Part shown: piece after piece, positions 1-50,801 of the stretch | Layout of the letters: each line of letters starts with the position of its first letter | Position numbering within the stretch: the stretch's first letter is position 1 | Assembly (NCBI GenBank): GCA_000182565.2 | Contig: KQ257461.1 | Strand: one strand, 5' to 3' | Length of the DNA: 50,801 bases | DNA from: Spizellomyces punctatus DAOM BR117 | Lineage: Eukaryota | Notes under the pieces: generated by a model | Databases searched by the model: none | Told to the model about the DNA's origin: nothing | What the model saw: the letters and a program-made list of their open reading frames with translations, nothing else | Made by a program: the position numbers and the translations under genes

Positions 1-2
1 CT

Positions 3-1335
3 GATGCCCGCAAATCCCCTCATGTTCGCAGCAAGGAAGCTTGCGTCTTTTCCCATCGCTATTTCCTTCGCGGTCGCAAGGACCTTTTACCAGCGATTCG
101 TCGCAAAGTTCCAAAAAAGCTACCAAAGTCACAAGACGATAGTGGAAACGAAAGTAACGGCCCACCTCGTGCCGTCGTTCCCAAGAAAACCAAAATAGCC
201 AGAATCATAAACAAGCCCCCACCGCTCACTGGTATCGGAAAGATGCAGCGGGCGCCACCGCAAAAGGAGGATGTCATGAAACTTGTTCAAGCGTATGGCG
301 ATATTCATACCGACATGAAGCGATTAGATGATTATGTCGAGACAAGCATTTGGCCGACAATAGAAGGATTCAAGGAGTCAATGCAAATGCATGGACATAA
401 TGTTACCACTGTGCAGGATTATATGCATGCCATTCCCTATCCTGGTAGGCATACAGCCTTTCGAATTATCATGCTCTTGGATATAATTTGCTCATCATTT
501 CCACCTCTTTGTTAGAAGTCGAAAAAGTACAAAAGGCACACAAACGCAAAAGAAAGAGCGAGATCAGCCCAGTCGCTGAAGATCTTATCAGCAAACAGAG
601 CCGGTTCGCTCCCACCCTCCGCAGATGGGAAGGCCCGAAGCTCACACATCTGAATCTACACCACTCGTAAAGTCCTCTCCACTCATCATGAGGGAACCAA
701 CACCAGTGGCCGAACCTTTTTACATTCCAAGTCCTGTCGACCTGCTACCCCGTGGAGTCCACAACGACGACAGTCTCCCAAAATTAAGTCAAAATGAAAT
801 TGAAAACCTGACGGAACGATACGATATGGACCCGTCTTCGTTTCCAGAGGCCACCACGTACGAGCCCAATAGGTACTCACCCGGTCGAACGCCCGAGAGT
901 CTAAGGGATACAAGTCCCAGCCAAACAGAAGAAAACATGTCAAGTGTCAAAACGACTCTATCACCCGTCGCAACGACAGATACCGTGGCAGCCCTGCCCA
1001 TTACCGCCCCAACCACTACTTCAAAACCCCACTCCGCTCCCCCGATCATTGAACCTCCAAGCTTCCCAACAACAACCCTATCCCCATACCATTGGTCCGC
1101 CCCGTCGTCAGCTCCTATATACCCCTGTCGGACAATGTACCCATCTCAAGATACATGCTGCCAATGCTCCGAGATGGCTCCGCTGCCATACCCAACAGCA
1201 TGGCGGAGCCCAGTGTCGCCCCCGCTTGCCCGCTTAATGCCTTACCGTCCTTCCTTTATGCCCCAAACGATTATGACACCCACGCCGTACCAACCTCCTA
1301 CTGTGCGGAACCTTTACACTGATCGGAGAGCATGA
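3..1335 (+). CDS. HSF-type DNA-binding transcription factor, 5' end outside the window, spliced
   Basis: Frame from nt 3 reads ACVFSHRYFLRGRKDLLPAIRRK, matching the C-terminal end of the HSF DNA-binding domain, and continues in frame into ORF 243..515. An intron at ~445-515 leads to HKRKRK (NLS-like). A Pro/Ser/Thr-rich tail (ORF 625..1335) follows but needs a frame change near 667-731. Confidence 0.7.
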
Positions 1336-1893
1336 GCAGAAAATAAACAAGGGTGATACCCCCCCCCCCCCCTTCAGAAAAAGGAGGAATGGAAGGACAT
1401 GTTTTTAACTTATGTGGATAACCAACATAGAAATACAGAAACAGAAAATGCGGGATAAACAACAAAAAAAAAATTGGACAACGCCCAAAAGAAAAAAGTG
1501 ATGCAGATCGTTTTTGGATCTTGAAAGAGTATCCAATACTGTATTTTCTTTATTCTGTACATTATCTTGGAACTGTACATTTTTTTTTGTTGTTGTGTGT
1601 TGTTTGTGAGAGAAACCTTAGAAAGTGTTCAACTGTTTGTAAAGAAGTTTGTGGAGGAAAAAATACGAAAATGTAGATAGTGAAAAAAAGAGCAAACAGC
1701 TTGACAAAAATGATCAGTGGACATTTATACAGTAAATACAGTTTTGAATTTATGAATTATCTTTGGGTAGTTTGCCTTTGTTTTTTCGGTTACTTTTGGA
1801 TTTCGCTCAAGGCGGATATATGTTTGATATGTGAGGAGCAAGGAAAATGGTGTTTATGATCCGATCGGGTTGCTGCGATAACAAAAAGCTTCG

Positions 1894-4800
1894 TCATACT
1901 TGATTGTCAATTCCATTCAATTCATCTCCCTCCATCTTTGTCCCATTCCAAGGAAGTTCCCCTCTCCTCTTCTCGCCCTCCTTTCCCGCTTTGAGCCTCC
2001 CTGGCGCTGTCTTGGTCCTCACAATCAGGGCGGCGCCATTGCCTTCCTTATGAATCAATCGTGCCTCGCTTTTGAAAACTCGGCCCAAACTGGCGGCAGT
2101 CGCGTCTAATTCGACACCGGAGTGTGCCGCCAGTAGTTCAAGTGCCCCAGGGGACTGCGAGAAGGAGTACCCCCTGTTACGAAGGGTTTTGCCTGTTTGC
2201 ATCACGCTGAGTGTTGGAGAGTCCTTGGGTGAAGTTCCGATGTTCGCGTGGTAGGACGATGGTGTATGCTCCGAAATGAGGATGGAAGGGCGTGCAAGTG
2301 ATGATTGCGTCTGGGAGGGTCGGGTGGGAGACCCTGGCTCTGCACTCGTACTCTGCTGTTGCATTGACTCTTGTGCTGGTGGTAGAGTCGTTTCTCCCTG
2401 TTCGCAGGGTTCCTCTTGCCGCACTTTCCAAGATGGTCCAACTTGATTCTCAACCTTTTGGATCTCCTGCACCACCTCCGCATTACTAGGTCTAATCATT
2501 CGCTTGCCGAACCGCAACGCAAGTTTGGGAAGCTGGCAGCAAATCGTAGTCAACAAGACAACTAGCCAGAAAACAGGTGTCGTAAAGAGTTCATTAACGA
2601 CACCCCACAAAGTCGACCCAGGGAAAAACGAGTACAGCACTGTCCACAGTACTACGATGATCTCGCTCAAAGTATAGAAAATGGCATTCATCCACGTGAA
2701 GGAGTTGGTTGATAGGATGACGACCAAGTTTGCGTTCACCACACCACATATCGCTGTTGTGCAGCCGAGAAAATCCAAACCTGGGACTTGCCCATTCCCC
2801 CACATCGACCCTCCTTCTCTCACGACAGCCCAAGCGAAATAAAAAATAACCAGAGACTGATAAACAGAGTCAAGCATGTATGCCGCGAATCTCCCCATAC
2901 TGAATCCCCACTTTGTTCCGCTGTGGTAGACGGCCGGATGACTGAGAATAGAGCGGGGTGAGAGGTCTTGATCGAATACTCCAATCATAATGACGGGGAG
3001 TCCGGTAAAGACAATGTTGTAAAGAAGAGTGTAGGTAAAGTCGTAGACCGACTGGGCAGAAAAGCCGGCGTAGAATTGATACCAAAAGAGAACCATCCTA
3101 GACGGGAAAGAACAGAACATGTTAAAAACTTGAGAAACATGCAAAAATGACAGCATCGCAGAAACTTACACCCAAACCACATTCTTTACAAAGAAACACA
3201 AAATCATCTCGCAAATCCTTCCAAAACTCCACCGACCATGAACCAACATCAACCGCTCCAAGAATCTAAACTGTGCAATCGCATAATCAGACGCCATGGC
3301 AGCCTGTAATCCTTCCTGTCCGGCAATTCCAACACCGATATGGGCAGCCTGGATCATACTGACATCGTTCGCACCGTCACCAATGGATAAACACATTGCG
3401 CCAGTTTCTTTGATGAGAGTGACGATTTGCGCTTTTTGGAGTGGAGATACACGGCAACAAATCACCGAAGTGCAGTGCGTTGAGAGTTTTAAAAGTGTAG
3501 AACGGTTTTGTGGTTGAAGAGCGGTTTGAAGCGCTTGACCATCAATGATGAGAGCATGTGTGGTTTGTATTGGATTTTCCGATGGAGATGTTGGCGGGTT
3601 TGTGGAGGTCAACATCCCGTCTTCCAAGGCTGCTTGCGGATCTTTTCCAGTTGACACGGGCACAATGTTCCTTTCCGCTTGAGTTTCACCAAAGAACGTC
3701 TCGAGAGCTCGTTTCATTTGTGTTAAAACTCCTGCTCCACCTGCTGGACCGTCAGCTATATCCGCTCGTACAACAATGAGTGCCATATCCCTCATCAACA
3801 AATTGCACGAAAAGCCAATATTGATTGCTGTTTCCATTTTGTCCCCTATCACACAAAAAAAAAAGTCAGATCACGATGCCTTTGGGTCATTGAACCAAAA
3901 CAAACTAACAAAAGCTTGCTTACCAGTCAAAACCCACACCTTGACACCGGCATCCAAAAGCATGGCAATACATTCTGGCACACCTTCCTGAAGTTTATCT
4001 TCAATAGCCGTTGCACCCAACAACTCCAAGTCGCATTCAATGAGCTCGGCTGCAGCGTCCATGCGAGCTTCGCGGTCGGTGAGGGATGTACTCGCGTCGT
4101 GATACGTCTTGGACCAACTCTTGTACATTTCTTCTGGAAGAACTCGCTGGGCTATGCAGAGGGTGCGAAGTCCTATGGTGGATTGATTGCCAGTAATAAG
4201 CAAGATGATGGACACAGATATAATCGGAAGGATCGAGATAGTATACCTTCCTCAGCAAAGTTCTCTAGATGCTGTCCAGTAACCTCCTTCACTTGCTCCT
4301 GCCCGCTTCTCAAGCGTTCCCAAATAACCGAGTCTGCACCTTTACAATACAAAACCACTCGTGACTCCCCGCCGTCCACCGACTCTCGAACAACAACGCT
4401 CATCCTCTTTCGATTCGAGTTAAATTCCAGTACATTCAACAACTCGTAGGTATTTCGCACTCCTCGGACGTCAACAGATATGGTTGTATTTTCGCGGGAT
4501 GAAAAGATAAAGCCTGCAGACTTGGCGCCGTCCACTAGAGCGGATTCGTCCGGTGATTGAGCATTGTAGGTTATTTTCCCTGTTTTGGGGTCCTTGGATA
4601 TCAGGACTGTGTGGCAGACCGCTAATGAGGTGAAGAGCGTCGCCAGAGAATGATAGTCAGGATGTGCGGGGTCAGAAAGTCTTTTTTCCAATTCCAAATC
4701 CCAAAAGCTTGGTCTCTCCGGCTTGATTTCTTTGGCGTTCACCACTGTTTGACTCGTCTCTAGATCGTCGCCTCCATTCCCATACACAATGCCGGCCACA

Positions 4801-6588
4801 GAAAACTTTTTAAACTCCATTACATTCCGTGTCAACGTTCCCGTTTTGTCGGAGAAGACGTAATCAATTTGTCCTAGATCATCGGCTATCGCCCAGCTTC
4901 GCGGAATGCAGCGTTGGTCATTTGGCGCGTGGTACATTTCAATGTCTTCGTATATAAAATACGCCTAGGGGTAAGCAGTGTGAATACGATCTTTTTGCCA
5001 ATGCTAGGATCAGCATGAGAAACATACCTGAATCGTCTTGACGATTTCCAAAGTAATATATAACGAAAGTGGAACGACATTTTGGTAGATGATCAGACTC
5101 ATCCTAAATGCCGGCAAAAACAAAATCAGAAAGTGACAGCAAAGACTCAATCTCAAATTGTTGAAACAAAATTTACCAAAAGGCATCTAATCCCGCCGCA
5201 CCCACATTCATCCCTCCACTCTTGTAAGTCCAGTCTAACCACATAGGGCTGCCAGCAGTTCTACGTCGTTCCCAGATCGGATTGGCAATGCATGTCGCGA
5301 AGCAAATGGCAAACAGTAAAAGAAGATTGATAAACCTATGCATTTTGCCGTTAGTCTCCGATAAGGACGGGGACCCATTCTGCTTTCATGAACCTACACT
5401 TGAACGTTCATTCTCTTTTCGGTTTTAGAGCGCTTGGAAGGCGTTTTGCCCGCGTTCATCCGGATCTTCGTGTTATTTCCTGTATTGATGACAAGACCAA
5501 TCACCCATTCCGTATTCCGTAAGATACAACCACGTAATAGAAGAGTGGTGATAGTAAGCGGGATGCGGATGGACACTAAACGGGTAGCACTATAGGGTTC
5601 AAAAATGATATTCTTGCCAAAAATACGAAAAATCAATGGAGGTTCCAAACCATTCTTGCCCGTTTCCCCAACTTTATTCAAGATCATCGTCCCCAGAAAC
5701 GAGTACAGATCCCCATTCGGTCGCTCATATTCTACCCATCCACTGATACTCCCCACATCTTCCGCAACACCGGCTTCCGTCATCCACTCGGTTTCCGTCA
5801 CGCCTTTTCGGATTTTGAGGTTCGTTTCACCATCTAGATTTTTGGTCTCGATGTAGCAGAGGGACGACGGTTCCGAAGTGGAGAGAATCAACAAGTCGGC
5901 GGGGATGGAATCGTTGCTGTGCAAGAGGATAATGTCTCCTGTCTTGACGTCTGACCAAGGCGTTGGAACCCATTTCGGGGGATCGGCGGCTTTTGTGTCG
6001 TCTTCTTGGATAGGAGCAATCCTTCGATCACCTTTGGATCTCTTTTCCTTCATGCTAACCCAAGGAAGCGCCCACTCTTTCTCACAAAATACTTGATTCA
6101 CATTTGTCCATCCTCCGCACTTCCACGTCATGGTTCCGTTCATCTCTCTGTCACTTTGATGTCGCCGCCAGTCTTCTACCCCGTCTTTAACGGCTGTTAG
6201 GCCCACAATGACGATTAGTGGTAGAGCGGAAACGAAGGGATTAATTGTTGAATAGGCGGGAAAGAACTGCAGGATCGTCAAGAGGAGGAAATAGAGATTC
6301 GCTACACGGCTTTTGGAATAGGTAACGTCAGATCTTTCGTTTCGGGTATACATGTTAATATCGTGCAAGGGGATTGTGGAATATTTACCGGAACTGTTCA
6401 AAAAGGTTCTTGGGCAGAAAATTCCAAGCCGTATACTTGCTCGTCGATATGGCATTGGACGGAAACTTTTGTAACGGCTTACCATGATGACTGAACATGC
6501 GTGCTGGCACAGGAACATTGATGAAGACTTTTTGGGTTGCATCTCCATTTGGTGCTATGGTCGATGGAGACGTCTTTCGTTTGCCCAT
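1894..6588 (-). CDS. P4-type ATPase (phospholipid flippase, DNF/DRS2 family), multi-exon
   Basis: Motifs [41 protein letters not shown] (phosphorylated Asp), [18 protein letters not shown] and [12 protein letters not shown], plus C-terminal TM helices, across ORFs 6385-6606, 5394-6548, 4173-4937, 3871-4215, 3166-3852 and 1894-3156. Confidence 0.96.
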
Positions 6589-6749
6589 CTTTGAGCTGGA
6601 CAACAAATCCTAATCCAAATGGAATATAGACCATAGCCAGTACGTCAGCCATGACCCGCTCTGGTTGGTGCTTGAGGGTACTTGATCCTAAAAACACGCG
6701 GAGATATCTATCCTCTTGCTTACGTGATCGACTTTCTAACCATGATCAC

Positions 6750-9226
6750 CTACTTTCTTCTGCCAACTAACCCACCAACCACCGCTTCAACGTCTATAAC
6801 CTCCTTTGGCGCCTCAGCACTCAACACAACAGGCGCAAAGCCTGTTTCCTTACTCCCAACCACAATATCATCCTCAATGCGTATCCCAACCCCACGAAAT
6901 CCTTCAGGGTACGCATCTGAATGAGGGATATAAAGTCCTGGTTCTGCTTTTAAGTTAGAACTGAATCTTTGAACTACTGGAAAAGTCGAATACACACCTA
7001 TAGTAATGACCATCCCGGCCTCAAGCTTTCGGGTGCGTGGAATGTTCTCTGTATCGTGGATATCCATGCCCAACCAATGACCAACGTGATGTGGGTACAG
7101 CTGGGACATTTCCTAAAGTGGACACGATTCTTTGTCAATAGGGGTTCACCCAGACATTACAAAAAGCTGAATTCACTCACTCGTCTCCCAATATTTCTAC
7201 CAAACAACGCTGAGCACTCTTCTCGAAGCATCTCAAAGGCGTCATTCTGTATGCTATCAAGAGTAACATCGTTGTCACCAGTGCATCTCTAATGTCGACA
7301 AGGAATTTATCATCCAGTTGCTAAAGGACCCTAAACATGAAAACGGTGGATACCTTTATGCAATCTTGCTGAACTCTCAAAACTGCCTCGTAGAGCTGAC
7401 GTTGCTGGGTTGTGAACTTCCCATTTACCGGCCATGTGCGGGTAATGTCACTTGCATACCCAGCGTATTCCTAAAGTAATAACATAGCGGGTTAGGCAAG
7501 TCAGATTATACGCGTAGCAAAGCTCGTTTCAACTTACCGCCCCAGCGTCCACCAAAACTAATGTCCCGTCGCTAAGCACAAAATCCCGCATGAGATGACA
7601 ATGACGCTTTCTTGGAAGCGCACATGCCTTACCTCAATAATTGATTATTCACAACATAATGAATAACCAAGGCATTCTCGCCACCCGCAACCACTGGAAC
7701 ATACCCCAAGCCCTTAGCACCCTGTCGCTTACAAGAATATTCCATAACAGCCCCCAAGTCGTGCTCCCCGATGCCCGGTTTCGTCTCTCCCATCATATCC
7801 ACAAAGCCCCGACCAGCTATTCGTCCAGCTTTCCTCATCAATTCCTGTTCCGCCGGTGATTTGACCAGTCGGAGTTCGGATATTAGCGGCGTGAGCTTCT
7901 GTACTACTGGCGATCGACCCCGTCGACCTTTCGTTAGTGTGAGGTTTTTAAGGATGGGTGTGATACTTGTGTCGATTGCTGACGCGTTGCTAGCGTGTAG
8001 TTTGCTGGATGACCCGTGTCGGATATATGTCTCATCCAGCGGTGTTGCTGGGGGAGATGATAAGGCGAGGTCGGTATATATGGGACCCGTAGGTGAGGAG
8101 AGGATTGCTTCAATGTAGCGAGGTAGCGCATCAATGGATTGCGTCTACATATATCGCTGTGAGTAAATTGCCGGCAGTTCACGTAATAACGAAATCCGCA
8201 CCTCATCTGCGCCAAAGAACTGAGCAGCACCCTCGAAACCAATCTTTGGGCCATCCCATATTTCCCGTTTCTTATCTTGGGGCCGCACAAATAGAATCAT
8301 CTTGTACCCATTCTCAGATGCCTTTGATCGTACTGACCACCAGTTTCAGATCGAGTGGGTATATCCGCAAGAACATGTCATTTCATACCTAGCACCAGCG
8401 CACAATCGGGTTCATCAACTCCACATAGATAGAGAAGATTTGTCTGTTGATGGAATGGGTAACTACGCAGCGTCATTAGCACCAAGTGATAGCCATTTCA
8501 ATAAGAAAAATGCATGTGCTTACAATATTCCATTCGTGGCATATCGCAATCCATACCCAGGAACAATCACCACGCTTCCTTCGGACAACTGCGACATCAG
8601 TCGAGATCTTCGAGATTGGTATTCCTCCCGCGAGAGGCCCGGGGTGACTACCAAGACAAAGTATTGGGATTCAAAAAGAAAGTTGGTAACATGATGACTC
8701 ATGGAGTTTGGAGACAGGTGGTTCAGGTGACGACGTAGCTGAAGCGTGAAGCACTTGGGTATAATGACAAGAAATATCGTCGGATGTGGTGGACAAATTG
8801 TGGTTTATACCAGCCTGCAGCTCGCAATCTCATAGAGCAAAGAATCCATGTGGGATCATCTATGTGACAAGATCCCGCTGCCGGGCCAGGAACGCAACTC
8901 TCGTCGCACTTATTTTTCATCCCAGCCGAAACGAGAACCCGACTAGTCCGTCGACGCCTTCAGCTACATTTGACTCCTGGCCATTCCTATATCTCGCATT
9001 AAAACCCACCCTCTCCACTCTTCATTAAATGCGGATGTGTCTCCGGTGTAGGCTGTCCAATAAGACCAAGCCTTGTCGCTGCGTCCGTAACTTTGCATCG
9101 GTTGCTCCCATTGTGTACTGCTAGCCGTAGTATAGTGCCATTCGACGATGCATTTGGACACACGGTAATGCTGGGAACGGGTTTTCTAAGTCTGCATGCG
9201 CGGATGGTCGAGGATAATAGCCGCAT
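6750..9226 (-). CDS. ICP55: Mitochondrial Xaa-Pro aminopeptidase 3 / intermediate cleaving peptidase 55 (M24B)
   Basis: Arg/Ser-rich presequence then [11 protein letters not shown] (8999-9226), spliced over a 362-nt intron to [14 protein letters not shown]. Also [26 protein letters not shown] and GIRIEDD. Confidence 0.92.
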
Positions 9227-9461
9227 TTTGCTCTGCAGATGAGCTCAGGAAGACCAGCGCTGAGGTCAAAGGATGGTGATCGGTTGGCATGTCAACAACT
9301 TCTTAGTAAGCGATAACACAGCTAGCGTCGCACTCATACTCGCACTCAAACTATCATATTGTTGGGTATAAATAATATTTTCTACAAAAGCTATGCATGC
9401 TATACATGCCGGCCGCTACAGTAAATAATAAGGATAAATACACATGTTCAACCTGGTAACC

Positions 9462-11897
9462 CTAATCCACACCTAGTACCCCCTGTTCTACAACAGCCTC
9501 CTCTTTCACACTTCCTGTGAATTCCCTCACGATTTCGTCCCAAAAGACCTGTAATCCCTTCCCTTCCAGTACCTCACACGGCTCCCACTCTCTTGCATCT
9601 ATACCAGCTTCCATATTAGCGATAATTCCATCCACTTCCTTCCATAGACGCGCCTTTTCAGTAGGCGTGAGCGAGTCCACCACGACCCGCGCGTCCTTTC
9701 CCAGTTCCAAGATAGACCCGCGGGTATTCCGCGGACGCATCACGTCATAGAGAAGGTGCTCGACCAGTGCGTGAATACCAGCTGGCCCTGCGGGTGGTCG
9801 CTTTGCTACCGCGGGAAGTAGCGGATATGCGGCTTTGAAAAAGGGAAGCAAGGCGCTGTACAAGGCTCCAATGACTTGACTGTGGGTTTTCGCGAGAGAT
9901 TCAGTGGGTGAGTCGTAAGCCGTCATCCCTTCGAGAATTTGCGAAACAGTATCGACGAGCTTAGACATGAGAGTGGCAATGTCTATACACTTCCAAACTT
10001 CATCCAACAATGGGGGCACCATTTCGCAAAAATGTTTAACAAAATCCACCACATCTTTGCTTCCCAGTACCTCGACAAAATCCTCCTTTTCCTTTTTTCG
10101 GATGTAGCATTTCGCAAATGCGACTTCGGATTTGCTGATCGTAGTCTGGAATGTTTTCTCGTCGCTGTTGCGTAAAAAGTCACGAATTTTTTCTGCGGGA
10201 TCCTGAGAGGAGATGTCGTACACACAGCTCTGCCGCCACTGCTCGAATGCTGCGTCAATAGTGCGTTCTATGGCACATCTTCGTGATTGCTGCACATTCT
10301 TGGCAATGATTCGAAGAGCAGCTTGCGTCCGATCGAGAGCACAGATCATTGCCCCAATCTTTTGCAGCAACGAATACATCCCTGGAGGCTTCCAGCAGAA
10401 TAGCTTTATCACACGATCCACGAATGGAACACTATAGGACCAAAGTAGGCATTAGCCTGTGCGACAGCAGAATTGTCACCATGCATACGTACGGATTGAC
10501 TAGCCGCAGCGACGTAAGCATGATCGAAACCGGCAGCCGCTTCCAGATACTAGCAAACTTGTGTCTCCATTCTGCGTCGTCCTGTATGTCACATGTTAAC
10601 TATCATCGCATCTGGACATACAATGGATCAGCCCTACCAAGATATTGTCAATCGCATGCGCTACGGCAGTAATAATTGAATAGAAAAAGTCTTGAAAAGT
10701 CGGTGGCAGATCCATAATCTCGGGAGAGCTTTTAACCACATCCCAAAATCTCTCGGCAAGATCCACTTCAGCTTCGCTGTCATCGCCGATGAGTTCCCGA
10801 CATATGCCACAACCAGCTTTTAATACGCTCCGCCACGCATCAGTGAATCCTCTTGCTTTGAGCTCTCGCAATTCGAGGGTCTCATCAGTGTCTGGAGTCT
10901 TGCGTTCGCGTTTGGACAGGCGGAAGCTCCCACCACCAGGAAGGGAAGCGCGATAATAGCAGAGAAGGTCCGGGTATAGGGTGGCAGGACGTAGGATCGG
11001 CCGAGTGGAGAAAGTGGGCAATGGGGCAGCGTTGTCGTCAACTCCATACCAAGCTTCATTCTTGAGATGGCTGAATAGAGTCACATAATACAACGAAAAG
11101 CTCTACCCATTGTGAAATACCCTTACAGTGAGCCTAGTGTTGCAGTGTGCATAGATCCTTCCTAGAACGTACCAGCACATCAAACTTTGTTGCCCTCATC
11201 CATTTTCCAACAAAGTCCAGAAATTCATGTTCCATAAAGTCATCCAGACCAGCCAGGTACTTTGCGCCATGTCCGGCAAAAAGTGGCAAGTCGCGGAATA
11301 GGCGTACGTAGAGAGCTCGTGTCAGGGGCGGTAAGACCCCAGGGCCCGGAAAGTCACTTGGGACGCTTGGTGTCACTAGGTTTAGGTGCAGCACGGCGGG
11401 TATTGGGGCAACGGTGAGCGTCCGAGCGTTTGCACCATATGACGAGGCAAACTCGACCGTCAAGACAAGCTCGCAGAGTCGAGCTCGAAGGACTATTTGA
11501 ATCAAAAAAAGAACAGAATTAAGATAAAAACAATCATTAACCCTAACATATGGTTCGTGGTACCATCGTGCCGAAGAGCATTGACTTTGCTGTTGAGCGC
11601 GTCCGACAGGAAGAGAGTGTTCATGGCCTGTAAGTGCGAGCGTGCGGGAGGTTGGGGGATTTGATATTCTTGTCCTTGATCAACGATGTGATCTACGAGG
11701 TCTTGGTTGTCCAATGATGAGAGCGATTCTAGGGACGACGAGTAAGCTTCGTCTCCGTCGCTGTCTGTCGTTGTTGACGCTGTGCTGCTGTCGTCTGACA
11801 AGGAGTCTGATGATATGGAATTTGACGAACAAGAAGACTCTTCTTCTTGTGGGCCTACTGCAACCCAACTCCAAGTTGAAGAAAGAAATGAAAACAT
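9462..11897 (-). CDS. PX-associated (PXB) / DUF3818 domain protein (YPR097W-like), multi-exon
   Basis: Acidic Ser-rich N-terminus, then LPPLTRALYVRLFRDLPLF (PXB-like), then DLPPTFQDFFYSIITAVAHAIDNILVG, RLVNP and KLFCWKPPGMYSLLQKI, which resemble the YPR097W/DUF3818 region. Call from remembered motifs. Confidence 0.6.
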
Positions 11898-12074
11898 TTT
11901 TCAAACACCGCCCGAACAGAAAACAAACACAAAAAAAAAACGGTCTGCAATCAAAAGAAAATTGCCATTTATTTTATTTTATAAAGGGCTTTTGGTGAGA
12001 TCACACTTTAAATGATGACGCGCACACTTTGCGGTTTGACTGCGAGGGCACTGCCACAGATTCTGCATTAGAGC

Positions 12075-14038
12075 ATGGCATTTTGGCATTGGAGCATCGT
12101 CACCGCTTCACGCTCTTTGGGACACGGACTCTGTGCACGTCGCTGCGTCATGGCCTTTTCAACCCACGTTCATGTCGAGTCTGGTGCCAAGAGTTGGTCG
12201 TTGCCGACGGGCCTATTCATCAATAATGCATTTATTCCCTCTGTGACGGGAAGCAAGTTTGACACAATTGACCCGTGAGTCTATGGTAAACGAGAGCATG
12301 CCATGGCATTTCTGCTACAGGGTGGCAAGTGATGCTAAATTGGCATGTTGAAACACCCAAGGTCTACAGGGGACGTCATCACTCAAGTCTTTCAAGCTGG
12401 AAAGGAAGACGTGGACATTGCTGTGACAGCTGCACAAAAGGCTCTAGCAACATGGCAGAGGTACATTGTAACCGATTTTGACAGTGTCGCCATATTTATG
12501 TGAAAATAACGACGTGAATGGTCAGTATACCTGCGGCAGAAAGGGGCAAGTGCCTTTTGAAACTCGCAGATTTGATTGAACAAAACAGCACCGAACTCGC
12601 CGAACTTGAATCTTTGGATAATGGCAAAACAGTAAAGGATGCCATCGGAGACGTCCAAGGTGTCGTCGAAGTATACCGTTACTACGCTGGCTGGACAGAT
12701 AAGATTGCTGGACAGACCTTGGACATTGACCCAAAGCTGCATACATATACACGAGTCGAGCCTCTCGGTGTCGTCGGACAAATCATACCATGGAATTACC
12801 CTCTCATGATGCAGGCGTGGAAGCTTGCCCCAGCCTTGGCATGTGGAAATACTATTGTCATGAAGGTACAAGCAATCGCTGATTTTCCACGTTAGTTTCG
12901 ATCATGGGGCTGTAGCAATCACATCTAGACTTCTGAAAAAACGCCCCTCAGTGGCCTCAAAGTCGCCGAACTCATTGCAAAAGCCGGATTCCCTCCAGGT
13001 GTCGTCAACATCCTGTCTGGGTTCGGTACTCCTTGTGGTGAAGCCATCGCGCGACACCGCGACATTGCCAAGATTGCCTTTACAGGCTCAACAGCCGTCG
13101 GAAGAAAGATTATGATCATGGCCGCAGAAAGCAATTTGAAAAAAGTGACCTTGGAGTTGGGAGGCAAAAGCCCAAATATTGTCTTTGATGATGCGGACCT
13201 GGATCAAGCGGTTGAAGCATGCTTTGGAGGCATCTTTGAGAACATGGGACAAAATTGCTGTGCTGGTTCCAGAGTATTTGTGCAAGCAGGGATTTACGAT
13301 CTTTTTGTTGAAAAGTTCAGGCAAAAGGTGTGTTATGCACCTGTCAGTGATGAATCATGACCGCGTTGTAAAGCATGGCCTTCTCCAAAGATGTCTCAGG
13401 CAAAGCTCGGCCATCCTCGCGATCCCACAGCAACTATGGGACCGCTTGTTGATGCTCAGCAATTCAACTCTGTCAGCTCCTATATATCCATCGGCGTCAA
13501 AGAGGGAGCCACATTAGCCTATGGTGGAAAACGACAAGGCACCAAAGGCTTCTTTCTCGAGCCTGCTCTATTCACTGACGTTACTGATAGCATGCGAATC
13601 TACCAAGAGGAAATCTTTGGACCAGTTGCCTGTGTTGTAAAATTTGAGACTGAGGAAGAGGTTCTGAAAAAGGCCAATGCAACAAGTTACGGCTTGGCGG
13701 CTGCTGTTCACACGAATGATTTAAGACGGGCGGTGAGGATGGAGAAAGGGATGAAGGCGGGAAACGTGTGGGTCAATTGTTATAATTGTGCGTCGTTTCC
13801 ATTTTGCTCGCTCCCGCATCGTATGAATGCTCATGTGATATCGCCAACCTCGTGTAGTGACCCTGCCGCAATTACCGTTTGGCGGATTCAAACAATCTGG
13901 AATTGGGCGGGAACTTGGAGAGTATGGATTACGAGAATATACTCGTAAGTTACAATCGTTCTTTTTGTACCCACGCTTAGAAACCAATACATCCCGAATA
14001 TTACAGAGGTCAAGTCGGTAGTCATGAATCTTGCTTGA
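12075..14038 (+). CDS. NAD(P)-dependent aldehyde dehydrogenase (ALDH1/2 family), multi-exon
   Basis: [36 protein letters not shown] (catalytic Glu), GQNCCAG (catalytic Cys), EEIFGPV and [15 protein letters not shown]. In-frame ATGs at 12075 and 12150. Confidence 0.96.
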
Positions 14039-14142
14039 TTTCACTGCGTCTGCTAGTCAGCAGGGACATGTATAGTCAATTGCTATCCCTAGCTACAGTG
14101 CTATCAATACATCTCCTCTATCCAGCGCGGACAGTACACTAT

Positions 14143-16055
14143 TTACAGACGCGGCCCAAGCATCTGCTCAGGTCTCACCCACTCATCAAATTGTTCAGGT
14201 GTCAACAGTTTGAGCTTAACCGCAGCCTCTTTGAGTGTAGACCCGTCTTTATGGGCCAGTTTGGCGACCTTGGCTGCATCTATCATAAAGGAAAAAGTTA
14301 CAATAAACTTGACTGGCAATAAGGATAACATCATAACATACTCTCATATCCAATCTTTGGATTCAAGGCCGTAACCAACATCAAGCTTTCGTTCATCAAA
14401 GTTTTAATACGATCCAGATTGGGTTTGATTCCTTGCACACAGTTTTTGTTGAACGAGTCGCAAGCATTTGCAAGAAGGGTGGTCGAGTGAATAAAATTCC
14501 GAATGAGGAGGGGTTTGAAGACATTCAACTATAGGACGTCACTGTTGATGAGTCCTTGCTCATCTGGTAGCAATCTGAATCATCGTACCTCAAAGTGGCC
14601 ATTTGATCCTCCAATACTGATCGCGACGTGATTGCCCATTACTTGCGCACAAACCATTGTGAGGGCTTCGCATTGGGTTGGGTTGACCTAGAGCAACGCT
14701 GTTACACGCAGCAAAGACGACAATGGTCACAGAAGAAGAGTACCTTGCCAGGCATGATAGATGACCCAGGCTCATTCTCCGGTAGGCTGAGTTCACCCAG
14801 TCCACATCTGGGTCCAGAACCCAGGAACCGAATATCATTACCAATTTTCATCAAGGAAACGGCAAGGACATTCAAAGCTCCACTGGCTTCCACAATGGCG
14901 TCGTGAGCAGCAAGGGCCTCAAACTGGTTAAAAATGATTAGCGCGCGCATATTTCGTACAAGAATGCCGTCCCCACTAACCTTGTTAGGAGCAGTTTTAA
15001 ACTCCACGCCAGTAATTCTCGAGATCTCCGCAGCAACCTTGGTATCAAAACCAGCTCTCGTGTTCAGTCCCGTTCCCACTGCCGTACCTCCCTGTGCCAA
15101 CAAGCTCAATCTAGGAATCCCGGCTTTAACTCGTTCGATCCCATAAGCAATTTGCTGGGCGTATCCAGAGAACTCTTGGCCGAGGGTAAGTGGTGTTGCG
15201 TCTTGAGTGTGGGTTCGACCAATTTTTATAATATTTGACCACCCTTTGGCGTGTGCATCCAGTGCAGTATGAAGACGGCGCAAGGCAGGCAGAAGGAGCT
15301 TATAAAGCGCTAGTGTGGCTGCAACGTACATTGCTGTAGGAAATCTATCGACTCGTTAATGAGAAACATTGACACCTCAGATCAGCAATCGACAAACAAA
15401 CGTACGTGTCATTCGAGGATTGACTCATATTAACGGTATCATTCGGATGAACTGGCTTTTGTGCTCCAAGAGGCTGTCCCAGAATTTCATTTGCACGGTT
15501 GGCAATCACCTCATTCACGTTCATATTCGTTTGAGTTCCTGACCCCGTTTGCCAAACGACGAGAGGAAACTCGTCATTCAATTTACCATCAATAACCTTT
15601 TAAATACAAAGCAATAAACAAACCGTCTCAATTCCGAATACCACAATATGGCATTACACGCACCTCATCCGCAGCTTTGATAATCGCATCACCAAGTTTC
15701 TTATCTAACCCATAAGTAACATTCACAATTGCTGCAGCCTTTTTGACGATACCCAGCGCCTGAATCACTTCGAGGGGCATGCGGTCACCAGGGCCTCCAA
15801 TCTCAAAGTTTTGGAGAGACCGTTCAGTTTGTGCTCCTTTAAACGTGATGAATGGTATCAGTTTAAACCAAGGACCGAATCACGAAATTTCCTTACCCCA
15901 GTACTTGTTGGCGGGGACCTTTATCTCTCCAAAGGTATCATGCTCTATGCGATACTGTTGCTGAAAAACAATCTGCTGGTGAACCAGGAAACAAAGGCTC
16001 GCGAACGGGCTGCCGTATTTATGAACAGCGAGCTCTGGACGTTACTTACAGTCAT
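14143..16055 (-). CDS. FUM1: Class II fumarate hydratase, multi-exon
   Basis: [65 protein letters not shown] signature and [11 protein letters not shown]. The start at 16055 assumes a 6-nt first coding exon. Confidence 0.95.
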
Positions 16056-16506
16056 AATTTGTGAAGACCAGTGAGGGACCTACAGGAAAGAGAAAACCGT
16101 GTAGATGGTGTTGCAATGGGAAAGATGGGTGCACGAGATGGTGAACACTAGAACGGTGGCAGGATGACACGCGATTACGTGGCTGGTGCTGTGATGAATA
16201 AGCACGCCCGATCGAATCCTTGGGTTTTCGCTTTGCACACGGCATTGTGGAAAGGTGAGATGGCCACTACCTCGGCTTTCTTGATACAAATGAGAATACA
16301 TGAGCTGGATAGATACGAACATGACTTGGACCCAAAGCAAGGAAGAAACGGGCACTCTACTAGCATGACAACACGACGCTATTAAAATGGTAGCTTTCCT
16401 TCTAGTCAATTTCACGTTGGATGGACATTCAGATTGTCGTTAAGATAGCCACTTCAAAAAGAACTGAGATTGGACAACTGCAGGCTGGATGATGCGTTCG
16501 CAGCTG

Positions 16507-16533
16507 AAAAAAAAAAAAAAAAAAAAAAAAAAA
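16507..16533 (-). terminator. Pol III oligo-T terminator of tRNA-Asp copy 1
   Basis: Long A run on + (T run on -) about 20 nt 3' of the tRNA. Confidence 0.7.
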
Positions 16534-16554
16534 GATACTAAACCAGCACAGTAA

Positions 16555-16636
16555 CTCCCAGACGGGGAATCGAACCCCGATCTTCCCCGTGCTGTCAACT
16601 GACAGGGGGAGATACTAACCATTATACTATCTGGGA
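16555..16636 (-). tRNA. trnD-GUC: tRNA-Asp(GUC) with 10-nt intron (16590-16599)
   Basis: Minus strand TCCCAGATAGTATAATGGTTAGTATCTCCCCCTGTCA-[GTTGACAGCA]-CGGGGAAGATCGGGGTTCGATTCCCCGTCTGGGAG. Cloverleaf, A/B boxes, anticodon GTC and a canonical 37/38 intron. Confidence 0.96.
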
Positions 16637-17153
16637 TCTATATCGATCGAATCCCTTATTGTTTCACAATAAGAAACGAAACAGAATATAGTGCTGCACA
16701 TGAGTCCGCTGCAAACAGGCAGAGGGAAAATGGGACGTACACTAGCATGGGTGAAACCAAACGACAACCAGTCCGGAAAAGAGAACTAAGCTACCACTGG
16801 ATCGTAAAAGTCGCGTTATCCTCCACCAACACGGTGTAAACAAATCATGACAATGAGATGCCGTTGTGCAAATACCACCTCAGATCTAAGCTCTGATTTG
16901 CTTAATTGGGTGTCATAGCCATTGAGGAAATTGCTCGCAGGTTAGTCGATACCAATCTGCCTAAATATCAGACCTTAAGCTACACTATTTCTGGTTTCAC
17001 AGGCAAGGGACAATGTGCTGCCTATAGCCAGATATTTGCAGTTGCTTGCTTTCCCGAAATCGTATAAGGATTAGGGCTGAGCGACCTAAAGGCTGACACT
17101 GGAGCAAGACCGGGGGGATTTAGAGAAAAAATAGTACTCACCCTTTTTTTAAG

Positions 17154-17235
17154 CTCCCAGACGGGGAATCGAACCCCGATCTTCCCCGTACTGCCGATTG
17201 ACAGGGGGAGATACTAACCATTATACTATCTGGGA
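17154..17235 (-). tRNA. trnD-GUC: tRNA-Asp(GUC) with 10-nt intron (17189-17198)
   Basis: Exons identical to the 16555-16636 copy, with intron ATCGGCAGTA. T6 terminator at 17126-17131. Confidence 0.96.
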
Positions 17236-17593
17236 CTGTTATTACCGCAATCAGGCAAGAGAATCTATACCATACGTTACTATTTCCATGTCTTATTTAC
17301 TAGTAAGATGTCTCATGTTGAAAGCCGACCGAGTATTATCCAGCCTGATTGCGACCAGACGCTGCGGCTGAATCCTGTTTATGCGGTATTGGTTCAGATC
17401 GATTCAGATGACAGACGCGTTGGAGTGAAACCTTCAAAGGAACGTGCGCTCTCAGATGGACGACCCGTAGAGTTTCTCACTGATGACAGCTGGGGTGAAG
17501 GCAAGTGATGAAGTTAGCACCCAGAAGGTCTGCCAGACGACCTCATATTAAACTTCTCCATTTCCGAATCTAAGGATTGATAGATAGTAACGG

Positions 17594-19587
17594 ATGCCCC
17601 GCTATACAGTTGTCCGCACTCTTGGCATCGGCTCCTCAGGCCATGTTCGTCTAGCGTTACCATCTAACTCAACTCGTCCGGTTTGCATCAAACAAGTCTC
17701 GTTGGAGGGCTTGAATGTGGAAGACAGAAAATCAGTTGAACTTGAAGGTATGGTATGCATCTCTGCGAAAGATCGGTCATCATCCGCAAGGATTAATAGA
17801 TTGGTAGCCTTGATTTTGCAAAAATTGCCTAAACACCCTAATGTGGTTGAGTTTCGGGAAGCTTGGATCGACAAACAGTCGTTGTGGATTGTTTGTGAAT
17901 ATGCCGGTGTGTCCATCAAGCGTTTGGCAATCTCTAGCACAGGTGTCTGAGTCGGTGGTCCGATTCTCACATTGCAAATAGCTGGTGGAGATCTGGCTAA
18001 GTTCATCAAGGCCCGGAATGGGTCTCCCATTCCTGAATGTCTTATTTGGCAATGGTGGGGCGATAATCCTTTTCTTCGTCATATCATGATCTGATAGCCA
18101 GCATGGCACTGTCCCTAGGGCAGCCCACATCTTCCTAGCACTCTCGCATCTCCATTCTCATAACGTTCTTCATAGGGATATCAAAACAAAGGTATCCTCA
18201 TGCTATCCAATATCAATCCAAGCGGCTCTACTCATCAGTTGCAGAACATTTTCATAACTGGGACCAACGTGCTCCAATTGGGGGATTTTGGGATCGCACG
18301 AATTTTACGACAACAGGAGCAAGCTTACACACCCATTGGTACACCGTTTTATCTGTCACCTGAAGTCTGTGAAGGGCGGGGATACGGATTTGCCAGCGAT
18401 ATTTGGGGTGTTGGATGTGTGCTGGTAGGGACGCTCTGACACGTTTGCGAATGAGGAGAGACATTGATCGCAAAGGACTAGTATGAACTCACGACACTCC
18501 GCCATGCCTTTTCTGCGAAATCGCTCAAAACTCTGTATGCGCAGTCCTTTCTGACTTCCGTATATCGCGTATAACTTGTAGATTGCAGGATACCGAAAAT
18601 CCTAACTGGAAAGTATGACCCAATCGCAAACGAGTACAGTTTGGCATTGAGAAATCTCATCTCGTTGTTATTAACGACAAATCCTGACGCACGGCCTTCT
18701 GTCCGTGATATTTTAGCAATGAATTGTGTGGGAAAGTGGTGTGAAAAGATGAACGGACCTGATAGAGTGGGCCAGAGATACACGCCCCGGTGGACAGAGG
18801 ACAACACGGTGGAAGGTAGCCAGAAATGGGCCCCGCACCAGGAGATAAATCGCGGAGAAACCGTTACGGGGAACGCACCAAACCCCATTAAACCTGCGCT
18901 TGGACCTCAGCGCATAGTAAGTATTTTTGACTATGCCACCATCCATTTTCAGCACTTATGGTGAATTCCGGTTCTCCTATTGAAGCCAACTCCATCACCT
19001 GCGGATTCCACCTTCACCCGCATCGAGCTCGCCCGACTGTATATTGAGCGCGAGATCGGTCTACCGCGCTTTTTTCGTGTAAGCGTCGTAAAACGAATAT
19101 GTCTATTTGACAGTTGCTGAGCCAAGGACAACCAGCTGTACCAGAGAGCGCAAATGACTACGACAAAATCTGATGAAGGCGCGGATCCCGATACCTGTGC
19201 AATTAGAATGGTGAGACAGTTGGGTAAGTATTCAAACGAGTCATCTAAAACTATTGTGTAAATTGACCCCAATACTAGTCGAATGTGAAAATTGGGCATA
19301 TGCTTTCACCCCTCCCGGCAAGGAAGAAAGGGGATTGGCGAAGAAGATATAAGGGTTGGAAAATGTATATTTGCAGCGCATGTCATTAATGACCAATGGC
19401 TAATGTCGCGCTCACCATAATGCTGAGCAAACTATAACAATATCATTGACAATGTATATTACTCCAGATGAATCGATTGAACAGTTTGGTAACTTGATCT
19501 TTAAAAAGCAAAGTTCTGACTATTTTAACCATTGTGCCTGACCATCTTCCAGGTGCTCAGATGGTTCTCCTGGAGAAGCATGCTTGA
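17594..19587 (+). CDS. NIMA-related (NEK1/NEK4-like) Ser/Thr protein kinase, multi-exon
   Basis: [48 protein letters not shown] and SDIWGVG. C-terminal [21 protein letters not shown] resembles the NEK1 C-terminal domain. The 3' exon structure is uncertain. Confidence 0.9.
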
Positions 19588-19865
19588 GTTTAGGAGCTAG
19601 CAATCAGGACATGTTGACCGTAAGATATGGGGTTCAGGAGACAGAAACCCGCATTCTACTTGCAGACGACAAACGAAAGTATACTGGGTTTTGATTCACA
19701 AATAACACAACAGGGGCTCGGCATGCGCGTATGAGCAGTACAATGGTAATATACACCAGGAAATAGAGCACAATGATTTATTCATATATATGTTGGATTT
19801 CATAATTTTCATATACCATGCCTCCATGACTCCACGTTGATCATACTTGGAAACCGACACCGACT

Positions 19866-22800
19866 CTACGTCGCAGAACTCTCCACCATGGAGGCGGTTG
19901 CTTTAGAGTACCTCGGCTTGAGGGTTTGGGCCACCAATGCTAAAAATGGCCTCATTTTCTCTTTGGAAGGAAACTCTACAATATGCGACGCTGTTTGGTC
20001 CGCCTTCATTTTCAAACTTAATCTGGTAGCAGAGTTACTCGACGTGGAAAATGAGCCGCTAGCGGCCGCGGACTCCGTTGTAAGAACATCTACAATTATC
20101 TCCGAGAGTTTGAAGGAGACCAGAACTTTGCTGCTCCTAACGCTCTCAAGGAAGAGGAGCAGGTCCAGTTCGCAGAGCGCGCATAGTGTGGCTGATTGCC
20201 ATTGGGCACTATGAAAAGAGTGGCGATTCAGTTTTAGGGAAAAAAAAAAAAAATAATGTATAAGCACGTATGTACCCAAAGCGGTCTTGCCGAAGCCCGA
20301 CTTCACACACAGTCGGATGTACGGCGTGAACATGGAACGATGATACGTGTTCCGGATTCGACTTCCGTCTGACGCTGCGGAAGCGGTGACCGCCGACCTG
20401 AGCCCCCGACGTGCGAGAACCTTGACTGTCTGAATTCGCTCGCACCTTCCATACTTCTCTCAGGCGCGGGAGGAACAGAATTAGGCTTATACCTGTCGAA
20501 ATGATGAACATTATAAGACAAGTGAGCAGTCTCTGGGTTCCGCGTTCAGTGTCCGTCTGCATTGGCAAAATGTAGGCTGCTGGCACTGCAAAAATCATCA
20601 ATATGGTTACAATATAAATCGAAAAGCCGATGGTCTTGCTTTCTCCGAAACGATTGTACGCCTTGCGGGTGGCATAAGCGAGGAACAAGCAGAGGAAAAG
20701 CAAGAGAGCGTTGAAACAGTAGAGGAGGACAAGAAGGCCGGTGTATAAGCCCTTTTTCTCGGGAGCCACGCCGCATTCCTGGTAAATAGCTCCCGTTGTC
20801 GCGTTTTCGATGGATACGACTACAGAAGGTGGCGCCAATGCAACCAATAGGCCTGTTAAAATCAACTCTGCAACGACAATCCCAAGGGTAGAGCCGATAA
20901 GGACAGAGTTGCGCGCGATGGAGATTCGGGTTTTCCGTTGATACCCGAATATAAGATATATGCGCCAGAGCTTCATCATCATCATTCTGCCAAATAAGCG
21001 CAGGATGATGATAAGTTCTACATAAGCCAAATTCATTTCAAATGATGTACATACCCAAAGGCAGCTCCAAAGGCAACAGGCGGGAAGAACAGCCTGATTT
21101 TACAGGATGCATCAGTTGGCATACCCGCGTAAGGAAGGATTCCAATGTTGCCAAGCAGACAGCCCATGAGAAGCACCCAGCAGCAGTTAGGGGCGATAGC
21201 TCTGATTTGAGGACGATGCCGTGCAAGAAACGTCAGGCACCACACTGCACAGACAATTAAAAGTCCGACAGCCATGAGACTAATGCAGATTATTCCAAAG
21301 GCATCGTTCTTTGCGAGACGATAGCCATCCGCTGCCTCGGAGCAGTCGCCCTTCTGATAATTGATAAATCCGGGATCACAAATGCATTGCGCGGCTGGAT
21401 CTTGGAAAGGTAAATCGAGGAAACAGTGTCCGTGTTTGCATCCCGCTGAGGAGCCGATTGGAAAGTCGCAGTATGTCTGTCCGAACATAATCTGGTCGTT
21501 TTGTGTTAAAAATTCGAGTATGTCAGTACCACGTTTGACCATCTCTGGTGTGAGTGGAGCGAAATTGTTCTGAATGGCGATGTCCTAAAGAAATGCACCG
21601 TGGAGAGAATGCGTCAATCTTCAGCGTTGCTGGCGCAATAAGTCATCATTGAACTACAACGTACACTTCCGCGAGTCAAAGTCCAGTACAAGTATCGCAA
21701 TGTCCATCTTGCAGTCAGAATGTCTGATCCAATCGCGTTATTGCGTAGAACATAGTTGGTGTACACTGTGATGGGGTATGCTTGTGGATAGGGTGTGTCG
21801 ATAGTGTCGCTTGTGGAGCTACTATTCACGTTACTTGACATGGCAGCCTGAAGGTGTCATAATCCTGAGTTTCATGGCTCATTACCAGCAGGCTGGTCAC
21901 AACCTACCTGCATCGATTGCCAAGTAGCCGTAACGATAGTTCCGTTACGGTTGATGATGTTGGCCACCCCTATACTGTTGGCCCCAGTCTTATTTGCCTT
22001 GTATATCTCATTCTAATGAATGCGCCGTCTGGTCAGCACAGTCGCCTAAACAACCTTGCGAAGAACAGCATGGATAGCTAGGTGCTCACCAGGTCCATGT
22101 AAGAAATTGCGTATGGTATTGAGGCCACGAGCATTCCAACAGCCTCATTCGTGTTCGCCACGAACACCTGGGTACCATTGGTGATGTTATGCCAATTGAC
22201 GCTGGAGCTAATAGGTCCGGGAAAGCTTGGATCAAACGAATGCAGCGCCTTCACAAAGTTGGCCGTCGTTCCCGATCCAGGTTGACGGACCACCAGGGTG
22301 ATTTTAGGCGTCGTCGCCGATGGTAACGCATTTGCAAGCGTCGGATTCAACACTTGAAGCGCCGGATCTGACCATGTGGTCAGCTTTCCACTAAAAATAT
22401 CGGCAATGTTTTGACGACTCAAATTGAGAGGCTCGCTCAGCTGAGGTATCTGATAAGCTAGAGCAATGGCGCCGGCAACCGCGGGAAAGTACGTCACACT
22501 GGTATCGTTGGTGACCGGAGGGATATCGGAGCCCGAAAAAGCTAAACTTCCGGCTTGAAGCTGTGCCAAACCGACTGAACTACTGCTGGAAATGTAGGAG
22601 ATCTGAACATCTGACCCTATGATTACTTGTTATTCAGGTTTTGTTATATGCAAGCTCTCCAGGATAGCAACGTAGCTCACCATGCTCCTTCAAAAATGAT
22701 TGAATCCACTGTTCATAGAGACTTGAGGGAAAGCTAGCCCCACCGCCATAAACATCCACTGACGACCATGTCAGTGCGGCAATCTCTGCACGTTATTCTC

Positions 22801-22891
22801 TAAAGGCTTTACCTCTGGCCCCAATTCCTGGTAATAAGGGAAGCAAGCCCATGATTACGACTAGCAATTTCTGCCATGGCGTCGTTGACAT
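19866..22891 (-). CDS. Class C-type GPCR with signal peptide, PstS-like phosphate-binding domain, EGF-like module and 7TM domain
   Basis: Spliced reading MSTTPWQKLLVVIMGLLPLLPGIGA-RVDVYGGGASFPSSLYEQW, then FSGSD, LSRQNIADIFSGKLTTWSDPAL, VRQPGSGTT and AYPI (PstS fold). Then GCKHGHC...CICDPGF (EGF-like). Then IRAIAP, KLWRIYLIF, LAYATRKAYNRFGESKTIGFSIY and LFLPRL (7tm_3-type motifs). Confidence 0.85.
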
Positions 22892-23399
22892 TCTCGCAGG
22901 TTATTAAGTGCACAGAAGTGGTTAAAAGAACAGACGCCGGGTAATACGAGAATATAAATAAGAGTTGTTTGTATACACCCGGTTGGAGACACTGACACCA
23001 TAGCTGACATTTACGCCAATATACCTCGCTCGGCAGACATGTGGATCTAGGTAATGATTCGCAGGGGCGTCTAACAAAACCGCCACTGCATCCCATGGTA
23101 AATAGTCACCCAGAGGATCGTTTGGATCGTTTGTATGGTCATTGTCGGAGTTTGAACATGTGGTGGCGCAGCGACAACAAATGGAATGCATTCCATCCTG
23201 ACTGAAAAAACGGCGCCCTTTGCTCTATCACGTGATTCTCCTCGGCTCATCCTGACAAACGCTGACTGTCGTTCGCGCTTGCTGGCAAACCAGCGGATTA
23301 CGACTTGCGTGCCATTGGCACTTTCCGGACGGACAACACACCAAAGAACGCACCCATCCTACAAGGTGATACGCTTCATCCGCATACAAGGTTGTCAAA

Positions 23400-24673
23400 A
23401 TGATGGGGGCTCCGAGAACTGTTACCTTTTCCCCGGAAGAAGTTGCACGTCACAACACTGCAAAGTCGGTGTGGGTTATCGTAAACAAAAAAGGTAAATT
23501 GCAAAGAGATGCGGCGGNNNNNNNNNNNNNNNNNNNNNNNNNNNNNNNNNNNNNNNNNNNNNNNNNNNNNNNNNNNNNNNNNNNNNNNNNNNNNNNNNNN
23601 NNNNNNNNNNNNNNNNNNNNNNNNNNNNNNNNNNNNNNNNNNNNNNNNNNNNNNNNNNNNNNNNNNNNNNNNNNNNNNNNNGGGGCCAAGATGTCACCAA
23701 AATTATGAAAGACGAACTTGAACACCTTCACTCGGACGCTGCTTATGACATGCTAGAAACCTACTTTATTGGGGACCTTGCAACTGACGGCTCCGCTCAA
23801 AAACCCATAGTTCCCCTCGAGTCCGATAAGAATACGTCGACGCTCGGAAAGAAGGAGGCATTCATCGATGTGAGACAGCCGATGCTGGCTCAAGTTTGGA
23901 CCAAGAACTTTAAAAAGGACGTTTACATGAAACAAGTCCATATTCCCCGGCACGTTAACTACTCTGCACCGATCTTTGGACACCCTGCTCTTGAGATGTT
24001 TACAAAGACGCCTTGGTGGGTCGTCCCCTTGGTGTGGACACCGCTTTGGGCGACATGCGTATACTATGCCATCGGAGCAGTTTCTCTTGCCGGGACACTC
24101 ATGTTGGCCCCTATTGGCTTGCTGATTTGGACAATCATCGAATACACACTCCATCGGTTCCTTTTCCATGTCGATGACATCTTACCTGACAATAGATATG
24201 CGTTGACTGCTCACTTTTTGCTTCATGGAATTCATCACTATCTACCGATGGACAGGTATGCACTTGTTTTTCTCTCTGTTTTACCAAGCCCTCGGATAAC
24301 TGAACCCTTCTTGTTCAGAATGCGGCTCGTCATGCCTCCAGCTCTATCACTTTTCCTCGCGGTATGGATATGGACGTTCTTCAACTCCTTCCTCCCCACG
24401 CCTATAGTATTGGGATTGGCAACAGGAACTATTCCAGGCTATGTTGGATACGACTTGATACATTGTAAGTTCTCGAAAGAAGTCTCATATTTGTGAGTGA
24501 ACCTGTCTTATAAAGCCTCCCCTTAAGATTATCTCCATCATGGTCGTCCTTTTGCTGCGCACCTTCGCGAAATGAAAACATACCATCTGGACCACCATTA
24601 TAAGGACGCAAATCTCGGATATGGAATTACTAGTAAATTATGGGATCGGGTCTTCGGAACCGTTCTGTATTAA
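23400..24673 (+). CDS. SCS7: Cytochrome b5-fused sphingolipid fatty acid alpha-hydroxylase
   Basis: EEVARHNTAKSVWV and HSDAAYDML (b5 domain, interrupted by the N gap), LEMFTKTPWWVVP, His boxes EYTLHRFLFH, HFLLHGIHH and HLDHHYK, and RLVMPP. Confidence 0.94.
23518..23681. other. Assembly gap (N run) inside SCS7
   Basis: Run of n characters. Confidence 1.
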
Positions 24674-24932
24674 ACACCCGCACGCCGCTTCTTTTATCGT
24701 AGATATATTTTTTTTGTACGCACAATCCACGGGCTTCTTATAGGGAAGTCCTTCTGATTGTTAATCTGAACACATTTAGAAATAATAGACTTTTGGTTTA
24801 TACCACACGATATAGCGTGGCATACAAACGCTGGGTGATCCCAACGGAAATTTTCCGATTAGAGCTCACATGCCCTTACTTGGGCGAGGGTCTCTTGATG
24901 CATTCGGTTTTTACTAGTTATGTAGACACCGG

Positions 24933-26165
24933 ATGCACCGGACCGGGATGAGAAACATAGAAAAATCGATGGATTCATCACTTCATGCATGCCACAGCTC
25001 AGTCGAAGACTCAAGTAGAAGTGATCTGAACAATAATGATAACAAGCAGCCAGAGAGCTTCCCAGACATGGCCGCAATTCACCAGTCCACTGTTCTTGAA
25101 CAGCAAAGAGTCTCACCCGATGAAATAACGGTCGGAATGCAGCTCTCAAAATCCTCCACTCCCCGTAGTTCAATAACTACTCAAAATCTGATCACAACGC
25201 ACCCTTCGGCATCAATCTCCACCATTGACACACCACCCCCTCGCCCTCCCACAGCGCGTGGCACACGTACCCGACCAGCGACGGCACTCCGCTTTTCACT
25301 CAGACCATACGCTAGCGAAGCATTTAATGGATTCCAAGCAAAGGACGTCCCTCCTCTCAAAAACGGCAGCCGGCCCGGTACAGGAGCGGCACTACGTGGT
25401 GGGCGAAAGTCCAAGATACACGAGAATCCCAGCACAACTTCCAGAAACTCCCTATCATCGAAAGCACCAAAGTTCCAGGTCCCTCATCCAACTCCGACAC
25501 CCATCGCCATACCCCTACCGCCGCTCCGTATCCGTAAAGGCAACCTAGGATTATCCAATAGAAACACATCTGCCATTGGAAGATATGAGGACCGATTAAA
25601 GGCTCTGGGACTGACGAGAGCAGGGACTGAAGCACTTGGATGGGGGAATAGGGTGCTGGCTCTCCCAGGGGAGGGAGGGAGAGGCACGGAGAGAATTGGC
25701 GGTAGGTGACCTTGATTTGGCAAGACTGCCCAATTGCCATGACTGATCAGTCTCGGTTCTGTGATGGTACTCAGGCCTGGGTGAGGCTGTCTCTAGCACA
25801 ACATTAGTAGCACCGCCAGCCCAGACTCCGCGACCCCATCCAACGGCTCACTCATCTTTTCCACACTCTATGGCTGAAGTACTCCATCTCTTGCCCCGGC
25901 ACCCCAGGTATTTCGAACTCATGTGCTCGCTATCCAATATCTAACTATTGAAACATCAATCAGAGAAACCCCGCCGGCGTTTCTCTCATTGCCAACATCG
26001 ACGCCTTTAAACGAGCCTGCCACCCGGCACGGCTCCAACACTTCGTATAAGCAAGACACGAGCGTCTGTGTGCGGCCCGTTGCTGGCACTCATTTTTGGG
26101 CGTCCGACAGTGTATGTTCACAGATTTTTGGTTGGGTTCTGGTATCATACGGGTTGTTAATATGA
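24933..26165 (+). CDS. Hypothetical low-complexity Pro/Ser/Thr/Arg-rich protein, probably spliced
   Basis: 258-aa ORF with RPPTA/RPATA/RPGTG motifs and plausible GT-AG introns near 25702-25775 and 25908-25963. No domain recognised; both ends uncertain. Confidence 0.5.
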
Positions 26166-26634
26166 ACGATTGGTCACTTGCAGGAACGATTTGACCGGAC
26201 GCCGTTTTGGAAACTGGAAAAACAGAGGAGGTTGCATGCCCATGAGACTGTTAAAAGGGGCCACAGTGTTGTGATTTGAGCTTGGATTGAGTAGAAAAAC
26301 TTTTGCTTGTGCTCTTTTACAAGATAGAGCTGCTTGTTTTGATAGTATTTTGTGCAAGGACAGTCGAAACCTTTTACATAGTTCGACCGATGCCGAATTA
26401 TCAATTCTCAGAGTCATTTGCATTCATAATGCTTGCACTTTAGGCGGTCCTCGCAACTCTAATTGCATAAACGACGCTCCCATTCATGATGACTCGGCAC
26501 AGCAGATACAGGTGCAAAGCTGCAAGCCCCCAGTTACGTTATGAGCATGGTACAAGGGAAGTAGAGACAAGTCAAAGACCTAGGGTTAGCCGGGTCAGTT
26601 TATTTTCAAAGCTCATCGTCTACAGACTAAAACA

Positions 26635-28113
26635 ATGAAAACTCATGTCAACCTTGTTGTTGTCGGGCATCTTGGATCCGGAAAATCGACTGTGCTAGGG
26701 CACTTGATGTACAAATGGTTTGTTCCTCTCGTTGTGGAAGAGCGATAGTTTTATATCGTAGGGGTCTCATTGCTACAATGACAGTGGAGCTATTGACAAA
26801 AAAGACTTTGATAAAATTGAATGGGAGGCCATGAAGAAAGACAAACCGGAATTGAAGTATGCCTGGATTTTGGACAAACTCCGTGAAGAGCGTGAAAGAG
26901 GAACAACCATCGATATTGCTTGCGATAAGCTGGAGACGCCTCATCGCTTTGTGACCGTCAGTGATGCACCCGGCCACAAGGACTTTATCAAAAACTTGAT
27001 CACTGGGACTTCACAGGTTGCCCAAGTCTTGAGTGTTGACTGCGTCAATCGTTTTCGATGCTAACCGCCAAATATCGATGGTCCTAGGCTGATTGCGCCC
27101 TCCTGGTAGTTTCCGCAGCAGTAAACGAATATGAAACTGGTATTGCCCGCGAAGGGCAAACTAGGGAACATGCGCTTCTTGCGCACACCATGGGAGTTAG
27201 ACAACTCATTGTTGCCGTGAATAAGATGGATCAGGTCAACTGGTCACAAGAGAGATTCGAAAAAGTTCAAAAGGAATTAAGCGATATGATGGAGAAAATT
27301 GGGTACAAGCCGGAATCTGTTCCGTTTGTTCCTGTCTCTGGGTGGACCGGGGATAATCTAGTTGACCCCTCACCTAACTTGCCTTGGTTTTCCCGATGGA
27401 AAAAGCAAACCAAAAGCGGTGCTGTTGAAGGCAAAACTCTTTTGGACGCCATCGACACGATCGAGCCCCCCATACGTCCAAAAGATAAACCCCTCCGTTT
27501 ACCTATCCAAGATGTCTTCAAACTGAGCGACATTGGCACAGTGGCTGTTGGAAAGGTGGAGACTGGTGTCCTTCACCCGGGCAAGAAGGTGTTGCTTACC
27601 CCCGGCGGCATCACTACGATCGTCAAGTCGATTCAAATGCACCACGAACCCCTAAACGAGGCTCTTCCGGGCGACAATGTGGGGTTAAGCGTGGATCTTT
27701 CTATCAGAGACATCCATCGCGGCATGGTTGTTTCTAATCCGAAAGATGAGCCGGCCAAAGAAGCTGCATCTTTCATAGCTCAAATAATCATTCTCGAGCT
27801 TCCTGGGCGGATCGAAGTAGGATACACTCCCGTGATCGACGTTCACACATCGCACGTTGCATGCAAGTTTGATGAATTGATTGAAAAGGTTGATAGACGA
27901 TCGGGGAGAACGATTGCTGAGCATCCAAAATTTCTCCAAATGGGTGATGCGGCCATTGTCAAATTGAAGCCCACCAAGCCGTTGGTTGTGGAGGCATATG
28001 CGGACTATCCGGCACTGGGGAGATTTGCCATGCGGGATATGAGGGTGACTATAGCTGTTGGAATCGTGAAAAGTGTGGAAAAGGTGAGCGGAGCAGACAT
28101 TCAGAGCATATGA
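26635..28113 (+). CDS. TEF1: Divergent translation elongation factor 1-alpha (2 introns)
   Basis: [93 protein letters not shown] and [16 protein letters not shown]. Confidence 0.9.
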
Positions 28114-29167
28114 CGGAGAGCGGGCAAGCCAAATGAATGAACAAGAGCTGAGCGTAGCAATCGTCTATCTGTGAGGTGTACGTCGATAGGAAAATCTAGC
28201 ATGTGCGTGTATGCGAGGCACGTTGGTGTAAAATGTCCTTCGATAGGATAATTCTAGCATATGCGTGTAGGCCAGGCACATTGGCTACCATTCTCACTTT
28301 CCAGCAGGTCACAGATCGGTTCGCATATAATTTATTTCTCAAAACTGACGAATTACCCCCTCCATAACATTTCAATGTTCGACCTTTCCGCTATTCTTAT
28401 CGCTACTGAAGCGATTCCACTTTTTGTACTGGCCAGTGGGATCATAAATCTTTGTTGTTTCGTGTTGGCTTACCGTGTTCCAAGGCTGCGGGTTTTTGCT
28501 TGTGAAAATGGTGAGCATGTACTAAAAGCGTAACATGTGAAGCTTTCGACTTACGAGCGAGACCAGACCACTGTTTGATGACGTTAATATTACTCTGTTT
28601 TTAGCGAATTGTGGACGGTGGTCTTACCATCAGGACTGACAGACTTGTGAGCCAAAAAGTATCCAACACCAACGACGGCTCCGCCCATGACGGCTACGAG
28701 AGGATACACCTATGTCCCGCACATTGTAAGTGACCGGTCGGTCCGGGCCAGAAAAGAGTACGTACCCCAAAAGGAATTTTCAGTAATCCACCAGCCATGT
28801 CGTCAAAATGCTGCCTCTGCTAACATTTTCGGTTATCTGCTGTATGAGCATCAAAAACTTGCACAGAGGTTCTTACCAAATGCTTGTTTGGAATCCAAAG
28901 ACAGAAACAAGTGGTAAAGGACTGTTAAAGGAAGGCAACGTGCATATATCTATTTATATTCTTATATGACCCTTCTTCCTCTATTCTTCCGATGATGACA
29001 TCACTAGAGGTGGCATTCCCCCCTGCACCGTTCTTATTGTCCTTCAACAGACGACTTGCGTCGGGACTGATGACCAGAACGCGTACGTAAGCAAAGTAGC
29101 TTGGCAATCGATGACTCACTTTCCAGAGGTTCACTCTGACGGGTTGCAGAACTTGGTTATCCTGTAA

Positions 29168-30217
29168 ATGTCTACCGCCGCAAGCTCACGATCGTTCAAG
29201 TTGGCACTTGTTCAATTGCTGGTTACGTCCAGCAAAGAGGCAAACCTTCGAAACGCTCGCTCCAAAGTTCTTGAAGCTGCAAAAAATGGTGCAAACGTCG
29301 TTGTTTTGCCAGGTACGGCCGAACCGTTATTTCGGGAATTACTTTGCTCTTAACAAGAAGGCATTTTCAATAGAGTGTTTTAACTCTCCATACGGTACCC
29401 AATACTTTCCTCAATATGCCGAGCCCCTTGAGAACAGTCCATCGTCCCGCGCCTTGCAGGAAATGGCTAGAGACGCAAAGGTCTACCTAATCGGTGGGTC
29501 ATTTCCTGAGGAGAAGGAGAAAAAGTATTATAACACTTGTACAATATGGGATCCGAAGGGTGAACGACTGGGTGTCCATAGAAAGGTGCGATAGAGTCTT
29601 GTGTTTTGCATCTGAATAGATCTCCTCAAACTCACTATTTTGCGTAGATCCATCTCTTCGATATTGACGTTCCGAACAAGATCACATTCAAGGAATCTGA
29701 AATACTTTCCCCCGGATCATCCCCGACATCATTTTTGACACCATGGGGAAGAATTGGAGTAGGCATCTGTTACGATATTCGGTTTCCTGAACTGGCCATG
29801 ATTGCTGCGAGAAAGGGTTGCGTGGCTATGATATATCCTGGAGCTTTTAATATGACGACTGGACCATTGCATGTAAGAGACGTTTTGTGTGTCGCGTCAT
29901 TATCTGTGATAGTGAGTGGGAGCTGATTCTCAAATCAACCATCACAGTGGGAACTTCTTCAACGCGCTCGTGCCGTTGACAATCAAATCTATGTCAGCGC
30001 ATGTTCTCCTGCCCGTGATCCCAACTCTTCCTATATTGCTTGGGGCCACTCTACAGTCGTTGATCCACTGGGTGTCGTCGTCGCTACAACGGATGAAAAA
30101 GAAAGCATTACTTATGCCGATATTGATTTGGAAAAGATTGATGAAGCTCGACAGAATATTCCCGTGACCTCGCAGAGGAGGTTCGATGTATATCCGGATG
30201 TGAGTGCAGGAAATTGA
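29168..30217 (+). CDS. NIT3: Omega-amidase (nitrilase family, NIT2/Nit3-like), multi-exon
   Basis: [18 protein letters not shown] (Glu), HRKIHLFDID (Lys), [10 protein letters not shown] (Cys), [14 protein letters not shown] and RAVDNQ. Confidence 0.93.
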
Positions 30218-30408
30218 TAGTTCGTATAGGTTCACTGTTAGGATCAATGTAGTTATTATGTAGAGTGTGCTTATGTAGAATGGTAATGGAAGCTTTGCAG
30301 CTCATTCTGTAAAATTGTGTACTATTCCTGACGTGAAGCAGAACAGAGTGACGAAAATACATTAACGGCATATATGCCTAAATAAACCAATGTAATAAAG
30401 AATAAAAC

Positions 30409-31496
30409 CTAATCATCTCGTCGCTTGAAGAATCTAAACTGAATTATCATGCCAATAATCGCAAAGGCGATCATTGAACATAACAGGGCGATTACTTTGC
30501 CATTGCGCCTTTTCAAGGGTAAGGAAAAGTGAGTTAATCGTTACAATGGAAGTTGCGGGTCATGACTTACTCGAAAACCGTATAACTGAATTTATTCTCT
30601 CCCACCAGAAATTGTCTTGTGGAATCTGTGAATCCCGTTCGTGCATAGCAGTCAATCCCGAATACAATACTGTATGCACCTCCAATACTTGTCGCAACAA
30701 CGAGAAGAATTTTTTGAAAAAAGGAGATGGCGAGGCCCCCTACTCCTGTCATGGCAGCGAGGAAAATGATACGGCCCTTCGCTGTACCGATCTGGTTTTT
30801 GCAGGAATTACTAAAGTCAGGACACCGGACTTGAATAGCAAGTAATTTAGGAGACATACCACACCACCTGTTTGCCATGACAAAATGAACATTGCAAACA
30901 AAAATCCTGCAGCCGCTCCGATAGCCACGAGACCCAATCTCCATACACAGAGCGCCAACCCCCCGCCGATGACACCAGATGCGAGCGGACCAAGGAGAAG
31001 AACAGTATTTCGATTTGGAAATCCCGTAGAGGGTTCGACGGCGGTAAGGATCAAATAGCCGACCAAAGCTTGCCAAAACAGTTAGACTCAACTGGATCAC
31101 GAAGACTGATAGGGTGGAATTGCCTACCAGTGACGAAAAATCCACCAACGAAAAGCGTGACTTTAAAAAATCGTTGTCCGAAAAAGAGGAGAAATACACC
31201 AACAACAAGTGTTATGGCACCCAAGACGGCGGTCTGGGCGATAATCTCTCGTGCCTTGTTGAGTATGTCCAAGGCACCTGCGCTTACAAAATCAGTCAAG
31301 AGTTCTCCTGTATCTTCCACTTGCAGGTTCACAACCCACCACCATCACCGCCATCTCCTCCTCCATCACCAGTTGGTGTCGCTGTTGGCGATGGGGTTGC
31401 TGAGGTTGTACTGGTTTGTGCAGCTGCATGCGTGAGTTGCCATAGGAAAAAAATTACCCACACGCTCAATTTCGGTGGTATTAGGGTAGAGCCCAT
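30409..31496 (-). CDS. Multi-pass membrane protein, DUF4203 / TM7S3-TMEM198-like
   Basis: Signal peptide MGSTLIPPKLSVWVIFFLWQLTHAAA and a Thr/Gly linker, then FFGQRFFKVTLFVGGF, GVIGGGL, ATSIGGAYSIVFGIDCY and GMIIQ. Confidence 0.75.
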
Positions 31497-32464
31497 AGCT
31501 CATGTATTTTAGGATGATGTGATGATTCAACTAACGGAGCCAAATGCGGAAGAGCCATATTTTATAATGTTAGATGCTGCCAAGACTTTTAGCCAGTGTC
31601 GGGCCAACGCGAGAGCAAAACACGGATCTAAAATTGGGGGTTCAGTTCTTGGCTTGTTACCCAATCTAGTATTGGGGATCTTGAGAATATCGAATAGCTG
31701 CGGGCGAAACCTTCAAATCCTCATCGTTACATATAGTCCGCTATAAGACATCTCGGATACCATGCTCGTAATACTGGCAAATCAACATGTGGGATATCAA
31801 CACATTAAATGAGAAAACTGTCGCCACACACAACCACGGAGGGAAAACGAAGATGACTGATACTGAGAGCAAAAAGTCGTCAAATAAAGTGTATGACTGA
31901 CCAATAGTCGGATGTATTCCAATACAGTAATCCCGCCTCGCACCCGTATATTAAGCAACAGAATTTAAGTCCTTCCAAAGTAACGACCAGTCAACGTGCG
32001 TGATGCGCAGCCTACATGTGCGCTTCTGCTGAAGGGTATAAAACGATACCGGTTTCAGAAGCCGTCCAGAAACCCCGCTACGCTTGCCAGATCGGCCTTA
32101 ACGTCAGCACAGCGGAGTTTAGGAACTTCCACGCGCGCTTACGAAAGACGCGTTAAAACGCTTCGCTTCAAGAGGTTTTCGAAGATTCAGGGTTAGGATG
32201 CGCGCGCATGGCCAAAAAACGAACGTGCGTAAGCAGTTAGAAAGGTAGCTTCAATAAGAAGAAGGAATACGGAAGTAATGCGTGAAGGTTCTGTCGAATA
32301 AGATGGTCTTCTTGAGTGCTGCGGGAATGATGCGCTCGATGTTTATATAAAGGGCATTTGCTGGGGATGGGTCCCCCGATTTCTCCACCGATTTGTGCAG
32401 CAAAAGTTTTCCCAACTGTCTCTTTCCATTGGACCCCACTTTATCAGAATATCACCTAGCAATA

Positions 32465-32951
32465 ATGAGTGTCGTGGCGCGAACAACTTTTTGGGCTTTG
32501 CTGTTTGCCTTCTTTGCCGTTTGGATGAATGGGGTAAGTCCGTATCGCTGCGCAAGCTCTTGTCGTTTATAGCTCTAAGCACCACCGAAATCTTACCCAC
32601 ATAACATAGGTCACAGTAACAGCTATCCCTGCTGTCCGCGACATAGCCGCTGAAAACAACATCATCCCCTGCTCCGGTGCGCGAGCAATGACCATCCTGC
32701 CAACCGACAACAACGACACAACGACCCTTGGCCAACTCGTCATCGTTAATGACTCACCTCCCAACCGCGAATACACCTTCACTTTGACTCTTTCGCTTCC
32801 CGATGGTGCTGTGGAGGTTTCCCCTAGCGGATTAGTCACACTGGTGACGAGCCTAGGCAAAAATAAGGCGGTGGGCTTTAAAGCCGAGGCAAATGCGGTC
32901 ATTCCGCCCGTTGATACGATCTCGCAGTTTTTCTTGATTCAGATGATTTGA
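32465..32951 (+). CDS. Small predicted secreted protein (~136 aa), unknown function
   Basis: Exon 1 (32465-32533) reads MSVVARTTFWALLFAFFAVWMNG. GTAAGT...CATAG intron at 32534-32609. Exon 2 is in frame with ORF 32688..32951. TATA-like TTTATATAA near 32342. Confidence 0.65.
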
Positions 32952-33917
32952 GATGGTGCGTATGCACAAATACGGCATGTGTACATAGGGGGTATTATTG
33001 TGCGGTTAAAGTGTGAAAGTATGAATAATTATGTATTTAGAAAGAATATTGTCAATTTCAAAAAACACTCTTTATCACTTGATTGGTTGTGGGCGGCGCA
33101 GTAACAATATTAGCCTCTAGGTTGGGTATTTCATCGCCTCGTTCTCTATCTACGTGTGCATCTCGTCCGCCTGTGGTCACATTACAGCGACTCAACTCTC
33201 TCCATACAACCATCTTTTTGGACACATACTTTAAGCCAAATAATGAGTTACCAAAAGAAGCAGACGATGAAGCTGTCGATATCGCTCACTGAAGGTTTCA
33301 TCATGAAAAAAGAGGAGATATTGAGGATGACCACCACCCAGCTATACCTAAATGCTTTGGTGGTGTAGGTCCGATATATATGCATTTGATAGATAAGAAG
33401 GTGGGCCTTCTTAATGGCACGACATTGTCAAATCGACAGCGTTCCATGGTGTGAGTATGCTACCTTGCGTTCATCAAGCTACACTGCAGGATCCAGTGGT
33501 ATTGAATCAAAGGTCAGTAGGGTAGTCCGGAAACACAACCGACAATATGGCTGTGGAGCTTCTTACCTTGTAAAGAATGTTTGAACACGATATTACAAGC
33601 AGCTCGCTGCAGGCCCTTGATGCCCCAATGTCAAAACACTTTATCAGACAAAAACAGATAAACTCAAAAGGCATTTGAGTTAATGTGCTTCCCTGTGCAG
33701 CTGTACCATCTGGTGCGGAGGAAACTTCACCGCTATACATATCTCCTAAAACATGGCAGAACGTTAAACGATGTGCAAGCTAACCACGTGAATATCTCAT
33801 TTAGCCCAATATGGTATAAATTAAAGTGTGCAATCCGTTGCAAACAGCCGCAGTGAAAAAAGTGGTTTTGAAATTCAGCTCTTGTTCCATTACCCACTTT
33901 GCTCTGTCCGCAAGACG

Positions 33918-34819
33918 ATGCCCCATTGGCAAACAATGGGTCTACAGCACCTGCTCCTCATGTTGCTGGGTTTGACCTTGCTGTCATGCCCAGCAACATT
34001 CGGAAAAATGACAGCCGAACAAAAACGGATTCAGAAAGAACTTGCCGATAAGGCGGACAAGGAGATCATGTTTTTGGACCACAACGTTTTGGATACAGTG
34101 ATTCAGAATGAAGCTTGGCTGGTCTTTTATGGGGCGAATTGGTGTCCATATACTCAACGGTGAGATCTAATCATTATGATTCAGGCATGGAAAGCCGATA
34201 AACTGACAACCGTTCAATGTAAACAGGTTCACACCCAAATGGCTCGAAGTGCAAAACCGATTCCTCCAAAAAAAGTACGCAGACCGGGGCATCCACATTG
34301 GAAAAGTCGAATGCAGTATACCGGACGTTTACCATGGTGTAGCGGACTTTTGTACCAACCACGGGGTGGACGGGTTTCCTACCGTCAATGTATACATTAA
34401 CGGGACACTCATTGAGGAATACCCGGAGGCAGATGAGATTGATCCTTTGATGTCATATATTGACCGGTTGGTGGTCAAGTATGAGGAGAAGAAGGCGGCA
34501 GAAGCGTTGGTAAAGGCTCAAGCACAGAAAGCGGATGCAAAGACTAGCAAGTTGGACAACGTGGAAATGAACAAGACATTGGCGCAGGCGCCTGTTGAAA
34601 ACACACTTGTTCAGCACGTTAGTAGCTACATAATTGATGCATACCTCGAACATCTTGCTCTGGATATTGCGCTAACGTCTGCTCTGTAAATAGTCCAAAT
34701 CCAATCCAGCTCCCTACCTCATCGTTGCGGGTGGCCTGATAGCCAGTATGTGTGGCATCATTCTCTACCGACGACGGCAGGCCGCATTAAAGGGAGCCTA
34801 CCGTCGTGTCGATTTGTGA
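33918..34819 (+). CDS. Secretory-pathway thioredoxin/PDI-fold type I membrane protein with CxxT motif
   Basis: Signal peptide, WLVFYGANWCPYTQRFTPKW, IGKVEC, GVDGFPT. Last exon gives a TM segment YLIVAGGLIASMCGIILY and the tail RRRQAALKGAYRRVDL. Confidence 0.85.
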
Positions 34820-35266
34820 GTGAGTTATTGTGAATGTTTCATGGCAGGATTCCTTTGGATATTCATGTTATCGAAACTATTTAGGGATGTTGCGGTTCTT
34901 TGGGAAGACTCCAGTAGGACCGATAAGATGGCTTAACGTCACATGTGTTGGCCTATACGATTTCTATGATTGCACTCGTACCTACTTTCTTTTTGGCATT
35001 GGGTCCTGTTCTTTAATTTTTTATTCTATATAATAGAAATGGTCTTGACAGTAGCTGCTCCCGGCGTAGGGAAGCTGGACAAAAAATATGGGGTACAAAA
35101 CACTCCTCGAAAAAGAGGGCAGGAATTGATCCTATTATTGCATAGAATGAGACTATCTATTCTAACTATCTATTCTGTCTATAAGTAACATCAACATAGA
35201 GTCCGACCGAATTTTTATGCGCTACCTTTTACAGGGAGCTTACAGATCCAGCTGATAAACTCACGC

Positions 35267-36770
35267 TCAAAAGATGGCAACCCCGGCAGCGGCGACGACA
35301 GCAAACAAGATGGAGCTGACGGCCTTGAGGGGGGAGGCAGCAGAGTAGATGGGAGTAGGCGAGGTCGTTGGTTTGGGGTACGATGGGGTGGCCGTTTCGG
35401 TGGGGTCCACAGTCACAGTGATGGTCGAGGTGGTAGAGCAACTGGTATGTTCTGCAGGTTGAGTCGTAGTTGCGATGCTCGAAGTCGTACCACTGGTAGC
35501 CGTTGCGGATTGCGTGGTCGTGGCAATGGACGTAGTGGTGGTGGAATTGGAAGCAGGTTGACCAGCCAAGATAATGTCCATAAACTTGGCCAAGCGGTAA
35601 CCTCCCTTTGCGATCTGCTTCCGAACGATTGGGTAAGTCTTTTGGTAGTATTCTCCCGCCAAGTCATTGGCCGTGCTGGTCCCAGTGCCAGCAAGGAGAG
35701 CCTTGTCCCAAACGACGCCACAGTTGAACTCGTTTGAGTCGGTCGCCCAGTCCAATGGACATTGATCGGGGTTCCCGGTGGGGGAAGTGGTTGGGTTGCA
35801 CTGGAGCCAAGTGTCCTTTTCCTGGGCCCATTCTCCCTTTTCTGATATATATAGATTCAGTTGGCGTACGATAGGGATTGTAACCAGCAGCAAAATGCTC
35901 TTACCGATGTTGTCCAGCAGGAACTGTCGGTATGCAACCCAGTTTCCACCAAAGTTTTCATTTACATCCTTTTGGGGAATGTAGACGTCCCAGAGAACGT
36001 GTAGCTGAAATTTGCTTGTACGGCCGTTGTAAACGTAGGTCTGGTTCCCTTCCCACTGCGCATGACGGCATCGTTAGTGCGATCCAAAAAAAAAAAAAAA
36101 AAGAAAGCCCACACTTTCTGCTGATTGTATACGCACTGTAGTAAAGAACTGGTTTCCACCGAGAAGCTTGCCACAAGCATGAAGCGGTTGGGTAATGTCT
36201 CCGACAAAGTGCGACAAGAACTTGACGGCCTCGGAGCGGGCGTCCCAGTTGTATTTGGCAGCATCCGCCGCGCGGAGAGTGTAATTTCCAATGGCATCGA
36301 CCACGTTAACGCCATTCTCGCCGTCCCGGGCCAAGTCCACTGAGCATTTCACGGGATTGGTCTCATTTGCGTCCAGAGGGGTCACGTCGTGGCTGTCAAT
36401 AAAGTGAAGGTTGCTAGCCCACTTGACTGATAAATTTAAAATTTTGATCAGTACTATAGTGAACAAATGTCGTAATATGCAACACTAGACTCACAAGTGG
36501 GATCTGACTTTATCTCATCGGCCCATGTTGCCGATCTGGTAAAGTTCCAGCCAGAAGGCAACAAAAAGTCACGCACAGCCTTTGTCTCTGGCTTGAGCAG
36601 CGAGTCGGCAATAAAGCCCACCGCCTGGTGTCCTAAAGTCAAATAAAAAGTGTTTGAAAATGGATTTGACATTTTCCTACGCATAACATGAACGTACCAT
36701 CGGCACCCCACGCATAGGCAGATCCAGCCAAGGAAATCACAGTCGAAAGGATGGCAAGCTTTGCGTGCAT
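35267..36770 (-). CDS. S1/P1 nuclease with Ser/Thr-rich stalk and GPI-signal-like C-terminus
   Basis: Signal peptide then WGADGH, ATWADEIK, LHFID, FLSHFVGDITQPLH, LHVLWD and QIAKGGYRLA. A T/S-rich region and hydrophobic end SILFAVVAAAGVAIF follow. Confidence 0.93.
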
Positions 36771-37373
36771 CTTGAAGTGATCGGATATGCAACGACGAAA
36801 ACGGGTGGGGAAACCAGTTGCTTTATGCGATTTTATAAATGCATCTGTTCCATACTGCACGTGTGCGCACACACGCCAAGTAAACGGGAAAAAAACAAAA
36901 AGATAGCACACTTCCGCTGTTGCAAAAACCTCACTTCAAGCAAATTGTGGAATAATTTGTTTGTATTCGTTGGGTGTCCAAAAAGTAGCACGCGGTCGAT
37001 GCTTAAGTAATCGACTTTGGGCGTGCAGTTTAACCCCGCTGGTTGGCCTTTTCGTTTTTATTTTTTTCAAGGCGATGATAGATGGGATTTCAACTCATTT
37101 TCGGCAAAGGGCTTTTCACGAGTTACTTGATGACTTTTAGCAGAGGTATTGTTGAGGTCAGGAATGGCCATTGGTCCCGGCAGTCGAGTCCAAAGCGGCT
37201 GGCAGCATGAGTGGTAACAAAAAAAGAGAGATATCCCAAATTACAATTACCCTGTAATATCCCTATATCCACAAAACTTTTGCACGCTGTTTTATTCAAA
37301 GCCACATTACAAGAAATGTTTCATAACACCAGCTATACAGCCCATATCCTTTGGCTACTTATGTCGGTCTACT

Positions 37374-38685
37374 TTAAACCGCCAACTCACCCCTCTGACC
37401 CATCTCGACATTGCCAGCCTTGGGATTATTCCACCACATTGCATCAAATGGTGCACCCGCTACACCGCCCTCTCCTGTTCCCCACCCTGCTTTCCGGGTA
37501 GCTGGAAGAACAACCATAGTGTCAGGTGGTTGCGCGATAGAGTACTTGAATCCTGACGCAGTGCGACGAGGAAGTGGGACATGGTTGAATCGATAGTCAA
37601 AGAGAGAAGCGTATTGGAAGCGATATGCTCCCGTTGCGATCATGGAGCCGATAATGGCACCACCTATGACATCGTACCCTGTATATTTTATTTGGAATTA
37701 GCTAGTGATCTGAAAGAGTTTCAAAAATTGAACGCAGCTTACAGTGGTGGTACTTGTCAATGGTAAGTGACCCGGCAATGAGGGTTGCGGCAAGGATAGG
37801 GGCAAAAAACAGAACGAGTTTCCAGTATTGTGGGCGATCTGAAAAAAGAAGTATGTTACAATCTCACGTATTGGAGAAATGAGGCAGATAGTCAAACCTA
37901 CAATTTGCGAAAACCTTCAACTTTGCATTCAAATACCAAGACAAGAACAAAAACCCAGCAAAAGCCGCCGTAGAATGTCCACTAGGGAAACTCTCTAGCG
38001 AGTCATTGATTTCTTTATCATCTCCCGTACACACACTGCGATCAACCATGATTCCATCAAATCCTTGACCGGCGTTGGCTAATGCGGGGTCGATGCGAGG
38101 TTTGCAGACAGCGTAAAAGTGTGGACGAAGACCTCCAATGAGCCATTTGAGAAAGACTTGGAAAACTGCCGCAGTGACTATTGAAAGGCCGGGGATATAA
38201 GTTAATCAGTAAAACTCGGCAAGGTAAACCGGTGAAAAACACGACAAGAAAACCTCACCTAAACTCATTATCAAACCCATAACAGCAGCATTAAAATCCA
38301 CAAAACTCCTTACTCGGATTTGAAGTAGGCAGAAGAAAACAAAAGGAACCATGAAACCCAAAAAGGCAGCCAACCAAATAGGAATAATGTTTGTTCGTAG
38401 AGGATAAGCAAATTCGGGGTAGATCACTTCTCCATCTCGAAAGTAGATTGGGAACAGGCGGTTGGGTGCTGGGCGGAGGTAATAGATACCTAGACCAAGA
38501 GCACCCATGCATGCGAGGGTCAACCAGTCTAGCCAGTACGAATGGATGTATGTTCTGGGTGTGAGTTTTGGGTATGCATTCGGACCGGGTTGGATAGAGT
38601 ATTGGTTTGGAGCAGGTTGAGCAGGGTGGAGAGAGCCTTCGCCCGGGATGGTTGCTGCACTGGGTTGACGGTTGGCTGCCATCAT
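37374..38685 (-). CDS. PAP2-family lipid phosphate phosphatase (DPP1/LPP1-like), multi-exon
   Basis: SYWLDWL, FAYPL, KWLIGGLRPHF, SFPSGHS, and TIDKYHH|WYDV across an intron. Confidence 0.9.
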
Positions 38686-39543
38686 GATTTACTGTGTCGG
38701 TTTCTGCTGGTGCCGGGAAACACAATCAAGCGTCGGATCTGCGAATGAAAATCAAAAGGTAAAATCATCGGAAGGGGCTTTTATAGATCTTCGGAAGGGT
38801 TCCTTGAAGGTATTCGATCATCGAAGGGGGTGACGTAACCAACCGATTGCGTCACGGACTCACGCGCGCACACATCGTTTATTGAATAAACAATCACTTT
38901 GTGTATTGGCACGGAATATGGAAAACATGACGACGAATATCGCTTTTTTTTTTTCATTCAACAGCTACTTGTACTTGGCATCTGACGTTTTTCTGACTTA
39001 GCATATCGGTCCAATGTCAAATGTCAACTTGGATGGGAAGCATATTTGGTCATTTGAGATGTATTTTAAACGGTATTTACATGAAAAAGAGAGCGACATG
39101 TGCAAGTCCCCCAATCCATTCTGTCACTCTCTCAAACGCATCCAAAACAGCATATCCTTCTGGAGCAAACATCCATTTGCACACCTGCGCGCGCAGATGG
39201 TCTCAAGAGTCTGGCATAGTCAGTCTGGCAAGCGGGGTAATAGGTTAGCGTTTCAAAGCAGAAAGGATAGAACGTTGAGTGTGCAAGTTCAGCAACCCCA
39301 TTACCTTGTTCCTATGAAAATGCCAGGTAAACTGCAATCTCGGCCATCTGCCTGCTTTTTGATGTGCCATCAAACACAAATCCGATTAGAGTCAGGACCA
39401 AGTTCAGAGAAAAACCAGAGATGTTTTTTATTTTCCCCCAACTCTATTTACATGCCACCAATCGTGCCAGTCTGGTTTCCGAGCAACAACATGTATGCTC
39501 TTTGTTGCCTTTTCCAGCGACCAACAGAAAACTTCCGCGCACC

Positions 39544-39807
39544 TCACTTTGTCCTTCCAGCCTCCCGTGCCCACCTCTGTTCATCCCCGTACGATAGAGA
39601 CGTCTCACTGTGCCTTCTAAAGCTCACAGGGCGCGTCTGTAGGCCAGGGGAGGAAGGCGAACTCTTTGTAGGAAGGAGACCGGCTCCAATCGATGTCAAG
39701 GCACCCGTAGCGTGTTGGCCAGACTCTTGGGGTTGATGGGTCAAGTACATGGCCGCGGCGGCTCCAGCGGCGCCAGCTGCGAGGATGAAAGGTGCAGGTC
39801 CAGGCAT
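39544..39807 (-). CDS. Small hypothetical protein with N-terminal hydrophobic anchor (may continue through introns toward ~39130)
   Basis: MPGPAPFILAAGAAGAAAAMYL... with an RRHS phosphosite-like motif. TATA-like ATATAAAA near 39930 and a GTGAGG donor-like site at the ORF end. Confidence 0.5.
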   Translation of the reverse strand: MPGPAPFILAAGAAGAAAAMYLTHQPQESGQHATGALTSIGAGLLPTKSSPSSPGLQTRPVSFRRHSETSLSYGDEQRWAREAGRTK

Positions 39808-40735
39808 GGTTGTTAAAAGAGTTGCTTGGTTGGTTTCAAACAAATGGTATAGCAGCAGAGAGCTAATGTTCTTTTAAAAAAAAAAAAAAAGAACACCCTA
39901 CGGGGAGAAGCTATTTCACCCACTCCTTTTATATCCCGCAGAGACTGATAAGAAAACATCCTTTACAAATGGCACCCTTTTTGTTCCGCCCCCCATTTTC
40001 TAAAAGGGCTTTTTGTGAAGGGGGGCATGACCTTGTGTGATAAGTGAGTTGATTGGATCTGTGCAAAAGGCGCACTCCAAGTCTAAAAACGCGACTTGTC
40101 TGCTGACCCTCTCAAACGGATGCTGTGACGCGCGAGTTAAAAGTGGCATAAAAGCAGAAGGTTTGGGGACCTTTTAGGGGGCTTGCAACGGTCCATTGTT
40201 TGCATTGCAAATGCTTTACAAATGCGAGCCCAGAAGCAGGAGGGCATTACAAGATATGCCTACTAGTAAGGCGGATGCGAAAGCCAAGTACCGGTCACTT
40301 TAACAAGACCTCGGCGCCCAACTTTCATCTTCTACTGTCCTCCTGCACTGGTAAGCTCGCCAATGTTCCAACATGGCCGGCCACCCTTTGTTCAAACTGG
40401 AGATTGTTGCGGACAGAGACAAGATACATATCAAACTACCACACACACATGATGCGACCCTGTCCGTGTTCTACAGAAGAAACCTTTATGGAAAACGTCA
40501 AAGGCCCAGCAGCAGAGCAAAGCCAAATGAGTTTGCAAAAAACAGCCGATCGTTTGATGCAAATAGCCAAAGTTGTCCGTCGTGCCAAAGCGTGACGTAA
40601 CCCGCGTGCAATTCCCCCTTGACGTTGCTTGAAATATAAAATGGCGAGGGCTTCTCTTTCCCCGCCCTTGAACTCACCACCACAAAGTACGGACCCGCCT
40701 TCAACAATACCTTCATCCATCACACAGTGCAAACC

Positions 40736-42506
40736 ATGCCCAGTACTCGCTCCAAAACCACAACTGTAGTGGACAATTATCCAACACCACCTGCTCGCTG
40801 CAGTGGAGTCTTGTTACATGTCACGTCCCTTCCAACAAAATATGGCATCGGAGATGTCGGACCGTCCGCACTCAACTTTCTGGAATGGCTGCACAAGGCG
40901 GGTCAGACTGTGTGGCAGTTTTTGCCGCTGAACCCTCATGGACACGCAGGGAGCCCATATGGAACGCCAAGTGCGATGGCCGCGAATCCGGCCATTATTG
41001 CTCTGGATGTGAGTTAGTTTTTGGATGACTTTTAAAGAAATTGCCAAGATTTCCACGGGTCGCTCATGATCCATGTGTGTTGATGTATTTTAGCCTCTCT
41101 TGGAAGTCGGACTACTCCAGCCAAACGATATCGAAGAGCTCCAAGGACTACCAGCAGATCACGTCGATTACGATCGCGTCACACCGCTCAAACGCCGAGC
41201 ACTGCGTCTGGCGAGGGACCGGTTCAGAGAGGGGACCATAGCCAACCCCGTTCTGGCCGAGTGGGAAGAGCGTCTCAACAAGTTTGTGGTCGCACATGGT
41301 TCGGCGTGGTTGGACGATTATGCCTTGTTCACAGCCATCCGCGACAAGGAAGGTAAACCATGGGTGGAATGGCCTGTGGATCTCCGGGATCGCAAATCAT
41401 CAGCACTGCACAAGGCGAGAAAAGATTTGGAAGACGATATTGATGAACACGTTTTCAACCAATTCCTGTTCAACGAGCAGTGGACTCTTGTTCGCCGACG
41501 GGCCAAAGAGCTTGGTGTTCGGCTGGTGGGCGATATCCCGATTTTTGTTGCGCACGACAGCGCGGACGTATGGAGCCATCGAAAGATGTTCAAACTGGAC
41601 AAGGATGGGAAACAGATTGTTCAAGCTGGTGTACCACCAGATTACTTTAGCGCCACAGGTCAGCTTTGGGGAAACCCAGTCTATGACTGGGATGCAATAG
41701 CAAAAGATGGTTACAAATGGTGGACGCAGCGCTTCCGTCGTACATTGGAGTTGACCGATGTGATTCGCATTGACCACTTTAGAGGCTTTCAGGCTGCCTG
41801 GGAAGTACCTGCTGAGGACAAAACAGCTCAAAACGGCAAATGGGTCGAAGGACCGGGTGCAAAAGTTTTTCGGGCGGTAGATAAAGCTCTTGGAACACAC
41901 ATGCCTGTCATTGCCGAAGATTTAGGCTTGATAACTAAAGAGGTTCATGACCTGCGAGATGAATTGGGATACCCTGGTATGAAGGTGCTCCAGTTTGCAT
42001 GGGGAGGCGATGGGCAATACGATCCGCGCAATGATCATCTTCCTCACAATTTGAAACATCATCGATGTGTTTATTATACTGGGACCCACGACAATAATAC
42101 TGTTCGTGGATGGGCAGAAAGCGCCTCCCCTGCGGAGCGTAGAGCTGTTCGTCAATATCTTGGCCGGGCACCCCCCGGCGTAAGCAACGGAGGAGAGACT
42201 GGGGCAAAACGTAAAAGACTCGACGATGAAGATCAAAAAGAGGTTAAAAGCGATGTCAGCAGTCAAGAAACCGCATTAGAAATCATAGACAGCTCCTCCT
42301 ACGACTTTATCCGCCTCGCATTATCATCTATTGCGGATATGGCGATATTTCAGCTCCAAGATGCACTGGATCTCGGTGGTGACTGTAGAATGAATTTGCC
42401 TGCAACTGCTGAAGGAAATTGGAAATGGAGAGCGGGCAATGATCAGTTGACTGAGGAGATTGCACAACGGCTGCGGGAGTTGACGCAATTGTACGGAAGG
42501 GTTTAA
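40736..42506 (+). CDS. malQ: 4-alpha-glucanotransferase / amylomaltase (GH77), one intron 41009-41093, ~561 aa
   Basis: RCSGVLLHVTSLP, WQFLPLNP, SPY, GDIPIFV, GVPPDYFSATGQLWGNP, RIDHFRGF (nucleophile Asp), IAEDLG (acid/base Glu), YTGTHDNNT and RMNLP...NWKWR. Confidence 0.95.
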
Positions 42507-43953
42507 GGAGAACTTGTAGATAGTCGGATTGAAACTCGAGTATTATAGATTTTTCTGTAGATAAAGGCAGTCAACCTCCCCTCATCCTCGTACATCAAAG
42601 TCTTTCCGCATTTTTCACTTTGTATTCTGATGGCTTTCTCGATTTCTCGAACTTGAGACTCGCACATAGGCTGGCGCAGGTGACGTCGACAGTACTCGTA
42701 CAGGTGACAGTGTTCCATGGGCTTGCCTCACTAGTGATGCTCCTCAAAAGATTCCAGTTATGGACGTGGCTCACATCCCTCCTCGCAGCCGCAACGCGCA
42801 CAGTTTTCTTAAAAGTTCCCCCTTGCCAAGCAAAACAATGAAAACACATTCCATCTATATAGAGCGCAACGAGTTGCCGACGTGTACTTTTCATTCACCT
42901 GAGCAAAGCTTATGTCGCCGTGAACAGTCGGAATGTTTGTTCACGCACATCAAGTGTTTTTGCCGGGTCGGTGCAGGGTATGATTGGCACAGTCTTTGGT
43001 GGCTAAACGTTAGAATCTATCTCCGCGCATATGGTATCAGGTACAATAGCCCCTCCATCATGTTGATAGTTGATCTGGCTCGAAAAGGAAGAATGGCAAG
43101 TATCAAGGATTAACTCTTTATCTTCGCTTACACTTGCTAATATAGTTTAGTTATATCTGGTGCTGTCTGAGTATGTCCGGGTGAGTTGTTTATCTGAGCT
43201 CGCTCATTACAAATTACAACCAGGTACATCTCCATATTTTTCCTCGATTAAGCGCATTAGCGCATGTCCATTGTACATGGTGGCATTACTGGTTCCGTCC
43301 ACGTTTGTACGCTCCTGTCCAACCCCAGCCTGGTGCGTGCCATGATCTGGGCAAGACCCTCTGGGATACCTTTAGATCCTTGACACTCGTCCTTCCTATG
43401 AGTTTGCCCCACCCCTATGACGAACTTTGGGGTTTTTGAGACATTGTTCAAACGTCCAAAACGCGTCAACAGGAACATAGCAGGGACAGAACTCTACAAA
43501 CAACCCTTCCATCAACCCTTTGCTTTCCACTGCATTTGCGTATATTGCTAGATGGCTGCACGGCGTATCATACATGAACTCTTGATACAAAATAACAATG
43601 GCAAGAACCAGGTCATAAACATCGGCAATGGCCGTCACCCGCTCTCCGCCGCCACCACCTCAAAAGCCATTTGTCATCCAACCAAAGAAAACATGGCATC
43701 CTTCTTACCGACATCCGAGAAGGAATATCCCGTTGGAGACATAAACAAATCAACCGACTTCAAGACAATGCTCACCAGCCTCATTGCCATAGTGGCGTAT
43801 GGCTTGAAACGCGGTAATCATTTCGGCCGAATTCCATTTGCTCAGTTGGAACACTAGTAGGATTGATCGGTGAGATTAATAAGCAACAAGTATAAAAGGA
43901 GGGATTGCTTTCCATTGTTCCCCCCGCCATAGAAAACTCGAAACTCTGCAATC

Positions 43954-45218
<1,265 letters not shown>

Positions 45219-45294
45219 ATGTGTTATATCCCAGAAAATAAACGACTGTAAAGATCATCTGTTACCTTGCATTCAAAATATAAGGCTACTACGT

Positions 45295-47405
45295 CTATTG
45301 CTCTTGCTTTTCTATCGTGGAATCTCGACGGCGGGACTTTGAGAGTGGGGACGCTGCTTGTGGGTACACCCGTCGTAGATCCGCTAAAACCTTGCTCTTG
45401 TCGGGGGTGTTTGGAAGGGATGGCAAGGATTGAAAGACGTGGCGTCTGGGTTGATCCTTAATTATCTTCGCATGCTCATTTAGTATATTCTAGGATAGAT
45501 TTGTTTAGTTTCCGAAAGAGAAAAGAGCAGAACACCCTCGCCTTACCCGTAACGCGCCAAAACCCATCAAACAGCGGCCGACATTTGCACTATTTTCAAA
45601 TGAGTTGGCAATTGGAACCTTGCCCAACTGAACGAAAAAGCACAACTCGTCCACTATTTGCACTTTATATATGTGAAAGCAAAGCCCATCTATACAAAGG
45701 GGATGGATGTTAGACATATAAATTAGAGTAACGTGCACCGTATTACCTGGCGATATGGCCGTATACATTCGAGGCTGAATCTCACCCCAATCAAATTGTA
45801 ACGTATCCGCTTTAAGCTGCCGTAAGGCCCGCTGTAATCCATCTCCTAATTCCAGCTTTCGCTTTGTTGATGATGCGAAAGGGCCTTTTAATTCAGCTAC
45901 TAGTATGATTCGCCCATGAGCTGATATGGTGATGTCTGGTCTTTTTCTATCAGCCATCGTAGAGTCTCTAAAATACTGGTTCAGTAAGAGGTACACATCA
46001 AGCGAGATCCGCATGCTTACATAGCTATGTCCCATCTTTTGTTCCTTACTAAACGGTTAAAATGCGGAAGACAGTATTTGGCTGTATACGACGCTTCTGA
46101 CTGGCGCTGCGGCAATTTAACATGTAAATGACGATACCTGCGCGGAAGTTCAAAGACAGTAAGGCGCCTGTGCTTAGTAAACCAGATGAGGAGCAACTTA
46201 CAGTGATCTAAGCGCATCTCGCTCATCAGATGTAAGGTCACCCAAGTCTACTTCTTGCTCATAATCTTCAGTAATTTCATCCTCCAACATCGCAACTTCC
46301 AAACTATTCACAGCTTGTACCAAAGTCGCGCGGGGCGGAGTCACAAGAGGTGTCCACATTTCACAGTCAGATGCGAAATAACGGTAGATATTCGACCATT
46401 CGGCGATGCTAACATAGGGCTGATAGCACGAAGGCATGCATCTGTCTACTAATAGACCGCGCTTTAAAGAGCTTTGACATGTCTTAGTTATAATTGTAGG
46501 AATCAGACTAAGATTGACTTACACAATAGATACAGGGTCACTCTCCTCGAAACATCGATCATTCTCGACTTTTTGTTGATCCATATAGATGTCCCGTATG
46601 ACCAAACGCACTAAACGACTGCAATTGACACCTGCTACTTGCAGATCTGTAGCTAATTGCGTGTCGCGTCCGGATAGTATATCCACCAGACCGGGTATTT
46701 CCTCCATTGGTAATCTTGTAGGAAGGCTTTCGAGAGTAGCGTGATCCTCATCATAATGGTTAATTTCATGTCTGATTATCCTGTTATATGGATGGTACCG
46801 AGCATTTTGGGTGCGGTACGATGTCGTTCCAATTGCCAAGGTTTCTTGAATAGTCCCATCTTCAAAGCGTGTGCTAACGACTTCCAAACCGCGTGTAAGG
46901 CTCTGCTGTTGAATATTCGCCAAAATCTCTTCTTGTTCAAATATAATATTGAGTTCCTTGGACTCCGTAGCCAAAACCTTCCACGCATCATAGCATATTA
47001 GACAAAATGATAGTCAAAATGAAATAAGAAAACAAGCTCTACGCTTTGACCGGTCCGGGGCGCACCACATGCCCCAGGAGAGCGCACTGTCCTGGGGTTG
47101 AACACGGTCTAAACTTGGGGTCGGCGCACCGACTGATATCACTACCTTCAGGCCGCAGTGTGAAGGAGTGCCCTATGAGCTTGCTTCTACATAGATATTA
47201 CCTTCTCGAGAACAGGGCGATCTTCTTCCTGTACCAATCGTCTGAAAATCCCTATCCATCGGCCCTTTCTCGTTCGCCAAGGAGTTGCCGGTTTATCCCA
47301 TTCTCCATAAATTAGCGGTCTATACTTTTTCACAAATTGCACTAATGAGAACGAGTCCTTCAAGTGTTGCTGGACAGCTTCGTCCCACGGGCAATCCTGG
47401 TTCAT
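45295..47405 (-). CDS. PD-(D/E)XK restriction-endonuclease-fold protein (Crinkler/REase-like), ~7 exons
   Basis: Splicing at GT-AG sites joins ORFs 47187-47471, 46519-46974, 46198-46437, 46017-46241 and 45505-46035 in frame. The product has QSEASYTAKYCLP...RKRPDITISAHGRIILVAELKGP (E...PD...ExK). The start codon is uncertain. Confidence 0.65.
47027..47188 (-). ncRNA. Candidate structured intronic RNA (multibranch, UGCG tetraloops)
   Basis: Closing stem 47177-47188/47027-47039 and several internal hairpins capped by TGCG on the minus strand, inside the 224-nt intron 46978-47201. No known family recognised. Confidence 0.45.
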
Positions 47406-47591
47406 CGTAATGGGCTGCAAGGAAAGCGGACGGGTTCCGACATCGACGTGTTTTACAGGCAGTAAGCACATCAGTATACATACCGAATTCGGCAGTCCGA
47501 AAATCTGGACGCGTTACTCCCACTGGACAATACAACAACAGTATTATAGATAATTAACAAATAGAAACAAACGCATCCGGCCCAATCTATG

Positions 47592-50500
47592 TTATTCTCG
47601 CTCCTCTTGCATGGTACCAGTAACCTTGCCTTCAGTAGGTGCAACAATCGTCGCGGCCGAATCTGCTCGTTGCTGCCCAGGTAAATCAGCATTATCTACA
47701 ATAGTGACATGTAAAGGAATAAAATAGTCAGAGACCATTCAAGGCAAAACCATAAATTGACCCATATTACCACTGGCTGGAGGATCAATAGCTTGACCAC
47801 TTCCATTCTGACCACTCGAACCTACGAGAATACAGAAAGAACCGTTATAAAACAATGTAATGTGAACCATTCACACAGTACTTACCATCCACAACCTCAT
47901 TTCCTCGCTCCCCATCCCAGCCATTCACCTGTTGTTCCCGTCTCATTGATTCGGGATCAATATCCCATCCTTCATAGTCATCCCCAACAAGCCCAACCCC
48001 AAAAGCAGCTAAAACCTCATCAACAGCGCCAATGACATCATCCACAATCTCACTCTCCAGTTCTAATGCAGTCCCATTTATATACTTTGATAAACTCTCT
48101 TCTAGGATTCTTCCCACGCGGTCTACAATCGGCGCACGGTCGACAGCTGGGTAATTTCTTTGCAAAAAGGGTGCCAAGACGCTTAGAACGGTCAATTTGA
48201 TGACGTAAAGGGAGNNNNNNNNNNNNNNNNNNNNNNNNNNNNNNNNNNNNNNNNNNNNNNNNNNNNNNNNNNNNNNNNNNNNNNNNNNNNNNNNNNNNNN
48301 NNNNNNNNNNNNNNNNNNNNNNNNNNNNNNNNNNNNNNNNNNNNNNNNNNNNNNNNNNNNNNNNNNNNNNNNNNNNNNNNNNNNNNNNNNNNNNNNNNNT
48401 TGGGTTGGAGCAGGTGTGGTCAGTCGGTCGTGTGATCCAACATGTCTGTCAAACAGATATCCCCGGCGACGGAGAAAGGAGCAGCAGACATATACCCATG
48501 AGTGCGAATCGTAAAGCAAAGTGAAAACAAAGCTGAAAAATCTTTAACCCCAAATCACCTACCCTTTCCCTCCTCCTTCGCCCTCCTTGTTCCCCTGACT
48601 ACACCTGATTCTCCTCGAAAAATCGCCCCCTCTTGGTTGGACGCTCCTCACCTCTACCCCTTTCACGCTCTAACCCTTCTGCCTCTTCCAAAACGTCATC
48701 GAGAGCAAGTAACAGTCTCTGTCTCAAATACGTATTGCCCAATTTCTCCGCGCCCCGAAAGAGTTGTAGTAAAAAATAGGGCTCCGTCTCGTGCTTGGAT
48801 ATGAGACTCGCAGCGCAGCGGTAGATTTTGTCTTTGCACTGGTCAAAGAGACTGGGGAGGAGCGAATGAACGAAGCATTAGCAATCCCAACTTGTGCCAA
48901 CAACCACAGAGTGCAATCTGTGTACAACCGTTTAGCTTCGGGAGTAATACTCGTCTCCATATCATTTCCACTCATATTGGTTCCCTCTGCGTAGACATCT
49001 GGTACCTCCTCCTTAATATCATATTCATCAACCTCGGCAGCTTCCACCCACGACGCATCTCCACGGTTCTCGATAAACCCTCCTTCTTTATACTGATTCA
49101 GTCCTCGGACGGCTTGATCGACCTCAACAGACCTGTACTGGCCTGGAGATGCACTCCGATGGTCGTAGGGCAGCAGATTATGGACTGCAGGGCTATTGGA
49201 AGAGGGTTGGCAGGAAATAACACAAGAACTCCCGCATGGCAGTTATCTTACAAATTTGGTCCCGGACGTTTCGAATTCGCGTTGGATGGACCGTTACCTG
49301 CACGCGCGCGCGAAGGGGCAGATTGCACTTGTTCGATATTCCGCTCTTGCTGAAGAGACGACTGTCCGACAGACTATTCAAATATCTGCATAAGCGCGCA
49401 TATCAACCTTCTACTTGAGCGCACTCAACCACATACCGCCTGCGTCTTCAGCAAGTTCCTAAAATATGTCACCTTGTTCTAAAATTGCACAAACGTCAGT
49501 CTCAACCACAATCCTTAAGGAATACCATGATCCCAAACCTGAACTTGAACCAACTCCCCGAGTTGCCCCTTCAACCGGGCAAATAACTCGTCAAATTGCT
49601 GTTTCTGTTCATCCGTCGCCATTTCTCGAGCTTTTTCAACAGTCCCCATTTGAGCAAGAACCTCCTGTTCAAAGAATCAGCGCTAGTCGAAGACGTGAAT
49701 GAAAAATAGAGACGAACCTGCATTCCTTGTTCAATGTTCTGGATGTCTGCGTCACTGACGTCCTCGGGAACGCTTTGATCAACTCGTTGTTCAGCGTTTC
49801 CAGCGTAGTAGTGGAGATGGGACGGAACTCTTGGCTCTGCACGTCTCATTTGACCATTCCCCCCGACAGAGGCTGCCTCTAACCGCCTCATCAACTCTTC
49901 CAGAGCGAACTCTCTCGGGTCCTCGTTCTGTTGAAAATGTACATTTGCGGCTTCCGCTACCCGGTGTTGATCCGACATTGCAGAGTCCAGATTGGCGAGT
50001 TGGTCGACGCTTGCGACTGTAACGTTCTCGGCAGGATAAGCATCCTGAAGAGCTTTCTTTTTTGCATCCAGGCCTCGTTTTATATCTTCAAGAAATGCAA
50101 GTTCACGACGGAGGGCTGCCACCTTGGAGTGATCTTGCTGCTCGGCGTCTGTCAGCATCTCCAATGTTTGCTTCCCCGTTCTTTGTTCCCCAGAAACAAT
50201 ATCGCGTTCCCCAGGGTCAATATCGTCAGAGCCCTCATAACCCCTCATAGCCTTAACAATCGCAAATTGATCTCTCAATTCCTCCAGCTCTGCCTGTCTC
50301 TCCGCGAATACGCTCAACTGCTCATTAGCCCTCTCTTCATTACGTTCGTATTGTTCTCTAAGTGCTTGGAGCTGTCGGAGTTGCGTATCACGAACTTCAT
50401 GCATTTGCTTCAACTCCACTAGCTGCTTTAGCGCAGGGCTGACTTCGAGCTCCGAAGAGGCGATTGCGTCAATTGCTTTCATAATATCATCGATTTCCGC

Positions 50501-50801
50501 AGCGTCAATCAACTTCATGTCTGGGGACGGGTTTGAGGATCGGGGACAGGACGAGGTCGCGATATACTCTTCCGAGGCAAGGGCTTTGGCATCCTCAATG
50601 AACGCTGTCATGGCTGTTCTGTTATGGTCGTCTTCCAGGCCCGCCACTTGGGCATTTAGGCTTTCTAAAGCTTGTAGGTCGTTTCTATTGAGGAGCGGAA
50701 CATATTTCAGTGAAGTGTGCACGTTTGAAAAGGTTCCCTATAGTATGTACGACCAGGATCTATAGAGTACGATATTGAACCCAACTGCGCATCACATACC
50801 G
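47592..50801 (-). CDS. PCM1: Pericentriolar material 1 (PCM1)-like coiled-coil protein, 5' end outside the window
   Basis: Long acidic coiled-coil exon (49571-50722). The exon at ~48680-48850 reads LFDQCKDKIYRCAASLISKHETEPYFLLQLFRGAEKLGNTYLRQRLLLALDDVL, and a later exon reads VGRILEESLSKY. Both resemble the PCM1 C-terminal domain as I remember it. The 3' end is approximate. Confidence 0.75.
48215..48399. other. Assembly gap (N run) inside the PCM1-like gene
   Basis: Run of n characters. Confidence 1.

What the first reader, a model, noticed from the sequence alone, without database searches (positions are those of the whole stretch)
19866..22891. PstS-like domain fused to a class C GPCR: candidate fungal phosphate receptor
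Seen: signal peptide, PstS-fold domain, EGF-like linker and 7TM in one spliced ORF. Counterparts of the E. coli PstS phosphate contacts are kept: GASF (T10/F11), SSSVG (S38), GSD (D56) and RQPGSGT (R135, S139-G140-T141), with D137 replaced by Pro. Known: animal class C GPCRs use a type I Venus flytrap domain whereas PstS is a type II binding protein, and early-diverging fungi have class C receptors with varied ectodomains. Inference: a receptor for extracellular phosphate or a phospho-ligand, for example in zoospore chemotaxis or encystment, with a possibly bacterial-derived ectodomain.
Basis: partly seen in the sequence, partly recalled or inferred. Interest (0 to 1): 0.82.

Follow-up and report, generated by a model that had tools for sequence, protein, structure and literature searches.

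The report
Chytrid receptor with phosphate-binding head
A soil chytrid fungus carries one gene that joins a bacterial-type phosphate-binding domain to a glutamate/GABA-B-type seven-helix receptor, which makes it a testable candidate for a cell-surface sensor of external phosphate.

Summary
Window 19866-22891 (minus strand) is an 8-exon gene of Spizellomyces punctatus DAOM BR117. One exon (21054-21584) holds the end of the PstS domain, the linker and TM1-3, so the fusion is not a gene-model artefact.

All eight E. coli PstS phosphate contacts are kept (Thr10 as Ser) and Asp137 is Pro. Across 42 fused relatives the contact columns average 0.88 conservation, against 0.43 for random columns. The predicted ectodomain superposes on E. 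coli PstS (TM 0.88-0.90).

The fusion is a family: 48 of 72 scanned relatives carry both domains. They come from many chytrids, an aphelid, a blastoclad, Calcarisporiella and Plasmodiophora.

The architecture was listed in one line by Krishnan et al. 2012 (PBP_like_2 in SPPG_06488). My searches found no printed proposal that it senses phosphate.

Best reading (about 0.6): a receptor for extracellular inorganic phosphate. No binding, signalling, dimer or S. punctatus transcript evidence exists. A recent bacterial origin is not supported. Verdict: a new variant of a known kind, interest about 0.68.

The parts
19866..22891 (-). Whole coding region (8 exons, 7 introns of 54-80 nt) of the 851-aa PstS-head class C receptor (P0001).
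22814..22891 (-). Exon 1, aa 1-26: start codon and signal-peptide-like hydrophobic segment.
   Evidence: Hydropathy peak at aa 9-27. Helix 5-19 with low pLDDT in the model. No signal-peptide predictor was available.
21519..22759 (-). PstS-type (type II periplasmic-binding-protein fold) ectodomain, aa 27-346, spread over exons 2-6.
   Evidence: PF12849 at 93.3 bits. TIGR00975 at 175.8 bits, E 1.1e-51. PDB PstS chains at E down to 2.6e-25. Foldseek TM 0.88-0.90 to E. coli PstS.
22730..22735 (-). Codons S35-F36, counterparts of PstS T10-F11.
   Evidence: Alignment to 2z22; family counts.
22579..22581 (-). Codon S65, counterpart of PstS S38.
22525..22527 (-). Codon D83, counterpart of PstS D56.
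22267..22287 (-). Codons R163-Q-P-G-S-G-T169, counterparts of PstS R135 to T141, with D137 replaced by P165.
   Evidence: Read directly; alignment; counts.
21054..21584 (-). Exon 6 (aa 325-501). One uninterrupted exon holds the last PstS helices, the Cys-rich linker and TM1-TM3.
   Evidence: mapping. (7tm_3 and weak EGF hits on this exon). (the PstS alignment runs to aa 340-346).
21342..21470 (-). Six-cysteine EGF-like stalk, aa 363-405.
   Evidence: Cys positions. All six are kept in 90% or more of 30 relatives. pLDDT 82-90. Pfam EGF is only sub-threshold.
20464..21308 (-). Class C seven-helix domain, aa 417-675 (intron 20986-21053 inside). C485 and C572 are the conserved pair at the TM3 top and extracellular loop 2.
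   Evidence: PF00003 at 140 bits. GABA-B1 at 1.2e-13 and mGlu receptors. Seven model helices. C572 invariant and C485 kept in 90% or more. K506, R509, E616 and P674-R675 conserved.
19914..20322 (-). Cytoplasmic PH-fold domain, aa about 723-836 (intron 20208-20274 inside), reached through a low-confidence linker at aa 687-722.
   Evidence: Model of aa 711-851: pLDDT 81, seven strands plus a C-terminal helix. Foldseek: 44 hits at E <= 1e-3, and every listed row is a PH domain or a PH-containing protein. VIA-align: Z 13.1, rmsd 2.0 A over 92 residues to the Osh3 PH domain. The tail matches 26 of the other 157 stored proteins at E <= 1e-3.

Best explanation
This is a cell-surface receptor of the class C (glutamate/GABA-B) GPCR type. 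The usual type I Venus-flytrap head is replaced by a PstS-type, type II phosphate-binding domain.

Proposed mechanism:
1. Extracellular inorganic phosphate is enclosed between the two lobes of the head by the same hydrogen-bond donors and the same Asp acceptor as in bacterial PstS. This step is inferred from residue and fold conservation.
2. Lobe closure is passed through the rigid six-cysteine EGF-like stalk to the seven-helix bundle. This step is inferred by analogy with the cysteine-rich domain of mGlu and CaS receptors.
3. The bundle signals to heterotrimeric G proteins. This step is inferred from conserved class C switch positions and was not tested.
4. The conserved cytoplasmic PH-fold domain probably holds the tail at the membrane or recruits a partner. 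This step is speculative.

The likely physiological role is reporting external phosphate to the zoospore or thallus.
For: Shown:
- One gene, with the domain junction inside a single exon.
- The same fused architecture in 48 of 72 relatives scanned by Pfam: 3 of 3, 39 of 48, 6 of 21. They include independent genome annotations of at least 12 named chytrid species, Amoeboaphelidium, Paraphysoderma, Calcarisporiella and Plasmodiophora. One is a transcriptome-derived complete ORF (P0055).
- The head is PstS and nothing else. Only PstS models hit in NCBIfam. PDB PstS chains match at E down to 2.6e-25. The model (pLDDT mostly 88-95 in the head) matches phosphate-bound E. coli PstS at TM 0.88-0.90 and rmsd 2.3-2.8 A.
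- All eight contact positions are kept in this protein.
- In 42 fused relatives the counts are: T10 as S 27 / T 9; F11 as F 33; S38 as S 37; D56 as D 38; R135 as R 36; S139 as S 40; G140 as G 39; T141 as T 34 / S 5.
- Mean conservation of the eight contact columns is 0.88, against 0.43 for random sets of eight columns. None of 20,000 random draws was as high.
- Several members of one subclade (P0026, P0028, P0038, P0039) have lost contacts. The fold therefore does not require these residues, and their retention elsewhere points to ligand binding.
- PDB titles show E. coli PstS mutants D137N, D137G and D137T crystallised with phosphate (1quk, 1qui, 1qul), so loss of Asp137 need not abolish binding.
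- 7TM: PF00003 at 140 bits. C485/C572, K506, R509, E616 and the TM7 P-[RK] motif are conserved in 30 relatives.
Against: - There are no binding, signalling or expression data for this protein.
- TIGR00975 scores 175.8 bits, under its curated equivalog cut-off of 205.
- The R135-D137 salt link is absent here (Pro). It is variable in the fused family (P 13, D 9, G 8, A 5 of 42) but is D in 45 of 57 single-domain relatives.
- From recall, PstS is a monomeric type II binding protein, whereas class C activation is known only for dimers of type I heads. The coupling step is therefore an analogy.
- G-protein coupling and the presence of G proteins could not be checked, because no genome is held for this window.
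- Which PstS residues touch phosphate comes from the finding and my recall of the E. coli structures, not from a call.
Confidence: 0.6

Rival explanations
1. The receptor is the same, but the physiological ligand is another tetrahedral oxyanion or a phospho-compound (arsenate, phosphite, a phosphonate, pyrophosphate or a phosphoester) rather than orthophosphate.
For: The score is below the PstS equivalog cut-off. Asp137 is replaced and that position varies in the family. T10 is Ser in 27 of 42 fused relatives but Thr in 38 of 57 single-domain relatives, so the pocket is not identical. Some paralogues have clearly changed pockets (P0026, P0028, P0039).
Against: All eight contacts are kept, including D83. 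From recall, D56 is the residue that selects protonated phosphate over sulfate. From recall, the PstS pocket is closed and fits one orthophosphate. No other anion-binding family appears.
Confidence: 0.15
2. Phosphate is a permanently bound structural co-factor, or the head is ligand-independent. The receptor is then regulated by something else, for example a partner subunit, as in GABA-B2 or orphan class C receptors.
For: From recall, bacterial PstS binds phosphate at about micromolar Kd, which could be saturating in many media. S. punctatus is reported to have 14 glutamate-family receptors that could pair (section 16 of PMC3251606).
Against: Strong family-wide conservation of an exposed ligand pocket is more simply explained by sensing. 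Phosphate in soil water is often at or below micromolar (general knowledge, not from a call).
Confidence: 0.1
3. The seven-helix part does not act through G proteins. The protein works as a phosphate-dependent scaffold or adhesion-like sensor through its PH-fold tail or other effectors.
For: A conserved PH-fold domain on a receptor tail is unusual. Conserved basic positions R733, R736, K771 and R800 could bind acidic lipids. Other PstS heads among the hits are joined to cyclase or channel-like outputs, so outputs are interchangeable.
Against: Class C switch positions are conserved: K506, E616 and the TM7 P-R motif (their roles are recalled). The closest solved relatives are G-protein-coupled GABA-B and mGlu receptors.
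Confidence: 0.1
4. The fusion is an annotation artefact: two neighbouring genes were merged.
For: Some relatives do look like merged models: P0010 has an N-terminal Glyco_hydro_47 domain and P0032 has a Homeodomain. No spliced RNA evidence was obtained for S. punctatus.
Against: Exon 6 (21054-21584) is one open frame that holds the end of the PstS domain, the linker and TM1-3. The same junction occurs in 48 of 72 scanned relatives. A complete transcriptome ORF carries both domains (P0055).
Confidence: 0.01

Closest known systems
Class C GPCRs of animals (GABA-B1/B2, mGlu receptors, CaSR)
   Same: The 7tm_3 bundle: E 1.2e-13 to GABA-B1, with Foldseek hits to GABA-B, mGlu2 and GPR156. Also shared are a large ligand-binding head of the periplasmic-binding-protein superfold, a conserved Cys pair at the TM3 top and extracellular loop 2, and conserved Lys/Glu switch positions.
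   Different: The head is a type II PstS fold, not the type I ANF_receptor flytrap. There is no NCD3G nine-cysteine domain (no Pfam hit); a six-cysteine EGF-like stalk stands in its place. A PH-fold domain sits on the tail. Dimerisation is unknown.
Bacterial PstS (E. coli 1ixh/2abh; Yersinia 2z22)
   Same: The fold (TM 0.88-0.90) and all eight phosphate contacts.
   Different: It is covalently joined to a membrane receptor instead of docking on the PstCA ABC transporter. Asp137 is Pro. Identity is about 24%. It is glycosylation-ready and eukaryotic. NCBI's product name 'phosphate ABC transporter, phosphate-binding protein PstS' describes only the head.
Fungal 'Glutamate family' receptors with type II binding-protein heads (Krishnan et al. 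2012, PMC3251606; section 16 read)
   Same: The paper lists PBP_like_2 in SPPG_06488 of S. punctatus, alongside LysR_substrate, OpuAC and SBP_bac_1 heads in Allomyces and Spizellomyces. This is the same kind of architecture and very probably this gene. P0001 was the only S. punctatus protein with both domains. The locus tag itself could not be checked.
   Different: The paper gives one line of domain listing. It proposes no ligand, makes no residue analysis, has no family survey and mentions no PH tail. The word 'phosphate' occurs 0 times in its main text.
Calcium-sensing receptor as a phosphate-modulated class C GPCR (Centeno et al. 2019, PMC6795806; title and start of abstract seen in the listing)
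   Same: A class C receptor whose activity responds to extracellular phosphate.
   Different: In CaSR, phosphate acts on a calcium receptor with a type I head. Here the whole head is a dedicated phosphate-binding fold.
Ionotropic glutamate receptors and receptor guanylate cyclases (recalled)
   Same: Binding-protein heads reused as eukaryotic receptor modules. Among the hits, PstS heads also occur on kinase-like plus guanylate-cyclase proteins (P0095, P0098, P0106, P0137).
   Different: The output domains differ. Those proteins are unnamed metagenome or eukaryote predictions and were not studied further.

Membership tests
Class C GPCR (Pfam 7tm_3, PF00003) | Profile match above the gathering score | tested here: met
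   140 bits against a cut-off of 33.5, covering aa 417-675 and profile positions 4-251 of 251.
Class C GPCR | Seven transmembrane helices, N-terminus outside | tested here: met
   Model helices at 419-444, 456-477, 491-515, 527-551, 576-606, 615-640 and 646-690. Hydropathy peaks agree. Signal-like N-terminus and 7 sequons in the head.
Class C GPCR | Conserved disulfide pair between the TM3 top and extracellular loop 2 (feature recalled) | tested here: met
   C572 is invariant and C485 is kept in 90% or more of 30 relatives. The bond itself is not shown.
Class C GPCR | Type I Venus-flytrap head (ANF_receptor, PF01094) | tested here: not met
   No ANF_receptor hit at E <= 1. The head is PBP_like_2/PstS.
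Class C GPCR | NCD3G nine-cysteine domain (absent also from GABA-B) | tested here: not met
   No PF07562 hit. There is a six-cysteine linker instead.
Class C GPCR | Obligate dimer | not testable with these tools
   No tool here measures the oligomeric state. It needs SEC-MALS or cross-linking of the expressed ectodomain and receptor.
Class C GPCR | Coupling to heterotrimeric G proteins | not testable with these tools
   No genome is held for the window, and there is no assay. Only conserved K506, E616 and P674-R675 are seen.
PstS phosphate-binding protein (TIGR00975 equivalog) | Score at or above the curated equivalog cut-off | tested here: not met
   175.8 bits against 205, E 1.1e-51, profile positions 3-310 of 315. 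The broader PF12849 family is met (93.3 against 27).
PstS phosphate-binding protein | Two-lobe type II fold superposable on solved PstS | tested here: met
   Foldseek E 1.1e-19, TM (target) 0.88-0.90, rmsd 2.3-2.8 A over 334-341 columns.
PstS phosphate-binding protein | Eight phosphate-contact residues T10, F11, S38, D56, R135, S139, G140, T141 (list recalled and given in the finding) | tested here: met
   S35, F36, S65, D83, R163, S167, G168 and T169 by the printed alignment to 2z22. Seven are identical and one is Thr to Ser.
PstS phosphate-binding protein | Asp137 salt link to Arg135 | tested here: not met
   Pro165. The position varies in the fused family.
PstS phosphate-binding protein | Works with a PstCAB ABC transporter | not testable with these tools
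   No genome is held. Covalent fusion to a 7TM domain argues against this role.
PH domain | Seven-stranded sandwich capped by a C-terminal helix | tested here: met
   Model strands and helix. Foldseek top hits are PEPP1, GRK2, Vav1, PLEKHA7 and DAPP1 PH domains at E 4e-5 to 1e-3. VIA-align gives Z 10.6-13.1.
PH domain | Sequence-profile match (Pfam PH) | tested here: not met
   No PH-family hit at E <= 1 on P0001.
PH domain | Basic phosphoinositide-binding motif in the strand 1-2 loop (recalled) | tested here: inconclusive
   R733 (K/R in 20 of 29) and R736 (K/R in 21 of 29) are conserved, but the canonical pattern is not evident.
EGF-like domain | Six cysteines with C-x-C between the fourth and fifth; profile match | tested here: inconclusive
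   The pattern is present and conserved. Pfam EGF gives E 0.023 (exon) and 0.22 (whole protein), below the cut-off.

The most novel reading that the evidence does not exclude
This is the founding, testable member of an old eukaryotic family of dedicated extracellular orthophosphate GPCRs. The architecture is PstS head, EGF-like stalk, class C bundle and, in chytrids, a PH-fold tail. The family is spread over zoosporic fungi, aphelids, Calcarisporiella and plasmodiophorids. It belongs to a wider, undescribed set of eukaryotic receptors that put PstS heads on different outputs: 7TM, kinase-like plus guanylate cyclase, and channel-like.
Probability: 0.45. Interest if true: 0.82.

Novelty: new variant of a known kind. 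Interest (0 to 1): 0.68.

Why it matters
How eukaryotic cells detect phosphate outside the cell is still poorly understood. From recall, yeasts use transporter-receptors. In mammals the sensor is debated; the abstract starts listed say so.

A receptor whose whole head is a dedicated phosphate-binding fold would be a clean, directly testable sensor. The test is to express the head and measure binding, then knock the gene out in a chytrid that, from recall, can be transformed.

It would also show that class C receptors can be driven by a type II binding-protein head, which bears on how these receptors transmit lobe closure. Chytrids and aphelids are important parasites and decomposers in phosphorus-limited waters and soils, so phosphate sensing could shape their behaviour. 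The head plus 7TM could also serve as a scaffold for biosensors.

Tried and rejected
1. RNA evidence. Only two runs held parts of the gene, and three contig pieces were laid.
- A 218-nt piece from an RNA run lies on the last exon (19870-20087).
- A 605-nt piece from a run of unknown kind lies at 22012-22616. It runs through intron 3, so it looks like DNA.
- The third piece lies outside the gene.
- There were no joints, so this says nothing about the transcript.

2. Homodimer of the ectodomain (aa 27-415, two copies, alignment A2). The answer was 'no answer', score 0.00 in both runs. This is neither for nor against binding. The job was accepted only, after many queue-full answers.

No whole genome is held. 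So S. punctatus G proteins, paralogues and the locus tag could not be checked.

4. A residue-by-residue alignment of the 7TM part to solved class C receptors was not obtained, because the call was not run. Switch residues are therefore named from conservation plus recall.

5. AU test. A tree holding the 24 PstS rows of 7TM-fused proteins as one clade is rejected (p 6.8e-8). The group was named after the tree had been seen, and the intruders include probable truncated models from the same species (P0041, P0068, P0051, P0073). I draw no conclusion on the number of fusion events.

6. Bacterial donor. None was identifiable. Only 2 of the 28 single-domain rows carry names (an IMG record and Candidatus Viridilinea). 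Those 28 rows were 25 random picks from the 57 single-domain hits plus 3 others.

7. Neighbouring genes: aldehyde dehydrogenase, Lyase_1, an EF-1A-like GTPase and CN_hydrolase. There is no functional link.

8. Literature searches.
- 0 papers for PstS + class C + GPCR + fungi.
- 0 papers for chytrid + zoospore + chemotaxis + inorganic phosphate.
- 5 irrelevant papers for PstS + G protein-coupled receptor + eukaryot.
- PBP_like_2 + GPCR gave 2 papers. One is the 2012 listing. The other is an amoebozoan GPCR survey in which the term stands only in the abbreviation table.
- A 2025 fungal GPCR survey (PMC12842992) has 0 occurrences of PBP, PstS or phosphate.
- Supplements were closed, so domain tables there may list more.
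Full report
WHAT IS THERE

The region lies on the minus strand. Its largest exon ORF (window:22078-22629:-) is 100% identical to an 851-aa NCBI protein of Spizellomyces punctatus DAOM BR117, a chytrid fungus (P0001). All 851 residues map to eight exons between 22891 and 19869, with the stop at 19868-19866. The seven gaps are 54-80 nt, and GT...AG ends are visible once split codons are allowed for.

DOMAINS

- Pfam gives PBP_like_2 at aa 29-320 (93.3 bits) and 7tm_3 at aa 417-675 (140 bits), both far above their cut-offs. EGF is only sub-threshold.
- NCBIfam hits only PstS models in the head. TIGR00975 scores 175.8 bits (E 1.1e-51) over 308 of 315 profile positions, which is under the equivalog cut-off of 205.
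- Against solved structures by sequence, PstS chains score E 2.6e-25 to 7.6e-21 over aa 21-346. GABA-B1 scores 1.2e-13 over aa 424-702, followed by mGlu receptors.
- A full-length AlphaFold model built on 30 relatives has mean pLDDT 81.6. The head is mostly 88-95, the stalk 82-90 and the bundle 72-94 apart from the 511-530 loop.
- Foldseek ranks phosphate-bound E. coli PstS first (E 1e-19, TM 0.88-0.90, rmsd 2.3 A). Other PstS and DING proteins follow, then GABA-B, mGlu2 and GPR156.

IS THE FUSION REAL?

Exon 6 (21054-21584, aa 325-501) is one open frame. It contains the last PstS helices (the PstS alignments run to aa 340-346), the cysteine-rich linker and TM1-3. The head and the receptor therefore cannot be two genes.

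I obtained no spliced RNA evidence for S. punctatus. A relative from a transcriptome assembly is a complete ORF with both domains (P0055).

THE BINDING SITE

The printed alignment to Yersinia PstS (2z22, which carries the E. coli numbering) gives these correspondences:
- S35 = T10 and F36 = F11
- S65 = S38
- D83 = D56
- R163 = R135
- S167 = S139, G168 = G140, T169 = T141
- P165 = D137

That these are the phosphate contacts is taken from the finding and from my recall of the E. coli structures.

I aligned the heads of 42 fused proteins and 57 single-domain relatives. The 57 were hits of 300-420 aa. Long multi-domain hits and short fragments were left out.

In the 42 fused proteins the contact positions read:
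- T10 position: S 27 / T 9
- F11: F 33
- S38: S 37
- D56: D 38
- R135: R 36
- S139: S 40
- G140: G 39
- T141: T 34 / S 5

The rest are mostly gaps from truncated models. The eight columns average 0.88 conservation, against 0.43 for the domain. None of 20,000 random sets of eight columns reached that value.

Position 137 is free in the fused family (P 13, D 9, G 8, A 5 of 42) but is D in 45 of 57 single-domain relatives. PDB titles show the D137N, D137G and D137T mutants of E. coli PstS crystallised with phosphate.

Several members of one subclade (P0026, P0028, P0038, P0039) have lost contacts. That argues that retention elsewhere reflects ligand binding rather than folding.

STALK AND BUNDLE

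The head has no cysteine. Six cysteines follow at 363-405 in an EGF-type spacing, each kept in 90% or more of 30 relatives.

In the bundle, C572 is invariant and C485 nearly so. K506 (23 of 24 non-gap rows), R509 (25 of 25), E616 (27 of 30) and the TM7 P-[RK] motif are conserved. I recall these as the class C disulfide, the Lys-Glu lock and the TM7 motif. No residue-level alignment to a solved receptor was obtained.

After a low-confidence linker (aa 687-722), the tail folds into seven strands and a C-terminal helix. The model of aa 711-851 has pLDDT 81, with 85 residues at 90 or above.

Foldseek returns 44 hits at E <= 1e-3, and every listed row is a PH domain or a PH-containing protein: PEPP1, GRK2, Vav1, PLEKHA7, DAPP1 and others. 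VIA-align gives Z 13.1 and rmsd 2.0 A over 92 residues to the Osh3 PH domain, with PH-like folds filling the list. Pfam sees nothing there.

The tail matches 26 of the other 157 stored proteins at E <= 1e-3. All of those that carry names are chytrids. It does not match Amoeboaphelidium, Paraphysoderma, Calcarisporiella, Gorgonomyces or Plasmodiophora. W741, E816, F817 and F826 and the basic positions 733, 736, 771 and 800 are conserved.

A FAMILY, NOT A ONE-OFF

A full search of 1.84 billion representatives gave 6794 hits at E <= 1e-3 and 66 at E <= 1e-30. Of 72 proteins I scanned with Pfam, 48 carry both domains: 3 of 3, 39 of 48 and 6 of 21.

Named members:
- Chytrids: Spizellomyces 'palustris' (two), Nowakowskiella, Phlyctochytrium, Borealophlyctis, Dinochytrium, Polychytrium (five), Blyttiomyces, Rhizophlyctis, Chytriomyces, Gorgonomyces, Cladochytrium.
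- Amoeboaphelidium (Aphelidiomycota).
- Paraphysoderma (Blastocladiomycota).
- Calcarisporiella (Calcarisporiellomycota).
- Plasmodiophora brassicae, which has two tandem heads.

In a careful 70-row tree, the 28 bacterial-like single-domain rows sit on one side of a 100/98 branch. All rows from receptor-linked or named eukaryotic proteins sit on the other. The Spizellomyces head lies inside a 100/99 chytrid clade. This gives no sign of a recent bacterial transfer, and the ultimate origin remains open.

PRIOR KNOWLEDGE

Krishnan et al. 2012 (PMC3251606; section 16 read) report 14 Glutamate-family receptors in S. punctatus and list 'PBP_like_2 (PF12849) domain (in SPPG_06488)'. The word 'phosphate' does not occur in their main text, and SPPG_06488 appears in no other paper of the library.

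P0001 was the only S. punctatus protein with both domains. It is very probably that gene, but I could not check the tag.

My searches found no paper that proposes a PstS-headed GPCR as a phosphate sensor. Supplements were closed.

NCBI names the protein as a component of an ABC transporter. That name fits the head only.

MECHANISM AND VERDICT

Most likely (about 0.6): orthophosphate closes the PstS head, the stalk passes this to a class C bundle, and the bundle signals through G proteins. The PH-fold tail adds membrane or partner contacts.
- Shown: the anatomy, the fold, the conserved pocket and the family.
- Inferred: the ligand, the coupling, the dimer state and the physiology.

This is a new variant of a known kind, namely a class C receptor with a type II, phosphate-specific head. 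It was already catalogued as an architecture but has not been interpreted or tested.

Noticed in passing
window 19914-20322 (minus strand; aa about 723-836 of P0001): A conserved cytoplasmic PH-fold domain at the receptor's C-terminus. It is not in the finding and is not seen by Pfam. It is found in chytrid relatives only.
   Followed up: yes
P0095, P0098, P0106, P0137, P0167, P0092 (hits): PstS-type heads joined to a kinase-like domain plus a guanylate cyclase, or to a cyclase alone. The layout is like animal natriuretic-peptide receptors but with a phosphate-binding head. The source organisms are unnamed.
   Followed up: partly
P0034 (Chromosphaera perkinsii, EukProt), P0067, P0124, P0081: Other PstS-headed architectures: four tandem PstS domains with Ephrin_rec_like repeats and a TRP-like channel region (P0034); PstS plus Ephrin_rec_like (P0067, P0124); two PstS domains plus ANF_receptor (P0081).
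   Followed up: partly
P0026, P0028, P0038, P0039 (unnamed proteins in the clade that holds the Chytriomyces receptor P0024): Paralogues that keep the fold and the 7TM but have lost several phosphate contacts, for example R135 to Q, K or L and S139 to A or K. They are candidates for a changed ligand.
   Followed up: partly
P0041 (Cladochytrium replicatum, 355 aa), P0068 and P0051 (Paraphysoderma sedebokerense): Stand-alone PstS-like proteins in zoosporic fungi that cluster with the receptor heads of related species. They may be secreted binding proteins or truncated gene models.
   Followed up: no
P0010 (Dinochytrium), P0032: Relatives with an N-terminal Glyco_hydro_47 domain or a Homeodomain ahead of the PstS head. 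These are most likely merged gene models in draft annotations.
   Followed up: no
P0055, P0057, P0058, P0065, P0076, P0077, P0089, P0101: A second form of the fusion with about 350-500 extra residues between the first PstS domain and the 7TM. In P0055, P0057 and P0058 (Plasmodiophora) the extra part is a second, more diverged PstS domain.
   Followed up: partly
window 19777-20214 (+ strand): A 145-aa stop-to-stop frame antisense to the last exon. It has no Pfam hit and is probably chance.
   Followed up: partly
window about 23500-23700: The stop-to-stop frames listed across this stretch translate as long runs of X, which indicates an assembly gap (run of N). It lies just upstream of the receptor gene, inside the divergent neighbour ORF 23498-24496 (+), which gave no Pfam hit at E <= 0.001.
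   Followed up: no
window 12929-13948, 14702-15355, 27088-28113, 29115-29594: The neighbours are housekeeping genes: aldehyde dehydrogenase, a Lyase_1 family enzyme, an EF-1A-like GTPase and a CN_hydrolase.
   Followed up: partly

Follow-up and report, generated by a model that had tools for sequence, protein, structure and literature searches.

A GC-rich, self-complementary element within intron 1 of SPPG_06500, a candidate nuclease-fold gene of the chytrid Spizellomyces punctatus

The SPPG_06500 gene and its first intron

SPPG_06500 is encoded on the minus strand of the window, by which we mean the whole stretch of Spizellomyces punctatus DAOM BR117 DNA analysed here (50,801 nucleotides, contig KQ257461.1). 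The translated exon was 100% identical to the annotated protein of the same strain, P0003. The parts of the gene that concern us are as follows.

45295..47405, minus strand: SPPG_06500 coding region, 534 aa, seven coding exons; annotated protein P0003
47202..47405, minus strand: exon 1, the first coding exon (P0001, 68 aa)
46978..47201, minus strand: intron 1, 224 nt, starting GTAATA and ending AAG; the splice solution reproduces P0003
47196..47201, minus strand: 5' splice site GTAATA, a hexamer identical to that at intron 5 of SPPG_06500
46997..47001, minus strand: predicted branch-point motif from a motif scan; branch A at 46998, 20 nt from the 3' splice site
46523..46977, minus strand: exon 2 (P0002, 152 aa)
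45295-45489, minus strand: final open frame of SPPG_06500

Splicing of intron 1 is seen both in RNA and in the annotated protein. A transcript contig (run X1, depth 158) skips 224 nt with GT..AG ends (joint 46975->47200, cut +2; CT..AC ends on the + strand), and the junction of P0003 between ...LEK and VLA... spans intron 1. The two agree in placing a GC-rich element, at 47027-47188, inside this intron, as a first-pass annotation of the DNA had proposed, and the element is transcribed in the pre-mRNA and removed with intron 1. Since the intron is removed in the transcript contig with the element in it, 47027-47188 is not coding; the annotation had itself raised the prospect that RNA data might reveal a coding exon here, and the contig, which skips all 224 nt, answers this in the negative. 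One minus frame is indeed open across the element, as had been remarked, and two 52-aa open stretches cross it, yet the frame of exon 1, read on into intron 1, is stopped after four codons, and splicing removes the segment. Cover in run X1 was absent over 47015-47178, the runs being assembled contigs that are blind to small RNA.

The DNA of the element was also recovered independently. A rhizosphere-metagenome contig of 259 nt spans 46866-47125 with two substitutions and one deleted base, and this match indicates that the insert is genuine genomic DNA. Small shares in two further runs were considered as extra copies of the element and rejected: X2 spans 46400-46576 only, and the share in X4 comes from this one locus, along with two short GC-rich pieces attributable to chance.

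Intron 1 is the longest in the gene, the six introns measuring, in order, 224, 51, 64, 53, 57 and 57 nt. When 47027-47188 is subtracted, what is left is a 62-nt intron of 29% GC, similar to the other five (51-64 nt), so that of the origins listed in the first-pass annotation a small foldback insertion is the best anatomical fit. The predicted branch motif is the sole branch-like motif within the last 45 nt of intron 1. [quoted passage not shown]

The intron falls within a poorly conserved N-terminal part of the protein, where the model has pLDDT <70. The product is a member of a family confined to chytrids and marked by an RPD...ExK motif, which also includes the paralogues SPPG_02396 and SPPG_07653 and an orthologue in Gaertneriomyces sp. 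JEL0708 (P0005); across 35 relatives near-invariance is limited to R358, P359, D360, E374 and K376. A first AlphaFold model, made from three input sequences, was unusable (pLDDT 38.9), and the structure model used here has a pLDDT of 79.8. VIA-align matched it to BpuSI (151 aligned at rmsd 3.8, Z 8.9), a fragment of HsdR (Z 7.9) and DrdV (Z 7.5), followed by NucC, EcoRI, Hjc and further structures at Z 4.9-6.5; two human mitoribosomal chains headed the list (Z 11.0 and 10.1). Foldseek against the PDB gave no match for the model at E up to 0.001, Pfam HSDR_N scored below its cut-off of 25.1 (13.1 bits, E 0.089), and a PDB sequence-profile search returned only a centrosomal protein (E 0.78). Matches to nuclease families were found in 0 of the 35 relatives, leaving the protein outside the curated families. 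Of the features that characterise PD-(D/E)xK proteins, the conserved motif is present in the sequence and the restriction-endonuclease-like fold in the model. The first-pass description of the host as a nuclease gene is plausible, given the RPD...ExK columns in the relatives and the matches of the model, at Z 6-9, to nuclease domains of restriction enzymes: as modelled, the product is plausibly a PD-(D/E)xK nuclease-fold protein.

Architecture and predicted folding of the element

The element and its predicted substructures are listed below.

47027..47188, minus strand: GC-rich element predicted to fold on itself, 162 nt, 58% GC, inside intron 1
47177..47187, minus strand: 5' arm of the outer (closing) helix, 11 bp; intron positions 15-25
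47029..47039, minus strand: 3' arm of the outer helix; intron positions 163-173; two G-U pairs, on the transcribed strand only
47140..47170, minus strand: hairpin H1, a stem of 10 bp interrupted by one bulge, with UGCG in its 10-nt loop; probability 0.99
47120..47133, minus strand: hairpin H2, perfect 5-bp stem with a UGCG tetraloop; probability 0.99
47072..47097, minus strand: hairpin H3, perfect 8-bp stem, 1x1 internal loop, 2 bp and a UGCG tetraloop; probability 0.98
47048..47109, minus strand: enclosed arm, a 5-bp helix (47048-47052/47105-47109) holding H3 and the weak fourth UGCG site
47058-47067, minus strand: fourth UGCG site; pair probability 0.11

All helices, hairpins and CGCA sites that the first-pass annotation had placed in this segment were confirmed at their positions. 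It had described the 47061 stem as weak, in line with its low pair probability, and had confined the G-U pairs of the outer stem to the transcribed minus strand, where we find the two in the 3' arm. It had likewise set a GC-rich core against AT-rich intron flanks, and the respective values are 58% and 29% GC; relative to its own flanks, the element ranks first among the GC islands of the 50.8-kb window. The terminal inverted repeats are 13 nt long and match at 11 of 13 positions (manual count). The hairpin stems are nearly all Watson-Crick palindromes and are therefore present in both strands, and a run of U lies directly past the 3' arm of the outer helix.

Folding was assessed on both strands. 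The minus-strand RNA of the element has a minimum free energy (MFE) of -65.9 kcal/mol (z -3.19), and none of 200 dinucleotide shuffles was as stable; for the plus-strand RNA the MFE is -63.4 (z -2.44), a stability equalled by 2 of 200 shuffles. Helix probabilities were computed in three contexts, namely the element alone, the whole intron and 501 nt. On the minus strand, probabilities of 0.90-0.99 held across all three for H1, H2, H3 and both the outer and the enclosing helix, the outer one being predicted thermodynamically at 0.90-0.95, whereas the plus strand gave 0.57-0.65 for the outer and enclosing helices, falling to 0.0 in the 501-nt context. The z-score, which had been suggested as a check, thus favours a fold on the minus strand, and the closing helix together with the better fold on the transcribed strand bears out the idea of a discrete module of ~160 nt. 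From these calculations we infer that the sense RNA of the element folds on itself. In a 256-nt context the shuffle test was not significant (z -0.63). A scan of the window on a 160-nt grid placed nothing that overlaps the element in the top 15 of either strand, since the outer helix is cut by the grid windows. Comparably unusual folds exist elsewhere in the window, for example at 40190-40400 on the minus strand (z -3.13).

CGCA starts at four places in the element (+ coordinates 47061, 47083, 47125 and 47154), and all four are oriented to read U-N-C-G on the transcribed strand. The MFE structure contains three identical UGCG tetraloops; at least three identical tetraloops arose in 0 of 1000 dinucleotide shuffles, and two in 2 of 1000. 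When CGCA loops were listed with a requirement for at least two Watson-Crick closing pairs, three lay together in a 65-nt stretch of the element, compared with 25 in the other 50.6 kb. The site at 47154 is missing from this list because of that requirement, the UGCG of H1 being closed by a single C-G pair within its 10-nt loop. In addition, the 8-mer GGCGCACC has two occurrences in the window, both of them within the element. The idea that the element arose by duplicating a two-hairpin unit in tandem was considered and rejected, since the halves share the 8-mer only and 180 of 2000 shuffles score equally.

As in UNCG tetraloop hairpins, the four loop sites (here U-G-C-G) are read on the transcribed strand, and loops closed by a helix are predicted there, solidly so in H2 and H3 (0.98-0.99). 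Exceptional stability of UNCG loops needs a C-G closing pair. Unlike such hairpins, three of the four loops in the element are closed by G...C (H2, H3 and the weak fourth site), C...G being found in H1 only, and solid stems lie only under H2 and H3.

Taken together, the identical UGCG loops, their common orientation and a global fold confined to the sense strand hint at selection at the RNA level. These points count against a simple insertion, and three identical tetraloops in one fold are not what a random insert predicts. A rival reading is a functional cis-acting module of the pre-mRNA, in which the hairpin array, displaying one and the same G/C-closed UGCG loop, would serve as a multivalent platform for an RNA-binding protein, possibly the product of SPPG_06500 itself, and so tune splicing or intron retention. 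The three identical tetraloops, the clustering of the CGCA loops, the restriction of the repeated 8-mer to the element, the sense-only outer and enclosing helices and the early stop that retention of intron 1 would bring are all consistent with this, and yeast introns reportedly carry regulatory structures of a similar kind. However, the strong stems are plain palindromes that both strands possess, equally unusual folds are found elsewhere in the window, no homologous copies or Rfam match emerged from the searches described below, and the host protein, which is predicted to resemble a DNA nuclease, is no known RNA binder. We therefore consider a cis-acting module unlikely. Its most specific version, a chytrid-specific regulatory RNA domain whose three to four UGCG loops would bind a protein, possibly the gene's own PD-(D/E)xK-fold product, and thereby autoregulate the removal of intron 1, appears improbable.

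Searches for copies and for related RNAs

An Rfam 15 cmscan of 46000-48200 with E up to 10 gave three weak matches, 0 of which overlapped 47027-47188. Over the whole window only two tRNAs reached the gathering score, and ARAGORN detected no tRNA within the element. These results argue against a separate small non-coding RNA gene, whether cut out of the lariat, as intronic snoRNAs are, or independently transcribed. Such a gene might be suspected from the discrete size of the element, the terminal helix joining its 5' and 3' ends, the U run past the 3' arm and the well-defined fold (MFE structure frequency 0.066 for the minus-strand element), but the U run belongs to the pyrimidine-rich tail of the intron. 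Inspection by eye, to which we attach no weight, disclosed neither canonical snoRNA boxes (C/D or H/ACA) nor U12-type splice sites. Overall, we judge a small RNA gene distinctly improbable. A scan for bacterial promoters and terminators gave 0 sites and is irrelevant in a eukaryote.

The same inspection by eye showed only a loose likeness to internal polymerase III promoter boxes, which is likewise given no weight.

The first-pass annotation had also offered an RNA antitoxin or cofactor for the nuclease, a ribozyme and a splicing switch as roles for the element. No result spoke in favour of any of them, and Rfam held no match. The single pointer to a self-cleaving ribozyme, or to an RNA that would serve the host PD-(D/E)xK protein as antitoxin, cofactor or guide, is the location of the element in a nuclease-fold gene; with no ribozyme family matched and the RNA discarded along with intron 1, proposals of this type seem to us most improbable.

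No second copy of the element was found in the 50.8-kb window by pattern search, repeat finder or blastn-short, the last of which returned for intron 1 one 31-nt match to its AT-rich flank (779-807, E 0.003). The S. punctatus genome comprises 24.13 Mb (PMC4991717), of which the window is 0.21%, and the lack of copies thus excludes only families of more than ~1400 copies. Scanning with the H3 pattern gave 0 matches in each of the metagenome, prokaryote-genome and viral collections. The terminal-repeat pattern matched two metagenome loci, which proved to be one Tara Oceans sequence, coding-like and unrelated on alignment, and the plus-frame translation of the element (one of three open frames) produced no candidate among 5.8 billion proteins. 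Searches of the literature on introners in chytrids or Spizellomyces found no relevant paper; those on Spizellomyces hairpins and spliceosomal introns gave none relevant by title or abstract, and SPPG_06500 and its relatives, searched under their SPPG gene names, returned no papers. Chytrid mitochondria carry double-hairpin elements, a phrase that was absent among the literature matches listed.

These searches bear on whether the element is mobile and has further copies in the genome, either as a foldback of MITE type lying within the intron or as an introner-like element that would have created intron 1. Like MITEs and foldbacks in introns, it is small and non-coding, with short terminal inverted repeats and a foreign base composition; in its repeats, size and lack of coding capacity it has the properties expected of a MITE. 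It differs from them in that its interior consists of local hairpins rather than one long foldback, and in having no demonstrable target-site duplication. No direct repeats of at least 3 nt adjoin the ends of the outer helix, and although TA can be placed at both sides if the borders of the element are moved by one or two bases, this is expected by chance in flanks of 29% GC. Furthermore, S. punctatus is described as having very few DNA transposons (PMC5751038).

The introner version of this idea has both attractions and difficulties. Intron 1 is over-long (224 versus 51-64 nt) and has a stable predicted structure, as do fungal introner-like elements (PMC3609843), whose defining trait is many near-identical copies present as introns of unrelated genes. 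No like copy was seen among the other introns of SPPG_06500 or in the window, where only very large families would have been noticed. Here the structure is confined to an island, and the residual 62 nt around it already look like a complete short intron, which counts against an introner. The internally symmetrical (stw)introns of Hypoxylaceae (PMC8469720) resemble the element in that they have inverted repeats at their ends, able to pair in the RNA, and no duplication flanks them. Their repeats, however, are 45-55 nt long, reach the ends of the intron and form a nested intron, whereas those of the element are 13 nt long and internal to the intron, with no nested splice sites evident. On balance, a mobile element with further copies is a rather unlikely explanation.

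A proposed tolerated insertion and the zipper-stem comparison

The explanation we favour, and to which we would give about an even chance, is a lineage-specific insertion of foldback type into an otherwise ordinary short intron, which tolerates the insert because it loops itself out. A tolerated insertion is most likely what we are dealing with, rather than a new RNA machine. The ancestral site would have been an ordinary AT-rich spliceosomal intron of SPPG_06500, ~62 nt long, into which 162 nt of non-coding, self-complementary, GC-rich DNA was inserted. This DNA might have come from a foldback or MITE-like mobile element, from an introner-like element or from filler DNA used in repair; if the element is an insertion, the chances that it belongs to a repeated family and that it is unique are roughly equal. 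Stems that are palindromic in both strands are predicted by an origin at the DNA level, and the lack of an Rfam match in the element also speaks for an insertion. Apart from the features of the loops and fold discussed above, what speaks against an insertion is that no second copy was detected in the window, metagenome, prokaryote, viral or translated-frame searches, that no clean target-site duplication lies beside the inverted repeats and that DNA transposons are reportedly few in the species (PMC5751038).

Tolerance would follow from the geometry of the fold. The 11-bp terminal helix is predicted to close off two arms bearing three strong hairpins, and its closure would leave 44 nt separating the branch from the 5' splice site, close to the 36-42 nt found elsewhere in the gene. 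By analogy, the outer helix may act like the zipper stem of long yeast introns, which would explain why splicing persists in an intron four times as long as the local norm.

If the insertion reading is correct, intron 1 would provide a clean, natural, non-yeast case of an organism with short introns tolerating a large insertion, one that folds away behind a closing helix while the distance from 5' splice site to branch stays normal. Such a case would bear on how introns grow and on how insertions of introner or MITE type are turned harmless. Were the UGCG hairpins instead a protein-binding array, no structured regulatory RNA from a chytrid intron would have been described before it, and with autoregulation the locus would be a nuclease-family gene with its own intronic RNA sensor. 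The element is a single locus that is not known to be conserved, and we regard its significance as modest. S. punctatus is reportedly transformable.

The comparison with yeast zipper stems can be made quantitatively. The rules given for zipper stems in PMC12350175 are at least 10 nt and at least 20 nt for the two spacings, a total of 42-85 nt and at least 6 bp of helix. The corresponding values for intron 1 are 14 nt, 30 nt from the outer helix to the predicted branch A, a total of 44 nt and a helix of 11 bp. By prediction, therefore, intron 1 agrees in all four values, of position as well as helix length, with S. cerevisiae zipper stems such as those of RPS17B and RPL7B, although the rules derive from S. 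cerevisiae, the branch point is predicted from a motif and the proposed role is one of geometry. The setting differs from that in yeast, the host being a chytrid in which the introns of SPPG_06500 are otherwise 51-64 nt long. Moreover, the part that would be looped out is predicted to be a compact, GC-rich bundle of hairpins rather than generic intron sequence.

The element and its host intron

Features on the minus strand are as follows.
47405-45295, minus: SPPG_06500 coding sequence, 534-aa protein (P0003)
47027-47188, minus: the element, 162 nt, in intron 1
47029-47039/47177-47187, minus: outer helix
47048-47052/47105-47109, minus: enclosing helix
47140-47170, 47120-47133 and 47072-47097, minus: hairpins H1, H2 and H3
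47058-47067, minus: fourth hairpin

Once translated, the exon 3' of the element is 100% identical to SPPG_06500, an uncharacterised protein from the soil chytrid Spizellomyces punctatus DAOM BR117. Introns were placed by a script required to give the 534-aa protein exactly, which yielded six, all GT..AG: the first at 47201-46978 (224 nt), the others 51, 64, 53, 57 and 57 nt long. For transcript and DNA evidence, four public runs were compared with 46400-47600. A 2806-nt contig from run X1 (depth 158) lacked exactly the 224-nt intron together with the following 51-nt intron, and the latter was likewise absent from an RNA-library contig of run X6. Since the X1 contig lacks exactly those 224 nt, the element is part of a genuine spliced-out intron and not of a coding exon, an alternative that the first-pass annotation had raised; the frame extended past exon 1 into intron 1 reaches a stop after four codons. 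Over 46866-47125 the locus is also represented by a 259-nt rhizosphere-metagenome contig from run X4, which differs by two substitutions and a single deleted base. The insert thus exists as DNA in nature and did not arise through assembly.

Further upstream on the minus strand, inspection by eye suggests one more intron, in the 5' untranslated region: a GTATGT...CAG stretch at 47416-47481 that lies a little 5' of the annotated start codon and outside the X1 contig, which begins at 47387. A run of N at about 48210-48420 (349 N in the window; X in all frames) is an assembly gap some 800 nt upstream of the start codon.

The element has a GC content of 58% and is the strongest GC island against its flanks in the 50.8 kb (0.62 against 0.31). 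Removing its 162 nt leaves an intron of 62 nt and 29% GC that keeps the 5' site, one branch-like motif and the 3' site, and is the same size as the other five introns of the gene. The termini are short inverted repeats, 11 of 13 nt matching by our own count, which in the sense RNA pair over 11 contiguous positions, including two G-U pairs. The interior consists of local palindromic hairpins, not a single long foldback. We also considered whether the two halves are duplicates and rejected this: an 8-mer is all they have in common, and a score as high was reached by 180 of 2000 shuffles.

In intron coordinates the arms of the outer helix are at 15-25 and 163-173, with the predicted branch A at 204. 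With the insert looped out, the path from 5' splice site through helix to this predicted branch point would have linkers of 14 + 30 = 44 nt. According to PMC12350175, zipper stems in S. cerevisiae have at least 6 bp and linkers of at least 10 nt and at least 20 nt, 42-85 nt in total; in its predicted geometry, the outer helix of intron 1 falls within every one of these limits. We judge it about an even call that the element arose by lineage-specific foldback insertion into an otherwise ordinary short intron and is carried as a tolerated passenger. A short intron would have gained the element, and we propose that the terminal helix makes the insert tolerable by looping it out in zipper-stem fashion; the helix would then matter for splicing, and the hairpins would have no function of their own. 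We regard the element as a further example of a type already described, namely a structured or foldback insert in a spliceosomal intron whose closing helix is of zipper type, and do not see in it a demonstrably new system.

Fold of the element

The helices and CGCA sites all lie where the first-pass annotation had placed them. For the sense RNA (47027-47188) the folding energy is -65.9 kcal/mol (z -3.19), equalled by 0 of 200 dinucleotide shuffles, and for the antisense strand it is -63.4 kcal/mol (z -2.44; 2/200 as good). On the sense strand, the partition function gave the outer and enclosing helices and hairpins H1, H2 and H3 pair probabilities of 0.90-0.99, both for the element by itself and for the intron and 501 nt of pre-mRNA. 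The antisense outer and enclosing helices reached 0.57-0.65 and were lost once 501 nt were folded. Around 47061, the fourth hairpin is weak (0.11), as had been noted.

The minimum free energy fold carries three identical UGCG tetraloops; among 1000 shuffles, three identical loops occurred in none and a pair in two. One 65-nt stretch of the element has three CGCA loops with two or more closing pairs, versus 25 such sites in the rest of the window. The identity of the loops, their single orientation and the sense-strand specificity of the global fold favour a functional module for protein binding or splicing control, which we nevertheless consider unlikely.

On a 160-nt grid, which cuts the outer helix, segments overlapping the element were absent from the top 15 on either strand; the exact element would lie at about -2.8 sd by our own estimate from the grid regression and the energy of the isolated element. 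In a 256-nt context its shuffle z was only -0.63. Other loci in the window fold as unusually, the most unusually stable on the GC-corrected grid being 40190-40400, minus, whose 211 nt reach -78 kcal/mol (z -3.13, 1/200 shuffles). The element is real and non-random, but fold energy by itself would not set it apart.

Elsewhere, a 22-nt inverted repeat (33955-34004, 82% complementary, spacer of 6 nt) lies inside a region folding well on both strands, and two more hairpins or palindromes on the CGCA/GCGC core of the element occur at 36863-36876 (6-bp stem) and 49415-49428 (5-bp stem). Among window hairpins with stems of at least 5, CGCA is the commonest tetraloop (3/56); the numbers are low, and chance is the probable cause.

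The host protein

Against 1.84 billion representatives, a profile search retrieved 42 proteins, and the ten looked up were all chytrid (Spizellomyces, Fimicolochytrium, Geranomyces, Gaertneriomyces, Phlyctochytrium, Borealophlyctis and Nowakowskiella). The family is unnamed, with at least three S. punctatus paralogues, SPPG_07653 being the third besides SPPG_02396; literature searches on the host-gene names returned nothing relevant. The protein matched no Pfam family (HSDR_N, E 0.089, under the cut-off), and none of 35 relatives matched a nuclease family. In the alignment of 35 members, only R358, P359, D360, E374 and K376 are nearly invariant, an RPD...ExK motif. A first structure model from 3 sequences was poor (pLDDT 38.9); that from the 35-member alignment reached 79.8. 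Foldseek gave no match at E up to 0.001. By exhaustive structural alignment, two human mitoribosomal chains (Z 11.0 and 10.1) ranked above restriction-enzyme nuclease domains, namely BpuSI (8.9), an HsdR fragment (7.9) and DrdV (7.5), followed by NucC, EcoRI, Hjc and McrC-type chains (4.9-6.5) over residues about 300-480. Given the fold and motif matches, the earlier label "nuclease gene" appears reasonable at the level of predicted fold and motif, but not of a curated family match.

Intron 1 falls in the N-terminal part of the protein, which is poorly conserved and modelled with low confidence. The first-pass annotation had the intronic location and a discrete module right; its suggestion of an RNA partner for the nuclease, or a ribozyme, draws on co-location only and we find it scarcely credible.

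Search for relatives

The element has no second copy in the 50.8-kb window. As the window is 0.21% of a 24.13-Mb genome (PMC4991717), this excludes only families of more than about 1400 copies by our own arithmetic. A mobile-element family, MITE or introner-like, seems rather unlikely; S. punctatus is reported to have very few DNA transposons (PMC5751038), and our literature search returned no relevant report of introners in Spizellomyces or chytrids. These gradings are judgements, and both this reading and the functional module overlap the foldback-insertion reading on the question of origin.

The hairpin-3 pattern had no matches in metagenome, prokaryote-genome or viral collections. The terminal-repeat pattern gave two chance matches, both in one Tara sequence and unrelated when aligned, and the plus-frame translation found no protein with shared words. 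Rfam, a check that had been suggested, gave no match to the element at E up to 10, nor was a tRNA found in it; that the intron hosts a small RNA is very improbable.

Elsewhere in the window, two tRNA genes of 82 nt each lie on the minus strand at 16555-16636 and 17154-17235, 95% identical and 599 nt apart. Both score 52.2 bits against the Rfam tRNA model, and since ARAGORN assigns no anticodon to either, an intron interrupting the anticodon loop is probable in both.
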